Assembly (NCBI GenBank): GCA_004764695.1
Contig: SMSO01000036.1
Coordinates: 868,001 to 932,000, forward strand
DNA: 64,000 nt
DNA from: Schizochytrium sp. TIO01
Lineage: Eukaryota; Protista; Bigyra: Labyrinthulomycetes
Direction: 5' to 3'
Numbering within the stretch: the first letter of the stretch is position 1; each line of letters begins with the position of its first letter. This document shows positions 1 to 64,000 of the stretch, one piece after another. The notes beneath the pieces are model-generated. The model made no database searches. It was not told the DNA's origin and was given only the letters and a program-made list of their open reading frames with translations. The position numbers were made by a program, and so were the translations under genes.

Positions 1-1
1 G

Positions 2-1792
2 ACTGGAGGAGGACGAAGATATTACGTTAGCTACTGTCTTCGTGGCGACATCTCGATTCTGGGTAAAATTTACATGCCATGTTTCAATTGATTCGTAGTG
101 CTTCAAAAGGTCGCATACGCGCTTAAACGCGCTCCCAAGACGATGCACGAAGCTAGGTTGCATCTTCACACGAGCCGGGATTTGGTCACAGACATCCTTC
201 AGAGGTAAACCACTTGCTCGAGCAACACTCAAGATCTGAGGGGATTTTGAGTTCATTGAAGATGTTGTTGAGGAATTGGTTTCTCCATCGCTAGACTTCG
301 CAGCAGCTTTATCGTTTTGCTCATCCATTTTGAGAACAAAATTGCTTTTGTCAGGCTGTACCGCAGTCTGCTTCTGGAGAGCTATTAGTTCATGTGCAGA
401 GCGTAGTAGCATAATCATCTCGTCTTTGAGCGCCTGCTCTACGAGTGCAACAAAGCACCGCTGAACACGGTGTGCAAGGCCTGAAACACCATCAAGCCGC
501 GTCCCCTCTGATGTTTTACCCAAAGTACCACGCGTCGACCTCAAACGTGCAATGTACTCTTCGGACAAATACTCTCCAATCGCTTTGTCTAAGGATATAT
601 ATGCTAGAACAATGTGTTTGTATGCGTCAGCATTTGTAAATGTTTTACAAACAACACGGAGGGTGTCATCGACGCGTTTGCGAAGGTTTGGCAATGCAGA
701 TGCCATGTTAGATCGAAGCTCTTGCAAAGCCTGTGGCAGTGGGGCCGCCATTTCATCAAGCTCACGCATAGTTTGAACACAAATACTCACCGCAGTGGGG
801 ACGTCATCACGATTTGCGGCATCAAAAACCTGTGAGCGACGTGAAATTAGAGATGCCATAGTCTCTAGACGCTCCAGAAGTTGACGGGCCCGCGCACGAC
901 GTCGATACAGCCCTACAACTTGTAAGTCCCCGCGCAAAAGACTATCACGTGAGAGTCTGAGTCGACGCCGTGCGTTCTTTGCATTAATTCCGGCGCGAGT
1001 GAGCTCTAAATCAATCTGTTGCACTTGGCGCATACCAGTCACAAGTGACGCATGATTTTCGTGTACAATTGACAGAAGATCATGGTGCACTAACTCAGAT
1101 TGCTCTTTGTATTTGCTGATACGCTCCATCAGAAAAGAACTTGTTTCTGGATCGTCATTCTGGAAGCCAGACAAAGCAACTGTGAGGGGGTCGAATTCAC
1201 TCTCAAAAAAACCAGAGTCTAGGTCATAATCTTGTCCAGGCTCAACCTTATCCTCATGGTCAGTAGAGTCGTCTAACATACGAGCTTCATCGAAACTAGT
1301 TGTTCGCGTGTCCCCTTTTTGAATATGTCGCAAGAATTGCAAGCGCCGGCGACTAGATGGGTGATTCGTCAAATACGACCGAAGAAGAGCCTTTGCCCGT
1401 GCCAGGGCAGCAGCAGTGAGTGCTTCGTCAGACTCTAAGCGAACTCCATTAGTCAATGCCGATGATGTAGTTGTTGCGCTGCTGTTAAAGGTGGCTGGAA
1501 AAGACCCTGATGAACGTGCAAACGAGACTTCACGCTGCTCTTGAAATGGAAGACAGAGAAGTTGCTCCACATCGGCTTTGCTCAGGGACTTACTTGGATC
1601 CGTCGTCTGGAACATTTCTCGAAAGAAAGAGGGTCCAACAGAGCTTGGAACGGCGTTCTGAGTCGCAGGAACTGGCATTTGTTGATCTTGTCGACTTAAC
1701 CTTCCTATCAGGGTGCCTCGCTGTGATGTTTTCGCCTCGGTGGACTTCTTTCGAGGCCCTGGCTCAAACATATCTTTAAAAAAAGTTGCCAT
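2..1792 (-). CDS. VPS50: VPS50/syndetin (EARP complex subunit, Vps54_N domain); 3' part runs off the window
   Basis: Not in the ORF track, probably because it has no stop inside the window. Manual minus-strand translation from ATG 1792 (MATFFKDMFEP...) stays open over the stretch read. It contains FFESEFDP, ENHASLVTGMRQVQQIDLELTRAGINAKNARRRL, YKHIVLAY and KDVCDQIP...ETWH, matching the VPS50/CCDC132 N-terminal pattern. Confidence 0.75.
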   Translation of the reverse strand, partial: MATFFKDMFEPGPRKKSTEAKTSQRGTLIGRLSRQDQQMPVPATQNAVPSSVGPSFFREMFQTTDPSKSLSKADVEQLLCLPFQEQREVSFARSSGSFPATFNSSATTTSSALTNGVRLESDEALTAAALARAKALLRSYLTNHPSSRRRLQFLRHIQKGDTRTTSFDEARMLDDSTDHEDKVEPGQDYDLDSGFFESEFDPLTVALSGFQNDDPETSSFLMERISKYKEQSELVHHDLLSIVHENHASLVTGMRQVQQIDLELTRAGINAKNARRRLRLSRDSLLRGDLQVVGLYRRRARARQLLERLETMASLISRRSQVFDAANRDDVPTAVSICVQTMRELDEMAAPLPQALQELRSNMASALPNLRKRVDDTLRVVCKTFTNADAYKHIVLAYISLDKAIGEYLSEEYIARLRSTRGTLGKTSEGTRLDGVSGLAHRVQRCFVALVEQALKDEMIMLLRSAHELIALQKQTAVQPDKSNFVLKMDEQNDKAAAKSSDGETNSSTTSSMNSKSPQILSVARASGLPLKDVCDQIPARVKMQPSFVHRLGSAFKRVCDLLKHYESIETWHVNFTQNRDVATKTVANVISSSSSS

Positions 1793-2699
1793 GGTGTCAC
1801 TTGATCCACTACACCTGTCACGCTGATCTTGTCTTGAACTATAGTTACGTATCTATCTTCTGATCCTACTTTCTCATGCAATTTATCAAACACAAAAGTC
1901 AGGCGCTTTGTTCGGAGGCTCTCAGTCCACGTCTGAGCTAGTCTCCTTCTGCGTAAGGTCAAGGCGTGCAGCACTGACCCTGTCTTACTAATTGATGATC
2001 TATCTATCTAATTATGTGTTTGCTTCTAAGCCTACATTTTTGTTTTGTTTTTGTTTGTTATGATAAGAATCCTTTTCTTTGATTTTATTTTATTTCTAAT
2101 CATACTAAGTCAGCCTCATGTTAAATAATCACTACTAGGTACTAGCAGTAGCCAGTCAAGTTGTATTTTTTTGTTTACTAATTAAGAATTACAGCACTAA
2201 TTCTACCCGGTACCAATTTGTGTCTTAAATGCTATCCTCATACCCATACTGGATACCCCAATGTAAAGAAGAATAGGTTTCGTCTAAATAGTATTATGAC
2301 TTAGATGTAGTCGGCATTTAAAAAAAGAAAAAGAAGAAGAAAGCTAAATTTAAAACGAGAACAAAAAGAGAAAAAACTACCTTTTCCCCATTGTATCATC
2401 ATTTCTTATTGAAATATATATGTGATTATTTTGGCTTGAGTTTTTCACCCAAGTTAATAAAGAAATACCAACAGGTAGCGAGAGCGTTGCTTTAAAAAGA
2501 ACTAAAGAAAGAAACTTGAAAGTTTACCTGATGCACTCTTTAGTTAAAAGCTGCTGACATCTGTCATTTAACTTCGGTGAAAGCTCAAAACCAAGAGTAG
2601 TCTCTGGAAACTCAGTCAGTTAGTAATTGTTTGGGCTGAAATTTTAATCCAAGCTTACTTCTTCAGTGAAATTGCTTTATATGGTACCACTATGACCAC

Positions 2700-4540
2700 G
2701 TAATTTTATTTTAAAGTAACTAGTACTATTAAGGTAGGAGGTTTTTTACTAGTTTAAGTGCTACGTCTAAAGTAAAAGCAGAGTTATGTGTATTTGTTAG
2801 AAAAACACCCTTTCCCACGCACTTGCACGTGCCATGGTAAAAGAAATCCTGAACGATGTTTCAATCATCTTTCCAATCTTAATGAGAACCACTTGAGACT
2901 CTTGCTTTTGAGGCGTCACCAACCCTCACTAGAAGCCATATTTTTTAAAAAATAACTATAGGTAGAACCGCAGTAAAGGCATCGAGGTGATCTCACCAGT
3001 AGTAGTTTAGAAGCCTCGCTCCATACCTAGATGGATGTGGGAACTAAATTGGATCAAAGTGGGAGAGGAAGGGAGTGAATTTATTAAGGAAGTCCACTCT
3101 AAGTAAGAGATGCCCTTATCAACAATTCTACTAGGATAAAACCTCAAGCAAAAAAGAATATCACTCTTGGTTCTCATAGTGGGGAAACACTTTAGTCAGA
3201 GGGCCACCTCCATCGATCATTTTCATTGGGTTAAAACTCCAGTCAAAACGTATTCTCAAAGGGGAATGTAAGACGTCCTGCAAGAGTGTCATGCCTCAGT
3301 TGGCTTTACATCAATTTGTAATAGAGAGTATCCATCAACTGGAATTTAATCCTAGAAAAGTTGCCCATGTCATGTCAGTCTCTAAAGACTAAATTCTATC
3401 CTGGTGAATTCTCTTCATGATCACGAAGGCAATCAGTACTTGTTATGGTAACCACTGTCATTAAATACTTTGTACTCACTTTCGTGTGGGGCATTTCGGA
3501 TATATTGCAATGTGGGGAGTGAATGCAGATAATAAATAGGGCCTCAGCTATCGATACGCTAGACATCTTTTCGTGTAGATAATTCATTCACACTCTCACC
3601 TAAAGATCGCCTTTCATTCTTTTAGAGCTCCTTAACCCCCTTATTGACATCAAACACCAACTTTTCTTTTTATGTTGCTCCTCAAGTGAAAAGGACTGAC
3701 TTGTTTACTCCATGCTAACAGACATGTTCTTCAATACCCTGGTACTACCTTCATTGCCATTCTTGTTTCCATTCTAAGTCTGTCTCACTTTTAGACAGAA
3801 TGCACTCCTGCCATAGGTGAGCACATCGAATTGCGTAAACTATTCGTTACACATTTGAAGGTCCTATCTTCACAATGTCTGAAAATGTTATGTAGTTAGA
3901 ATGATATTTTCTAACTCTACTTCTTTGGATACTTCGAATAGGTTTTAGTTATGCCACTCTCCCAAATTAGAAACTATACTTAATGATTTAATTCGAGCCA
4001 AAATCCACGCTGTCATATCCAGGAACACTAGTATCAAAGGACAAGTAGTTGCCTCTGAGTAGTGAGGGTGCCTGGGAAGTGTTTTCTTTCTATTACTTGG
4101 ATGAACACTAAAGTCGAAGCATATTACTGCTCGCTGACAGCGGACAAGATGGCTCTTCAAAGTTTATGCTGCAATACTACATACCTAGGTAGACAGGTGC
4201 ACCTTTATATTAATCGTATGTCGAGGGTTGAATTTCAAACCTAATCAAAGGATTGATAGAAATATCGTGACAGTGGGGTGTGTACATATTGATGGATCTT
4301 GAAAATTTTCCGAAGTAGAAAGATAGCACCAACCTCAACACTCTGGCAATATCAACCCTTTCACTTGATATTTAACCCAACCTGAAGTCTACGCACTCTC
4401 AGTAGTCGAAGGCTAATCCTATTAATTTTGATCGGATATATCTCTGAGTCAAAATAATCACTCATGCCAAAAGTCAAAGCATATCACTCGTAAATGGGAC
4501 CAACTAGGCTGCCAGCAACGTTTCCATTCTCTGCCTAGGT
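2700..4540 (-). mobile_element. Highly decayed Ty3/gypsy-like pol remnant (RT to integrase)
   Basis: Minus strand gives YE*YALTFGM (RT YEW..MPFG motif, ~4500-4460), LQVGLNIK, an integrase Zn-finger-like IHSPHCNI...DC (~3520-3430) and PVDGYSLL. Many stops and frameshifts; boundaries approximate. Confidence 0.45.
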
Positions 4541-4856
4541 ACGTAAAGTAGTTCTACTGGTACTATAAGTCGTTGTTCTACCCAAGCAGAAAGGTTTTAA
4601 TCATTACCCCTAACAGTGCACTTGCATTTTTCCAAAGCAAACGATTGACAGCCTCTGACTAGTAGTGACTATTGAGTGTTTTAAGACCCCCTTTTTCTAT
4701 AAGTGGTGCTAAAAGGAGGCCCCCTTACCAGTCCAAGTCCTCCCTCGCCTTTATCAAATTGCTCAACGCCTACGACTCAGAAAGGCGAGTTCGCCAAACG
4801 CGCAATCGTGAAGGGTGGCCAGCAGAATTGGTTGGAGGTAGGCTAAGAAGGTCAAT

Positions 4857-5912
4857 ATGGCGTCAGGAAGTACGGGCTTCTTTCTTCGAAGGGTTGCTGC
4901 CTTGGCTGCGATGGCAGGATGTGGTACTCTTGCTTGGACTGAACGGGAAAACCTTCTGAGTGAAGTTTCTAATTTGACCCAATTGGCAACGCAAGTAGAA
5001 CAGAGTAACTCGACTGCGGTCGATCTAGATGCCAATGGGCCAACTAAGCATTCGAATCATCAGCAGACACTGAAGGAGAAAAATATTGCACAAAGTATCA
5101 TCAAACATAATAATGAGTGGGAAAACCAAAACAAGCCTATCTGGGCATGCCAATTACCTCTTCCCTGCCCAAGCTTTACAAGGTCTCTGAAGGAAGAGAA
5201 ACCACCCAACATGTCCGGAGATTGGATAATCGATCAGCAACGCTCCCAGCATGAAGAGATGGTTGAGATTTTGACCTGCGTTGGAGTTCCCAGATATCTT
5301 ACCAAGATGGGCCAGCTGAGTCCTTCTCGGATGAGTGTCACCCAGAGAGAAGACAATTCCCTCATTCATGAGACTATTGTACAGCTAGGAGGTATGTATA
5401 AAAATCACGTCGACCTTTTTATGGATGGAAGGGAAGTTGTAGCTAAGCAACCTCTCGATGGATCACTAGTTACAACCTCAACCTGCTGGGAAGTTTTCTT
5501 AGCTTCCGAGCTTGAGCCTTGCAATATAAATTTAACACCTGAGGCCCGTGTTGTATGTTGCGTATCATATGGAGAGTACAGTAAGTTATTATGTCAACAC
5601 TATCATCATATTAAAATAAAATGCTATGTAATCGATACATGGCTGGGTAAATTTTTAATTCTCTATGGCTTTCACAGCTAACAACTCACTATTTGCCTAT
5701 CTGCCTATTCCATGGTACTTTGATTTCCAAACTTTGGATCTTTAAAACTCCTCTGTAATATTTGCTCGTTACAAACCTCAGAAGGCACAGGTCATCGTCA
5801 GCGCATAGTCAGGTTCCTTGATGATGATGGACAGACATTTCATTCTATGAATACCCTGTATAAGGCCGATGGGTCAACAATCACAGCTCACCGGCTTTTA
5901 AATCGAGTATGA
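4857..5912 (+). CDS. Calycin/fatty-acid-binding-protein-like beta-barrel protein with N-terminal hydrophobic/targeting segment; exons 4857-5580 and 5782-5912
   Basis: NMSGDWIIDQQRSQHEEMVEILTCVGV resembles the FABP NFSGxW...SENFDEYLKAxGV signature. Donor GTAAGT at 5581 and acceptor CAG ending 5781 keep frame (..YGEYK|GTGHRQRIVRFLDDDGQ...LNRV*). Confidence 0.65.
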
Positions 5913-6371
5913 GGTATGAGTATGACTTGAGTTGAGTTGGGTTGGAAGACTACTCAGATTGATTTGTACAGGTTACCCTGCAACATAATACCTGTACTTA
6001 ACATTTGTGACTGGATTAGATTTTTGAGGTTTTGCGTGTTTACAGAACTGTCTGTCCTTCTAATGGGAGATGTAGATTTGCAAGTTAACAATTCCAATAG
6101 GCCTCCTTCAGCATGAATTCAATCAAAATCGTGATTACATGTAGCTGATCTAAAGACAATTTAGACTTGCACACTCGATATTGCTTTGATGAAACCTTAG
6201 AAATTTATTTTCTCTGTACTATACAAGACTGTGGCGACTTGTGTTCTAGTCAGGTAGAGGTTAGCTGGCGACATAAAAACAAGTTTCTTGAAAGTGCTGA
6301 AGACTTTAAAAGACTTGTAAATTTGGGTTCATATAGGTAACAACTTGTTGACCTATATGAATGAATTCCAG

Positions 6372-6868
6372 TGTAGACTGTCCTGGCCCTCTAGGCTATT
6401 CCATACAAGTTGTCCAATGAATGCATTCGCCTCATATTCCATATCAAGAAGAACCAGAGAAAACTTTCAATCCCTTCAAGACTACAATTTCTTTTACTTT
6501 TCACTTAAAAGAAAAGTCAAAAAGAAATTTTCCTTTTATCGAAAATCTTTTACCGATAAAAGATTTCCTCTTACCGTGCACGCTATCGCACAACAAGTTA
6601 TCGTGCACGCTACCGTGCAACAAGAATCTTACACACCTACCCAAGCATACCCAAAACCCCCAGCTACCTACAGCCACCAGAGTCTCACCGAGCTCACACC
6701 TAGCAAGGCTCCTTTAGTCTCTGCTTTAGCTTAACTCACTCACCAGTTTAAGTTTTGTCAAAGAGTTGCGACTGCGTTCTCCGCACGCATCCTCTTTCCC
6801 TCCACTTTTCCGCGGCTGGCCTAACTTCGTTCCCCCGATTGCGTCTCGATCAATCAGGGAACAAGACA
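6372..6868 (+). mobile_element. LTR-like repeat, copy A (probable solo LTR)
   Basis: Starts TGTAGACTG and ends GGGAACAAGACA (TG...CA). Homologous to 8157-8615 (inverted), 9405-9640 and ~9660-10056; shared blocks include GAATGCATTCGCCT..ATTCCATATCAAGAA, AAAGAGTTGCGACTGCG and TCAATCAACC..GGGAAC..GACA. No clear TSD. Confidence 0.6.
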
Positions 6869-7177
6869 ACCTAACAGGACTTCTTGGTCCCCGCTCAGCT
6901 TACCTAATTTATTTCAACAAACAAGCCTGGACAGTTTTTTTTGTAAAGTAGCTAATTTGAAAATATTTAAAAATAAAAAAAGGCAAAATAATTACCTACT
7001 TTGTGACAGCTGTTACATCTTCAAGATAAAGATACTTTTAACTTCTTTATTACATAGCTGGTCAAACCTATCATAGCATTTATGTTACATATACTTACTG
7101 TAAATTTTAGATCATAAAAATGAAGAATCAAACAATGATTTAAATGTCCTAGTAAAATAGATATAAATCAATATTTG

Positions 7178-7312
7178 AGATATTATATTTACAAAATAAT
7201 TATTCAAAATAATTGTTTATAAATTTAATCAAAAATTGACAATTATATATATTTTGTTAATTATTTTTATAAATACGAATATTTGATTAATTATTTTGTA
7301 AATATAGTATCT
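7178..7312. repeat. AT-rich foldback (long inverted repeat), MITE-like
   Basis: AGATATTATATTTACAAAATAATTATTCAAA (from 7178) is the reverse complement of TTTGATTAATTATTTTGTAAATATAGTATCT (to 7312) with 2 mismatches; weaker symmetry continues inward. Confidence 0.75.
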
Positions 7313-7828
7313 GGTTTAAACAATTTAACGGATTAAAAATGTTAGAGTTACTTGAAAAATACAAACAATTTTAAAGATAAGATAGTATAGTATGTAGGTT
7401 TTACAACTAACTGATGATAGGATTGGTTTTCATATACTAAAATAGCTCTAAGGAAAGAAGAAAAAGGATATCGAGATAGTTGTGTTTGCTCCTAGGTTCA
7501 TAATGAAACCCAAATCTTCTCCATTGCTCTCATTATGAATTTAATTTATTAAATATACTATTATATTAGTTCCCTGCAAAGCATCAAAAGCACTTGTAAA
7601 ATCAAGTTGGTCATAGTACATTAGTAACCTAACTAACTCGATGGATATCAACAAAAGACCTGATTAATAAATAAATAAGCAATCACATACATACATACAA
7701 TCAATATCTATCCTATCATTATTATATTATATATATATATGATAAAAATAAATATAACATTATATATATAGTAGGGTCACTGGTCTGAAGTGTGCCTTGA
7801 GTTATTGTGGCCCATGGTCGATTGTATA

Positions 7829-7985
7829 ATACATACATACATACATACATACATACATACATACATACATACATACATACATACATACATACATACATAC
7901 ATACATACATACATACATACATACATACATACATACATACATACATACATACATACATACATACATACATACATACATACATACA
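7829..7985. repeat. (ATAC)n microsatellite, about 39 units
   Basis: Perfect tetranucleotide run read directly from the sequence. Confidence 0.98.
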
Positions 7986-7992
7986 AGTAATG

Positions 7993-8071
7993 TCAAGAGA
8001 TAATCTATATATGGGACCGGGGTATACTAGGTATTGACGAGTGGTCATTAGTCACGCCTTTTTATAGCCCC
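7993..8071 (-). repeat. Dispersed ~78-bp repeat (GGGCTATAAAAAGGCGTGACTAAT...), copy 1; possible DNA-transposon terminus
   Basis: Reverse complement closely matches 12342-12418. The GGG end abuts TTAA at 8072-8075. Confidence 0.7.
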
Positions 8072-8156
8072 TTAACAAGTAACTCTTAGTGCTGATGAAG
8101 AAAATAATAGAAATACAACCAAATTAATTAAGTATTGAGTTTGCAAAGCTAAGAAG

Positions 8157-8615
8157 TGTCGTGTTCCCTAGTTGGTTGATTGTAAGGCAATGGGAGAGTT
8201 ACTCATAAAGAAGGGATTCGTGGAAGGATAGACTAGCCTTCAGAACGACGGTGAACGAAGAGGTTGCGTGCATGGAGCGCAGTCGCAACTCTTTGAGAAA
8301 TTTAAGCTTGTGTGAGTAAGTTAGGTTAGATAGGTGTATGTAAACGAAGGAGTCTTGGCTGATGTGGACGACGAGACTTGAGTGATTTGGTATTTTGGGT
8401 ATGCTTGCTTTTGGAGCTTCTTCTTCTTGGAGAGGTGAGCAATTTCTTTGTTGTGTACAATAAGAGGAAATCTTTTTTACTCTAAAAGATTTTCAATTAA
8501 AAGGTATTTCTTTTGACTTGAAAGAAGTAAAAGTTTTCTCTTTTTTTTTTTTTCTTGATATGGAATTATTAGGCGAATGCATTCATTATAGAAATAGCCT
8601 AAAGGGTCAGGGCAG
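8157..8615 (-). mobile_element. LTR-like repeat, copy B (inverted relative to copy A)
   Basis: Reverse complement aligns with 6378-6868 across several 15-25-nt blocks and ends ...GGGAACACGACA. Confidence 0.6.
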
Positions 8616-8839
8616 AAGAATGGACATGCAACCAACACAGCTCATTCAGCCAATGCAATAGTCTAAGATGAAACTTGCTGTATGATCACATCAGGGAGTG
8701 AGGTGAGCGAAATGAGCTCTCTTGGCCCTCTAGGCAAACCAAATGTTGTTTCTGGTAGCGTTGACACAGACTGAGTTTTACCAATCATCTATATCACCGG
8801 AAAGTATTCAACTCTTCCCCCTTGTCATTTCGAGCGCCA

Positions 8840-9390
8840 TCTATGAACATCTCTACCAACCCATCGGCACATCAATTCTTCCCAAAGCTTCAGCCTCTAA
8901 ATGAAAGAATGCTTTGACGACCTCATCCACAGCCACGACCTCCTCGATTACGTTTCCAACATGCTCTGCTCTGCCCAAGACGATGAGATCCTCCTCAAGA
9001 AACTCGAGTGCGTATTTCAATGCTGTGCTGACAGATATTTTTACCTGAACACCAGCAAAGTTTGCTTTTACGCTCAATCAATCAACTTCCTCAGTCGAGT
9101 CCTCACCTCAGATGGGTACCTGTCATTCCCAACCCTTCCAGGCTCGACTTCATTCGAACTTTAGACGCCCCTAAAACACCAGGCAACCTCTCCAGAGTTT
9201 TAGGTACATGCAGTTTCTTAGCCGACCATGTCCCTCACCTTCCTCGAATAATCGATCCTTTACGCATTATATGCACTACGGCATTCACATCCTCCAACAC
9301 GAAGGCCAAATAGGCCAGCTAGAGGATTCAGCTTTAGACTTGCTGACTGATGAACACTTGCAAGAAATTACACACCTCTCCAGGAAATTC
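8840..9390 (+). pseudogene. Ty3/gypsy reverse transcriptase fragment, inactivated
   Basis: YEHLYQPIG..., DYVSNML (decayed YVDD), LNTSKVCFYAQSINFLSRVLTSDG, then after a frameshift IPNPSRLDFIRTLDAPKTPGNLSRVLGTCSFLADHVPHLPRIIDPL (gypsy thumb). Confidence 0.8.
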
Positions 9391-9404
9391 TGAAGCTCCA
9401 CAAG

Positions 9405-9640
9405 TAAGCATACCCTAAATACCGACAATACCGAAAACACCGGATCACTCGAGTCTCACCCGCCACATCAGTCGAGACTTCTTAGCCTACACCTAGCTAA
9501 CCTAACTTGCTCACACGAGCTTAATTTTCTCAACAAGCTGAGACTGCACTCTCCGTTCACCTTTCTGAAGAATGACCTGTCCTCCCACGGACCCCTTCCT
9601 TTCTCTACGATTGCCTCTCAATCAACCAGGGAACGCGACA
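9405..9640 (+). mobile_element. LTR-like repeat, copy C (3' part)
   Basis: ACACCTAGCTAACCTAACTTGCTCACACGAGCTTAATTTTCTCAA...TCAATCAACCAGGGAACGCGACA matches the 3' halves of copies A and B. Confidence 0.6.
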
Positions 9641-9659
9641 AGTGTAAGTAAGTAAGGGA

Positions 9660-10056
9660 AATATATTCATTAGGCAATCTGCATGGAAGCAGCCTTGCCA
9701 GGACACCGTTGCAGTTTACGAAACAGGAACCATGCGTGTTCACATCTGAGAAGTTCCACAATCACCAAATTGATCACAATATCAATTCAAACCCAAATTA
9801 TCCAAATTACTCAGATCATCCAGATAATCCAGATCACTCAGATCACCCAGATCACCCAGATTATCAGACCACAACTTCTTATCTCAGTCTATACCTAAAT
9901 AACCTAGTTTACTCACTGGAGCTTGGTTATCTCAGAGAGCTACGACTGTCCACCACGTATGCATCGCCTCTGGCAACCTTCCCTGGCTAGCCCTCCCTCT
10001 CGGGTCAGGACATATCCTTACGCCCGATTCCTTAATCAACCTGGGCTCACTTAACA
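9660..10056 (+). mobile_element. LTR-like repeat, copy D (diverged) with an internal 9-bp tandem repeat
   Basis: 9890-10056 aligns with the 3' LTR half (AACCTAGTTTACTCACTGGAGCTT...GAGCTACGACTG...AATCAACCTGGG..AACA). (CAGATYAYY)x6 lies at ~9812-9868. 5' boundary approximate. Confidence 0.45.
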
Positions 10057-11269
10057 TATTCTTCTTATAAGACTTTTTACTTTTTAAATACTTATTTTTA
10101 GAAAATGTTTTATTTTAACTTCTCTTTCTTTTTTTCTTTTTTTAAAGGAAGCTTTTAATGAAAACATTGTTAACTTAAAATAATTGAAAGTTTTGTCTGT
10201 TTTGTTTGTTGCTTGAATGAATGAATGAAATGTAAGGCGAATACATAACTTGTATATAAACAGCCTCGAGTGCAAGGGCAATAATTTTCAATGTGGATAA
10301 CTTTTTCTGGTGTCTCGTTCAATTCTGAACTAAAGTCACATTTATTCAGAAAGGGTAAATTGGGAATTGCATTCTTTCAGGCACTTTTTTCTTTTTTAAT
10401 ACCAACGCTGTACATTAGATATCTTCACTAAACAAGTTCATTGATGGGCCTACAGAGTATGAGTTTGCTATCAGCAGACCTACTATGGGTTGGTTTCCTA
10501 TATCGTATCTGGCAGAAACTAATAGCTTCCTTAATTGTCGATTTTCTCTATTCCGTCCGTATTTAGCCAAAAGAGACCAGAATAAAGAGTGTCTCCGTTC
10601 AAGACCTCAGAGGTGAATATAGAGATCTCAACATCCTGCATTTACCCATTACGAATTTTGTCTATGTTGAGCCACTACGTGGAAATAACAAGAATAATTA
10701 TAAACCAATGGTTGATCTGACATTGCTCTTCAATGAGATATAACGAATGGATGACAGAACGATTTGATGATTTTTATTTATTTTTTAAATATTATTGGTA
10801 GGCTTGAAAGGGGGGGGGGTGCAAGGAGATTGTATCTCTTTTTTGTGGGGCAGTGAAAGTGATGTAGAAATTGTGACGAGAGTCATGCGAGGAAGCTTTT
10901 CAAATTCCGGAACGTGCTTAATTCTGCACTTCTCCAAAAAATAAACCATTATTTTGAAGGTCTCTTTGGAAAAATATTCGGCACAAAGTCAGAACTTGCG
11001 TCGTTTTCATTTGCAAATCAGTGTGAACCTATTATAAGCAAGTATTGCCCATAATATTTAAATAAATCGTTGCAGGATTACATTTTCCAAATACTAGCCT
11101 GGACAAAGCCTCCAGCAATGTAAACTCCGTTGCACCGTAGCTCAACGTGACGAAGAAACATCGCACAGGTTTACATGCACATCGCTCTACAGCCATAACT
11201 TCGCCAATTTGAGTTTTCGATATTAGCAACTACTGATATTTTCAATTCTACTAGTACATCAAGTGTTGA

Positions 11270-12250
11270 GATCACCAATCAAAGGGTGATGTAGACAAGA
11301 CATTTCCAGTATACTTAATATTTTAAGACTTACTATAAGGAATTGTGAAAGATAAGAACCAAACAAAGCGATACATAAGTTTGAGGCTAAAGGACATGAT
11401 GGATTAAAGTGCACTACATAATCAACTTAATATCTAAGTGCAAGACAGGAGTTAGTGGTTGAGGAAACAGCTTAATTTAGCCTCTTCCGGTTATGTGCAA
11501 TACAAGTCAAGTCAATCGTCATATCCAAACAATGACATGAATCGGTTCATCTTGATATTCATCTTCAAGGTCAGCAAATCACTTTCTTTATAAGACTATG
11601 CATGCAATCTCTTCTTCTGTCCATACGTTCCAAGGGTCTTGCCTTGGTCTCCCCTATCAATCTTTGGCTGTCATGAACTAGCTTGCAACACTGGATACTA
11701 ATATGATGATTACAACTTTAAACAAATGTGGTACAGGAAGGGTCCTTAGAGGTTCTCTTCAAAACTCAAAGACAAATTGGAGAATACGATTTTCAATTTT
11801 TAATGGCCAACAAAGATTTGCATATTTAGACTTGCAAAAAAATGAAAATACAGGACTAGTGGGGAATAAGAGTGAGTAACAGTGAGAAACTATTATGTCA
11901 TCAAAGCCTTCTATAGTATTTACATTGATAGTCAAAATCCTCCATGTTCCCACACCAAATCAGATTGCGCTTCCTTCTGAGAATCATCTTTAAGGCTAGC
12001 ACAAACTTACAGGTGACGAAGACACAGTACACATTGAAGCTTGCATGTACAAAATATGGCAAGTTTCTGTTGATTCTAAGCGACCAGGACAGATATGATG
12101 TTAGGTGTACACACTTCGACAATCATTGAGGAACCAGAAAGTCTATCATTGGAGAGAGATTTATGATATTGAAAGTGCACATATGAACTGCGATCCATGA
12201 TTGAGGAAAAGAAGTAATGTTATCTCGCCAACTTTACGCGACAAAGTTAT
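11270..12250 (-). mobile_element. Decayed non-LTR retrotransposon RT fragment (copy 2)
   Basis: Minus strand has VPQ* (GVPQG-like) near 12135 and GFDDII near 11905. Nucleotides 11440-11515 are clearly homologous to 15278-15350. Confidence 0.5.
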
Positions 12251-12341
12251 ATCAGATAAAGCCAACTAAGTTCCATAGAAATTAGTCCATCTTTGTATTT
12301 TTCTCTGAAGGCTGTAGATTGTTATCTCTTGAAATTATAGA

Positions 12342-12418
12342 GGGCTATAAAAAGGCGTGACTAATAACCACTCGTCAGTACCAAGTATACCCCGGTCCCC
12401 GGTATGAATTATCCCTCG
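12342..12418 (+). repeat. Dispersed ~78-bp repeat, copy 2 (inverted relative to 7993-8071)
   Basis: GGGCTATAAAAAGGCGTGACTAATAACCACTCGTCAGTACCAAGTATACCCCGGTCCC. A short GGGCTATAAAAG look-alike also occurs at ~16707. Confidence 0.7.
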
Positions 12419-12689
12419 AAAAGTGCAGAAAGTGTCTTTAATTCATTTCAAGCATCTTGCCTTCGTCTAGTCAGTTTAGTTAGAGCGCTACATTCAGGAG
12501 TAAACATGAGCTATTTGCTATTTCTTTTATAAAGCTTTTTACTTGCACTCCCGGCTATTGTCCCCATCCTCCTTCATTATCCTCTAGCTTGATAGACTTT
12601 AACAACTCTCAACACAAGTAAGCTGCAGCTGAGCAAGATTCCTACATTACCTCACATCTCAATTAGTCTTATTTTCGATCTGATATCCG

Positions 12690-14250
12690 CATTCTTACTG
12701 AAAGAATCTTCTGGTCAGCTTGAAGTTGACTATACAGATGAAGGCAAGGATCTTGATGAAGGCTTTACGAAGGTTGATTTAAGAGTTAACAAACTGCTAC
12801 CCTGGAGAATAAATTCCAACATATGGATTCGTGTAGTAATTAAGAAGGTTAAGACATTCTTGAAAGGTGTTAGAGACAATCGATGAGGTTAGGTTAATTC
12901 AACCTCTTCAACCATCAAGTCTAGTTTCATCATACTTGGATCTAGGTAATGTGTAGTCACACTTCTGGTTCTTGACTTTATCAGCCAAGAAAGTCTGATT
13001 GCCTAGTTCTGACCTATTGTAAGCCCTTTTTCTACGAGGTCTTTACAAAGGGACGCCAAGGCTAGCAAAGTCTTATTCACTAATTCCTTCGATTTGAGAT
13101 CTTAGCACAATCGCACGTGAATGATGATTATATTTGTTCTATGAAACTTGTACAATATTTAACCAATTCGTTTTCCAGAGCTATATCCCCATTTATTCGC
13201 CTTCAGACAATACCCTCGATATCACCTTCCTAGTCAACCTCGTGGACAACAAGCATAGACTCTAAGTACAACCGTAAGCTCTTATTATAAACTCGTTCGG
13301 TCTGATACGTTTTTGAGGAGAGTGCTCATAAGAAGTCAACTGTTGTGATCTAGCTATGGCTTGACTAAAAGGATAAAATGTCACGCTTTGGTGTTTGTTT
13401 CGATCAAGTTTCATAGAAGTTTAATATTAGAAGTTTACAAGCCGATGGCACCTAGAATTGAAGGTAATGAACCACCTAACGAACTAAAGTAAGTACTAGG
13501 TTGTAACAGACTTCAAATCAGAATTAAAAAAGATAAGGTGTATAGTGAGCGAAAATCTTTCAACATAACCTGGGAGTCATTGTAGGCATTCGGTCTACTA
13601 CAAAATACATTCCCTTAAGTGTTGAAAGTCGTAGTTTGTTATCGTCGTGAAAACTTTCGGGATCATGCAAGGTATGTTGATCATGTATAGAACAAGCTCT
13701 CTAAAACTACTCCTTAGAGCGTAGTATAAAAGCTTCCCTCCCATAGTCAATCTTTCTCGACGCAGTTACCTTGTTTTCTCCCGTCACCATTGGCTCAACT
13801 TTGAGTTTCATATAGTAAAATATGTTTTAGTTTCTATCTTCTGAGATGTCCAATAGGAGGAGCAAATGGACACTTCTAGGCCTTTCGTTGCAAGACCTAA
13901 AGTATTAAAGACTTACAAAATTACAGAACTAGACGATCAGACTTGCGTGGTTGAGAGGCCATGAAGCAAAATTATGCGTACATATTTGCTTCTAGAACTA
14001 TGGTGGCATCTGAATCGATAATTGTAGAGACGAGTAAAGCTTGTCAAATGTGTCTAGCGTAGATCGAGTATGTTCTGGTATCCCGATTATAACATGAACA
14101 GGCCTACCTTGGGACCCGATACTAACAATGACATATCGCTAACTCTTTTAAGCCATGGGTTGCCATTCTCTCTTGAGCCTTCATCAAACTTCGTAACTCT
14201 ATTTTCAGAATTAACCTCTAGCTGACCAGATTCATCTCTCAGTATCCTTC
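12690..14250. mobile_element. Two oppositely oriented decayed copies of one unknown TE coding segment (12690-12850 +, 14100-14250 -)
   Basis: LKESSGQLEVDY..DLDEG (+) versus LRDESGQLEVNS..KFDEG (-); shared nucleotides TCTGGTCAGCT.GA.GTT.A and TTGATGAAGGCT. Family not identifiable. Confidence 0.4.
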
Positions 14251-15079
14251 ATCCTATTATATTATAAGCTCTAGCTTTTAGGCGAAGATAGCAATTCCAT
14301 AATGTAAATTATTCTAAAATTATCGATGCGACACATGTGAGCTTAGTTTAGCTGAGTTTTTCATGTGGTAAGTAAAGAAATGTGGTTCTGTTTGCTTAGA
14401 GGGTTTTGAGTAAATATCTTAGGTTCCTGTGTTAGTCAGTTTATGCCAGGGCGTAATTGCTTATCTTGGTCTTAGGTTTTCTGTATTTGGTAAGTTGGTA
14501 GATTCGGGTCTGCTTTCGCATTGTCTTGCAACGCTCATCCTGTAGCTTAGTTCGTTCCCTTACTCCTCGGACGTATTCTTATGTCGGCGCAATCCCGAGC
14601 TGCTGTATCCATATGGCAATGCTTGTAACTATATAACTATGACTATTCCTGCCTCCGTCACAAACGCGCTCCTCTTAGCCTTACAAAGTCATGGTCTGGT
14701 ACTCTTTCCATTTTCGTATTCAGCAATAAGACGAAAATATAAGGATACAATGACCCACAAACACACCAAATATAATGTTAGTTCATCAATTACTGAGTAA
14801 AGGTTCAAGTTCAATCAGCGAATAACTGTGATAGACTGTGGCGACGCCTTCCCGTCAATGTATAGTATGTTCAGGCCTTTTGTGGCAGGCGGAGAGCTGT
14901 ATTCGTGTTAAAGTCAGCAGCATTCAAGAGCTTTGGTACAAGAGATGTTATCCTTAGAACAATGTTGAAATATGGAGCGAAGATATAGGATTAACAATAT
15001 CAGGCCCGAGACACTGCGTCGTAAGGAGACATGGAAGTTATTAAAAGCACAAGTTATGGTTCTATGGGTTAGTGATAGA

Positions 15080-16360
15080 TTGTGCTGATATTATCAATCA
15101 AAGCGTGATGTGAACAAGATCCGAACACGTCATAACCAGACTCCTTGACCCTATATGAGAAGTAATCATCTATCAATGCTTGTATATGATAAGAGTTTGG
15201 CTATCAGATACAAATGTGCGTGACCAAGAGGTCTAAAGAGATGAAAATGGACTGTATAATGAAGTGAATAGGCAAGCGCAAGATATAATTAGTAGTTGAG
15301 GAAACCAGTTAATCTAACCTCGTCAGGTATGTGTAATACATATCAAGTCTGCCTTTGCCTATAATTAAAATATCATCTAGTTCACCTTAGTATTTATCTC
15401 CAAGGCTAGCACATCGCTAACACTATAAGCTTGTAGATGCAATGCCTTCATAAGTATAACCACGCATTCTAAGCATTTGCTTTCCTCATCCGAGTTAGCT
15501 TTCGGGTCACTACATAGAATCGATTGTAGGAAAGTCTGGGTATGCTTGAACAAAAAAGAAAAAGTGACGAAAGTCATGATTCATCACAGTACAAGGCAGA
15601 GCCTACGTTTGGCCTTATTTTCATTGGAGCATCATAATTGCTGCCCATGCTCAGATTGTCTGCTGATTAGGAGAGGACAAAGTGCTTGTGATGTCCAGTA
15701 AATCGTGCAAACTGTTTGTCACGCTGATGTACCCATTATTCATCCTTATAATGAATTATTATTTTCTGTACAAAGTTTCGCCTTTGGGAAAGATTTTGAT
15801 GAGTATTTAGTATACTGCAATCTTTTCAAGGCCAAATGATTCAAAGAATGCAACCCTTTGCATTGTCCCTAAAGGAAGATGAGTGTAACCAGAGAGAGGT
15901 AGACGATGTCACATTACTCATGCTTTTGTATAAATAAGTGCATCTTCAGTTCTTGGTGGCTTGGTTTCTCCATCACGTATATACTTATCTGCTTCTAATT
16001 CTATGCACATTGTTGTGCTTCACAACGATACATCGAGAGATTTAGCAATATATTTTCCGCATCTTCCTTCATCAGAAATCTCAGCAATTTTAGCAACAAG
16101 AGCAGGCCACACAGCATCCTTTTCGAGAAAGATAGGCATAGACAATGGTATGAGAGTAACAGCAGTGCTAAAAATAAAATCTCAATATGCGATAGGCATT
16201 CTTATAGTCCGGGTCGGAAAAACTATGCTTCGTATATAATAAAACTTTAAAGATGAGAAGAGCTCACTTTCAACATTTCATAGAGGTTGATCGCTTTGTT
16301 TAATCTTTGTTGATATAAAGTCAAAATATGTCTCGTAAAGGGGAACTCATCGTTGAAGCT
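15080..16360 (-). mobile_element. Decayed non-LTR (LINE-like) retrotransposon RT
   Basis: Non-LTR RT motifs appear in the correct order on the minus strand: EA*FFRPG (QxGFRPG, ~16230), YIAKSLDV (DxxKAFD, ~16045), GTMQ (GxxQG, ~15865) and QFA[D]DLL (YADD, ~15705, frameshifted). Confidence 0.7.
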
Positions 16361-17099
16361 AACTCATACACATTGCACTTGAAGTCGAGCACCTTAAAAC
16401 ATGTCCTTTCCTGAACCTTTTGCACAGCATTAAAACTGACTTAGAGTCCATAAAAATGAATTTTGAATTGTTTATTGGTGCTCGTCTCATCTTCTTCATC
16501 ATCCAAAAGAAGAGACTTGTATACCATGCATGTCTAATTTTGACTAACCTAGAAACTAAAAAAAGAGGATACACTGGTAGGTGGGTACCAGTAGCAGGTA
16601 GATACTAGGTAGCACCAGCATTCTCACTTTTGACTGTTTTGGCTTCAAGTTGAAACTTTATACGCTAAGGTTTTGACTTATTACCTCTGACAAGTGATAG
16701 TGGTGAGGGCTATAAAAGATGCCCAGATATCTAGACAGTGTACTTAAAAAATGCATAGGGGATTAATTATTTATACTATCATCTGACAAACTCAAAAGAA
16801 ATGTAGGCCTATCTAGGTCCTAGGTCCTAGGTCCTAAGTCCTAAGTTCTAGGAGATAAGTTGGGCTTGTTGCCTAAACTCCAGGTTGGCATTAAAGTTTA
16901 ACATAAATAAATACTAAGTGCTGCCGTTGCAAGAAGCAATCAACTTCAGAGCAGTAAATAGAGATGCGAACAGAGCTGCAAAGTTCAAGCCCGATGAAGT
17001 GATGAGGCATCAATCGGGGCGGAGGTGGGCAAATGAGAGCGATAGATGATCATGGGTTAGGGGTCTCTGGGTAGGCGGTATGGTAGTGCTCTGTGTGTT

Positions 17100-17560
17100 T
17101 GCCTTGACATAGCTGCTTTGTCGGATGGAAAAGACACCTTGGTAAACTTTCCGCTGATCAACACTGCTGAAGTATTGAAGTCACTTCTTGCTCAAGGTAT
17201 TACTTTCTTAAAGTCGGATGCAGAGTTAATTTCTGCTCCTTGTATATCAACAAATCGAGGCTGTACTGCAGAAAGAGGAGTGTTGCGAGTCATTATGATG
17301 TTTGTGCGCCTCCCTCTGTTTAATGCAGGCCTTCTGAGTTGCTGCCGGTGATAAATCTTATATTTTGCTGCACTTATGCACGTAGGACAATCTCTTCAGA
17401 AGAAATCGAAGCTTCTGTTGAATTGTTTGGAGTAAACATTCATTTGCTTCCAAAACATCATTTAGATCCTAGTATGTTCGCATGAGCAAAGTCTTCGAGT
17501 TAACCTAAATCATGCTGACGTTGAAAACATGAGATGGATTAAATGCACTCAATGGCTTCT
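17100..17560 (-). mobile_element. Possible gypsy-like integrase remnant
   Basis: HANI...RDCPTC (HHCC-like, similar to the HCNI...DC at ~3500) followed by VDIQGAE; heavily decayed. Confidence 0.3.
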
Positions 17561-17903
17561 GTAGTATTGTTTGAAAGTACGTTTAATCACATCCAAGTTC
17601 TTATACCTGAAATACAATGATTCACACAGGCCTTTTCTAGCTTTTCATCTTGAAAATAGAATAGTTGCTCAGAGGTACACCTTATGACTCTGTATCACGT
17701 CATACATTTTGTCGAAAAAATCTAGTTATAAGGGGATGGTTGGTGCAAGCTTTTAAAGAAGGACAGTTTAAGAAAGTCATACATAAGCGCGGTACTGGGC
17801 TCCAATTTTCTTCATCATAGTATGATAGATGATTTGCAGGGTGTCCAACTCAGATACACCACGGGAAATAGGAGATCAAAGCTCTAATATCCTTTCGTAG
17901 GAG

Positions 17904-17973
17904 TCCCGGTTAGCTCAGCGGTAGAGCGTTTGACTCTTAATCAAATGGTCGAGTTCGTTCCCCTTTTTGAGAA
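17904..17973 (+). pseudogene. Degenerate tRNA-Lys(CUU), first unit of the array
   Basis: 5' half identical to the other copies; T-arm (GAGTTCGTTCCCCT) and 3' acceptor strand (TTTTGAGA) are damaged. Confidence 0.85.
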
Positions 17974-18109
17974 CATCTTTTTAAAGATGTTATGCAATAT
18001 ATTTTTTCCATACCAGAAGAAAGTGGATAGTACTACATAAATTCCGCGTTTCCAGGCTGGACTATTATGGGAAATAGGAGCATCGAAGCTCTATCGTCCT
18101 TCTTAGGAA

Positions 18110-18181
18110 TCCCGGTTAGCTCAGCGGTAGAGCGTTTGACTCTTAATCAAATGGTCGAGGGTTCGATCCCCTCATTGGGAA
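18110..18181 (+). tRNA. tRNA-Lys(CUU)
   Basis: Cloverleaf: TCCCGGT/ATTGGGA acceptor, GCTC/GAGC D-stem, TTTGA-CTCTTAA-TCAAA anticodon arm, GAGGG-TTCGATC-CCCTC T-arm. Confidence 0.96.
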
Positions 18182-18313
18182 ATCTCTTTTTTGGCTTTAT
18201 CTATATTTTTTTTGTTAAAGAAAAAAATGGATAGTAGTACAAAAGTTCCACTTCAGTTGTACATCGATCATGGGAAATAGGAACGTCGAAGCTCCGTTGT
18301 CCTTTCATAGGAA

Positions 18314-18385
18314 TCCCGGTTAGCTCAGCGGTAGAGCGTTTGACTCTTAATCAAATGGTCGAGGGTTCGATCCCCTCATTGGGAA
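18314..18385 (+). tRNA. tRNA-Lys(CUU)
   Basis: Identical 72-nt cloverleaf followed by oligo-T. Confidence 0.96.
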
Positions 18386-18522
18386 ATCTCCTTTTTGGCT
18401 TTGCTTCTATTTTTTTAATTGAAGAAAAGGAAAATAGATAGTAGTATATAAATTCCGGCTGACCTTGAAAGAAATGTCATGGGAATTAGGAGCATCGAAG
18501 CTCTATCGTCCTTTCATAGGAA

Positions 18523-18594
18523 TCCCGGTTAGCTCAGCGGTAGAGCGTTTGACTCTTAATCAAATGGTCGAGGGTTCGATCCCCTCATTGGGAA
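18523..18594 (+). tRNA. tRNA-Lys(CUU)
   Basis: Identical 72-nt cloverleaf followed by oligo-T. Confidence 0.96.
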
Positions 18595-18731
18595 ATCTCC
18601 TTTTTGGCTTTGCTTATATGTTTTTTATTGAAGAAAAGGAAAAGGGATAGTAGTATATAAATTCCAGCCGACCTTTTGGACAACATCATGGGAAATAGGA
18701 GCATCAAAGCTCTGTTGTCCTTTCTTAGGAA

Positions 18732-18803
18732 TCCCGGTTAGCTCAGCGGTAGAGCGTTTGACTCTTAATCAAATGGTCGAGGGTTCGATCCCCTCATTGG
18801 GAA
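18732..18803 (+). tRNA. tRNA-Lys(CUU)
   Basis: Identical 72-nt cloverleaf followed by oligo-T. Confidence 0.96.
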
Positions 18804-18935
18804 ATCTCTTTTTTGGCTTTATCTATATTTTTTTTGTTAAAGAAAAAAATGGATAGTAGTACAAAAGTTCCACTTCAGTTGTACATCGATCATGGGAAAT
18901 AGGAACGTCGAAGCTCCGTTGTCCTTTCATAGGAA

Positions 18936-19007
18936 TCCCGGTTAGCTCAGCGGTAGAGCGTTTGACTCTTAATCAAATGGTCGAGGGTTCGATCCCCTCA
19001 TTGGGAA
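18936..19007 (+). tRNA. tRNA-Lys(CUU)
   Basis: Identical 72-nt cloverleaf followed by oligo-T. Confidence 0.96.
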
Positions 19008-19144
19008 ATCTCCTTTTTGGCTTTGCTTCTATTTTTTTAATTGAAGAAAAGGAAAATAGATAGTAGTATATAAATTCCGGCTGACCTTGAAAGAAATGTC
19101 ATGGGAATTAGGAGCATCGAAGCTCTATCGTCCTTTCATAGGAA

Positions 19145-19216
19145 TCCCGGTTAGCTCAGCGGTAGAGCGTTTGACTCTTAATCAAATGGTCGAGGGTTCG
19201 ATCCCCTCATTGGGAA
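19145..19216 (+). tRNA. tRNA-Lys(CUU)
   Basis: Identical 72-nt cloverleaf followed by oligo-T. Confidence 0.96.
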
Positions 19217-19352
19217 ATCTCCTTTTTGGCTTTGCTTATATGTTTTTTATTGAAGAAAAGGAAAATGGATAGTAGTATATAAATTCCAGCTGACCTTGTG
19301 ACAACATCATGGGAAATAGGAGCATCAAAGCTCTATCGTCCTTTCTTAGGTA

Positions 19353-19424
19353 TCCCGGTTAGCTCAGCGGTAGAGCGTTTGACTCTTAATCAAATGGTCG
19401 AGGGTTCGATCCCCTCATTGGGAA
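19353..19424 (+). tRNA. tRNA-Lys(CUU)
   Basis: Identical 72-nt cloverleaf followed by oligo-T. Confidence 0.96.
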
Positions 19425-19560
19425 ATCTCTTTTTTTCTTGGCTTTGTCTATACTTTTTTATTGAAAAAATGAATCGATAGTACTACAAAATTTCCACCGC
19501 AATTTTGCAGCCAGTTATGGGAAATAGGAGCATCGAAGCTCTGTTGTCCTTTCATAGGAA

Positions 19561-19632
19561 TCCCGGTTAGCTCAGCGGTAGAGCGTTTGACTCTTAATCA
19601 AATGGTCGAGGGTTCGATCCCCTCATTGGGAA
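19561..19632 (+). tRNA. tRNA-Lys(CUU)
   Basis: Identical 72-nt cloverleaf followed by oligo-T. Confidence 0.96.
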
Positions 19633-19769
19633 GTTTCCTTTTTGGCTTTGTCTATATTTTTTTAAATTGAAGAAAAAGAAAATAGATGGTAGTACAAAAA
19701 TCCCTCCACAGTCTCAGCTTACATCATGGGAAATAGGAGCATCGAAGCTCTGTTGTCCTTTCTTAGGAA

Positions 19770-19841
19770 TCCCGGTTAGCTCAGCGGTAGAGCGTTTGAC
19801 TCTTAATCAAATGGTCGAGGGTTCGATCCCCTCATTGGGAA
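19770..19841 (+). tRNA. tRNA-Lys(CUU)
   Basis: Identical 72-nt cloverleaf followed by oligo-T. Confidence 0.96.
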
Positions 19842-19978
19842 ATCTCCTTTTTGGCTTTGCTTATATTTTTTTAATTAAAGAAAAGAAAATTGGATAGTAG
19901 TATATAAATTCCAGATGAATCTCGCAGAGACATCATGGGAAACAGGAGCGTCGAAGCTCTGTCGTCCTTTCATAGGAA

Positions 19979-20050
19979 TCCCGGTTAGCTCAGCGGTAGA
20001 GCGTTTGACTCTTAATCAAATGGTCGAGGGTTCGATCCCCTCATTGGGAA
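19979..20050 (+). tRNA. tRNA-Lys(CUU)
   Basis: Identical 72-nt cloverleaf followed by oligo-T. Confidence 0.96.
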
Positions 20051-20187
20051 ATCTTCTTTTTGGCTTTGCTTATATTTTTTTAATTAAAGAAAAGAAAATT
20101 GGATAGTAGTATATAAATTCCAGATGAATTTCGGGAAAACATCATGGGAAATAGGAGCATCAAAGCTCTGTTGTCCTTTCTTAGGAA

Positions 20188-20259
20188 TCCCGGTTAGCTC
20201 AGCGGTAGAGCGTTTGACTCTTAATCAAATGGTCGAGGGTTCGATCCCCTCATTGGGAA
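20188..20259 (+). tRNA. tRNA-Lys(CUU)
   Basis: Identical 72-nt cloverleaf followed by oligo-T. Confidence 0.96.
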
Positions 20260-20396
20260 GTTTCCTTTTTGGCTTTGTCTATATTTTTTTAAATTGAAGA
20301 AAAAGAAAATAGATGGTAGTACAAAAATCCCTCCACAGTCTCAGCTTACATCATGGGAAATAGGAGCATCGAAGCTCTGTTGTCCTTTCTTAGGAA

Positions 20397-20468
20397 TCCC
20401 GGTTAGCTCAGCGGTAGAGCGTTTGACTCTTAATCAAATGGTCGAGGGTTCGATCCCCTCATTGGGAA
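20397..20468 (+). tRNA. tRNA-Lys(CUU)
   Basis: Identical 72-nt cloverleaf followed by oligo-T. Confidence 0.96.
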
Positions 20469-20605
20469 ATCTCCTTTTTGGCTTTGCTTATATTTTTTCA
20501 ATTAAAGAAAAGAAAATTGGATAGTAGTATATAAATTCCAGATGAATTTCGAGAAAACGTCATGGGAAATTGGAGCATCGAAGCTCTGTTGTCCTTTCTT
20601 AGGAA

Positions 20606-20677
20606 TCCCGGTTAGCTCAGCGGTAGAGCGTTTGACTCTTAATCAAATGGTCGAGGGTTCGATCCCCTCATTGGGAA
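20606..20677 (+). tRNA. tRNA-Lys(CUU)
   Basis: Identical 72-nt cloverleaf followed by oligo-T. Confidence 0.96.
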
Positions 20678-21159
20678 GTTTCCTTTTTGGCTTTGTTAAT
20701 TTTCAATATTGAATTAAATTATAGTGCTTTCAAGTCTTGCGTTGATAACTTTATTCCAAGGCTCAAGAAATGATATGATTACAGCAAAGAAGAGTATACT
20801 AGGGCTTTTGCTGGATGTCAAGAGATATTCCAGATGCAAACCGGGTTTGGTTCATGCTCCCGTTTATAACTTCATCCAGGTTAACTTTATGGCAGTGCAT
20901 TCGATTTGCAAAAGGTAAAATTGTATCGAATTGTTTCTCAAATGCATACTCTTTTGAAGTGAGAAGTGATGATCTAGCTTCCGATTTCTGAGTAGTACTC
21001 AACAGAAAACAAAAGAACATAGTAAACCTATCTACAAAACAAAGAAAGCATTTGCAAAATTGAGCAGAAAAGAGTTATTTTTAGTTATTAGTAAATAAGA
21101 AGTCAAGCCAAACATCACACGAGCATTCAGAAAAAGAAAAAAAATCATTCCATAAGCCT

Positions 21160-22590
21160 TTACTCATACATTCTCTCTTCTTCTTCCACCTCCATTTCAT
21201 CGTTGTCTTCAGAATATTGTCTTGGTAATACTTTGATTCTGTCTATGTTCTTCGCAATCCATTTCCGAAAATCCTCAGATTCGAAAAGCTCTCTCGTTTG
21301 GAGTGCAGTTTCAAATTCACCTTGTTCTCGATATTCTTCCTGGGTGAGAAAGGGTCCTGCAATATATTTCGTTCCCATTTTAGCAATACCCCAGTTAGGA
21401 CACAGAATCTTCCATAACTTTACGGCTTGCTGGTTTAAGAAAGGCATGATTACTTTGTGCAAAAACAGAGCAATGAAGATGATACCTGACCAAATCAATG
21501 ACCTAGTAGAATGGAACGTGCAGACGTAACCAACTCCAATTAAAAACCACCGCACGAGGTCTTTGAGAGCAGGGCTAGGACCATTTGGCTGGCCATTGGA
21601 ACCGCGCAAGAAATAGTAAGTCACAGCAAAGCTCAGCAAAGTGGACCCAGCGATGTAGTAAATGAGTTCGTTTCGGTAAGAATCAACAAGGATCTCAAAG
21701 ATATTTGTGAGGAATGTTGCTGCGACACCAAAAACCGCCTGCACGGTAATAGCCATCCAGGCAGAGTGCTTTGAAGAAGTAACTCTCTTTAGGACAAGCC
21801 AAGTGAGAAGAAATACACAGAGAAATACTCCAATGGTTGTGCCCGATGCATAGTACAGGAAAATTTGCTGGCTTAACCATGGTGCCAGCTCTATCAGCAC
21901 CCAACCAGTCGCGATAAGAGCCGGCCCTCTCCAGGAGAACTGTTTTCGTTCAACAGTAAGGCGAAGTTCTTCTGAATGCTCGTCATCTCGAATTTGGTCG
22001 CGTTCAAGTATAACACAGCTTACACCATAAGGGGAGAACGCAACCTCTTTTCGACAGCTCAACCCAACGCTGTCCTTCAAAGTTCGAATACCCTTTGTCA
22101 GCATGCCATCCAGACCATGAGTGGCCGGGGCAGCAGATTTTTTGAGTCGCATCAAAAGATCCTGGAACCCACTCACATCGCAATTTTGCCTCATCGATTC
22201 CGCTTCAGCCATGTTGAGAGAGGGCTTACCAGTTTCCCAAAGCATGGCTGATATCACTTCAACGTGCAGACGCGAATCGCTGCTATCCCCTTCAATGCAG
22301 GCACCATGTTTAGCATTGCTGTTGACAGAAAATACGAGCTCACCAAATATACTCTTGAATTGAGCAAATGTATTGTGCTGATTACAAACGCACCAAATTT
22401 TAGACTCAAAACATTCTGCACCTTCACAAACATCTTGTGCATCATTCACATCCAAGCTTCGAATAAATTCGATTTCTTCAGCTCTTCCTGTGATCCAAGA
22501 AGAGCTCATCAAGATTAGCAAAGCTAGAAAGAGCCAAAATGGACGTATCAGTGTATTTTGCAAGGCCATTTTATGTGCTGGTAGGTGCAA
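21160..22590 (-). CDS. NEMP1: Nuclear envelope integral membrane protein (NEMP/TMEM194 family)
   Basis: Signal peptide, about 5-6 TM helices with FLYYASGTTIGV, and C-terminal FLTQEEYREQGEFETALQTREL (NEMP LLTEEEY..QG..ET..AL.EL motif). The start could be the second Met (MALQN). Confidence 0.88.
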   Translation of the reverse strand: MHLPAHKMALQNTLIRPFWLFLALLILMSSSWITGRAEEIEFIRSLDVNDAQDVCEGAECFESKIWCVCNQHNTFAQFKSIFGELVFSVNSNAKHGACIEGDSSDSRLHVEVISAMLWETGKPSLNMAEAESMRQNCDVSGFQDLLMRLKKSAAPATHGLDGMLTKGIRTLKDSVGLSCRKEVAFSPYGVSCVILERDQIRDDEHSEELRLTVERKQFSWRGPALIATGWVLIELAPWLSQQIFLYYASGTTIGVFLCVFLLTWLVLKRVTSSKHSAWMAITVQAVFGVAATFLTNIFEILVDSYRNELIYYIAGSTLLSFAVTYYFLRGSNGQPNGPSPALKDLVRWFLIGVGYVCTFHSTRSLIWSGIIFIALFLHKVIMPFLNQQAVKLWKILCPNWGIAKMGTKYIAGPFLTQEEYREQGEFETALQTRELFESEDFRKWIAKNIDRIKVLPRQYSEDNDEMEVEEEERMYE

Positions 22591-24490
22591 CTACTTGGCA
22601 AATGCACGGGCTTCCCCCTTTTTGTAGGGTCTGCTCGAGAGTATCTCTTCCGAGTTCACTGGATGGAGTCTTGGCTCTCGAGAATCTAAGCAGCGAGCCA
22701 ACGTACTTAACAATCAATCTATCCCAGAACTTCACTGAGGCTTCAGCTTTAGCTTCCCCCAAAAGGCTCTAAGCACACAGCGCTGCGTTCTGAGCTCGTC
22801 GCTTTGCACACTATTGTGTCTCGAATGTGCTCCACGCGGCGCTCTGAGACAGTAAATATGATAGGAGTTTGCGAAGCTTCAGGAGAGAGTAACAGGGTAT
22901 TGAAAACCTTTCTTCTATAGTTAGCTAGGAAGACCATTGCTAACTAGTTGCTATATAATAATCACCTAGGTACTTATGCTATTGTATTAGTGTTATATAT
23001 AAGTGTGTGCTTCTAACTGCCATAGAGAGAGCAATCATGCTAGAACTACCAAGTGCCTAGGTGTTGTTTACCCATGTGGCTCTCAACACTCGTACGCTCT
23101 CAAAAAGCACCAATGGAGTCTTTGCAGAAATTAATAGATAAAGCGCCAAAGAATAAGCATATAATAAAGACCTTAAGAGGCAGTCGTATGCGGCATGAGT
23201 TGCTAAATTACGAGCAGCCGAAATACCTTGCAGAGAGAAACTTAGAGAGAGTTTTCATATGTCGCATTAGTTGAACTTTGATTTTTTCATGGTTCATTCT
23301 TTTGAAAGTATGTAGCCTAAACGGACGTCAAGCTCCAACCCTGATGCGTCAGAATCGGACAGGTATTAAATTTGTTACGTAATCACTACCTGGTGCTAAT
23401 CTAATTTGTGGTTTGGATCGGCTACTCTGGCAAAGCAATGAACGAGCTAAAGGGTGTACTCTCCATTATAAATAAGACGGAAATGCTATAAGTCACAAAA
23501 TGCATCCACGAATAAAATATGTATGTTGAACAAGAGAAGAGGAAAGAGAACGAGGAGGATCATGATAGAAACAGCCGGAATAATTGCGTTTGGGGGGAAT
23601 ATTCACTAACAATATAAATTTGCAAAACCTCAAGACCAAAGCTTAATTTGCGCTATTTATTTGATTCTGTCCATCTTTAGCATCTCTGATGCACTAATTG
23701 AATGCAAACTTCAATACTAGCAGCACAGCCTGGAAGTCCCAATAGTGCTTCTTTAACTTTCTATTTATCGATATTTACCCAGTAATCAAAATGCGAGGTG
23801 TTGGCTGATGCTGGTTTGCTGTTCTGTTATGAACTTTATGCACTAAGCTAATAGACATCAGTCAGGAGACGTGGCAATTATGCTTTCTTCTCTGCGTCAA
23901 AGATGAACGAAAAGAAAAGAAACGATTTTTCATTTTTCATTTTTTCATTTGTATGTCTATAACAAATTAAATTTTTATTAAAAAACAAAACAATATAAAA
24001 ACGGACCTAGATTTAAAAATTGGGTCGAAAAAATAGAATTAAAAGACAGTAACAATGGGGAACTTTGCATATAACGCATTGAGACGATGGTTTTAAAAGA
24101 AAAAATATAGGAATAGGATAGCAGATGGTTTTTGGCCATGCGAGTTTGGGAAAAGGACAAGGAAACTTAAGTAAAGAGTCATCGGCTTAATTTACCAATA
24201 AAGATGTAGAAATTGTCCTACAATAGAATCCTAAGTAAGTTCTTTTTAGAGCTTCCTTTGGATAATAACATTGTAAACCACGGTGGTTGGAGAGTACTAT
24301 TATTGGGATTGTTAGGTAGGTCGGTAGGTAAGTAGCAATAGTAGTGCTGATGGTAATTGGACGACTATGAATGCTTGAAGAACAACAAAGTTCATGAAGT
24401 AGAGTTGCTGGAGAAACAAATCCTGCTTCCTTTGTCAAAATCGTCACACCGAAGTTGGGATGCATAAGGGCCTTCGGTCTGACCATTTCT

Positions 24491-27349
24491 ATGTATCTTG
24501 CGATGGCAGAAATGCTCATCTCAACTTCTCTTGTGAGCGCCCGTTTGCTGGCTCCTCGAGGATGTAGCACGACTGCGTCTCGCGTCCTGCAAAAGGTTTG
24601 GCTCGGAAGCCAGCCTTTTGCTCGCTGTGCCAGCACCAAGGCTGATGGATTGAGCGGTTTAAAATCCAAACAACATGAGTTGCGGAATCTACGCAAAGAG
24701 CTGCAAAGCATTCGTCAGAGAGTTGAAAAGTTAAAGGTCCAGCCACAGTCTCAAATGACGGCTAGCAAGGATCGAGAGGGTAAGGATTCAAAGGGTGAGG
24801 CTCCACTCGCTCACGCTGCACAATCGAATGCGCGCTCTAAGGCTAGTGATGCGCCGGGTGCAAGCAGCCGGTTAGGAGACAAAAGGGAGACGAAGACATC
24901 ATCTGCTTCAAGTCCTGCGAAAACAGGGAAACCTGATGACCGAACACCAAATTTAGCGGGAAAATCAAAGCCGTCATCTGCAGAGTCTGCATCTTCTATT
25001 CAGCACGAAGTGATCATGACTCCTGTTCGGGACCTTTTCCCCCTGGAAAAGAATGCTAGTCAACTCTTATCTATCATAAACTGTGATTCTAAGGATTTTC
25101 TGATCTGGAAAATCACAACTGTGGAAGAAGCTCAAGAGTTTGTCCGTCTGGTCCAGAAGCTCCCACCTAGTGTTGTACTTGGCTGTGATACCGAGGCTTC
25201 AATCGATCTAGAACTTGGGGTGGTTAACAATGGTTATATCACCTGTGTATCAGTTGCATTTCCTACACTCAAAGACTATGATCTTGTGAGGGGGTTGCCG
25301 AACGAGCAAAGGAAAGTATTAGAAAAACAACTTCCTCAGCGCCGATTATGCGCTTGGATTGATGTTCTTGGTGACCGCGCACATTTGCTGGACATCGTTA
25401 AACCAGTATTTGAATCCGGAAATGACAATCCAAGAAAAGTATGGCAAAACTACACTTTTGATTTTCATATGCTTGCAAACCATAATATCAAGCACAGGGG
25501 TCTGGCAGGCGATACAATGCACATGGGCCGCTTGGTGCACAATGGTCGTATCAGAAGTTTTAGTCTTTCGGAACTCTCTTCTGCTTGTTTAGACCGTCCC
25601 GAGTTAGCCAAGATTTCGATGAAAAATATTTTTGGTGAACGCGAGAACTCTAAGGACGCTGGTAAGCAACAAGGGAAATCTATTGCCAAATCAGATATTA
25701 TTCAGGTTGGTCCACTTCGTGAAGCTTGGATCGAATACAGCTGTCTAGACTCTGTTGCATGTCTTGAGCTTTACTTTCTTTTCCAGAGTCAACTTCGGAA
25801 CATGAATTTTGTCGAAAAGGACACTGGTCTACACCGAAACCTTTTAGAAGTCTACGAAGCCGGAATCTTGCCATTTGCACAAGTACTTGCGGATATAGAG
25901 CGAGCTGGGTTTCAGGTAGACCTTAAACACCTTTCAGCAATCGAAAAGGCAGCGAGTGAGGATCTCGAAGCCGCCGATAAAAGCTTTAGAGGCTGGCTTC
26001 GTACATCAGGTGCTTTGAAAGACCCTGATGATGCGGATCTTTTCAATACAAGTTCTTCAGCGCAGCGCTCTGCCTTGTTGTTCAGTTGGGACCCAAAGGA
26101 AAAAAAAGTGATCAATCTAAAAGATCCTTCGAGCTGCATTTACATGAAGGATACAACTTCGAATAAACAAGTTGCTATTCGGGGACTTGGTCTTGAAATT
26201 ACAGATGTTACCGCCACTAAGGCTCCGGCTACGGGCTCTGCGGTGCAAAGTAAACTCGTTGGCAAGCCATTCGATGACCCTCCAAAGTGGGGAACTGCCT
26301 ATGAACCTCTAGAGAGTCAAGAAGCAGGTCGTGGGGAAGCTGCTTGCAAAGGTTTGGGTCATCTCATCGAGTCCGCTGCTATCCAGAAACTTCTAACCAC
26401 TTTCATTGCGCCCCTCAAGAAACGAGGTGAGGAAAGCGCGGAGCATCGCATTCATACTTCTCTTAAGTTCAACACGGAAACTGGACGACTGAGTGCTAGC
26501 AATCCAAATTTGCAGAATCAACCAGCTCTCGAGAAGGATCGTTACGGAATTCGGAAGGCATTCATCTCCCGTCCTGGAAATAACTTAATTGTTGCAGATT
26601 ATGGACAGCTGGAACTCCGTGTGTTGGCTCATCTAGCCAACTGCGTACCGATGATCAAAGCTTTCGAAGCTGGTGGAGATTTTCACAGTCGTACAGCCTT
26701 AAGCATGTTTGACTATATCGAGAAAGACAAGGAAGTCATTCTTGAATGGGACAAAGCAGCAAATGGGGGCAAGCCCCCGCCGTACCCTCTTATTAAAGAT
26801 AAATATGCATCGGAACGTCGCCAAGCAAAAGTTCTTAATTTCTCGATCGCATACGGTAAGACAGCGTTTGGTCTATCAAAGGACTTTGGGGTATCTCTTG
26901 ATGACGCCAAAGACATTGTGGCGCGTTGGTATAGTGCCCGACCTGAAGTTGATCAATGGCAAAAAGATACAATTAATTTTTGTAGGAAATTCTCTTACGT
27001 AGAAACAATATGGGGTCGACGTCGTTTCTTTCCGAAAATCAATTCAAGCAATCCTAGAGATCGAAGTGCTAGTGAACGGGGTTCGATTAATACACCAATT
27101 CAGGGCAGTGCTGCAGATATTGTGATGAGTGCTATGATCAAGCTTCATATGCATGAACGGTTTCGTGAAATCGGTTGGCAAATGGTTTTACAAGTACATG
27201 ATGAAATTATTGCAGAGGGCCCGGAAGAATCAACCGACGAAGCCATGGAGATTGTCCGAACTGTGATGGAAAACCCAATGGATTACAAAATGCGGGTTGA
27301 CATGATTGTTGATGCCAATGTTGCGAAAACTTGGTATGAGGCTAAATAA
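24491..27349 (+). CDS. Organellar family-A DNA polymerase (POP, Pol I-like) with 3'-5' exonuclease and N-terminal transit peptide
   Basis: Exonuclease motifs CDTE, WQNYTFD and YSCLD; polymerase motifs TGRLSASNPNLQNQP, ADYGQLELRVLAH, RRQAKVLNFSIAYG, NTPIQGSAADI and QVHDE; GGDFHSRTA is typical of POPs; Arg/Ser-rich leader. First ATG is at 24491 (the ORF track starts at TTG 24455). Confidence 0.93.
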   Translation: MYLAMAEMLISTSLVSARLLAPRGCSTTASRVLQKVWLGSQPFARCASTKADGLSGLKSKQHELRNLRKELQSIRQRVEKLKVQPQSQMTASKDREGKDSKGEAPLAHAAQSNARSKASDAPGASSRLGDKRETKTSSASSPAKTGKPDDRTPNLAGKSKPSSAESASSIQHEVIMTPVRDLFPLEKNASQLLSIINCDSKDFLIWKITTVEEAQEFVRLVQKLPPSVVLGCDTEASIDLELGVVNNGYITCVSVAFPTLKDYDLVRGLPNEQRKVLEKQLPQRRLCAWIDVLGDRAHLLDIVKPVFESGNDNPRKVWQNYTFDFHMLANHNIKHRGLAGDTMHMGRLVHNGRIRSFSLSELSSACLDRPELAKISMKNIFGERENSKDAGKQQGKSIAKSDIIQVGPLREAWIEYSCLDSVACLELYFLFQSQLRNMNFVEKDTGLHRNLLEVYEAGILPFAQVLADIERAGFQVDLKHLSAIEKAASEDLEAADKSFRGWLRTSGALKDPDDADLFNTSSSAQRSALLFSWDPKEKKVINLKDPSSCIYMKDTTSNKQVAIRGLGLEITDVTATKAPATGSAVQSKLVGKPFDDPPKWGTAYEPLESQEAGRGEAACKGLGHLIESAAIQKLLTTFIAPLKKRGEESAEHRIHTSLKFNTETGRLSASNPNLQNQPALEKDRYGIRKAFISRPGNNLIVADYGQLELRVLAHLANCVPMIKAFEAGGDFHSRTALSMFDYIEKDKEVILEWDKAANGGKPPPYPLIKDKYASERRQAKVLNFSIAYGKTAFGLSKDFGVSLDDAKDIVARWYSARPEVDQWQKDTINFCRKFSYVETIWGRRRFFPKINSSNPRDRSASERGSINTPIQGSAADIVMSAMIKLHMHERFREIGWQMVLQVHDEIIAEGPEESTDEAMEIVRTVMENPMDYKMRVDMIVDANVAKTWYEAK

Positions 27350-27557
27350 TTCAAAGTTAAATATTCTCTTTGTCTTGAAATGGCCTTACAGAATGGTTCT
27401 CATTTTTAATTTTTCAAATACTTATTTGCGTCGGTTACTTGGGATACAACTTTAAAGATATCAACAATGACTCCTCTTATGGTGAATAAGGGACCGCACA
27501 ATCTTGTTCTACATCTTCCAGTGCATTTGAATGGAAGGAGCGCAAATCTGGCACTTT

Positions 27558-27633
27558 CTTGTTGAAGGATATATCACACTAATCAGCAGATGCAACTTGT
27601 TGAAGTATATATCACACTAATCAGCAGATGCAA
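27558..27633. repeat. 38-bp tandem duplication
   Basis: CTTGTTGAAG(G/T)ATATATCACACTAATCAGCAGATGCAA twice, starting at 27558 and 27596. Confidence 0.9.
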
Positions 27634-30604
27634 GCAGAGCAAATCGCATCTTCAACATATCTTTGGGAAGTTAGCTTCAAGTACAGCTCATGGAATATAT
27701 CTTTTTGCAAAATTCTTATTAGAAATATATCACACACTAAACAGTCACTTGACTCCAATGATCCAAGGATAAGTTGCTTATTTTCTTAAACTTGTGTAAC
27801 CGCCGAGACTTAGGCGTTGATTTTGTAGCCACCCCACTGTTCCTTATTTTTGGAGAGTATATACACCCACATTCAATACTGCCCCCTACAAGAAACAAGA
27901 CAACTCTGGCTGTAGATGGCCATGCTACTATCTACCCTGAGTGGAATGTAATAGTTTAATAATTTACATGATAGTGTCCTTATGTAGAGTTTTGTTCAGA
28001 GAGTAAGGAATGATCTTTTTTATCAAAGCGATACCATATGCACATACAAGTTGCTTCTATCATCCGGTTAATATTGAACAACTTTATTCTGCAAATCAAA
28101 ATTCATAAGTTAAAGATTTACGCCCAGACGCTTGGCCCTATCAATTGCCCATCTTGATTAAATCTCAACAAGCCGCGAGTTCAAGGTTGCCGTAGTAGTG
28201 CGTCTTCGTTATCATACAATGGCAAAAAGAAAGAAAGCAACATTAGAAAACCTATTCCTTATGAGTCGAAAAACTTAAGTATCCTTACACTCTGGCAAAT
28301 AGAAGTAGGCCTTCTTTTTCTGTGACGCTGCATCTCCTGCGTTCTGGTTTCATCCAATTCATCAAATGAATTGGTCAGTTTCATACACATCAGTATGGCT
28401 CGTGTTGATGGCAACTGCCCGACTCAGAGTTTGCTCTTGTGAGGTTTCTAGTAGACGCGTACAAGAATGTTTTGTAAGTTTCAGTAAATTTTTTATTTGA
28501 CCTGATGAAATTTTTATTTGATCAATTGATTATTTAAAAAACAAAATATCCGTTGAAGAAACCCCTTCCCCCCTTATAGGCATAGAGCTTTTCTCAAGGA
28601 ATCATTATTGACTTGGCAGTGCCGTTGGTACACACGTTACTGTTCTTAGCATATGCTCCGGTGGAGGGTTCTTATATTCTATATTTAACCCCATAAAAAC
28701 ATAAGAGGATGTTTCGCATTCGAGGCGATGTTCCAACATTTTGTACAGTTTGAAGATTGGAGGTGGAATCACGGCGATTGCCAAGTCATAACTGTATCGT
28801 TTGTATAGTTTATGAAAGGCTTGCTAAGCACCAAATTCATGCATGGTTAGTATACAGCTTCTTACTGCTTTATGTTATTTGCTTCAGACTTCAAAAGCAG
28901 GCCAATAGATGAAACGGAACCTCCACTTTTTTCTTCTCTCTTTCTGCTTAATTGGGGGTCAAAAGTCGTGCACCCTTTAGGAGGACAGCTTTTTCTATTA
29001 GTTTTCTGCAAGCATCTTTGGTTGGAGCCTTAGTTATGCACCATTTCGCCCGATATACCCATACAAACTATTCAACTGAAGCTGGGCAAGGATGTACTTT
29101 TAGCTTTGTCACGTATTAACAATTGCCTTTCGCTGCGAAGATGAGAAACCTGTGATAATCACCCCTATTCCATTGAAAACTCATCTTCTACATCTTTGTC
29201 AACTTGTATAACAAGATCAAATATAGCTTCGGATGCCTTGCTCCTTTCTTATGATATATCTCCAATGAAAGAATGTAGCTGCCTATCAAAGATAGCAGCT
29301 GTACAAGTTTGCAAATAAAAACTATTTTAGTATCACCAGTTCCAGCCAAGGAGAAAATGAATGTTGTACTTCAAATTGTCTCATCTCAAAACAACAATAT
29401 CAACAAAACCAAAGCCAACAACCAGTGTCACAGACTGCCATGATAATGATTAATTATAGTAATAAACTTTTAAGTGTTCATATCGGGTAGTAATTGTGCA
29501 GTTTCTTTTTGCTTTTTTTGTGAATATAAATAAATTATATATAATAGCCTGAGTACATATAGGTACCTATCTATACTGAATTGATTACATGCACAGGCCA
29601 ATATCCTGAGTACTTCAGTATTACATTCTCATTTCTCATGTACCATATAATAATTATATATACTTTTCTTTATTGCAGATAGATATAGAAATAGGAAGCA
29701 AAGCAAAAAGCAAAACATAGTATATCACTGGGTGAGTTTCTACTCAGAGGTAGGTACCTAACATAGCAGAATCAGAGCTCTGGATGTTCATCGAAGAATA
29801 AACAAATTCACTAGCAAGTCGCGAATTAAGGCATATGTGTGTCTCTGTTCGCGAACCTAGATTTCCCCAGCTTAAGGTTACTTTTCTTGTTTTTATTATT
29901 TGACATAAGGCCCCTAATACTTAGTAAGGAATATCGCCTACAACTGGTGCACTCGGTACTTTATATCAGGTAGGAAGTCTTCAGCGCGGGCAGAACGACG
30001 TAAACAACAGCGGAGTTGCAGAGCTAGCGGAATTGGCAACAGGTTCCGTACGCAAGCTCGGACAGTGCTGGAGGTTTTCTCTGAGAAGCACCGAACCAAA
30101 GCACTCCGAGCACCGATAGCCGGCTTATCAAAGGACACACCACGTATGTTGTGTCAGATTAGAGAACTGCAGCAACTAGAATATTAAGAAAGTTAAGACG
30201 AGAGGCATATCACAGAGACTTAAGCAGCACGTCGGTCAGCTGGTAGCAGGTAAACGCATTGGCCAGTGTCAGGAAAGAAAAGGCTTTGGTGGCATCTGGT
30301 CTCTACATAAAGAAAAGACTTCAATAGTGGCAACGCTGTAGGAGAAGTATATATAGCTTCTTGCATTCAGCATACAACAACTGATTAGCAAGAACTAGCT
30401 GTGTCATGCGCAAAATCAGACTTAGGTAGAAGTTGCATAGCGGTACTTTCCTGCTTTTCTAGTTCATTTGCTTGTAAGCATATCTATTACAAAGCGTGGA
30501 CAATCTCCAGCTACGTTAAATTAGCTTCTGTTAAAGAAGACCAAGCTCCGGCCAGGGTTGGAGACGCTCTGTGCCCTTTGCTTGCAACAAAGCTCTAATT
30601 TGCC

Positions 30605-31933
30605 ATGGGCGGGGGGGTCTCAAAACGTAACAACAACAATACCAACACCACTGCCACCACCACCACCAACAACAGTAACAATCAGAATGGAGTGGTCCCA
30701 GCTTCCGGCTTGGCAGCAAATACGAAAGAAAAGGTTTCTAAAGACCTTTCATTACCATTATCGTCTACACAACAATCAAATAATGATCTACTGGAGGGAA
30801 ATATTCATTCAACTCAGAACCGGTCGGATCTAACCGCATATGCAAGTTATAATAGTGATGGTAGGAAATCCGATTCTCGCGATCACGCCTATTCTGGCTC
30901 AAGCAACCTTGGCAGTCAATTAAGAATGCGCCATCGAATTGAAGCTATCGAAAAGAGGGAGATGATGAGTGAAGCACAGTTTAATCGTCAGCGTCGTAGC
31001 TCTATGGACGTATTTGCTATGAAAGAAGCTCTTGCAAGGCAAGCAGAGATTCCTTCTTCAGGCCAAGCACCAAGTATTCGTCGCGCAAGCTCGGTCAAGG
31101 TGAATACCCTCAAACGTCAATCTTCCCTTTCAGCAAGGACTCAAGGGCCCTTGGAGCGTCAAAGGAGTGCAATAGATAGATTCGGCTCGAGTCGATCTGT
31201 TGGAAATAATATGAATGCGAATTTCACAGCAGGGGGGCACATGATGCATTCAAGTAGTGCAGGAAGCACTCTCAGTAGTAGTGGAAATGGGAACGCACAA
31301 GGAGGAAGTCATGCAATGCTCATGGGATCTCGCCCTGGCAATACCGATAGCCGAGGTTCAAACACCATGGGTAACGCAAATCTGCTCTATAGTAGTACCG
31401 TGAGTAGCATCGCCCCAGGCGGCAACATGACCAATAAAAGCTCAGGAAGCTTTAATAGTAACTCAAATAATCCATCAGCTATGCGACTGGCTAGTGGATA
31501 TGGGGCTCCACCAAATGAAGATGCGCAAGTTACGTTTCTCAAAAATCGGTTACGACAACTTGACGAGCAAATGGCTAAAATTAGACACGATCAAGCTGGA
31601 TTATTGCAGACTATACAGGCCGCTTCTAGGCCAGTTGGAGGGCCAGCTCCAGATTCACCATATTTCCAGATCATGCAGCAACAACTTCAGCAAAACAACC
31701 ATTTATTGGACTCTCTTTTGAAACAGCAAGCTCAGGTTGAGCAAACCATGCTCTTTATTCTGCGTTCAAATGTGCCGGCAATGAATAGTTGGGAAACAGG
31801 AGGTGGTTATAGTACTGATGTTCACAATTTAAAACGCAGCACAGGGTCAAATACAGCGTCATCAGCTGCCGCAGCGTTAAAGCGCGATTTATCAGATTCT
31901 GCTGCAAATTCCGAAAACGTTTTATTCTTTTAG
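30605..31933 (+). CDS. Hypothetical Ser/Asn-rich protein with N-myristoylation signal and C-terminal coiled coil
   Basis: 442-aa ORF, GCCATGG start context, MGGGVSK fits MGxxxS(K), several RRxS sites, Gln/Leu-rich coiled-coil-like region. Confidence 0.8.
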   Translation: MGGGVSKRNNNNTNTTATTTTNNSNNQNGVVPASGLAANTKEKVSKDLSLPLSSTQQSNNDLLEGNIHSTQNRSDLTAYASYNSDGRKSDSRDHAYSGSSNLGSQLRMRHRIEAIEKREMMSEAQFNRQRRSSMDVFAMKEALARQAEIPSSGQAPSIRRASSVKVNTLKRQSSLSARTQGPLERQRSAIDRFGSSRSVGNNMNANFTAGGHMMHSSSAGSTLSSSGNGNAQGGSHAMLMGSRPGNTDSRGSNTMGNANLLYSSTVSSIAPGGNMTNKSSGSFNSNSNNPSAMRLASGYGAPPNEDAQVTFLKNRLRQLDEQMAKIRHDQAGLLQTIQAASRPVGGPAPDSPYFQIMQQQLQQNNHLLDSLLKQQAQVEQTMLFILRSNVPAMNSWETGGGYSTDVHNLKRSTGSNTASSAAAALKRDLSDSAANSENVLFF

Positions 31934-31948
31934 GATCTAGAGTCTTGG

Positions 31949-32036
31949 AGAAGAAGAAGAAGAAGAAGAAGAAGAAGAAGAAGAAGAAGAGTCAGTGAGT
32001 GAGTCAGTGAGTGAGTCAGTGAGTGAGTGAGTGAGT
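31949..32036. repeat. Compound microsatellite (GAA)n plus (GAGT/CAGT)n in the 3' flank
   Basis: Read directly from the sequence. Confidence 0.9.
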
Positions 32037-32306
32037 ACTCTTGAGCCGTGTACTTAAAAGGTCACCTTTTTACTATGCTCCCGAGACATTTGAATTTCAA
32101 AGATCCCTCGTGCAAAATAAATTGGTTTCCATTTTCATGAGGAATCGATAACTTCTTTCTTTCTTTCCTTCCTTCCTCACTTTTATTGTTATGAAAAATA
32201 ATATTTTAAAAAACAAGACGATCGCCAGATTTGAAGAATAACACTAAGCAAGTTTAGGATCCTTTTTCTCTCTATTATAATCATCGTCATTGCCAGCCTC
32301 AACAAC

Positions 32307-32338
<32 letters not shown>

Positions 32339-32599
32339 TATATGCGGAATACTATATCTATCTATCTGAGATAACATATCTCTTGCTGGATTTGTCGGTG
32401 CAGAGAAAAGCTGTGATGGGCAAAGTGATAAAACGGACTAACACCAAAAGATTGGGAATGATGAATCTCACTGGGCATTTCTAAGGCGCTGATGTCGGGG
32501 GGAGGTTTCGCTTACTAAATCTGGTAGGTGCACACAAAGGAACATCCATTCTCATAAACCTCCAAGCTCAAATGACAGTAGCACCAAAAAAAATCAATA

Positions 32600-34048
32600 T
32601 TAAGCACTTGAAGATACCTCCTCCTTTCCTCCTAAAATAAAAATGTAGAGAATGAAAAGGGTTGCACAGGTTGAGACAATCCGTACTGATACCTTTTGAT
32701 CAGTGAGCCAAGTTGTTGCGGGCTTGTTTTTGTGCGAAACAGCAAAGAGGATGCACGCACTCCACATTGAGCAAGCTACAAAAACAGTAAAAAGTATTGA
32801 CCAGCCATATGTGCGGGAGATAAAAGCAGTGGCGTACGATTGGAAAATTGAGCCGCACGAACCGACAGAATTGATGAGACCAGCCAATGTTCCAATAGCC
32901 TTATACCCCATGGGCGAGGCAGAGCCAACATCTTGAGCTATTGTACCGGAAATAATTGAGTCTGGCCCAATCACAAGAATTCCAACAAGAAACATTGAAA
33001 CAGCATTTAAGGTCACGCCAGCGGAAGCTACTAGCGCACAAGCCATCAGCATAATAGACGCACCGGAGAGAAACCAAGCCGCAGTGAGATCCCGACGGCC
33101 TTGTAAAACTTGATCAGAGAACCAGCCAATGAGAGGTGTACCAACTAACCCACCAATTTCAAAGGAGGAACTCATGTAACCTGCAATAGATTGATCGAAG
33201 TGCAACCCTTCTTCGTAATAGTAAGGGAGCCACATCAACAGAGCATATCGTAAAAATTTCAGAAAAAAGTAGGCAATGCAAATCCACATAACACCAGGTA
33301 GCATTACCACCTTCATAAGAGAAACTGATTCCTCTGCGTTTACGTCTTCCTTGCCCTTGTTGTCTTCATAGTCACGCTTTGCTTCAAGGTCCACATTATT
33401 GTCAACAAAACGACTCTTAGGAGGTTCATCGCGAATAAAGAAATAACATACAACGCCCATGATCATCATGAGAGGAACATGGTATTGATACGAAGCGGTC
33501 CAAGAATAGTGTGACATAAAGTAGGTAGCCCATACAGCGCCAAGGATTCCACCCAAAGACTGACACGTTGTCCAGATTCCCATCACAAAGCCGCGGTTTT
33601 CAGTCACCCAGGAACCAACGATGCGAACGCATGTTGGCCAGCCGGCAGATTGGAAAAATGCATGGAGAACCTGGCAGCCTGCAAATTGCATTGGAGTATG
33701 CACCTGTGATTTGAGCCAACTGGTGCCAGCAAGACAAAACAGAGCTGCACATAACAATTTTCCGGAGTCAAGTTTATGGACACCACTTGCAGCAAGCGCC
33801 ATTGTACTTGAAGCATATACAATAAAGTATACTGTATCGAGCATTGCGAGGTCTTCGACAGAAAACCCTTCAGCCTCGTGCAGGGCAATTTTCACAACCG
33901 AGTCTGCCTTACGACTCAAGTAGAAGCATGCATACGTCAAGTATGAGCAAACAAGAATGACGCGACGCATTGAGCGCAACTCCATATCATAGGCTGATAC
34001 AGCGCTGCGCTTCAAGCTACCATCGTCGGATAGAGTATCGGACTTCAT
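32600..34048 (-). CDS. MFS sugar-phosphate/phosphate exchanger (SLC37/GlpT/UhpC family)
   Basis: YACFYLSRK, FQSAGWP, RGFVMGIWTTCQSLGGILG, FFLKFLRYALLMWLPYY, FEIGGLVG; about 12 TM helices. First ATG at 34048 (MKSDTL). Confidence 0.9.
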   Translation of the reverse strand: MKSDTLSDDGSLKRSAVSAYDMELRSMRRVILVCSYLTYACFYLSRKADSVVKIALHEAEGFSVEDLAMLDTVYFIVYASSTMALAASGVHKLDSGKLLCAALFCLAGTSWLKSQVHTPMQFAGCQVLHAFFQSAGWPTCVRIVGSWVTENRGFVMGIWTTCQSLGGILGAVWATYFMSHYSWTASYQYHVPLMMIMGVVCYFFIRDEPPKSRFVDNNVDLEAKRDYEDNKGKEDVNAEESVSLMKVVMLPGVMWICIAYFFLKFLRYALLMWLPYYYEEGLHFDQSIAGYMSSSFEIGGLVGTPLIGWFSDQVLQGRRDLTAAWFLSGASIMLMACALVASAGVTLNAVSMFLVGILVIGPDSIISGTIAQDVGSASPMGYKAIGTLAGLINSVGSCGSIFQSYATAFISRTYGWSILFTVFVACSMWSACILFAVSHKNKPATTWLTDQKVSVRIVSTCATLFILYIFILGGKEEVSSSA

Positions 34049-36019
34049 CTTCTCGCGAAAGCTTCTTCCAGTGGCCAACTTAAGAGCTCTCACTTGCTTT
34101 CTTTGTGATGGAGGCCCCAAAGTAAGGGTTCTGCCGGTGGACGAGCTACTTACTGTGTACTCCGCCTCAAAGTGGCAAAACCAAGAAACACGGCCAGACT
34201 CAGCTTTCAGTAGAATATAGATAAGCAATATGAGAAAGCGACGGTCGATGGTATCAAGACTGTATTCTTGCTTGCGAAATGAATTTGCTAAATGACCAAC
34301 AATTAGTTTGCAAGGATTTGAAGTCGCCGTGGTCGCCTACTAGGTAGGTAGATAATGAGCAGCCAGCCGGCTCCTGGTGCTATTACATATTACATTTAGG
34401 TACCCTATATTTATACCTAGGTAGATACCCTGCTATTGATCTGACGATAATGACTACCGAGTACTATAAAACTCCTTATATTGGCTGTTAGTAGCACTTA
34501 TCGCACAGGTAACACTGCGTTAGCTATCATTTTGGATTCCTTCAAGTGCATGCCCACTTTGATGACTTAGAGAGATACTGCACTTTGCTTACTGAGTTTA
34601 CGAAGACTCTGCTTATTTCATAATTAGCTGTGTTACTTGGATAGGTCAGGCTGCTCACCAAAACTTGAATATATAATTGATGAAGATAAAGTGGCTGAAG
34701 TAAGTATCGTGTACGAAACGGACTTAAAATCACGCACAGGCGCTCAGGCTCACTCGTCGGCACTTGCAATCATTTAAAAGTAAGAGCAGAGTATTAAGTA
34801 CAGACCGAAGCCCCAAAATTAAAGTTTAAGTTTACTTCGACCAATAGAGTACGCGATAACAGTTATTTGGAAGCTCAAGCAGCTTCAGTATCGCTATATT
34901 CTGCCCCATAAAATCCATTGTTTCTCATCGAACTTATGCACTTCAACTAACTTAGTAGGGATCAATTTTGGTGATCTTTTGACTACGATGGCAAATCATA
35001 AAAGGAGTCGGAGTAACCTATACGTATACTAATACTAATAATAATTATTATTATTCTCTTTTTTGGTTTTTGTTTTAAAATAAATTAAAATTCTAAATTA
35101 AGAAAAAAGGCTCGCTCACAGAAAATTGATTATCTTTGAACATTAAAACTTGTATTTTGACTAATCAAAATAGAGAAGAAGTCGTACTCTCACCTTCCAT
35201 GTTAACTTTTAGGAATTAACGTGATTACTCATAATACTAGCGCCATTGCCAGAGAGTATTCCTGTCAATCCTTTAACCTCTAACGTGCTATATCTTGCCT
35301 GAAACGCCGTCCTGTTTTAATAGTAACATTTTACCTAATATAAATATTGCTCGGCCGATGGGAGGCTTGGATTACAATAACGAAGCTAAAACGTTTAGTA
35401 CTTAATCACCTCTTGTCAAGCAACATTTTGACTAGCGCTACGATCGATAAATAATCCCATAGTTTAATTGAAAGGAAAAGTTGGAGGTGCCTAGCTAGGT
35501 AAGTGTACATTGTAGTAGGTAGCTCAAAACCCAATAACTCGTATCTACTATAACATATAGACTATTTAGAGTTATTGCAGGGTTGCTTGTGCTGTAAGCA
35601 TGCAGAGGTAGTCTGACAAGGCTAACTCAGGAGAAAGAGAAAGAGGATGATATATGAGTTATTGGGGTTTCGGGTCTGGATACAGGATTGATTATTTTAT
35701 TCCAATTAGACCCCTAATTTTATTTGTATTATTATTTGTTTTCACGATAACATCAATACGTACCAATACTCTCAAAACTTGGAGCCCAATATTTTACTAT
35801 TGCAATCAGGACTGGGGATCCTTTTACTTTGGTGAAAACTGATGTAAAAACAAAAACAGACAGCTCCATGTAATGGAGCCGATACTGCTAAAACACGCTT
35901 AATGCTACCTAGGTAGTATCTACATTAAGAAAAGAAAAAAAATGAGGTAAAATAGTCGCGAGTTGATGGGCAAGGTTACATAGTAATTCTAGTACCTAGG
36001 TACAAGCTCAAACACAGAG

Positions 36020-36600
36020 CTGATACTATAACCAGAGGTGATAGTTATTGCGTTGGATATAAGGTGAGTATATGGTCAAACATGGGAGCCAAATAATTGT
36101 CGTGAATGTGATTTCAATGATCGCTATTTACTCGTGCGGCTTGTCATGAAAATTCTGAGGCCCAAAGATTTTTTGGCCCGGTTTAAGTCCTTCTCAAATA
36201 AGCGAGATAGGTGATTTTGTTTCAAAACTTATACCCAGCATCTTGCGGAGAATTTTATCAACACGGCAAAGACTGAATAAGAAAACATCTCTTGAAAATG
36301 AAAGTTAGAAAAATCACGACACCCCTTTGAAAGATCTAGTTGTGTCGCACAAACTTCACGAGGGAGATTGAAGTCTGAGAATGCAGAAGGTAGGGTGCTC
36401 CAACGAAGTAAACATACTCCATCTACAGCTGAAAAGCCTAAATCCAGGGTAAATGCTGGGCGTAGATGTGTCATTTGCACACGTTTAATTATGGAAAGGT
36501 GTACCCTTTGTATGGAGACTGCTCACATGCCGACAAATCCCACGTATCCTAAGTACGAGATGTGTTGGGAATGGTTCATCATCAGAAGCAAGCTGTTAAA
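36020..36600 (+). mobile_element. piggyBac-like transposase C-terminal remnant
   Basis: KHTP...RRCVICTRLIMERCTLCMETAH...CWEWF matches the piggyBac C-terminal cysteine-rich domain pattern; upstream sequence is decayed. Confidence 0.5.
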
Positions 36601-37829
36601 TGTACCACTAACACCCCATTTTTTACACTTGAAGAATAATCGTCCGAATCCCCACATAAAATTTGGCCTATCTAAGGAGTTTAGTGATTCTTATAATATC
36701 ATGTCACTCCATCATTAAGCTAAATGTTTCAAACTCATACTATAGCACCATGAAGTAGACAATTTGAGGCAAAACTAATAAACCAAAAGACCGTCACGGC
36801 CAAGTAGGTATCTACCTAACTATCTCAAGAAAAAAGGAGCCTATCCGTATCGAGGGATTGTTTTGGTTTGAATTTTTCATCCAAGTTAAAAAAGTGTTCA
36901 TTCCCTCTAAAAGGTTTGCACTCATTATCTCCAACCCAACTAATTACCTAGAGGTTCGCTTGAACATTGATATGTTAGGACCTGGTAGTACTAGTTATTA
37001 TTAGTATTATTATTACTAGTAGTTAAACTACTGCTACTACTACTGCTACTACTACAACAACTACTACTACTACTACTTGAGGAAAACACCTAAAGCTCCT
37101 AAAAAAGAACTATAAGGTATTCGAAACTACTGCCATCCGAGTCTTCAATGCTAACTTTCCGTGTCAGAGGGCTTTCTGACTGGCCAGGTACACATATATC
37201 TATTTACGTAGTCCCAGACACTGTTTTGAAGCAACCCTACGTCACAGCTCGGATACCTACTCGCGATTTTGAAAAACTCAACTATACAGTGGATAAGTAG
37301 TAGGTAGGGGATGCCCAAAGGGAATCGACTTTTTATTATGTATCACCAAAGTAACTGGCCTAGGTAGTAGTATATACTGGGAATACTCAGCCCAGTACCT
37401 AATTATGGGTATTGTGTTCTCCTTGCAAGTGTCTAAGTACGATTATATTTAGTCAAGCATAGCTGCAAATATAGTTTGTGTGATCAGGCGGAGACTCTGG
37501 CGCCAAGTGGTGGCGAGGCTTTGCACGAACGTGCAGAAAGCCTTCTGTTGCTATATCTGCCTGTTCGCTCCTGAGTAATCAAATCACTTCTTCTAAAGTT
37601 GCTGAGAGGATTGCGATAAGTGGCGTGACACAAGAGAGGCGATCATAGACAAGCCTCTCTGTGATACAACTGCGAAGAAAAACAACTTAAGGCACCAAAA
37701 CAGTTAGCCTAAAGCAGGCAGTTCTTGCTTAGGCTTACTCAACTCTTCATATCTCCTTGATTCAAACCTTTTTCCTTCTTTACGAACTCCTTAGACAAGA
37801 TTGCCGAAAAACTCGTCCAAAACGGAAAC

Positions 37830-39338
37830 ATGATGGCAACCCGGACCCGTACGGGTCAACCTAGCGGCACTGGCACAACCATGTCACGACCCTCAAACAT
37901 GAATCAGGATTCATGCACGAGGTTTCCCACTAATTCCAAATATTCTCTGCTAGGCTTTGCGTTTCTCTTTGCGATTTTCTGGGTGCATACTTTCTCACTT
38001 CCTGGAGGCGTGCGTCATGATCAAGAGGAAAGCGGATTTCCCTTGATGACACTTATAGATAGTGAGAATGAAGAAGATCTGAACGACATCATTGACTTTA
38101 ATGAGGGAGATGAGAGAGATGATTCGAATAGTGACTTTGATAATGATACAGATCTTAACCCGAGTAATCTGGCCAGATTTGATGAGAATGGTTTCAAGAT
38201 TATTTATCGCCCACGAAAAAAGTCGGCTCCAGGTTCCGAGCGAGACACAACCTGGCAAGCGATTTCCAAAGACTTCATCTACCCCGAAAATAATACTGCT
38301 GCTCTCACAAGTGGTATGCCGCATCCTTACTCGCCTGACCAGTGTTTTGATCTTTGTGGTGAGACGATTTGCTCTGACGAAATGGAACGTCGCACAGACT
38401 TTACAAAGCGTGCAACGCCAACCTATCGTTCGCCTCGATGCCGTGAAAAGCTTAACATTCCCAAATATTTCATTATCGGCTACTCCCAATCAGGCACAAC
38501 ATTCTTTTCTGACGTCATTCGTAAGCATGACAATGTTCGTGCTGCCTGTCACAAAGAGATTCACTATTTCGATGTAACACTCTACCTGCGTGCTCAGTAC
38601 CATGTGAATCGGAAAGATCGTATGCGCAGCATTACTTCTTACTTTTATTGTTTTCGCCGTGTGGCTAATGATACTAACAAGATCATTGGCGATCACACTG
38701 TGAAAGCGATTTACACCGATGTTTGGTACCCATCATGGGTACGGGCTGTCAATCGCCACATGAAACTAATCGTTATCCTGCGAGATCCTACTAAGCGAAC
38801 CTACTCCCGGTTTTCTCAGCTTGGCGGAGGGCGAGGTTGCTTTCGAATCATTGAAAAGAGCCGCTGCAAAGTTATGCTCCCATATGTGGAGACTATGCTG
38901 AAGTATATCCGACTAAAGTGTCCTGAAGTGCAACCAGGGGGCGACCCAAGCGCGGTATATTCCTGCGGGTATAGTTTAGGCTCAGAAATAATTGACAATG
39001 ACACAATTATATCAGGTCTGTATGAGCACCACCTTCGTCATTGGTTGAATTTTTTTCCTCCTGAGCAATTCCTTCTCCTGGCTTCCGATGAGCTCTTTAA
39101 GAATACAGAAAAGACTATGGCTCGTGCAACAGACTTTCTGGGTCTGAATCGTTATCCACCTGGCAAGATAGCCCGCGTGACACAACAAATTGGCCATCAC
39201 ACACATACTCGAAACAAGGCCCCGCCAGATGAGCAAGCGATGCAACTGCTTCAGGAATTTTATGAACCATACAACATTAAACTCCGCGAGCTTCTTCAAA
39301 ATACATTTGACGTTGCTGAAGCCGATCTCCCTTTTTAA
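37830..39338 (+). CDS. Type II membrane sulfotransferase (HS3ST/CHST15-like), paralog 1
   Basis: N-terminal TM helix and acidic stem; PKYFIIGYSQSGTT (5'-PSB), KEIHYFD, KLIVILRDPTKRTYS (3'-PB), GLYEHHLRHWLNFFPPEQFL, LQEFYEPYN. Confidence 0.88.
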   Translation: MMATRTRTGQPSGTGTTMSRPSNMNQDSCTRFPTNSKYSLLGFAFLFAIFWVHTFSLPGGVRHDQEESGFPLMTLIDSENEEDLNDIIDFNEGDERDDSNSDFDNDTDLNPSNLARFDENGFKIIYRPRKKSAPGSERDTTWQAISKDFIYPENNTAALTSGMPHPYSPDQCFDLCGETICSDEMERRTDFTKRATPTYRSPRCREKLNIPKYFIIGYSQSGTTFFSDVIRKHDNVRAACHKEIHYFDVTLYLRAQYHVNRKDRMRSITSYFYCFRRVANDTNKIIGDHTVKAIYTDVWYPSWVRAVNRHMKLIVILRDPTKRTYSRFSQLGGGRGCFRIIEKSRCKVMLPYVETMLKYIRLKCPEVQPGGDPSAVYSCGYSLGSEIIDNDTIISGLYEHHLRHWLNFFPPEQFLLLASDELFKNTEKTMARATDFLGLNRYPPGKIARVTQQIGHHTHTRNKAPPDEQAMQLLQEFYEPYNIKLRELLQNTFDVAEADLPF

Positions 39339-40400
39339 AATACTGTTGCTATACAGGATGAAGGTAAAAGTGGCTAGTCACACGATTGCTTAGTAGAGAG
39401 ATAGTAGTTTGCTCTGTAAGCTTTCATATCTCTAGAATATTTTCTTTCGCTTAGACGATTTTGATCTCTGCTTTTACTTCATGCAAGGCTTGGCTTCTGG
39501 CTTGCTGCGAGTGCTGATTAACACGCTGCAAGCTTTATTGTGTGCCTTGCCTGCGTTGCTTGTTTAACCCCCAAGATTTGTAAGATTGTTGCTTTCTCAG
39601 TCTTTTAATCATCAACCATCATGCCGTAGCACAGCTAGCAGAGCTAATATGATTCAAAAGGAATTTAGATTCTTCTCTGGACATGTATTATTCATTATAG
39701 AAAATAATTCACCATAAACCTCTTATATACTAGGAAGAATAGTAACTCCGCGTTATGCCATACTCATTTCAAGATTTGTTGACAACTCAGACGAGTCAGA
39801 TACACCATGATCATAGTTTTCAACTCGTCAAATATACCTCGGGGAGGCTTTGCCAAGGTCCATTTTCTGACATTCAGCCAAGTACTTTTAATTTTTTTGT
39901 ACGATATGATCATCCTACATAGCTTGCCACAGGCTGGATGCTTTTCAGAATCGTATAACCAGTAACAAAACCGCGATATTTCTCTCAGACTATGACATTT
40001 ACATTAAAAGTATTGAACCAATTGAGATTATATTCTTCTGCGTGTATATGTTGTGTATATGTTGATGTGCAAAGTTCATGAATGACATCAAAATGATTCT
40101 TATTTTGTGGTGGTGGAATAAATTACTGGATTGGTCATTGGGGGAGTTTATCCTTGGAAACTAAGATCTTGTGTTCTAGGGCAGCTATCAGATTCAAGTT
40201 GGTGTCGAGTAAGGAAACACTCTTAGATTTCACGATATACTTAAAATCTGAAAATTGCCTTTCTTATTTTCCCCTTTTCTAAAAATATAATTCTTAGTTG
40301 CGCAGCATCACTCCTCGAGATTTCATCTCCTGCATGGATCAGCTTCTTGACACTCAGGAGTCGAATCGTTGCTTCTATTTTTCCTGTTATTTTTTTGTTC

Positions 40401-40445
<45 letters not shown>

Positions 40446-42160
40446 ATTTTTTTGGGGGGGGTCACATGTTTTATCGAGTACTTTTAGATGGTTAATGAAA
40501 CGTGGTTATGATTACTTAGAGGTATTTGGGGAAATGTCTTAGGTGGTAATAATTAGTTATTACTATGGCTAGGATTGTCTTGTAGAATGTGCTTGATAAA
40601 TTCAAGTGCTTCTGGTCGCTTTGGTATTTCGGGTCTGCCTGCAGGTTTTGCTTTGCAGACTCCTCTTGATGCTTGCTTGATTCCCTTCATTCCCTGGTTG
40701 ATTCCGGCGCAGTGTTGTACATCACCCATCATGCCATCATGAGGTTATCGAGTCTCTTAGATGGTAAAGAGAAGCGAAACAGAACATCCGAGACTGATGC
40801 TGGCATAAAATATTTCCTTTCTTCTAATTCTTTCGTCTTTCGTCTTTCGTCTATGGTTTGTCTTCAAATTCGTGTACTTCAAGCGCTGTCTCATCGCCAC
40901 AATTGTATTCGTAACCGACGCTAGCGATCCAAGAAATAATAAGCACGCAATTCGAAAACATCTTCCTTGGTCGTGGTATTTGCTTTTTAAAGAACAAATC
41001 AAATGTTTCTAACATGTGCAGATAAGGTTTGACGATGTGGTATTCGTCCTTTATGAATCGATGAACGTTTTGCTTCCTATCATGTGCTTGAGCTACTGGC
41101 TTTTACTAATAGTACGCAAAATTTGATCGGCACTTTTAGAGAAAGATTTACCACTATCAGACCGAGCGTGCAACCAAATTTGTCACTGCTGCTTAGAATA
41201 ATATATGCTTTCTGCACCTTTGAGGTGTTGGGCGGAGCTTGTTCTGATTGTACAAGGATTCTTGTTCTGAATCATATCTTGTTTGAATTAGAGGTATTTA
41301 TCTACTCTGCTACAATTCATGTATACAATCTTTGAGACTTCCCGTGCTACACTACTTTGTTTAGAAGTAGTAGGTAGCAACACCTACTAATCCCCACTCT
41401 CGCTACTCAGAGGTTACACGTTTTGGGTAAAAAAAACAAAGAAAACCCCTCATTAATTGGTCCTTTCACTTCAAGATCTGATACCAGTAGGACTAATTTT
41501 AAAAGAAAGAAGCTTGTAAGGAAGAATCTAGGCACTTCGTTGCTGTCCTAACATTTGTCTATCTTACCAATCCGAGTCTCCGGTGTCTGCTATGTAGAAA
41601 GTTAACTTAACCTGGTCTACCACTACGTACCTACTAGTAAATTGGACGGATATCCGATAGCCTGAGGAAGCCAAGAAGACCTCTGAATATTTATTCTAGG
41701 TCAGCACCACGTTCATTGAGATGAAGCAATTATTGATCATTCCTTGTGCGGTCCGCAGATATCTCATGCTGGTCAGAGGTATTGAGTTGAAATTTTTAGC
41801 AAGTCGGGTAAAATCTTATGTCACTATCTCAGTACCTACCCGTACCTACCCAGGTAGTAGTAGATTAGCAATTGTCAACTCTCACTAGTCAGCGGTAACA
41901 AGTTAAAATCTGGGTTAAAACTCTTGGCAAAACAATCATATTGCAGTTTTGCTAGTACGAATAAAAAACTGTGCGACTGCGTATACCGAGTATTGTTCTC
42001 CACATAAGCTTACTCCAAATTTACCATTCTTGCTCAGCAGCGACCTGGATAACTGACTAGTACTACCCACCTAATGAGTGATTGTTCTGACATAAGATTT
42101 TACCCAACTTGCTAAAATATTTCCCCTGACTAGAGAGTGATGCAATCGACAATTGCTAAT

Positions 42161-42200
42161 CTACTACTACCTAGGTAGGTAGATATGTACCTAGGTACTG
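42161..42200. promoter_or_regulatory. Double palindromic TACCTAGGTA motif ~150-180 bp upstream of sulfotransferase 2 (representative of a recurrent upstream motif)
   Basis: CTACCTAGGTAG and GTACCTAGGTAC; similar motifs lie upstream of most genes in the window. Function is inferred. Confidence 0.4.
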
Positions 42201-42344
42201 CTAATACGGTACGGAGAGAGACTGGCGAGAAGCAAAGGCATATTCACAAATTTTGGTTTTGGTCGACAGCCTCCTATTGTATTTGTAGCAAAGGGGGACC
42301 TGCGACCTATCTCTGTCCAAATCAATTTTACAGAGCCTTGCACG

Positions 42345-43838
42345 ATGAATCTTAATCTAAGTGATCGTAGGTCACCACAGAGAAGGCAAAGCTGCCCAAA
42401 GTTTTGCTACACGCTCGGCCTAGATGCTCGACCCAACGGGCTACCTTGCTCTAAGGGAGTACTCGTGTTTGCCCTTTCAACATTTGTGCTTACAAGTATC
42501 TTACTTACATTGTCGCGAGGCCCATCGAGTCTATCACTCCCAGATAGCTTGTATGGCGCTGAGCTTGGTGCCACAACTGAAGGCACCCATAACCTAGCTA
42601 TTACACAAGATAATCGTGTCGAGGGTAATGCTTCTGCTTTGTCTAACGATTATGACTCGGTATCACCCAGCTTTGAAACATCGTCACGTCCTTCCTGGGC
42701 AAACCCAGAAGAGAATCGTGGTACCTGGACTCAACTTAGTTTAAACTTTACTTACCCTGAGCATACTTCTGTTTGGAACACCAGTCTCATGCCCCATCCC
42801 AAAGGTCCTAATATGTGCTTTTCACTATGCAACCTTACAGAAGAGATATGTGCAAATGACCTGCCCAAATATATCGACCGTACTAGCCATCGCAATCCTC
42901 AAATTACTACACCAAAGTGCCCTAAACCCTACCCTCTTCCGTACTACGCAACAATCGGTTATTCCCAAGCTGGTTCTACATTCTTTACGGATGTTTTAAC
43001 GCTCCATGAAAACGTGGACCGAGCTTGTCGCAAAGAAATTCACTATTTCGACCATACTTTGTTTCACAGAGCTTATACCATACGAAAACATACTCCCCGT
43101 TTCAAAATTGCAGGCTACTCCGCATGCCTCCAGGGTCGTGGGCATAAACTTGCTAGTGGAAACGCAATTGTGGGTGATAACACAATCAAACAAATCTATG
43201 TGGATGCATGGCAGCCTGTGTGGTTAAAGGCTATAAACCCCGAAGTCAAACTTATGATTATCCTTCGCAATCCTGTAAAAAGGAGCTACTCTCGCTACAG
43301 CATGCGAGGAGGTGGAGCAGTATGCCATAATTTCCTAGACCCATCTGCTTGTGCGAGAAATTTTGATGCTTACGTTCCTGGGATAATTAGGTACATCAGA
43401 ACCAAATGTCCTTACCTTCTTCCCAGGGGAGACCCAGGCGAGGCTTATGCATGCGCAAATGCAGCTGACGAAAATGCTCGACGAGAAGATGTTGACACAG
43501 TTGTTTCATCAATGTATTATCACCACATTCGCCACTGGCTCAACTTTTTCCCCCCTGAGCAGTTCCTAGTTTTACAATCAGATCACCTCTTCGCCGATCC
43601 ATTTCGCGAAGTTAATCGCGCTCTCCATTTCCTCGGGCTTAACCCGTTTGAAAGAAGCGCTTTTGATACTTTGATGAAACAAAGTGTAACACGTTCTAAC
43701 AGTCACATTGGTCATGCGAAACAGCCGAAAGAAGAGACTTTGGCGCTCCTCGAGGCGTTTTTTCTACCTTTCATGGATCCTCTTTACGAAATGCTACATG
43801 ATGTCTTCGGTATTGATAATGTCTCGCTCAAACACTAA
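42345..43838 (+). CDS. Type II membrane sulfotransferase (HS3ST/CHST15-like), paralog 2
   Basis: TM helix; IGYSQAGST, KEIHYFD, LRNPVKRSYS, HWLNFFPPEQFL; colinear with paralog 1. Confidence 0.88.
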   Translation: MNLNLSDRRSPQRRQSCPKFCYTLGLDARPNGLPCSKGVLVFALSTFVLTSILLTLSRGPSSLSLPDSLYGAELGATTEGTHNLAITQDNRVEGNASALSNDYDSVSPSFETSSRPSWANPEENRGTWTQLSLNFTYPEHTSVWNTSLMPHPKGPNMCFSLCNLTEEICANDLPKYIDRTSHRNPQITTPKCPKPYPLPYYATIGYSQAGSTFFTDVLTLHENVDRACRKEIHYFDHTLFHRAYTIRKHTPRFKIAGYSACLQGRGHKLASGNAIVGDNTIKQIYVDAWQPVWLKAINPEVKLMIILRNPVKRSYSRYSMRGGGAVCHNFLDPSACARNFDAYVPGIIRYIRTKCPYLLPRGDPGEAYACANAADENARREDVDTVVSSMYYHHIRHWLNFFPPEQFLVLQSDHLFADPFREVNRALHFLGLNPFERSAFDTLMKQSVTRSNSHIGHAKQPKEETLALLEAFFLPFMDPLYEMLHDVFGIDNVSLKH

Positions 43839-44650
43839 GCCTGACACGACTGGATAATTCTGCACGAAGTACGTAAAATGAAAACTGCATCAGCTTACTC
43901 CCTTTAAGACCTGATTCTAACTTGAAGTTAAATGTAGATATCCACAACATCATCCAGACCAATATATATAATATATAAATGCCCACATATACTATTATCG
44001 TATTGTGGTCATGATAATTGCGCGGAGGATCTGAATAACGTTAGCTCGCGTCTACTGCTTTGATATTCTCTCAAATAGTTTGAAAAATATAATCGAACCT
44101 AAAGTTCTGCTTCTATTTCAATACATTTTTGGAAAGTACACTATATCACTGTCAAAATAGGGCCTTTCAAATAAAGTCTTAGTTGTAATTCGAAATCTTC
44201 ACATTTATATTGAATCTGATACTGATATAGAGTTCAGCGCATCAAATTATAGTTCGTGCAGTTGGCTATGGAGTACAATGAAATTTAAATGAGGGTAGTT
44301 CGCATATAGGCGTCATTACAAATATAATGAACAATACGAAGAATAGTATTGGTATTGATTGCCTCTTTTTTTTCTTTTTCTTTCCTCTCTCTCTTTCTAA
44401 ATCTACAGGCAATCAAATTCTAACAGGAACCAGGAGGAAGTATTTGTTATATCTTACTCTTCGTCGCAATAATAGGGGTTGCAATATGCGAGACTTATCT
44501 TTGGAGCAAGCATCAGGCAAGATAATTTTAATTCCTTATGAAGCTAGCGGCGGCTTCGTAGAATCTCATATATTTGTAATTATACCAAGTCTTTGAAAAA
44601 GATCTTGTTTAATTCTTTTATTTAAAAAAAATAGTTGATACTTCAACATT

Positions 44651-47600
44651 TTACTTTACTATATCATTTTTAAAATTTGTCAAATGCATAAGGCCAAATG
44701 CATATATGGTGCACATGCTCGGATCTTGAGCAAGGATTTCTACATTTGAATACGCAATTCCGCAACCAAAAGCGACCTGGAGACAACAGTTAACTGTTTC
44801 ATTGGCTAGAAACCTGTCTGCTGAGTTAATGTCAGCATCAGACCTAAGTAGACACGCACTTTCCTCAGTCGTATTAGATACTTTGCAACATGCTACTGCA
44901 GCATTTAGCAAGGCGGCACTTGGGGCGCCCCTCGTGATTTTCTTTACGTCTTGCAAAACAATTTTTATAGTTTGAACTCGCTTTTCACTCTTGTTTATCG
45001 GGCATACCCAAAGAAGTTTGTGGCTCATATCCAAATAGACTTTTGCCTTTATAAGACGGAAATGCTCAGAGGGGGATACGAAGTGCCATACAGAGCCTTT
45101 GACCATAATTGACAGAATGCGCTCTATGTCCTGTATCACTGGCCCAACTTTGATATGATCTCTTTTGTCATATTTAACTCCCTGTGCACACTCCGAGGTA
45201 ACTCGTTTAACCTCAAGATGTTTTGGCAAACGTTGCGATATATGTGATTCTACCTTTCTTTCACTAGCTGAAAGAATAGAAAGACTTGGACTTAAAATCG
45301 TAGCTCCAGTCCTACAAGTAAAGTTTCTCTGGTCTGATTTTGTCTCCAGAAGGACTCCGATACCAGTAGACAAACATGAGTTTTTTCTTTCCTTTGAGGG
45401 GATTTGTTCATGACCAGTTTGATTCACATGAAGTCCGTCAATTTCATGTTGTGAATTCTTCTGGTGCGCTTCATTCTTAACGCTGGAAGAACCGAAGAGC
45501 ATTTGGGCATCGACGGAAAACCTCTTAAATTCCTTCCTTTGGCTTGCACTGTCCGTAGTTGCACACCTGTAAGATCTACCTGCCGCAAGCTTGCGTAGAT
45601 TAGGATTCATTCGGTATTGCATTTGCTGAATTGTTGATTGTGGCAAATCACTATGCGCATTATATCGCATGGGTACAACAGATAGTGTTGACAACTGATG
45701 TTGCCAAAGCTGAGCTAACTTATTTGTCGGAAATGCTAACGCCCACCAGCCATTTACAGGCGAGGAAATAGAAAGTTGAAATATCCGAACTAGCTCATTG
45801 TTTGGACCATATATAGTAGACTGCCCAATATACTCTATTGTAGAGCCTGGTAATGAGATCTCCTCATAATTAGTTGAAGTACGGTTGGGACCCGACACTA
45901 TCAGAAGGCATCGAGCTCTATCCAGCAAGACTCGTCGGTGTGTCCAATATGTCTGCGTGAAAGACTTTGACATAACCCACTGCTCACGAGGGCTGTTATG
46001 TTTTGGTTGTTTTGGCGCAAGCTTAGATTGCTTCTCGGTTCCAAGATCAACCGATACATGAGCATTACTTGGAATCTTTGGCGTCGGAGGATCCATACTC
46101 TCAGATGACTCCCACGAAACATTTCCATTCTCTAAAAAGGATGTCGTTTGCCCCACAGACATTGAAATTGGGTTCAAGACATCTTTGCTTTGACCTAGTT
46201 GAATGAGTACTTTAGAACGAGGGTCTTCATTTGAATCGAAAGAGTCCTCACCAGGTTTTGCATCTTTTGCGTCTAACGAGTCTTGGCAAGGCTGAGCGAA
46301 GGATAGGTCTTTCGAATAAGTAGGCATAGGAATACTTGGTGGCATTCGCCTTGGTAACGGATGCAAAATTCCTATGCCAAAATTCCGCGGTGGAAGTCCT
46401 TTCTGTGGCATAGGGTTTGATGTAATAATATTCTGGGTTGAAAAAATATCCTCTCCAAGGTGTTCTGACAACTTGCGCATGGCAAGGCTCCGTTGGCTTG
46501 AAGCAATGATATGCTTTATTGTCGACAGGGGTTGCTGATCGTCATTTGCGGTTTTGGACTTCAGGACAGAGTTTTCTGGTTTAAGCTGGCTGCACATATC
46601 CGAACTTTCACAGTCCGAATATTGATCGGAGTTATAGTCGAGGCTAGAAGGTGCACTTAAAACGTCATTATGGTCAGCAGTAGACACATATATATGTTCA
46701 TGTTCTATATTATCAAGACCGAACGAGGTGAGGGTATCTTTTCCTTCAGCGTATGGCTCGCACTTATCCGAGGATGCATTCTTTTCAACTGATGTTTTAA
46801 GATATTGCCCAGTCATTCTAACATTGCACTTCTCATGTTCTTCATATTCTTCATATTCGTCATGTTTGTCATCGTCTTCTTCTTCGTCGTCATTATTGTC
46901 ATCGTCTTCGGTACTCTCAGAATCGTCACCGTCTCCGTCTTCATGTTCATCGTCATCGTCATCGTCATCAGAGACACCATCAATATCATTTTTCAGCACA
47001 TGCATGACACTAGAACTCTGTATCGAACTAAGTGAGCCCTTGGTATGTTTCTCTTCTGGCATAATCAAAAGTAAAGCATCTGTACATGATTTTTCCAGCT
47101 CGCACAAACCTCGAGCAACCCGCAAAACGCAAGGCCCACATTGCTCTAAGTTTACACAAGCAGTGCGATCCACATGTGCATGTATGCGAGGAATGGATTG
47201 CGTCAGGTTATGCCGCGAAAGAAATTGAATACTCTCGGTTCCTTCTATGCATACCTTGCAACCTGTGTAAAATGCAGCTTCATGTTGAAAGGGAAGGCCA
47301 TTCGCTTTCATTTGCGTCATCGCTTCCCTAATCATAGAAAGTAGTCGCGAGCTGCAAATTACAACTTGAGGATCAATGTCATCTCGCAGGCCTTCATTAA
47401 GACATGCACTTGCCTTGGAAATAGCATTCCAAACTAGTTGTTCGTAATTTTGAGACACGTGTGCATGCTCTTCAGACAGAAGATTTTCCATCTTTGCTTG
47501 TGATTTGCTAAATTGTGAATACGAAGAGACTCTTGCATTCTGATCTGAAGGCTCAGCAAATCCGTGTTTCCTAGCATTTAAATTGAAAGCATCCCAGCCA

Positions 47601-49951
47601 GGCGGCTTCACGCGTGGGGCTGTTTGTTTGAGCCCTGACACTGGCTTCGAAAGTTCTTCATGCGGCTGGTGATGGGGCCTAGCTTGTGGCTTAGAATGAC
47701 TTTGAGGCAGGACAGCTGTTGCTTTGCATGTTGCTGAGTCTAGAGAAACATCAACGATTGGCACAGACAATGTACTACTTGCCCGAGATCGAGACGTACT
47801 AATAGCCCGAACACGATGCTGTGAGACACCCCGCTGTCGCTCACGTTCGAGTTTGCCTAGGTAAATTTCAGCATCCAAAGAGTGCTTGTTTAGATGATTT
47901 GAATTATTGCCCGCAGCTATAGTTTCTAACCTGTACCTTGAAGTTGGATTATATGAGCTGTTCAAAATATCTGTTTTGGTGTTCTCAGTGGTATCTAGCT
48001 TTTCAACACCAATATTCTTGGTAGATTCTGGGCTGCTACTTGTGTCGCTTGCACTTTCATATTGACTGCTCTGAGACAAAACATCTGCACAATCTCTACC
48101 ATTGGTATTCGAAGCCGAACTGGAAGCCAATGACAATTGATTTGTTTGGCTCTTGCTACTCTGTTCATCATCACATTCGTCATTTCCGGCGAAATCTTGT
48201 TGAGAGATAAACGGGGTTTCAAATGTGCTCGCGTCACTGTATTCCTCCTCACCATCGCTGGGTCCACTTTCTGATGGATCTGTATCATTGCGCCTTCTCT
48301 CAGATTGCTCTCCAAGGTAGTCATCTTCCTCTTCTGTGTCGCTCTGCGCACAGTAATCCCTACCATCTTCAAAGTTGCTAATGCTACCCCATGCATCTTT
48401 GTGACCATGGTCAACTATTTTAGAGTGAAGCTGGCTTTTCGCATCTCGCGCAATCTCTTCTGGCTGAAATCTTCGATAAGACACACTCTTTTCGCAGGAT
48501 AGGTTATGAGTTTGTGCATTTTCTTCTATACAAGCTGGATCTGAATGTTTCACTTCTGAATGCACGTCAAAAGCTGATGATCTTTGAGTTTTATCTTGAG
48601 AAAGCTCAGAGCCTCGAGGAAAATTTACTTCGCCTTGCACTGGCTCGCCACTTTCCTCCAGTTTGTTTGTCAAGAAAAGGGTGTTGAAGTGATTGGGAAA
48701 CCATGAAAGAAAACCTTGGAACTTTTCCTCGAGAAACAAGAGAGTCTCACATGATTCCACTTTTCTATTCTTCTTTGGGCTTCCCTGATTATTACGTTGA
48801 AGACAGATAATACGCACTGGGTTTTCATTTGCAATTTGGGGCAAAGTTTTAAAAAAATCAGCCGGAGATTCTTTGACCATCGCTAAATCTGCAAAACTGA
48901 TAAAAGTATGCGCGTGGGTTGCAGTGTAATACTGAAGTGTGCATTCTTTATGAACTTGATCAAACATTACTCGACAGAACCTTCTTTTCCAGCGAGGAGA
49001 AACGCCCAGAAGAGCTCCTGCTGCAGCTGATCTTTTGAAGAGAAACCCCTGGATAAGACACCCTTTCTCAGCTTCGGCATGAACATATTTTGAGATGTCG
49101 AGAGGCTCCGATGTGTGTTCTTTATTACCTGCCATTATTCTCTCAAAAGTGGAAGCGAAAGACAAAGTTTCCATCCATGAACGACGCTCACCTTCGGATC
49201 TTGCTACCAATAGAAACTTTGCGTTGTTTAGACTCGGGACACGCAGCTGGAATAAAAAGAATGTCTGCTTGGGAAATTGTCGTTGCAATGTTTTAAGAGC
49301 AGATGAGGCATGACTTGTGGTGGCAATTTCAACATTTGCATTTGCAAGGCTGATTTGCTGCCGAAGCTGCCCAATATCATACAAGTAAAGTCCCGTTTGC
49401 TGTACACTCACGATGCTTTGTCTCCAAGAGTTGGCTTTTGCATCATGTGTATGACAAAGCTCTACTTGCTCTTCTTCATGTTCTCCATCAAACCATGATG
49501 TAGGACTTATGATAGCAGAGTTTGGACTTACTAATAAAGGGGTTTGTGATTCCTCGGAAGGTACTTGAGAAGGGTGAGGAAGAGCAGCGCAGGATGTCGT
49601 GCGATTCTCTGCTAACATCTGATCTATGCATGAAAACTCCATTTCTAGGAGACATCTCTCCTTTGCATCCGTACTTTCGTTCATCCTTCGGAATGCCTCC
49701 TGTTGAGCGATTTCAAGCTCTGCAACTGAGAGTTTAGAATTAGCCTCCCTGCAGCTCTTAACTTCTGAAACTAGGGCTTCGATTTCTTTACGTTGTTTAA
49801 TGTCTTCATCGCTTTGAAGCTGCTCAGTGATTCTCCCGGCGGGGATTTGAAGTCTTGCGAGGACTTCTTGCACAACTGGGTCGTTAGCAAGCTCCTTAGC
49901 ATCCAACCGTCGTGACAATCCCTTATTACTAGCTTGTTCTTGAGGAGTCAT
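44651..49951 (-). CDS. Large multi-PH-domain protein with acidic low-complexity linkers
   Basis: 1766-aa intronless ORF. PH-like segments end LLVARSEGERRSWMETL, include QGFLFKR...WKRRFC, and WTHRRVLL...LAFPTNKLAQLWQHQL; there is also a C-terminal PLC/Mcp5-like PH (MVKG...IVLQDVKKITRG). Confidence 0.8.
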   Translation of the reverse strand: MTPQEQASNKGLSRRLDAKELANDPVVQEVLARLQIPAGRITEQLQSDEDIKQRKEIEALVSEVKSCREANSKLSVAELEIAQQEAFRRMNESTDAKERCLLEMEFSCIDQMLAENRTTSCAALPHPSQVPSEESQTPLLVSPNSAIISPTSWFDGEHEEEQVELCHTHDAKANSWRQSIVSVQQTGLYLYDIGQLRQQISLANANVEIATTSHASSALKTLQRQFPKQTFFLFQLRVPSLNNAKFLLVARSEGERRSWMETLSFASTFERIMAGNKEHTSEPLDISKYVHAEAEKGCLIQGFLFKRSAAAGALLGVSPRWKRRFCRVMFDQVHKECTLQYYTATHAHTFISFADLAMVKESPADFFKTLPQIANENPVRIICLQRNNQGSPKKNRKVESCETLLFLEEKFQGFLSWFPNHFNTLFLTNKLEESGEPVQGEVNFPRGSELSQDKTQRSSAFDVHSEVKHSDPACIEENAQTHNLSCEKSVSYRRFQPEEIARDAKSQLHSKIVDHGHKDAWGSISNFEDGRDYCAQSDTEEEDDYLGEQSERRRNDTDPSESGPSDGEEEYSDASTFETPFISQQDFAGNDECDDEQSSKSQTNQLSLASSSASNTNGRDCADVLSQSSQYESASDTSSSPESTKNIGVEKLDTTENTKTDILNSSYNPTSRYRLETIAAGNNSNHLNKHSLDAEIYLGKLERERQRGVSQHRVRAISTSRSRASSTLSVPIVDVSLDSATCKATAVLPQSHSKPQARPHHQPHEELSKPVSGLKQTAPRVKPPGWDAFNLNARKHGFAEPSDQNARVSSYSQFSKSQAKMENLLSEEHAHVSQNYEQLVWNAISKASACLNEGLRDDIDPQVVICSSRLLSMIREAMTQMKANGLPFQHEAAFYTGCKVCIEGTESIQFLSRHNLTQSIPRIHAHVDRTACVNLEQCGPCVLRVARGLCELEKSCTDALLLIMPEEKHTKGSLSSIQSSSVMHVLKNDIDGVSDDDDDDDEHEDGDGDDSESTEDDDNNDDEEEDDDKHDEYEEYEEHEKCNVRMTGQYLKTSVEKNASSDKCEPYAEGKDTLTSFGLDNIEHEHIYVSTADHNDVLSAPSSLDYNSDQYSDCESSDMCSQLKPENSVLKSKTANDDQQPLSTIKHIIASSQRSLAMRKLSEHLGEDIFSTQNIITSNPMPQKGLPPRNFGIGILHPLPRRMPPSIPMPTYSKDLSFAQPCQDSLDAKDAKPGEDSFDSNEDPRSKVLIQLGQSKDVLNPISMSVGQTTSFLENGNVSWESSESMDPPTPKIPSNAHVSVDLGTEKQSKLAPKQPKHNSPREQWVMSKSFTQTYWTHRRVLLDRARCLLIVSGPNRTSTNYEEISLPGSTIEYIGQSTIYGPNNELVRIFQLSISSPVNGWWALAFPTNKLAQLWQHQLSTLSVVPMRYNAHSDLPQSTIQQMQYRMNPNLRKLAAGRSYRCATTDSASQRKEFKRFSVDAQMLFGSSSVKNEAHQKNSQHEIDGLHVNQTGHEQIPSKERKNSCLSTGIGVLLETKSDQRNFTCRTGATILSPSLSILSASERKVESHISQRLPKHLEVKRVTSECAQGVKYDKRDHIKVGPVIQDIERILSIMVKGSVWHFVSPSEHFRLIKAKVYLDMSHKLLWVCPINKSEKRVQTIKIVLQDVKKITRGAPSAALLNAAVACCKVSNTTEESACLLRSDADINSADRFLANETVNCCLQVAFGCGIAYSNVEILAQDPSMCTIYAFGLMHLTNFKNDIVK

Positions 49952-51198
49952 TTGATTAGGTTCCTTTGACTGTCCAGCAAACCTTGTGGGCGGCTTCTGC
50001 GCCCTACGGTATTTGAGGATTGCGAACTACGAGTGACTTGCAGAAGATTAGATAAATGTAAAGTTTGTTCCATACGTAGTTTAGGAAAGCTTCCAAACTC
50101 AAACCCAAGTGTGGCTGATAGAGGCAGCTGGTCTGATACAGGACAGAAGCACCGTCAAGCTTTCTTACTTTCAATTTCTGCTGTTCGCGATCATTACTCA
50201 GCTTGGGCTACCGTAACCTTCACGTTCTTGTATATGGGCAGGCTAATTGTAGTATGTTAGAACCAGAACTAATTAAAACTAGCTAGGTTTGCAACATACT
50301 AGGTAGAAGGTTAATATCGGCTTCAGCTTCGGCCACCTGGAGAGGGTCCCAAATGATTTTTTTGAGAACCTAGTAAATTATTTTTTAAAGTTAAGCTTAT
50401 TTGCTAGTATGTTTATAAAATTTTAACTCTTATGTATAGTATATAAATTCAATCACTAAAAATAAAATAATATATATATAGGCCTTAATAATAATAATTG
50501 GCCCAGGTCATTAACTATATGAAGGGTACTATATGTACTATCATAACAGATTATGCACGTATTTCATTCACTTTTATTTTTACTGCATCACAGCAGATCA
50601 ATAGAAAGATTCAGAGCCGAAGCTGCTTTAAAAAAAAAATGCAGGTAGGCTTGAGGTTTCTAGAGTGACTTTCCTACTTTGGAGTCTGTATTTATATTGT
50701 CAGTGAATGGCCGACGCTTTTAAACATGCAAAGTGGCTATATCTCGTAGGGGCAAGTTTTACTTTCTTATAGATAGTCATGGTAGAAAGATAAAATAAAA
50801 ATATCAACTCCGAAAAGAAGGAAAATATTTAAAAGCATGTTTTATTCTTTATTCTCAAAATGAATAAATTCTATTTTGCTAAGCTTTATTTCATATAAAA
50901 GAATAGTGAGGGAGAAAAAAAGAGACAAACATATCCGTTAGGAACGCTAGATTGAAGCGAATACATTCTCAAAATATAGTTTGAGCCTGAAATGATTCAT
51001 TTTTTTAAAACTAGTATCGCATAGAAGGTAGATCTGCAAATTACCGGATATGGAAAATTTAATAAAGGTAGCATAATAAATAATGAAGGCATGGTTAGAA
51101 CTTAGCTAGAACAGGTATTCTATCATATTTTATTGTTTTCGAAATGTTGGCAGGTATTTGCTTTTGCGAGTTTTACATAACAATTAATCAATCAAGCT

Positions 51199-54100
51199 AT
51201 GCCTTGGCGTTATCTAAATAAAGTGAAGTATCATTTAAGAATAATCGAACTCATAAAATCAACCTGCTATATAATATTGTATAGTTTTTTAATACATTTA
51301 GAAAGCACCTCCCAGTCAATGCTTTATCCATTCAAGGACAGCTGTCCACAAAGCTCCTCGAGCTCGCCTACTCTATGTAATGCGCACATGCGAACCATTG
51401 AGAGACTTGCCTCAGAGTTATACAATAACGCAACCATCTTAAACAGTGATATACACAACATAAGGCCAGACTCTTCGGGTACGTGTAGACCTCCGAGAGC
51501 TGTGTACACGTCAGGGACTTTGACAACAGAGTCCATACTCGAAACTGAATTAAAGATCTACATGAGTTCGCTATACTCGATCGAGACTACGCTCGAAGCG
51601 ACGGAGGCTGACCTGAGCATGAACAAACGCGGACAACGACGACCTAGAAGATTCAAATCTCACAAAAAAAGAGTTCATCCTGAGCCGCAGCTCATGCCAA
51701 ACATGAAGTCTGCCCTCGGAAAGTGCCTTACCCCTGCATCAGCAGCATTAAAAACATACTCAGGTCCCAAGGGGCTTGAGCATATAGAAAGAGTCGAGAG
51801 TAGCACATCAATCAACTCAGCAGTACCTGGTGAAAGTTTGGACCAGAATCTGGGAGATGTGGCTCTCCGTGGAAACAACAGAACATCGATATCTTCCATG
51901 ACAAAACCGTCCCTCATTGTAAAAATACAGTCTCCTCAATTTACCGAAGCTCCAGAAAGTAATTTTGAGGATTCAAAACAAATACTTTTAAGACCATGTA
52001 ATCCAGACTCTACACGAACAAAGCATCGCCGCAATAAAAGTACGCCAAAATTTACTTCACGAGAAGACCTTAAGAAAATAAAAGAAGCTCATGCTGCTCT
52101 TGAGGCATCGGCTAGAGCAAAAGTAGCCGTGTTGCGTGCTGAACAACGCAGAGTTGAGAAAATGAGAAAAGAAAAGCGAGCAGATAAAGAGCTTGAACGG
52201 AAAGCACAGGAAAATAGGAGATTTAAAGCTACAATGTACAATGACATGGCAGAGAGATCTCCTAATGTTCATGGTGATGAAGGGACACAATCAAAACCTC
52301 CATCAACAAATGCACATAAAAAGCGTAGTGTGAAGCCACTTATTCACCAACAGATGGATAGAGAGTGGTGCAAGGTGCAACAGCCTGGCTGGCGCAGAAC
52401 CTGGGAGATTCTCGAGCAGGGTTCTCTAAGCTCTGCTGAAATAAGGCAATCACCCAGATCTGCAAGTTCATTCTATGCACAAGAAGCCACTTATAGTAAA
52501 CAACTAAACTTTGAGCAGCTCTCCTCGGCTTCGTCGGATGAGCACTCGCTTCTGCCTGATTCCAAAATTCAACCTGTCAGTGCAGATCTTCATTCTTCAT
52601 CCCCTACGAATAGATCGAAGCCTCACTGTTCACATTCTCATGGACTGGGTCCTGAGCATACCCTCATTACGACATCAAATCACCTTACCAATAGTAAGTC
52701 TTTGACAATACCAGAAAACAAATGCAACAGCTTGCCTGCAACAGATCGGATGGTTTATTATCCGAATCGACACGAACGTGCATCAAGCTTGGAAGGAAAC
52801 ATTGCATACGAGGAGCCATCTTTTAATATGCATGATGTTTCTCTTCGTTCAAAATTGCATCATTACGCTCATTGCATGCCCCAGACATCTTGTACTTCTG
52901 AAAAAACTCCCGTATGCGCACCAAATAATCCTGGCGAGGAACAGCCAGTCTTCACTGCTGAAAGTTTTGCCCCAAAGAGAGGCGATATAAATGCAGCTGA
53001 ATTCGATATTCCTCATCTTGGCCAAAGTGGAACAGATACTCAGACAAATGTCGAAGCCGGTCTTCATGTGAGTCTTGATCATTCTATCCAAAGAGTTAAA
53101 AGCGCAAATGTGATCAATACTAATCTAGAAGTTGAGAACAACTTTGCTAATCATGTTCAAACCAGTAGTGCAGAAAAATTGGATGACAGGGACGGTATTA
53201 ACAGTGCATTTCATCGCACTGATCAAAATGACATTAACTCTGGCTGTAGTCAAGTCTTTGTAAAAGATCTAAACATATGTGTGGGGATAGCTACCTACAA
53301 GCAGAACACAGCTGATCTCATCAGTAAAAGTCATGATACTAGAGGTAACGATGCAATCTCTAGCTTTGACACAAATAAGGTTGGTGATGATAATTGCATT
53401 GATATAGGAGATACTGAGCCCTTCGAAAACCTCAGAAACATTGCAGACGTCCAAGTAGCTGAGAACTCTGAATCCTATGAAGATTGCAATTATTGTAGTA
53501 AACATCGTGGCAATTGTAAAGTCATTGAAGATAGCGACAATAGTGAAGATGTCGAAAATTTAAAAGGTACTATGGAAGTCGAAAAGGGCGAGCATGGCAA
53601 AGGTGGCAACAACGACAACAGCACCAACGCTGGCATCAACGACAACAACGGCGACGCTGGCAGCAACGACAACAACGGCGACGCTGGCAGCAACGACAAC
53701 AACGGCGACGCTGGCAGCAACGACAACAACGGCGACGCTGGCAGCAACGACAACAACGGCAACACTGGCAGCAACGACAACAACAGCGACGCTGGCAGCA
53801 ACGACAACAACAGCGACGCTGGCAGCAACGACAACAACGGCGACGCTGGCAGCAACGACAACAACGGAGACGCTGGCAGCAACGACAACAACGGCAACGA
53901 TGACAATAACGGCAACGATAACAACGACGGTAATGATGGCAACGATGGGGAAGATGGCGATGATGACTATGACCACGATGGTGATGATGACCAAGATAGC
54001 GAGGATGGTGAAGGTGATAAAGATGGTGAGAAAATTGTTCAGGATATCAAAGACCGTAAAAGTGAAGCCCAAGAAAATTATAAACGTGATCAAAATTTCC

Positions 54101-56283
54101 AAGTTGGTGAATGCGGTCCAAGTGGTGAAAATGATCAAGCGAGTCAAAGTCAAGATGGTTTCGATAAAATTGAACCTGGCACCAGTGTGAATAAAAGTTT
54201 GAAGGCTATGGAGAGTCCTGATAGTCGAGAACTTCCTCCTGAGGCCTTGGGTTGTAAGAGTTTGACACTCTCTACAACGCCTCAAGAAGACATTGAGGCC
54301 GCTGAAAGTAGTAGAAACACTACCAGAGGCTCAGAATTCAACGACAAAGCTAGTTTAACTGGAGAATTGCAATATGCAAAAGAATGTCAACTTCAAGCAG
54401 AAATAAGTACTACGTTAGAGAAGCATGGGCCAACGCATGCTGAGAATATCCAAGTAGATTCTGCGTTAATTGCCCCCTTCGTGGCAAATGCCAGCACCTG
54501 TAAAATTAGTGGTGCAAACAAAAGACTTGTTGAAGTCCACACTGATATCAGTATTGGGACAAGCTCGGCTAAAACGTCCGCCCGAAGTGAGAATAAGCAA
54601 AATGTCGAGAGTGCTGTTATAAATTCTGAAGGAACGGAATTCTCAGAGCTGCAAAGTAACTTTACGCAAACGGTGGAGGTGTCTCAAAGTCAGGGACTTG
54701 CTCAGAGTCGTTATGGCGTACCTAATCAATCAAGAAATAACGACCATGACCACAACCCTGACCTATTAAATGCAATGAAGACTCTGTTACATAAAGAAGA
54801 AACAACGAAGATGCCCCCCCCACCCTCGAATCATGAAATTGATGATGACGAAACTCAGGAGTTTTCTAACCAAATTTCGACTGACCAAGAGAAGGAAGCT
54901 GTTAAATCACAGTCACTCGGCGCTATTCAGTCTCATGAAACGACTAATGAAACGACTAATGAAACAACTAGCATTGAAACAAGTTTGGAAATGGTTTTGA
55001 AAACAATGGACGATTTAGAAAATGACCTTGTTTCAGAATCTACCAACGTCCAAACAAGTCTCGATGAAACCAGTTTAAAATGTCAAGGACTCAAAGAGGT
55101 TCAGCAAGATGATAATCATGATAGCTCGACGAGAAGTTCACATAGTGTGAATAGGAATAGTGAAGGGGCTGCTTTTCAAAGGAGAACCTTAGAAATCTGC
55201 AATGTACTCGATGAATTGACTATCCAAATGAAGCGCAAGGCTAAATTTCTTCCCTGGAGTGATACCTTGGAAGCTGAGTATCAGGCTTTGTGTCTGGGAA
55301 AACTGGTGGAAACCCCCCTTGACAACAGCGATTCGATAATTAAACGAGAACCGGGTCTTAATGATTCTTTATATACAGCAGCGTCATTAGCTGCAGAAGG
55401 AGCTCTCGCGGCAGCTGAAGCTGCTCGAGGAGCTGCTACCGCTGCACAGGGGGCTGCGAATGCAGCAGAAGGGGTAGTCGCTGCTGTAGACATGGTTCTT
55501 AGCTTCTCCGACAGACACTCGAAACAACATCAAGGGAAGAAAGAGAGTAAGGAAGGGGACACCCGTTGCACTACAGCTCGAGCTGGATCTGATGATATGT
55601 TTGAAGGAGATTCCTGCGTTCCGGTATTCGAAACTTCTCAGGATAATCATTCACCATCTTTTCGAGATACAAAAGCTGAACTCGAGAGCTCGGATATTTC
55701 TTGTACAAATCAATCAATCGCTCAGAAATGCTTTCCTGTCGATAATGTTGGGAATGGAAATAAAATTCCCAAGGATGTTGAGATTCATGCTCCTTTGAAA
55801 GAGCACAGACAACAATGTCATGATCAAAACTACTCAGAAACATGCGCAAATACTACTTTAGAGCCACATGATATGATAGTGGCTTCTGTAAATGAGAGCA
55901 TGGCTTCAAAAAAAAATGTTCAGTTAAGGAGTTCAGAGGCTTTCCCCTTTGACAAGAATATTATAATAGGTATGGGCAAACGGGAGAATAAGAACGAGTC
56001 CTCGGATCTAGAGAATGCAATACTTGCTGAAGATGGTCTTGGTATGCAACTTTGCTCATGTGAAAACGGCAATGTCCCATGTCATCAATCTAAAGCTTCT
56101 ATTAAATGTCAGCAACTTGAGATATGCTCAGTAAAGGCACTACCAATGTCTAGCCATCAAAATTCTTTGGAACCCCAGGTTCGAGAATTGATCTCAAATG
56201 AGTCCAAAGCTGAAGACATAGCAAAAACAGATAAGGTATGGCTTAAGTCAGCTGTCTCGAACCGACGTAAGACACTCTGGTAG
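51199..56283 (+). CDS. Large, probably disordered hypothetical protein with charged coiled coil, 9-aa repeats and Ala-rich helix; true start may be 51319 or 51619
   Basis: About 5 kb uninterrupted ORF; KKIKEAHAALE...RKEKRADKELERKAQE coiled coil; no recognisable domain. Confidence 0.7.
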   Translation: MPWRYLNKVKYHLRIIELIKSTCYIILYSFLIHLESTSQSMLYPFKDSCPQSSSSSPTLCNAHMRTIERLASELYNNATILNSDIHNIRPDSSGTCRPPRAVYTSGTLTTESILETELKIYMSSLYSIETTLEATEADLSMNKRGQRRPRRFKSHKKRVHPEPQLMPNMKSALGKCLTPASAALKTYSGPKGLEHIERVESSTSINSAVPGESLDQNLGDVALRGNNRTSISSMTKPSLIVKIQSPQFTEAPESNFEDSKQILLRPCNPDSTRTKHRRNKSTPKFTSREDLKKIKEAHAALEASARAKVAVLRAEQRRVEKMRKEKRADKELERKAQENRRFKATMYNDMAERSPNVHGDEGTQSKPPSTNAHKKRSVKPLIHQQMDREWCKVQQPGWRRTWEILEQGSLSSAEIRQSPRSASSFYAQEATYSKQLNFEQLSSASSDEHSLLPDSKIQPVSADLHSSSPTNRSKPHCSHSHGLGPEHTLITTSNHLTNSKSLTIPENKCNSLPATDRMVYYPNRHERASSLEGNIAYEEPSFNMHDVSLRSKLHHYAHCMPQTSCTSEKTPVCAPNNPGEEQPVFTAESFAPKRGDINAAEFDIPHLGQSGTDTQTNVEAGLHVSLDHSIQRVKSANVINTNLEVENNFANHVQTSSAEKLDDRDGINSAFHRTDQNDINSGCSQVFVKDLNICVGIATYKQNTADLISKSHDTRGNDAISSFDTNKVGDDNCIDIGDTEPFENLRNIADVQVAENSESYEDCNYCSKHRGNCKVIEDSDNSEDVENLKGTMEVEKGEHGKGGNNDNSTNAGINDNNGDAGSNDNNGDAGSNDNNGDAGSNDNNGDAGSNDNNGNTGSNDNNSDAGSNDNNSDAGSNDNNGDAGSNDNNGDAGSNDNNGNDDNNGNDNNDGNDGNDGEDGDDDYDHDGDDDQDSEDGEGDKDGEKIVQDIKDRKSEAQENYKRDQNFQVGECGPSGENDQASQSQDGFDKIEPGTSVNKSLKAMESPDSRELPPEALGCKSLTLSTTPQEDIEAAESSRNTTRGSEFNDKASLTGELQYAKECQLQAEISTTLEKHGPTHAENIQVDSALIAPFVANASTCKISGANKRLVEVHTDISIGTSSAKTSARSENKQNVESAVINSEGTEFSELQSNFTQTVEVSQSQGLAQSRYGVPNQSRNNDHDHNPDLLNAMKTLLHKEETTKMPPPPSNHEIDDDETQEFSNQISTDQEKEAVKSQSLGAIQSHETTNETTNETTSIETSLEMVLKTMDDLENDLVSESTNVQTSLDETSLKCQGLKEVQQDDNHDSSTRSSHSVNRNSEGAAFQRRTLEICNVLDELTIQMKRKAKFLPWSDTLEAEYQALCLGKLVETPLDNSDSIIKREPGLNDSLYTAASLAAEGALAAAEAARGAATAAQGAANAAEGVVAAVDMVLSFSDRHSKQHQGKKESKEGDTRCTTARAGSDDMFEGDSCVPVFETSQDNHSPSFRDTKAELESSDISCTNQSIAQKCFPVDNVGNGNKIPKDVEIHAPLKEHRQQCHDQNYSETCANTTLEPHDMIVASVNESMASKKNVQLRSSEAFPFDKNIIIGMGKRENKNESSDLENAILAEDGLGMQLCSCENGNVPCHQSKASIKCQQLEICSVKALPMSSHQNSLEPQVRELISNESKAEDIAKTDKVWLKSAVSNRRKTLW
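53610..53900 (+). repeat. Coding 27-bp minisatellite (NGDAGSNDN), about 10 units
   Basis: AACGGCGACGCTGGCAGCAACGACAAC repeated in frame. Confidence 0.95.
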
Positions 56284-56703
56284 ATCTTTATATAACTGCC
56301 GGTTTACCTAAAAAAGTAAACATTTGCAAACTAAATAAAATAGCAAACATGACAGTATTATCGTGAGCATCATGCTAGCTTGCGTAGCATATAATTTATA
56401 GTTTAAGTTTTATAGTAAACTTCTAGTATGATCAATTAAAGTTGAATGAGTTTTGCAGAGAAAGAGCTGTGATATTGCACCGGCAGAATCTAGATTATTA
56501 GTCACAGATGCCAAGATTGCTTCTAAAATAAGAAAGAATGGAGTAATATATGTAGGTAAGGTCAATAACTCACATGGTGTGAATGAGTTTTTGAAAATAG
56601 CTTCGGTTTCAGGAAAACAATGTTGGCCCTATATGCTGACAAAGAGTGAAATTCGTTTTCTGAACTTTGGATGCTTAAAGAAGGGATGAAAGGTGACTTG
56701 TCA

Positions 56704-58197
56704 TTAGGAATGGCGTGGCTCCGGTAAACTTGATTTGAGCATTGACCTAAGTAGGCCAAAAAACACGGAAGGGCGCAATCTTGGAGTCACAGCTTCGTAT
56801 TTCCATCCAATATGGAAATTGCATCTCCTACATGCAATGCAAGTCCACGCATAGCCGGGGAAATACGTGTGCTCTGTAGTAGTTTCACCAAGCTCGAAGT
56901 AGCCTTCAACTTCATTAATAGTAAGAAGTTGGTGGGTATAACCATGTGCATTCATAAAAGAGCCAGTAGCACCATCTGTAGACATAGAAATGACGTTCGA
57001 AGTTGTAGCAAGCTGCGCATTACAAAAGCCACAGTAGAGTATTTCTTCAACCCCTTCAATATGCTCCAGAATTTTTAATAAACGCTTTTCAGTCGAATTG
57101 ATTTCTAATAGAGAACGTACTGTGCGCATGTCCAAAGGGAGGTTTCTTGCAAGCCAGTAAGAGAATCTCTCGGTTTCAAATCTTGTAGTAGGGAGTAAAA
57201 GTCCTTCTGACGTCTCACTGAGCCCGAATGGTTTTAGGAGACGCGCTCCTAAGTCAACAATGCGCGAGCAAAGTGCTATAGGACTATAAATATTGTGTAC
57301 AAACGAAGGAATGGAAGTAACTCCTAGAGCTACTTGACCAAAGTTTCCATTATTCTCATCAGGAAGGACCCGAATGCGTGCAATAGCATGAAATTGACCA
57401 CTTGGGATTTCAAGCTGGATGAGCTTGAACCGAGATACCCCGTAAATAGTAACATCTGCCCAATCCCTTTCCTGATCCATCGTGTCGCTTCCATTCGGGA
57501 TGCGAGGCGGAGATGGAGAAACCACAGACTGAAGCTGCGCCAGGGTGCCAACGCGGCCAACGAGGCTACTATCTGGGCCAGGACGTGGTCCACAATCAAG
57601 ATGTCCAACAAATCTTGGAAACCTAATCGAATCCCCAAGTGTGACTAGGGATTGATCGTCCAGACCCACAATCATTTCGCTGGCAAATTCAGAAGAAATT
57701 CGTATCGGCATTGTCTCTGATGGCATCAAAAGTATGTTTCTAAAGAGGAGGACACAGGCAACAACTTCCTCCCCGGGTACAGGTAGCCCATCATCAGAAT
57801 GGTGCCAGAAGAGACTGTCTTTGTGACTTTTCCTTGTCTCTGATCTACTGTGCACCTCATCGAGGTCATTTAGAGAATCATCATCACTATCACAATTTGC
57901 GCTCCCATGTACTCTGTCCTCTTCGTGTTGCGTGAATTGGGCCTCCCGTACATGGCTCTCCTGGCCTCCTTCAACATCTACACCAGCAATGTCTGTCAAG
58001 TTGAGAGCCTCTCTTCTTGTTTCTTCTAAATTCACCAGGGACTGTCGCAGACCTAGATAGGTATGTTGCGCAGGTAAAGAGGCGTCAAAGAGTTGAATAT
58101 TCTCTTCTTCTTTCTCTTCCGCATGTTGTTGTTGTTGGTGGGGGTCTAGCAGCTCCACCTGTTGTTGCTGCTGCTCTTGCTCTAGATAAGGATCCAT
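56704..58197 (-). CDS. CRBN: Cereblon (Lon N-terminal domain plus CULT/thalidomide-binding domain)
   Basis: FDASLPAQHTYLG, FSYWLARNLPLD, CGFC, FMNAHGYTHQLLT, EHTYFPGYAWTCIACRRCNFHIGWKY, FFGL. First ATG at 58197. Confidence 0.95.
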   Translation of the reverse strand: MDPYLEQEQQQQQVELLDPHQQQQHAEEKEEENIQLFDASLPAQHTYLGLRQSLVNLEETRREALNLTDIAGVDVEGGQESHVREAQFTQHEEDRVHGSANCDSDDDSLNDLDEVHSRSETRKSHKDSLFWHHSDDGLPVPGEEVVACVLLFRNILLMPSETMPIRISSEFASEMIVGLDDQSLVTLGDSIRFPRFVGHLDCGPRPGPDSSLVGRVGTLAQLQSVVSPSPPRIPNGSDTMDQERDWADVTIYGVSRFKLIQLEIPSGQFHAIARIRVLPDENNGNFGQVALGVTSIPSFVHNIYSPIALCSRIVDLGARLLKPFGLSETSEGLLLPTTRFETERFSYWLARNLPLDMRTVRSLLEINSTEKRLLKILEHIEGVEEILYCGFCNAQLATTSNVISMSTDGATGSFMNAHGYTHQLLTINEVEGYFELGETTTEHTYFPGYAWTCIACRRCNFHIGWKYEAVTPRLRPSVFFGLLRSMLKSSLPEPRHS

Positions 58198-59121
58198 TAG
58201 TTCTAGGTTAAGCTTCACAGCAGTGGCGCCAGACTATTCCAGGCCACAACTTGTACGAAGTGAAGATTCTTTAAAAAAAATGAAGTGAAGGGAGGGTTCG
58301 TAGCTAAAGTTGGGGAGGAACTGGCACAGAATAAGTGGAGCTGCTGGATGCGGCAAGTAAGGGTTAACCGCTTTACAAGAGGCAGTAAGCTTGAGAGGAA
58401 ACAGTAAATTGGCTCTCGCGTGTGCACCATGCGTCACGAGTTAGCGAACCAGTGTTGGAATGAAAGAGATGTATTTCTGTTTTGTGTGTGGGTCTTGGGA
58501 TAGATAGACAATGATATTCACTTAGCAACGCAAAAGGGCTATCTAGTTACCACTAGTAGGTAGTACCATACCTTTTAATGTCTATAACTAGTACTAGCAA
58601 GCAGTATCAATGTCTAGTATTAAGCTACTCCTTGTCTTGGGTTAAAATTTTAAAATTAAACTCACAGCAATCACCGGCGAAAGTACTTCTACTTGGGCAA
58701 AGGCTCTACACACATACATTTAAAAAAAAACACGCCTGAATTGGATAATCCTTGGTAAAGAATAATGCAGTTTTTGCGCGCTTTTGCTACACAAATATGA
58801 GCAGTTGATTGCCTTGTTTCCACTTGAGTTTCATTATCTTGCATCATTGATTCTATTTTTCTAATACTGATGATACTCTCTAGAGTATTCTATAGTCATA
58901 AGAGGGAAATAGTAGTAGATGGTAGATAGTCAGTAGTAAATTTCAGAGTTCTGCAATTTAAAGGTGGTGTCACATGCAGGTAGACATGGATGTAGACGTC
59001 TGCAGAAGTGCTCCTGGTTGAGGCAAAGCTGAAGCATCGCGAGGATACTAGCTTGTAGGGAAGACAGAAAGTGTATCACGCATCTAGCAAAGAGCGACGT
59101 ATAAATTGAACAGCAAACGAC

Positions 59122-59699
59122 ATGGCGACCGTCAATTCAATTGCAGCAGCGGCAAAGACAGCTGCTCGAGGCGAAAAGGTACTTCGTCTCTTGCTAGCAG
59201 AGAGCGTCGACCTGCAATGCCGAAACATAATGTGCGAGAAGCTTGAAGAGGCTTGCGTTTGTCGGCTTGCTCGATTTGTAACGCAAACCCGCTTGGTTGA
59301 TTTGATAGAGCTCGATATTACAAGCAATAGGCTTGATGTTTTGCCAACAACTGTGTTTGAGGAATTGCCAGCGCTTGAGAAGCTTGTACTGGCGAAGAAT
59401 AATCTTCGTACTGTTCCGGAGGAGGTTTCAAAGCTTTCCAACCTTCAAATATTAGATATTCGAGAGAATCCGATCGAGTCTTTACCTACTGAAGCAATAG
59501 CATCCTTACCAAAACTTGAGCAGCTCTTTGTACAAGGATTATCACCCGAAATCGTCGTAAGTTGTATATGATTGCGGTATCCACATTCTAGGAAAATGGC
59601 ACATCATTCAATCTAACAATGGAAGCTAAGTCGAACAATTAATAGTTGGCATTGAAAAATGCCCTGGCAGAAACTTCATGTGACGTCTTTGACGAGTAG
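59122..59699 (+). CDS. Small leucine-rich-repeat protein; exons 59122-59556 and 59646-59699
   Basis: LxxLxLxxNxL repeats. GTAAGT donor at 59557, CTAAC branch site at ~59613 and TAG acceptor ending 59645; spliced tail LALKNALAETSCDVFDE*. Confidence 0.8.
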
Positions 59700-59899
59700 T
59701 ATGCCATCTACCCCTCATCTCGTATAGCCAAGCTGAGTTCTTCTAAGGCCTTCTTCAAAAATATGAACTGCTGTTAATAATATTTGAGATCCGTGTAAGC
59801 CTTGCACATGAGTACAGCTCAATAGCTTACTACTTATTCCCTAAGGCCAATGCATTAAACAACTCCGAGAAGCAGTTGGAACAGCAAATTTTTAAAGCG

Positions 59900-60800
59900 C
59901 TCCCACCAGATGCATTTGGGGCCTCTTAATTCATTAGAGATTTATCAAGGAAATCAATAGTAGAACTCATAAGTTGTTTTACAGAAGATCTGAAAGTCGT
60001 GAATAGATCGAAAGCAGTCGATAATAAACACATTGGAAGTCAATATTCTCGTCATTTTCGTTTTAACTCTTTTCAATACATCGTATCCGCAATGGCATGA
60101 AAGTATTTCACAATGCCCATCGTGAGTTCTTGGTCAAACTTGCCCTATGACAACATACGGTTTCTCTATCAAACACTTGGCGTATCCACAAAACCTAGTT
60201 CCGTTCTAATGGCCTGGCTGTTGCTGGTTTCAGTAAATAGAAGAAACAGCAGTTCTGACATCGCTAAGATTTTAGGAGCTCCATCATAAGGCTCATAAGC
60301 TATGTGAAACATAAGAAAATAATCAATGGTGGACTCATCAAGTCAAAACTATCATGTCAAAAGTGCGAATCTCCTTAAATTACAGATAAGCAAGCCAAAC
60401 CGATAGGCAATATGTAGGAAACCTAGCCTTAGATGATGTTCGTGAGCCATGTGTAAATCTTATGATACTTCGTTTATAAGTATATTGACTTTCATGCTCA
60501 GCAGACCTGAAATATTTTACCATGGGCAATGGAACGTTAGCTCATAAGCTGAAACTCCTTAGCTTTATTTGTCAGTGTACTAAGTAGATATCATCTACCT
60601 CCCAACTAAGTCTTCATCAATTAATTTACTAAATAATAAGTACCAGGCTTCAGAAGCTATACAATTTTTGATGGTGGACTTTGCAGATTTCTGAGCTACA
60701 GATTACATCAAACCAACTTGCAATCTGAAAGAAGGCTTGTGTAATGTTGGTTGGTGGCACTATCAATCAAAGGCCGACGCGCATGATCTACCAAAACTTA
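59900..60800 (-). mobile_element. Decayed 3' part of a non-LTR retrotransposon, possibly RLE-type
   Basis: 60761-60790 resembles 15092-15122 and 11272-11300. Minus strand gives CGYAKC..E followed by RTHD(G)IV and SDLL, reminiscent of the Zn-knuckle/RHD/PD restriction-like endonuclease region. Confidence 0.4.
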
Positions 60801-62057
60801 AATAGTCTGTTCTATTGTGAATGTTACAACGCAAGACAATAGTTACTTGATGACTTGATGTTTCTTGATGAAACTTCACCTTATTAACGCTCACATGTTG
60901 TTACAAGGTCGGAGCCGAGAACGTCATAGAAGGAAAGGATGTTTGAATGTAGAAAGAGATATTTCTCTACTATAATAAGTGGGTTAGGTCATTCCTAACT
61001 CTTACTTTTAGTGCAATCGCCCTAAAAGTTCAAAGAGCTAGGCCCTGATAACGCTTTCGGTTTTTTATTTTCGTGGAGTAAATTGGACTTTTTGTTGACG
61101 AGATATGCGTGAATAACGCCACAAACGTTTTCATCTCTTTCCTGAATATCGGTACCCACTACTTAAAAAGAGCTGTAATGCATTAATTCCAGAATTGCCT
61201 TACGCAAGCTGCAATGGTCAGTTTAAGATCAAAGGTTTGACTTACATTCCGTTAATTCAGCTGGTAGACTGAATACTCTTAAGATGAGAGTAATTTGGAG
61301 AGAGTTTGTTTGTTCATTGCGATTGAACTTGAATTTCAAAAGCTTTCTTTAAAAAAAAAAAAGAGAAACAAAATCTTAATTGAAGAGCGGTGCGAAAAAG
61401 GTTTTGATAGACAATTGCTGGCGCGGACTAGTAATTATATGAGATAATAAATGAAAATTTAAAGGTTGACATAAAATATGAGCAACGCAATTATCCCCAC
61501 TAGTTCACATTATTTAATTTAAGCTTTCTACAAGGGTCAAAACTCATTAGTATATACGTAACTAAGTACTCTAAGCAGAACTCAAAATTTTAATTGCTCC
61601 CATTTCATTTCTAGATATTACTGTTTATAATGGATCATCATAACCTCCATAATTGGGGAAAAGATAATCGATTGCTATAATATTTCTAGTACGAGGAAAT
61701 AGATACCTAGTAGCTACTACACTCTGATCAGGCAGACGTAATTCAAGTAATCAAACCATGATAGGATTAATTGCACTAGTGCACTAGTGTGCGTACTTAC
61801 CCTCTACATTTACTACTAATGAACATAGTAGTAGGTAGGTACTCCATGAGAGCTATGAGTTTTAAACAAGCAGTAATTCATTTAATTTAATTATTTTAAT
61901 AAGCTATGCTTTTCTCATAAAACAATCCTAGTGCCGAAGAGAACCGTGTGCACGCACGTGCTCAGCTGATTTGCTTAGCTATTACTTTCTCAACACGAAT
62001 GCAAGCAAATACCAATTAAGCTCGGAAGAAGATCCTTTAACGTGTCCAGGCGCTACG

Positions 62058-63217
62058 ATGGAGGCACCTCGGTGTGCTCGCTGCAATGAGCGTGTCTATA
62101 TGGCTGAGCGGTAAGTCAAGTTTCATAATAAAAAAAGGAGAAGGATGGATCAGTTCTCAAGATTACGCTTCCTTGCAGCTGCGCTCTGCTAGGTCTCTGT
62201 CGAAGCCAAGCTCAGATCACTGCGTGTGTATCATAGAGAGGTGTTCTTTGTAAAGCAACGCGACAACAAGAGAGGCCACGGTGCCTACACAAGGTGCAGA
62301 TTAGGTTGAGAAAAGTTGTTTTTGCAGGGTTAGATTGTCTGTTGTAACTAACACGGTATCGGTATAAACCCTGCTAATCATTATGTTGCCTATTATCAAT
62401 TCAACCTGACAGCTATAACGCACTTGGCAAAGTTTGGCACAAGTCTTGTTTTCGCTGTACATCATGTTCCAAAAAGCTTGAGCTTGGCAAGCACCTCGAA
62501 AATAACAAGATGCCATACTGTGAAAGTACGTTCTAATGACTTTGATATTTATCTTCAAAAATCAGAAATCTCGCTAACCGGCGGCTTATGCATCTTACTT
62601 TGTTTAATTCTTTATTGTTTACAGCCTGCTACGCGAAGCTTTTTGGTCCCCGTGGATACGGCTTTGGAGTAGGGGCTGGCATTCTTGCTGGTAATTTTGA
62701 CGGAACCACCCCAACGCAAGCACCAGCAACTTCAGCAAACTGGAGAAAGCTTCGAATGGCACTTAAAGTAACTCAACATGATCATTCTGTGGAGGAGGAG
62801 GAGACTAATGACCTTGATTATGATGGCGAACTTGTATTGGAAGATAAAGGTAGTGAACAAGACCAGCCTGATGTACTGGCGAATGTTGTTGCGGCGTTCG
62901 GAAATGCCCCGGCCTCGTCGAAACGCCTATCGAAACGCTCATCAACCCGTTCATCCGCAAGGATGTCCTCACGCTCGCATCGATTGAGTTCTCGCCCTAG
63001 TGTGGCGAGTAATTTCATGTTTGATGAACCAGAAGAAGAACCTATGGAACTTGTAGATGATACCTCATTTGTTGAAAAACGGAATTCAAGCAAACGCCGA
63101 TCAAGCAGACGCCGATCGAACAGACGCCACTCCATGCGCAACAGTGAGGAACCAAAGTCATTCTGGGACCAGTTAAAAGAGTTCTGCGGCTGCGGTCGAA
63201 ATATCGTAGAAGAATGA
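62058..63217 (+). CDS. CRP/CSRP-like single LIM-domain protein with Ser/Arg-rich tail; exons 62058-62110, 62413-62525, 62625-63217
   Basis: Spliced reading MEAPRCARCNERVYMAERYNALGKVWHKSCFRCTSCSKKLELGKHLENNKMPYCETCYAKLFGPRGYGFGVGAG gives a complete LIM plus the CRP Gly-rich motif; both GT-AG introns preserve frame. Confidence 0.9.
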
Positions 63218-64000
63218 TGTTTGATTCCTGTTGAATGCTCAATAAGAAATAGGGTTAATTGCCTTTGGATTTTAGACCCAAAAAATTGCACGCACAGAAA
63301 AGATGGATTTTTTTTTTTTTCAATATAAACTTTCTCTTTAAATGCGAAATACCATGATTTCTAGATCTATAATCTCACGAGTCTGTTTCAATGTTCCTCC
63401 TTATCTTTTGTGGCATGTCTTTTCAGTAGCGCAAAGACTGAACTAATCTTAATACTATCCAATTTGTTGATGTCTAGAACTAATTATGGCCTAAAGACTT
63501 TTAACATGAAACCAAATTATGCGGAGATGCCTGTTTTGTACTTAATCGCCCTAATTCTCGAGCGGTCTTGAAACTCTGCCAACATATCTCCATAACAATT
63601 AAACTAAGCACATATATCGAAGGAAGATTTTACCAATGTCACCCTTTGTTCCTAACTATACGTTTAGTCTTGAAGAGTGATCTTCTTCTTTTTAAATGTT
63701 TATTTATTTAGTTTTATTTTTTAAACTATATATATATATAAGCACGTCACTTGAGCATTTATACAGACAAAATAAAGTACGAACTGAGAAGATGGACTAA
63801 AAGCATGAACATAAATTAAATACTATGTATATTCCGAAAAGGATCAAACTAAGTCCTGTGTTTCAAATACTTGTGAATACCATGTTCGTGATACAAAAAA
63901 AACATCAATTAACTTAAAAGCTATCTGCCCACGCCGCTGCAGGACCAGACTCGAGATAAGGAAGAACTTTGAAATTTTCGTCGTAGTCATCAAACATAGA

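Follow-up and report, generated by a model that had tools for sequence, protein, structure and literature searches.

Each tRNA-Lys(CUU) gene of Schizochytrium sp. TIO01, whether in a tandem array or dispersed, probably constitutes a single RNA polymerase III (Pol III) unit that combines an external TATA promoter, a free spacer and a 42-nt structured leader, a reading to which the comparison of loci leads us to assign a probability of about 0.62. In this architecture, a TATA box, preceded in the array by GATAGTA, lies roughly 75–78 bp upstream of the mature 5′ end and is followed by 22–26 bp without sequence constraint, a segment denoted the hypervariable cassette. Transcription would start at or beside an invariant GGGA at position −42, and the transcript would run through the 42-nt 5′ leader and the 72-nt tRNA to a short trailer that ends in T5–T8. 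The leader would fold alone into a hairpin of 5 bp whose 6-nt loop is conserved, possibly enclosed by a GGGA/UCCU helix; its terminal AGGAA could pair with the U-rich trailer, and RNase P would remove it as one piece. Across the loci we observe a distinct conservation pattern, covariation in the hairpin stem, a fixed TATA distance, a fixed leader length and a leader free of T runs.

The window (the whole stretch of 64,000 nucleotides that was analysed) carries the array on its + strand at positions 17850–20703, as delimited by TRF, ARAGORN, Rfam RF00005 and a listing of the spacers. The array consists of 13 identical tRNA-Lys(CUU) genes, each scoring 68.4 bits against RF00005, and one decayed first copy, with a period of 209 bp (TRF, ARAGORN) and 10 distinct spacer versions among its units. 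We use unit I as the representative, in which the tRNA, with a U1-A72 pair, occupies 20188–20259 (+; ARAGORN and Rfam). The decayed copy, unit K (17904–17974, +; Rfam, 33.8 bits), has a deleted T arm, lacks the TATA box and has a leader hairpin one base short. A further 12 tRNA-Lys(CTT) genes are dispersed elsewhere in the genome, 11 of them identical and one with a single mismatch; six of these dispersed copies belong to one recently duplicated segment. The A and B boxes of the array genes are normal. A T5 run resembling a Pol III terminator begins 7 nt past the tRNA in unit I (20266–20270, +), and every intact copy has T5–T8 no more than 10 nt past the tRNA 3′ end. Rfam, run with gathering scores on the whole window and at E ≤ 10 on 17700–20800, returned only tRNA, in the latter region the 14 tRNA-Lys genes, so that the spacer has no match in Rfam; weak rows for snoU109, NPPA-AS1_3 and STnc410 (14–20 bits) were rejected as noise. 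A minus-strand C/D-box snoRNA, suggested by eye from ATGATG in the reverse complement, was also rejected, because a D box is lacking and several units do not have the motif.

A conserved block precedes the tRNA in every array unit, as had been noticed from the sequence alone, and its conserved extent is the proximal 42 nt. In unit I this block, the putative 5′ leader of pre-tRNA-Lys, spans 20146–20187 (+), as defined by conservation, length and a covariance model of the leader alone (R1); in the other units it lies, on the same strand, at 18069–18109 (41 nt), 18272–18313, 18481–18522, 18690–18731, 18894–18935, 19103–19144, 19311–19352, 19519–19560, 19728–19769, 19937–19978, 20355–20396 and 20564–20605. 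The proximal 41–43 nt are common to all 25 tRNA-Lys(CTT) genes, and further upstream only a TATA-like box is shared. The block is made up of GGGA at −42, a hairpin (5-bp stem, 6-nt loop), an invariant UCCU and AGGAA at −5 to −1. Its length is 41–43 nt in all 24 intact copies, and the longest T run inside it is T3, with no T4 or longer; the earlier observation that only T3 separates the block from the tRNA, with T5–T8 after each tRNA, thus stands. Within the 209-bp unit, the proximal 42 nt differ by a mean of 0.06–0.12 per column in pairwise comparison. Conservation begins abruptly at GGGA (20146–20149, + in unit I), the candidate start site; the tetranucleotide is invariant in 18 of 18 distinct sequences and directly preceded by a pyrimidine in 17 of them, and the four bases before it vary. 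GGGA can pair with the invariant UCCU at 20174–20177, forming an outer helix that is present in MFE folds. At the other end of the block, alignments show AGGAA (20183–20187, + in unit I) to be nearly invariant, and MFE folds of leader, tRNA and trailer predict its pairing with the 3′ trailer, which is rich in U and C. The leader reading is supported by this abrupt onset of conservation together with the sharing of the proximal 41–43 nt by all copies, by leaders free of T4 or longer runs with T5–T8 right after every tRNA, and by the MFE fold of the full precursor, in which the leader is a domain of its own. It gains further support from R1, whose top 25 genome matches are exactly the 25 tRNA-Lys(CTT) copies; seven weaker matches (23–29 bits) lie at C18:37837, C5:25934, C34:2948995, C34:2821074, C35:2664662, C36:1171027 and C34:53365.

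The hairpin within the block, GGAGC-AUCAAA-GCUCU at 20154–20169 (+) in unit I, has a 5-bp stem and a 6-nt loop that follows WUCRAW. It also occurs in the array as GGAGC-ATCGAA-GCTCT, and within the array its loop varies only between ATCGAA, ATCAAA and GTCGAA, as the sequence-only reading had recorded. Among the paralogues the stem appears as GGAGC/GCUCU, GUAGC/GCUAC (the L016 group), GGUGA/UCACC (L040), GAUGC/GCAUC (L039) and AGAGC/GCUCU (L033). It is preserved through double changes in three independent lineages, and a G.U pair becomes G-C or A-U in others; compensatory changes occur at 3 pairs in alignment A2 and at more when L039 is placed by hand. The pair counts of the hairpin exceed those of shuffled controls, 2–4 of 500 shuffles reaching the observed values, and L039 and L040 keep the architecture despite largely different sequence. 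Because the stem changes are compensatory across paralogous loci, the hairpin appears to be selected as an RNA structure, which would imply that it is transcribed. The leader reading is weakened by stem mismatches in three copies (unit B; L034 and L038; L017), by a folding energy of the leader only modestly below that of shuffles (z from 0 to −2.7) and by the GGGA/UCCU outer helix and AGGAA, which never vary and could equally be DNA motifs.

Upstream of the block, the segment GGATAGTAG (20101–20109, + in unit I), which the sequence-only reading took for the 5′ strand of an acceptor-like stem, holds by motif comparison the GATAGTA that adjoins the TATA box. GATAGTA occupies the equivalent place in 11 of the 13 intact units, with GATGGTA in unit G and its duplicate (19684, 20311). 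GATAGTA or TAGTAT also occurs upstream of tRNA-Gln, tRNA-Val, tRNA-Asn and tRNA-Leu genes, on the gene's strand only; outside the array, GATAGTA is found at background frequency within the window. The TATA box itself, TATATAAA (20110–20117, + in unit I), lies 36 bp upstream of GGGA; in units A, B, F and G the box is weaker (ACATAAA or TACAAAA). At all loci, independent ones among them, and across unrelated intervening sequence, a TATA-like box recurs 33–36 bp upstream of GGGA; 8 of 13 lineages have a strict TATA inside this 4-nt positional range (binomial P about 1e-10). Pol III TATA boxes usually lie 33–36 bp from the start, as in U6 genes and in S. pombe and plant tRNA genes. We infer a start near −42 because of this TATA box 33–36 bp upstream of GGGA; relative to that putative start, the TATA distance is fixed at 33–36 bp, in line with the roughly 30 bp of a TATA-type Pol III promoter. 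The hypervariable cassette between them (20122–20145, + in unit I), which per-column diversity and locus comparison lead us to read as an unconstrained TATA-to-start spacer, is 22–24 nt long in the array and forms the most variable part of the 209-bp unit, with a mean pairwise difference of 0.55–0.77 per column, and unrelated sequences fill its position at the dispersed loci. A long hairpin or dyad within the cassette was rejected, as none exceeds shuffles in 9 of 10 units.

The genes for tRNA-Val and tRNA-Thr show the same layout, which lends the leader reading additional support. In tRNA-Val genes of the GCAGGTGT type, a TATA box lies about 28–35 bp (by eye) upstream of a conserved CAGCAG, which is followed by a hairpin of unrelated sequence in each copy and then by the tRNA. 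In tRNA-Thr genes, TGTAGGAT is followed by GTGCCC/GGGCAC or CAGGCTA/TAGCCTG hairpins.

The alternative that best withstands these data, though we consider it unlikely, is that the 42-nt block is an upstream DNA promoter element, for example one bound by TFIIIB or a SNAPc-like factor or serving as an extra TFIIIC site, with transcription starting at about −5 to −10 and only a short leader. GGGA, TCCT and AGGAA would then be invariant as DNA, at their fixed distances from the A box in a block fixed at 42 bp, and AAATAG at about −38 could be a weak TATA that sets a start near −8; the usual TFIIIB footprint in model organisms extends from roughly −45 to −10. An example of a start on this reading is the A of TAGGAA. 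A DNA element leaves unexplained both a stem that changes sequence yet stays paired and a second, better TATA at a fixed 33–36 bp from GGGA, and it does not sit well with the hairpins of unrelated sequence that tRNA-Val and tRNA-Thr genes carry at the corresponding place. The TFIIIC version meets a further difficulty in the hairpin itself, which had been described as T-arm-like: the hairpin is real and its stem covaries, but it is neither a T arm nor a B box. Set beside the T arm or B box, and the B-box-only TFIIIC sites known from yeast (ETC) and Dictyostelium (external B box), its 5-bp stem and its loop core UCRA are reminiscent of a T arm; judged by the features of a T arm (5-bp stem, 7-nt loop, G53-C61, T54-A58), it differs in its 6-nt loop, in a C-G or A-U closing pair in place of G53-C61 and in its position upstream of the A box. 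Most copies match the B-box consensus GGTTCGANTCC at 5–6 of 10 positions and L040 at 8, whereas the T arm of the tRNA itself matches at 9 of 10, and we therefore rejected the hairpin as a T arm, B box or extra TFIIIC site. Counting against the leader reading, on the other hand, the start would lie about 50 bp and TFIIIB about 86 bp from the A box on its upstream side, longer distances than in well-studied type-2 genes.

Two further explanations fare worse. It is improbable that the block is functionless and conserved only through young copies or through tracts of gene conversion reaching into the 5′ flank. The tRNA copies are identical or one base apart, suggesting concerted evolution, and the recent segment duplication that gave rise to six dispersed copies points the same way. 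Against this, conservation is one-sided, with 42 nt on the 5′ side and nothing past the T run on the 3′ side, and it ends sharply beside upstream sequence that is saturated; recent copying or conversion also leaves the compensatory stem changes, and the shared architecture of the divergent L039 and L040, without explanation. More improbable still is transcription of the units by RNA polymerase II from the TATA box, with the tRNA cut from a capped precursor. The box TATATAAA is a canonical TATA box, and in the RNA-like run X1 (assembled contigs) a spliced transcript of the + strand extends into the first units of the array. There is also a precedent, in that Pol II makes the tRNA-Sec of Trypanosoma brucei (PMC2943599). 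The T5–T8 run close behind every tRNA and the T4-free leader, however, form a Pol III signature, and the tRNA has normal A and B boxes. The three RNA-like runs, all assembled contigs and none on record as RNA, gave no contigs inside the array and are uninformative on precursor ends.

Hardly credible, and already largely refuted by comparison of the loci, is the original proposal of a new, D-arm-less tRNA-like RNA of 77 nt (20101–20177 and equivalents) in a dicistronic Pol III precursor, from which RNase P and RNase Z would free it. A three-way junction can be drawn for the example unit, units H and J fold partly so in MFE, and most units have no T4 or longer run between block and tRNA, the longest run in the 42 nt being T3, as expected where no Pol III terminator separates the parts of a dimeric precursor. 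Yet the 77-nt block folds no better than z 0.0 to −1.9 against dinucleotide shuffles in the 10 distinct units, and −1.35 in the example at 20101–20177. The 7-bp acceptor-like stem GGATAGT/GTTGTCC is fully paired in four of the 10; the other six have mismatches (A.C and C.C among them), and T-to-C changes in its 3′ strand are never compensated. The long hairpin that TTCC/GGAA closes is not conserved and exceeds shuffles only in unit H (z −2.4), the nine others lying between +0.9 and −1.1. Covariation, present in the leader hairpin stem, is lacking in the acceptor-like stem and the long hairpin. Nor is the block one conserved element, its middle being hypervariable and its distal (5′) half absent from the 12 dispersed genes. 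ARAGORN in mitochondrial (-mt, -mtmam) and low-threshold (-ps) modes made no tRNA-like call on the + strand of the spacers, and Rfam was empty there. A dicistronic precursor is further disfavoured by an upstream part with no A-box-like sequence and the poor B-box match already noted, by a T4 inside the supposed RNA in units D and F, and by a canonical TATA box that falls inside the RNA and leaves it promoterless. A structured 5′ leader released by RNase P, which had been offered as the other possibility, is supported in a shorter form, that of the proximal 42 nt, and not over the unconserved distal half. The conserved upstream DNA contains no second, tRNA-like gene and most likely holds promoter, spacer and leader instead.

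Comparison with known systems places the proposed unit among, and apart from, several of them. Like eukaryotic nuclear pre-tRNA 5′ leaders, the block immediately precedes +1 on the same strand as the tRNA, is free of terminators and has an end that can pair with a U-rich trailer. To our knowledge, leaders in yeast, plants and animals are about 5–15 nt long and not conserved in sequence; the block here has 42 nt, a fixed length, invariant motifs and a covarying hairpin. As in Pol III promoters that depend on a TATA box (U6-type genes, tRNA genes of S. pombe and plants), a fixed TATA lies about 30–36 bp upstream of the putative start, and in the array a further upstream motif, GATAGTA, adjoins it. 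S. pombe and plant tRNA genes, in contrast, start a few bases before the tRNA, and the start proposed here is 42 nt away from the tRNA and about 50 bp away from the A box. In S. pombe (tRNA-Ser/tRNA-Met-i) and S. cerevisiae (tRNA-Arg/tRNA-Asp), dimeric tRNA genes likewise have a structured upstream segment, a junction free of T runs, a downstream tRNA and release by RNase P, which is putative here; their upstream partner is a full tRNA with A and B boxes, in place of which we find a single 5-bp hairpin with no tRNA features.

What we infer for the proposed leader is where it starts, which polymerase makes it, how it is processed and what part, if any, its hairpin plays; the hairpin may be a handle for a protein or for RNase P, may keep the leader off the tRNA body or may be part of a released small RNA. 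In its AUCGAA form the loop is exactly complementary to the T loop of the tRNA that follows (U54–U59, UUCGAU); this complementarity is real for that form, though ambiguous on account of the palindromic core, UCGA, and the tRNA is invariant. A broader conjecture, which we hold to be doubtful, is that thraustochytrid nuclear tRNA genes as a class have external TATA promoters and isoacceptor-specific structured leaders of 30–45 nt, with the tRNA-Lys leader an active module that would either form a kissing loop with the T loop until the RNase P cut or persist as a stable 42-nt 5′-triphosphate small RNA. Two metagenome scans with the 5′ part of the tRNA gave no match, and no relevant literature was found for tRNA genes of thraustochytrids or Aurantiochytrium or for their Pol III. 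The neighbouring gene NEMP has an orthologue in Hondaea fermentalgiana (P0020).

One model, that of a TATA-driven Pol III unit with a structured leader, would account for both the 'tRNA-like element' and the 'hypervariable cassettes', and it removes a claimed new class of RNA. If the start is confirmed, the promoter and leader could supply Pol III parts for guide-RNA expression in an industrial producer of DHA. Pre-tRNA leaders in this organism would then be three to four times textbook length, fixed in length and specific to isoacceptor families, with a hairpin under selection, and would raise the question of how a structured leader affects tRNA folding or processing by RNase P. With a driving TATA box so distant from the internal promoter, such leaders would also widen the known geometry of Pol III promoters.

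The tRNA-Lys(CUU) array (17850–20703, plus strand) consists of 14 head-to-tail genes with a period of 209 bp, on which ARAGORN, Rfam and TRF agree. Thirteen of the genes are identical (68.4 bits each in Rfam), and the first copy (17904–17974, plus strand; 33.8 bits) is decayed. The 13 intact units carry ten distinct spacers (A–J) and three exact duplicates, which reflect higher-order duplication within the array. Identical spacers precede the tRNAs at 18314 and 18936, 18523 and 19145, and 19770 and 20397, and the higher-order blocks (18182–20677) read B-C-D/B-C-E and G-H-I/G-J. Twelve further loci in the 64-Mb genome (37 contigs) carry this tRNA, unchanged in 11 and with one mismatch in the twelfth: six are parts of one recently duplicated segment, L033, L035 and L036 are older copies of that segment's Lys-Leu-Gln tRNA cluster, and L017, L039 and L040 are solitary. 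The cluster, of about 0.8 kb, combines tRNA-Lys(CUU), tRNA-Leu(AAG) and tRNA-Gln(CUG) at at least seven loci, and maybe at up to nine dispersed tRNA-Lys loci (L014/L033, L016, L031, L032 and L034–L038; for example, C33:26042, C4:38975, C8:48492 and C13:124847); several lie 25–125 kb or less from contig ends, and the Leu and Gln genes have their own conserved upstream blocks, GTTTTNATATTGTRCTYA and RGTAGTATGGYTT, respectively.

All 12 dispersed loci share with the array the 42 nt directly before the tRNA (43 nt in L039; 20146–20187 in array unit I), which we denote the leader. It comprises an invariant GGGA at −42, counted from the mature tRNA 5′ end, a 5-bp hairpin with a 6-nt loop, an invariant TCCT near −14 and AGGAA at −5 to −1. 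Conservation sets in sharply at GGGA; the preceding four bases are variable, with a pyrimidine directly before GGGA in 17 of 18 distinct copies. The mean pairwise difference per column is 0.06–0.12 in the leader, 0.15–0.35 in other spacer and 0.55–0.77 in a 22–24-nt cassette upstream of the leader, the most variable stretch of the whole 209-bp unit. The unit A leader is 41 nt in the assembly; the strain of the RNA-like sequencing run X1 has an extra T at 18099–18100, giving 42 nt, and A>G changes at 18086 (hairpin loop) and 18093.

In a genome search with R1, a covariance model built from alignment A3 and covering only the leader, the best 25 matches (44–74 bits) were exactly the 25 tRNA-Lys(CUU) genes; L039 is recorded under R1 at 23.5 bits. 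Seven other matches at 23–29 bits adjoin no tRNA-Lys(CUU) copy found by BLAST (plus strand, C18:37837–37882, C34:2821074–2821119 and C35:2664662–2664707; minus strand, C5:25934–25979, C34:2948995–2949040, C36:1171027–1171071 and C34:53365–53409) and could be chance matches, relics or leaders that belong to other genes. The tRNA-Lys(UUU) genes of this genome are without the block, and two metagenome scans for relatives, made with the 5′ part of the tRNA, gave no match.

The leader stem reads GGAGC/GCTCT in the array, GTAGC/GCTAC in the L016 group, AGAGC/GCTCT in L033 and GGGGC/GCTCT in L036; those of L040 (GGTGA/TCACC) and L039 (GATGC/GCATC) are unlike the array at most positions, yet entirely Watson–Crick. 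Three stem pairs show changes on both sides in the MAFFT alignment A2, in which L039 is misaligned and weighs against the structure, and the observed measures were matched by 2–4 of 500 shuffles. Mismatches occur in unit B, L034, L038 and L017, and the loop is WTCRAW in every copy. These comparisons indicate that the hairpin is under selection as a structure. In the minimum-free-energy fold of leader, tRNA and trailer, the leader forms a separate domain, with AGGA paired to the trailer; for the complete fold z is only −0.6. The loop ATCGAA (20159–20164) is the exact reverse complement of the tRNA T loop TTCGAT (positions 54–59; 20240–20245), and its variants retain 4–6 of six pairs; this complementarity is indistinguishable from T-loop likeness because the core TCGA is a palindrome.

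At every locus a TATA-like box lies 33–36 bp 5′ of GGGA, and the sequence between the two is unrelated across lineages. Of 13 lineages, 8 have a strict TATA at these four positions (background about 0.02 per window; P about 1e-10). A spacing of 33–36 bp is usual between TATA box and start for Pol III, which would place the transcription start at or beside GGGA. No leader contains T4+, and T5–T8 lies within 10 nt after each tRNA. GGATAGTAG, which the sequence-only reading took for the 5′ strand of an acceptor stem, is a motif adjoining the TATA box. The tRNA-Gln, Val, Asn and Leu genes, too, have GATAGTA or TAGTAT in their 5′ flanks, on the gene's strand every time; in the window outside the array the motif occurs at background frequency. 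Array units fall into two promoter classes, with TATATAAA in C, D, E, H, I and J and TACAAAA or ACATAAA in A, B, F and G.

On this promoter reading, the hypervariable cassette, located between TTCC and GGGA of each unit (18046–20565 overall; for example, 20122–20145), would be the TATA-to-start spacer, constrained in length only. It is 2–4 times more diverged between units than other spacer, including the AT-rich part past the terminator; the corresponding stretch in the six dispersed copies of recent duplication varies no more than its surroundings. An unconstrained spacer fits the cassette pattern only if the remaining array spacer is constrained or homogenised, and the cassette may instead be a local mutation hot spot.

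The best model, to which we assign a probability of roughly 0.6, would run from TATA box through free spacer to a start near −42, followed by a structured leader of 42 nt and then the tRNA. Its main rival, a promoter element that acts as DNA, combined with a short leader, we consider rather unlikely. Contigs of three RNA-like runs included none inside the array. Those of run X1 (16922–18133) represent a spliced plus-strand transcript (GT..AG intron, 17472–17564), also present unspliced, that crosses the decayed tRNA copy and enters the first array unit or units, and one contig of run X4 covers a tRNA together with 21 nt of its trailer and so crosses the T-run; both resemble Pol II transcripts that read through into the array. 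Neighbouring features (24455–27349, 37830–39338, 42345–43838, 56704–58218 and 53604–53899) include ORFs for a family-A DNA polymerase carrying a 3′–5′ exonuclease domain, for a LON-substrate-binding plus Yippee (cereblon-like) protein and for two sulfotransferase-domain proteins that are paralogues, as well as an in-frame tandem repeat of 11 copies of 27 nt within a 1694-aa ORF; an MMETSP transcript matches ORF 24455–27349 at 100% identity.

A new tRNA-like RNA upstream of tRNA-Lys, the headline of the sequence-only reading, is the wrong reading. The block proposed as a 77-nt three-way junction has no advantage in folding over dinucleotide shuffles, with z-scores of 0.0 to −1.9 in the ten units (−1.35 for the example originally given, 20101–20177). 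Four of the ten units pair along the full length of its acceptor stem GGATAGT/GTTGTCC, and the others have uncompensated A.C or C.C mismatches; its long hairpin, closed by TTCC/GGAA, scores better than a shuffled interior in unit H only (z −2.4); and its distal half is present at none of the 12 dispersed loci. ARAGORN in mitochondrial mode, which permits arm-less tRNAs, called no tRNA on the plus strand of the array spacers even at lowered thresholds, and Rfam at E ≤ 10 gave nothing there but noise. The leader hairpin, described as T-arm-like with a B-box/T-loop-like loop, is neither a T arm nor a B box, with six loop bases, a C-G closing pair and agreement at 5–6 of 10 B-box consensus positions (the T arm of the tRNA itself agrees at 9 of 10). 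What stands is the conserved block and a real hairpin, and the fallback of a structured 5′ leader is supported in a shorter form, the proximal 42 nt.

The TATA-to-leader layout is general and is not confined to tRNA-Lys(CUU). In tRNA-Val genes (GCAGGTGT type), a TATA box lies about 28–35 bp (counted by eye) 5′ of a conserved (A)CCAGCAG at about −28, after which comes a hairpin of different sequence in each copy (for example, GAGGG/TCCTC, TGAGCT/AGCTCA or AATGA/TCATT); tRNA-Thr has TGTAGGAT at about −43, then GTGCCC/GGGCAC or CAGGCTA/TAGCCTG. The tRNA-Val genes found (L048, L050–L062) have anticodon GAC, in large arrays with a 165-bp period, and CAC as well; the valine box in eukaryotes normally uses AAC, read as IAC. 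Several tRNA families, those for Lys, Asn and Gln, begin with U1. The literature searched held nothing on thraustochytrid tRNA promoters. Set against known pre-tRNA leaders and upstream Pol III promoters, the tRNA-Lys arrangement is a variant of that kind.
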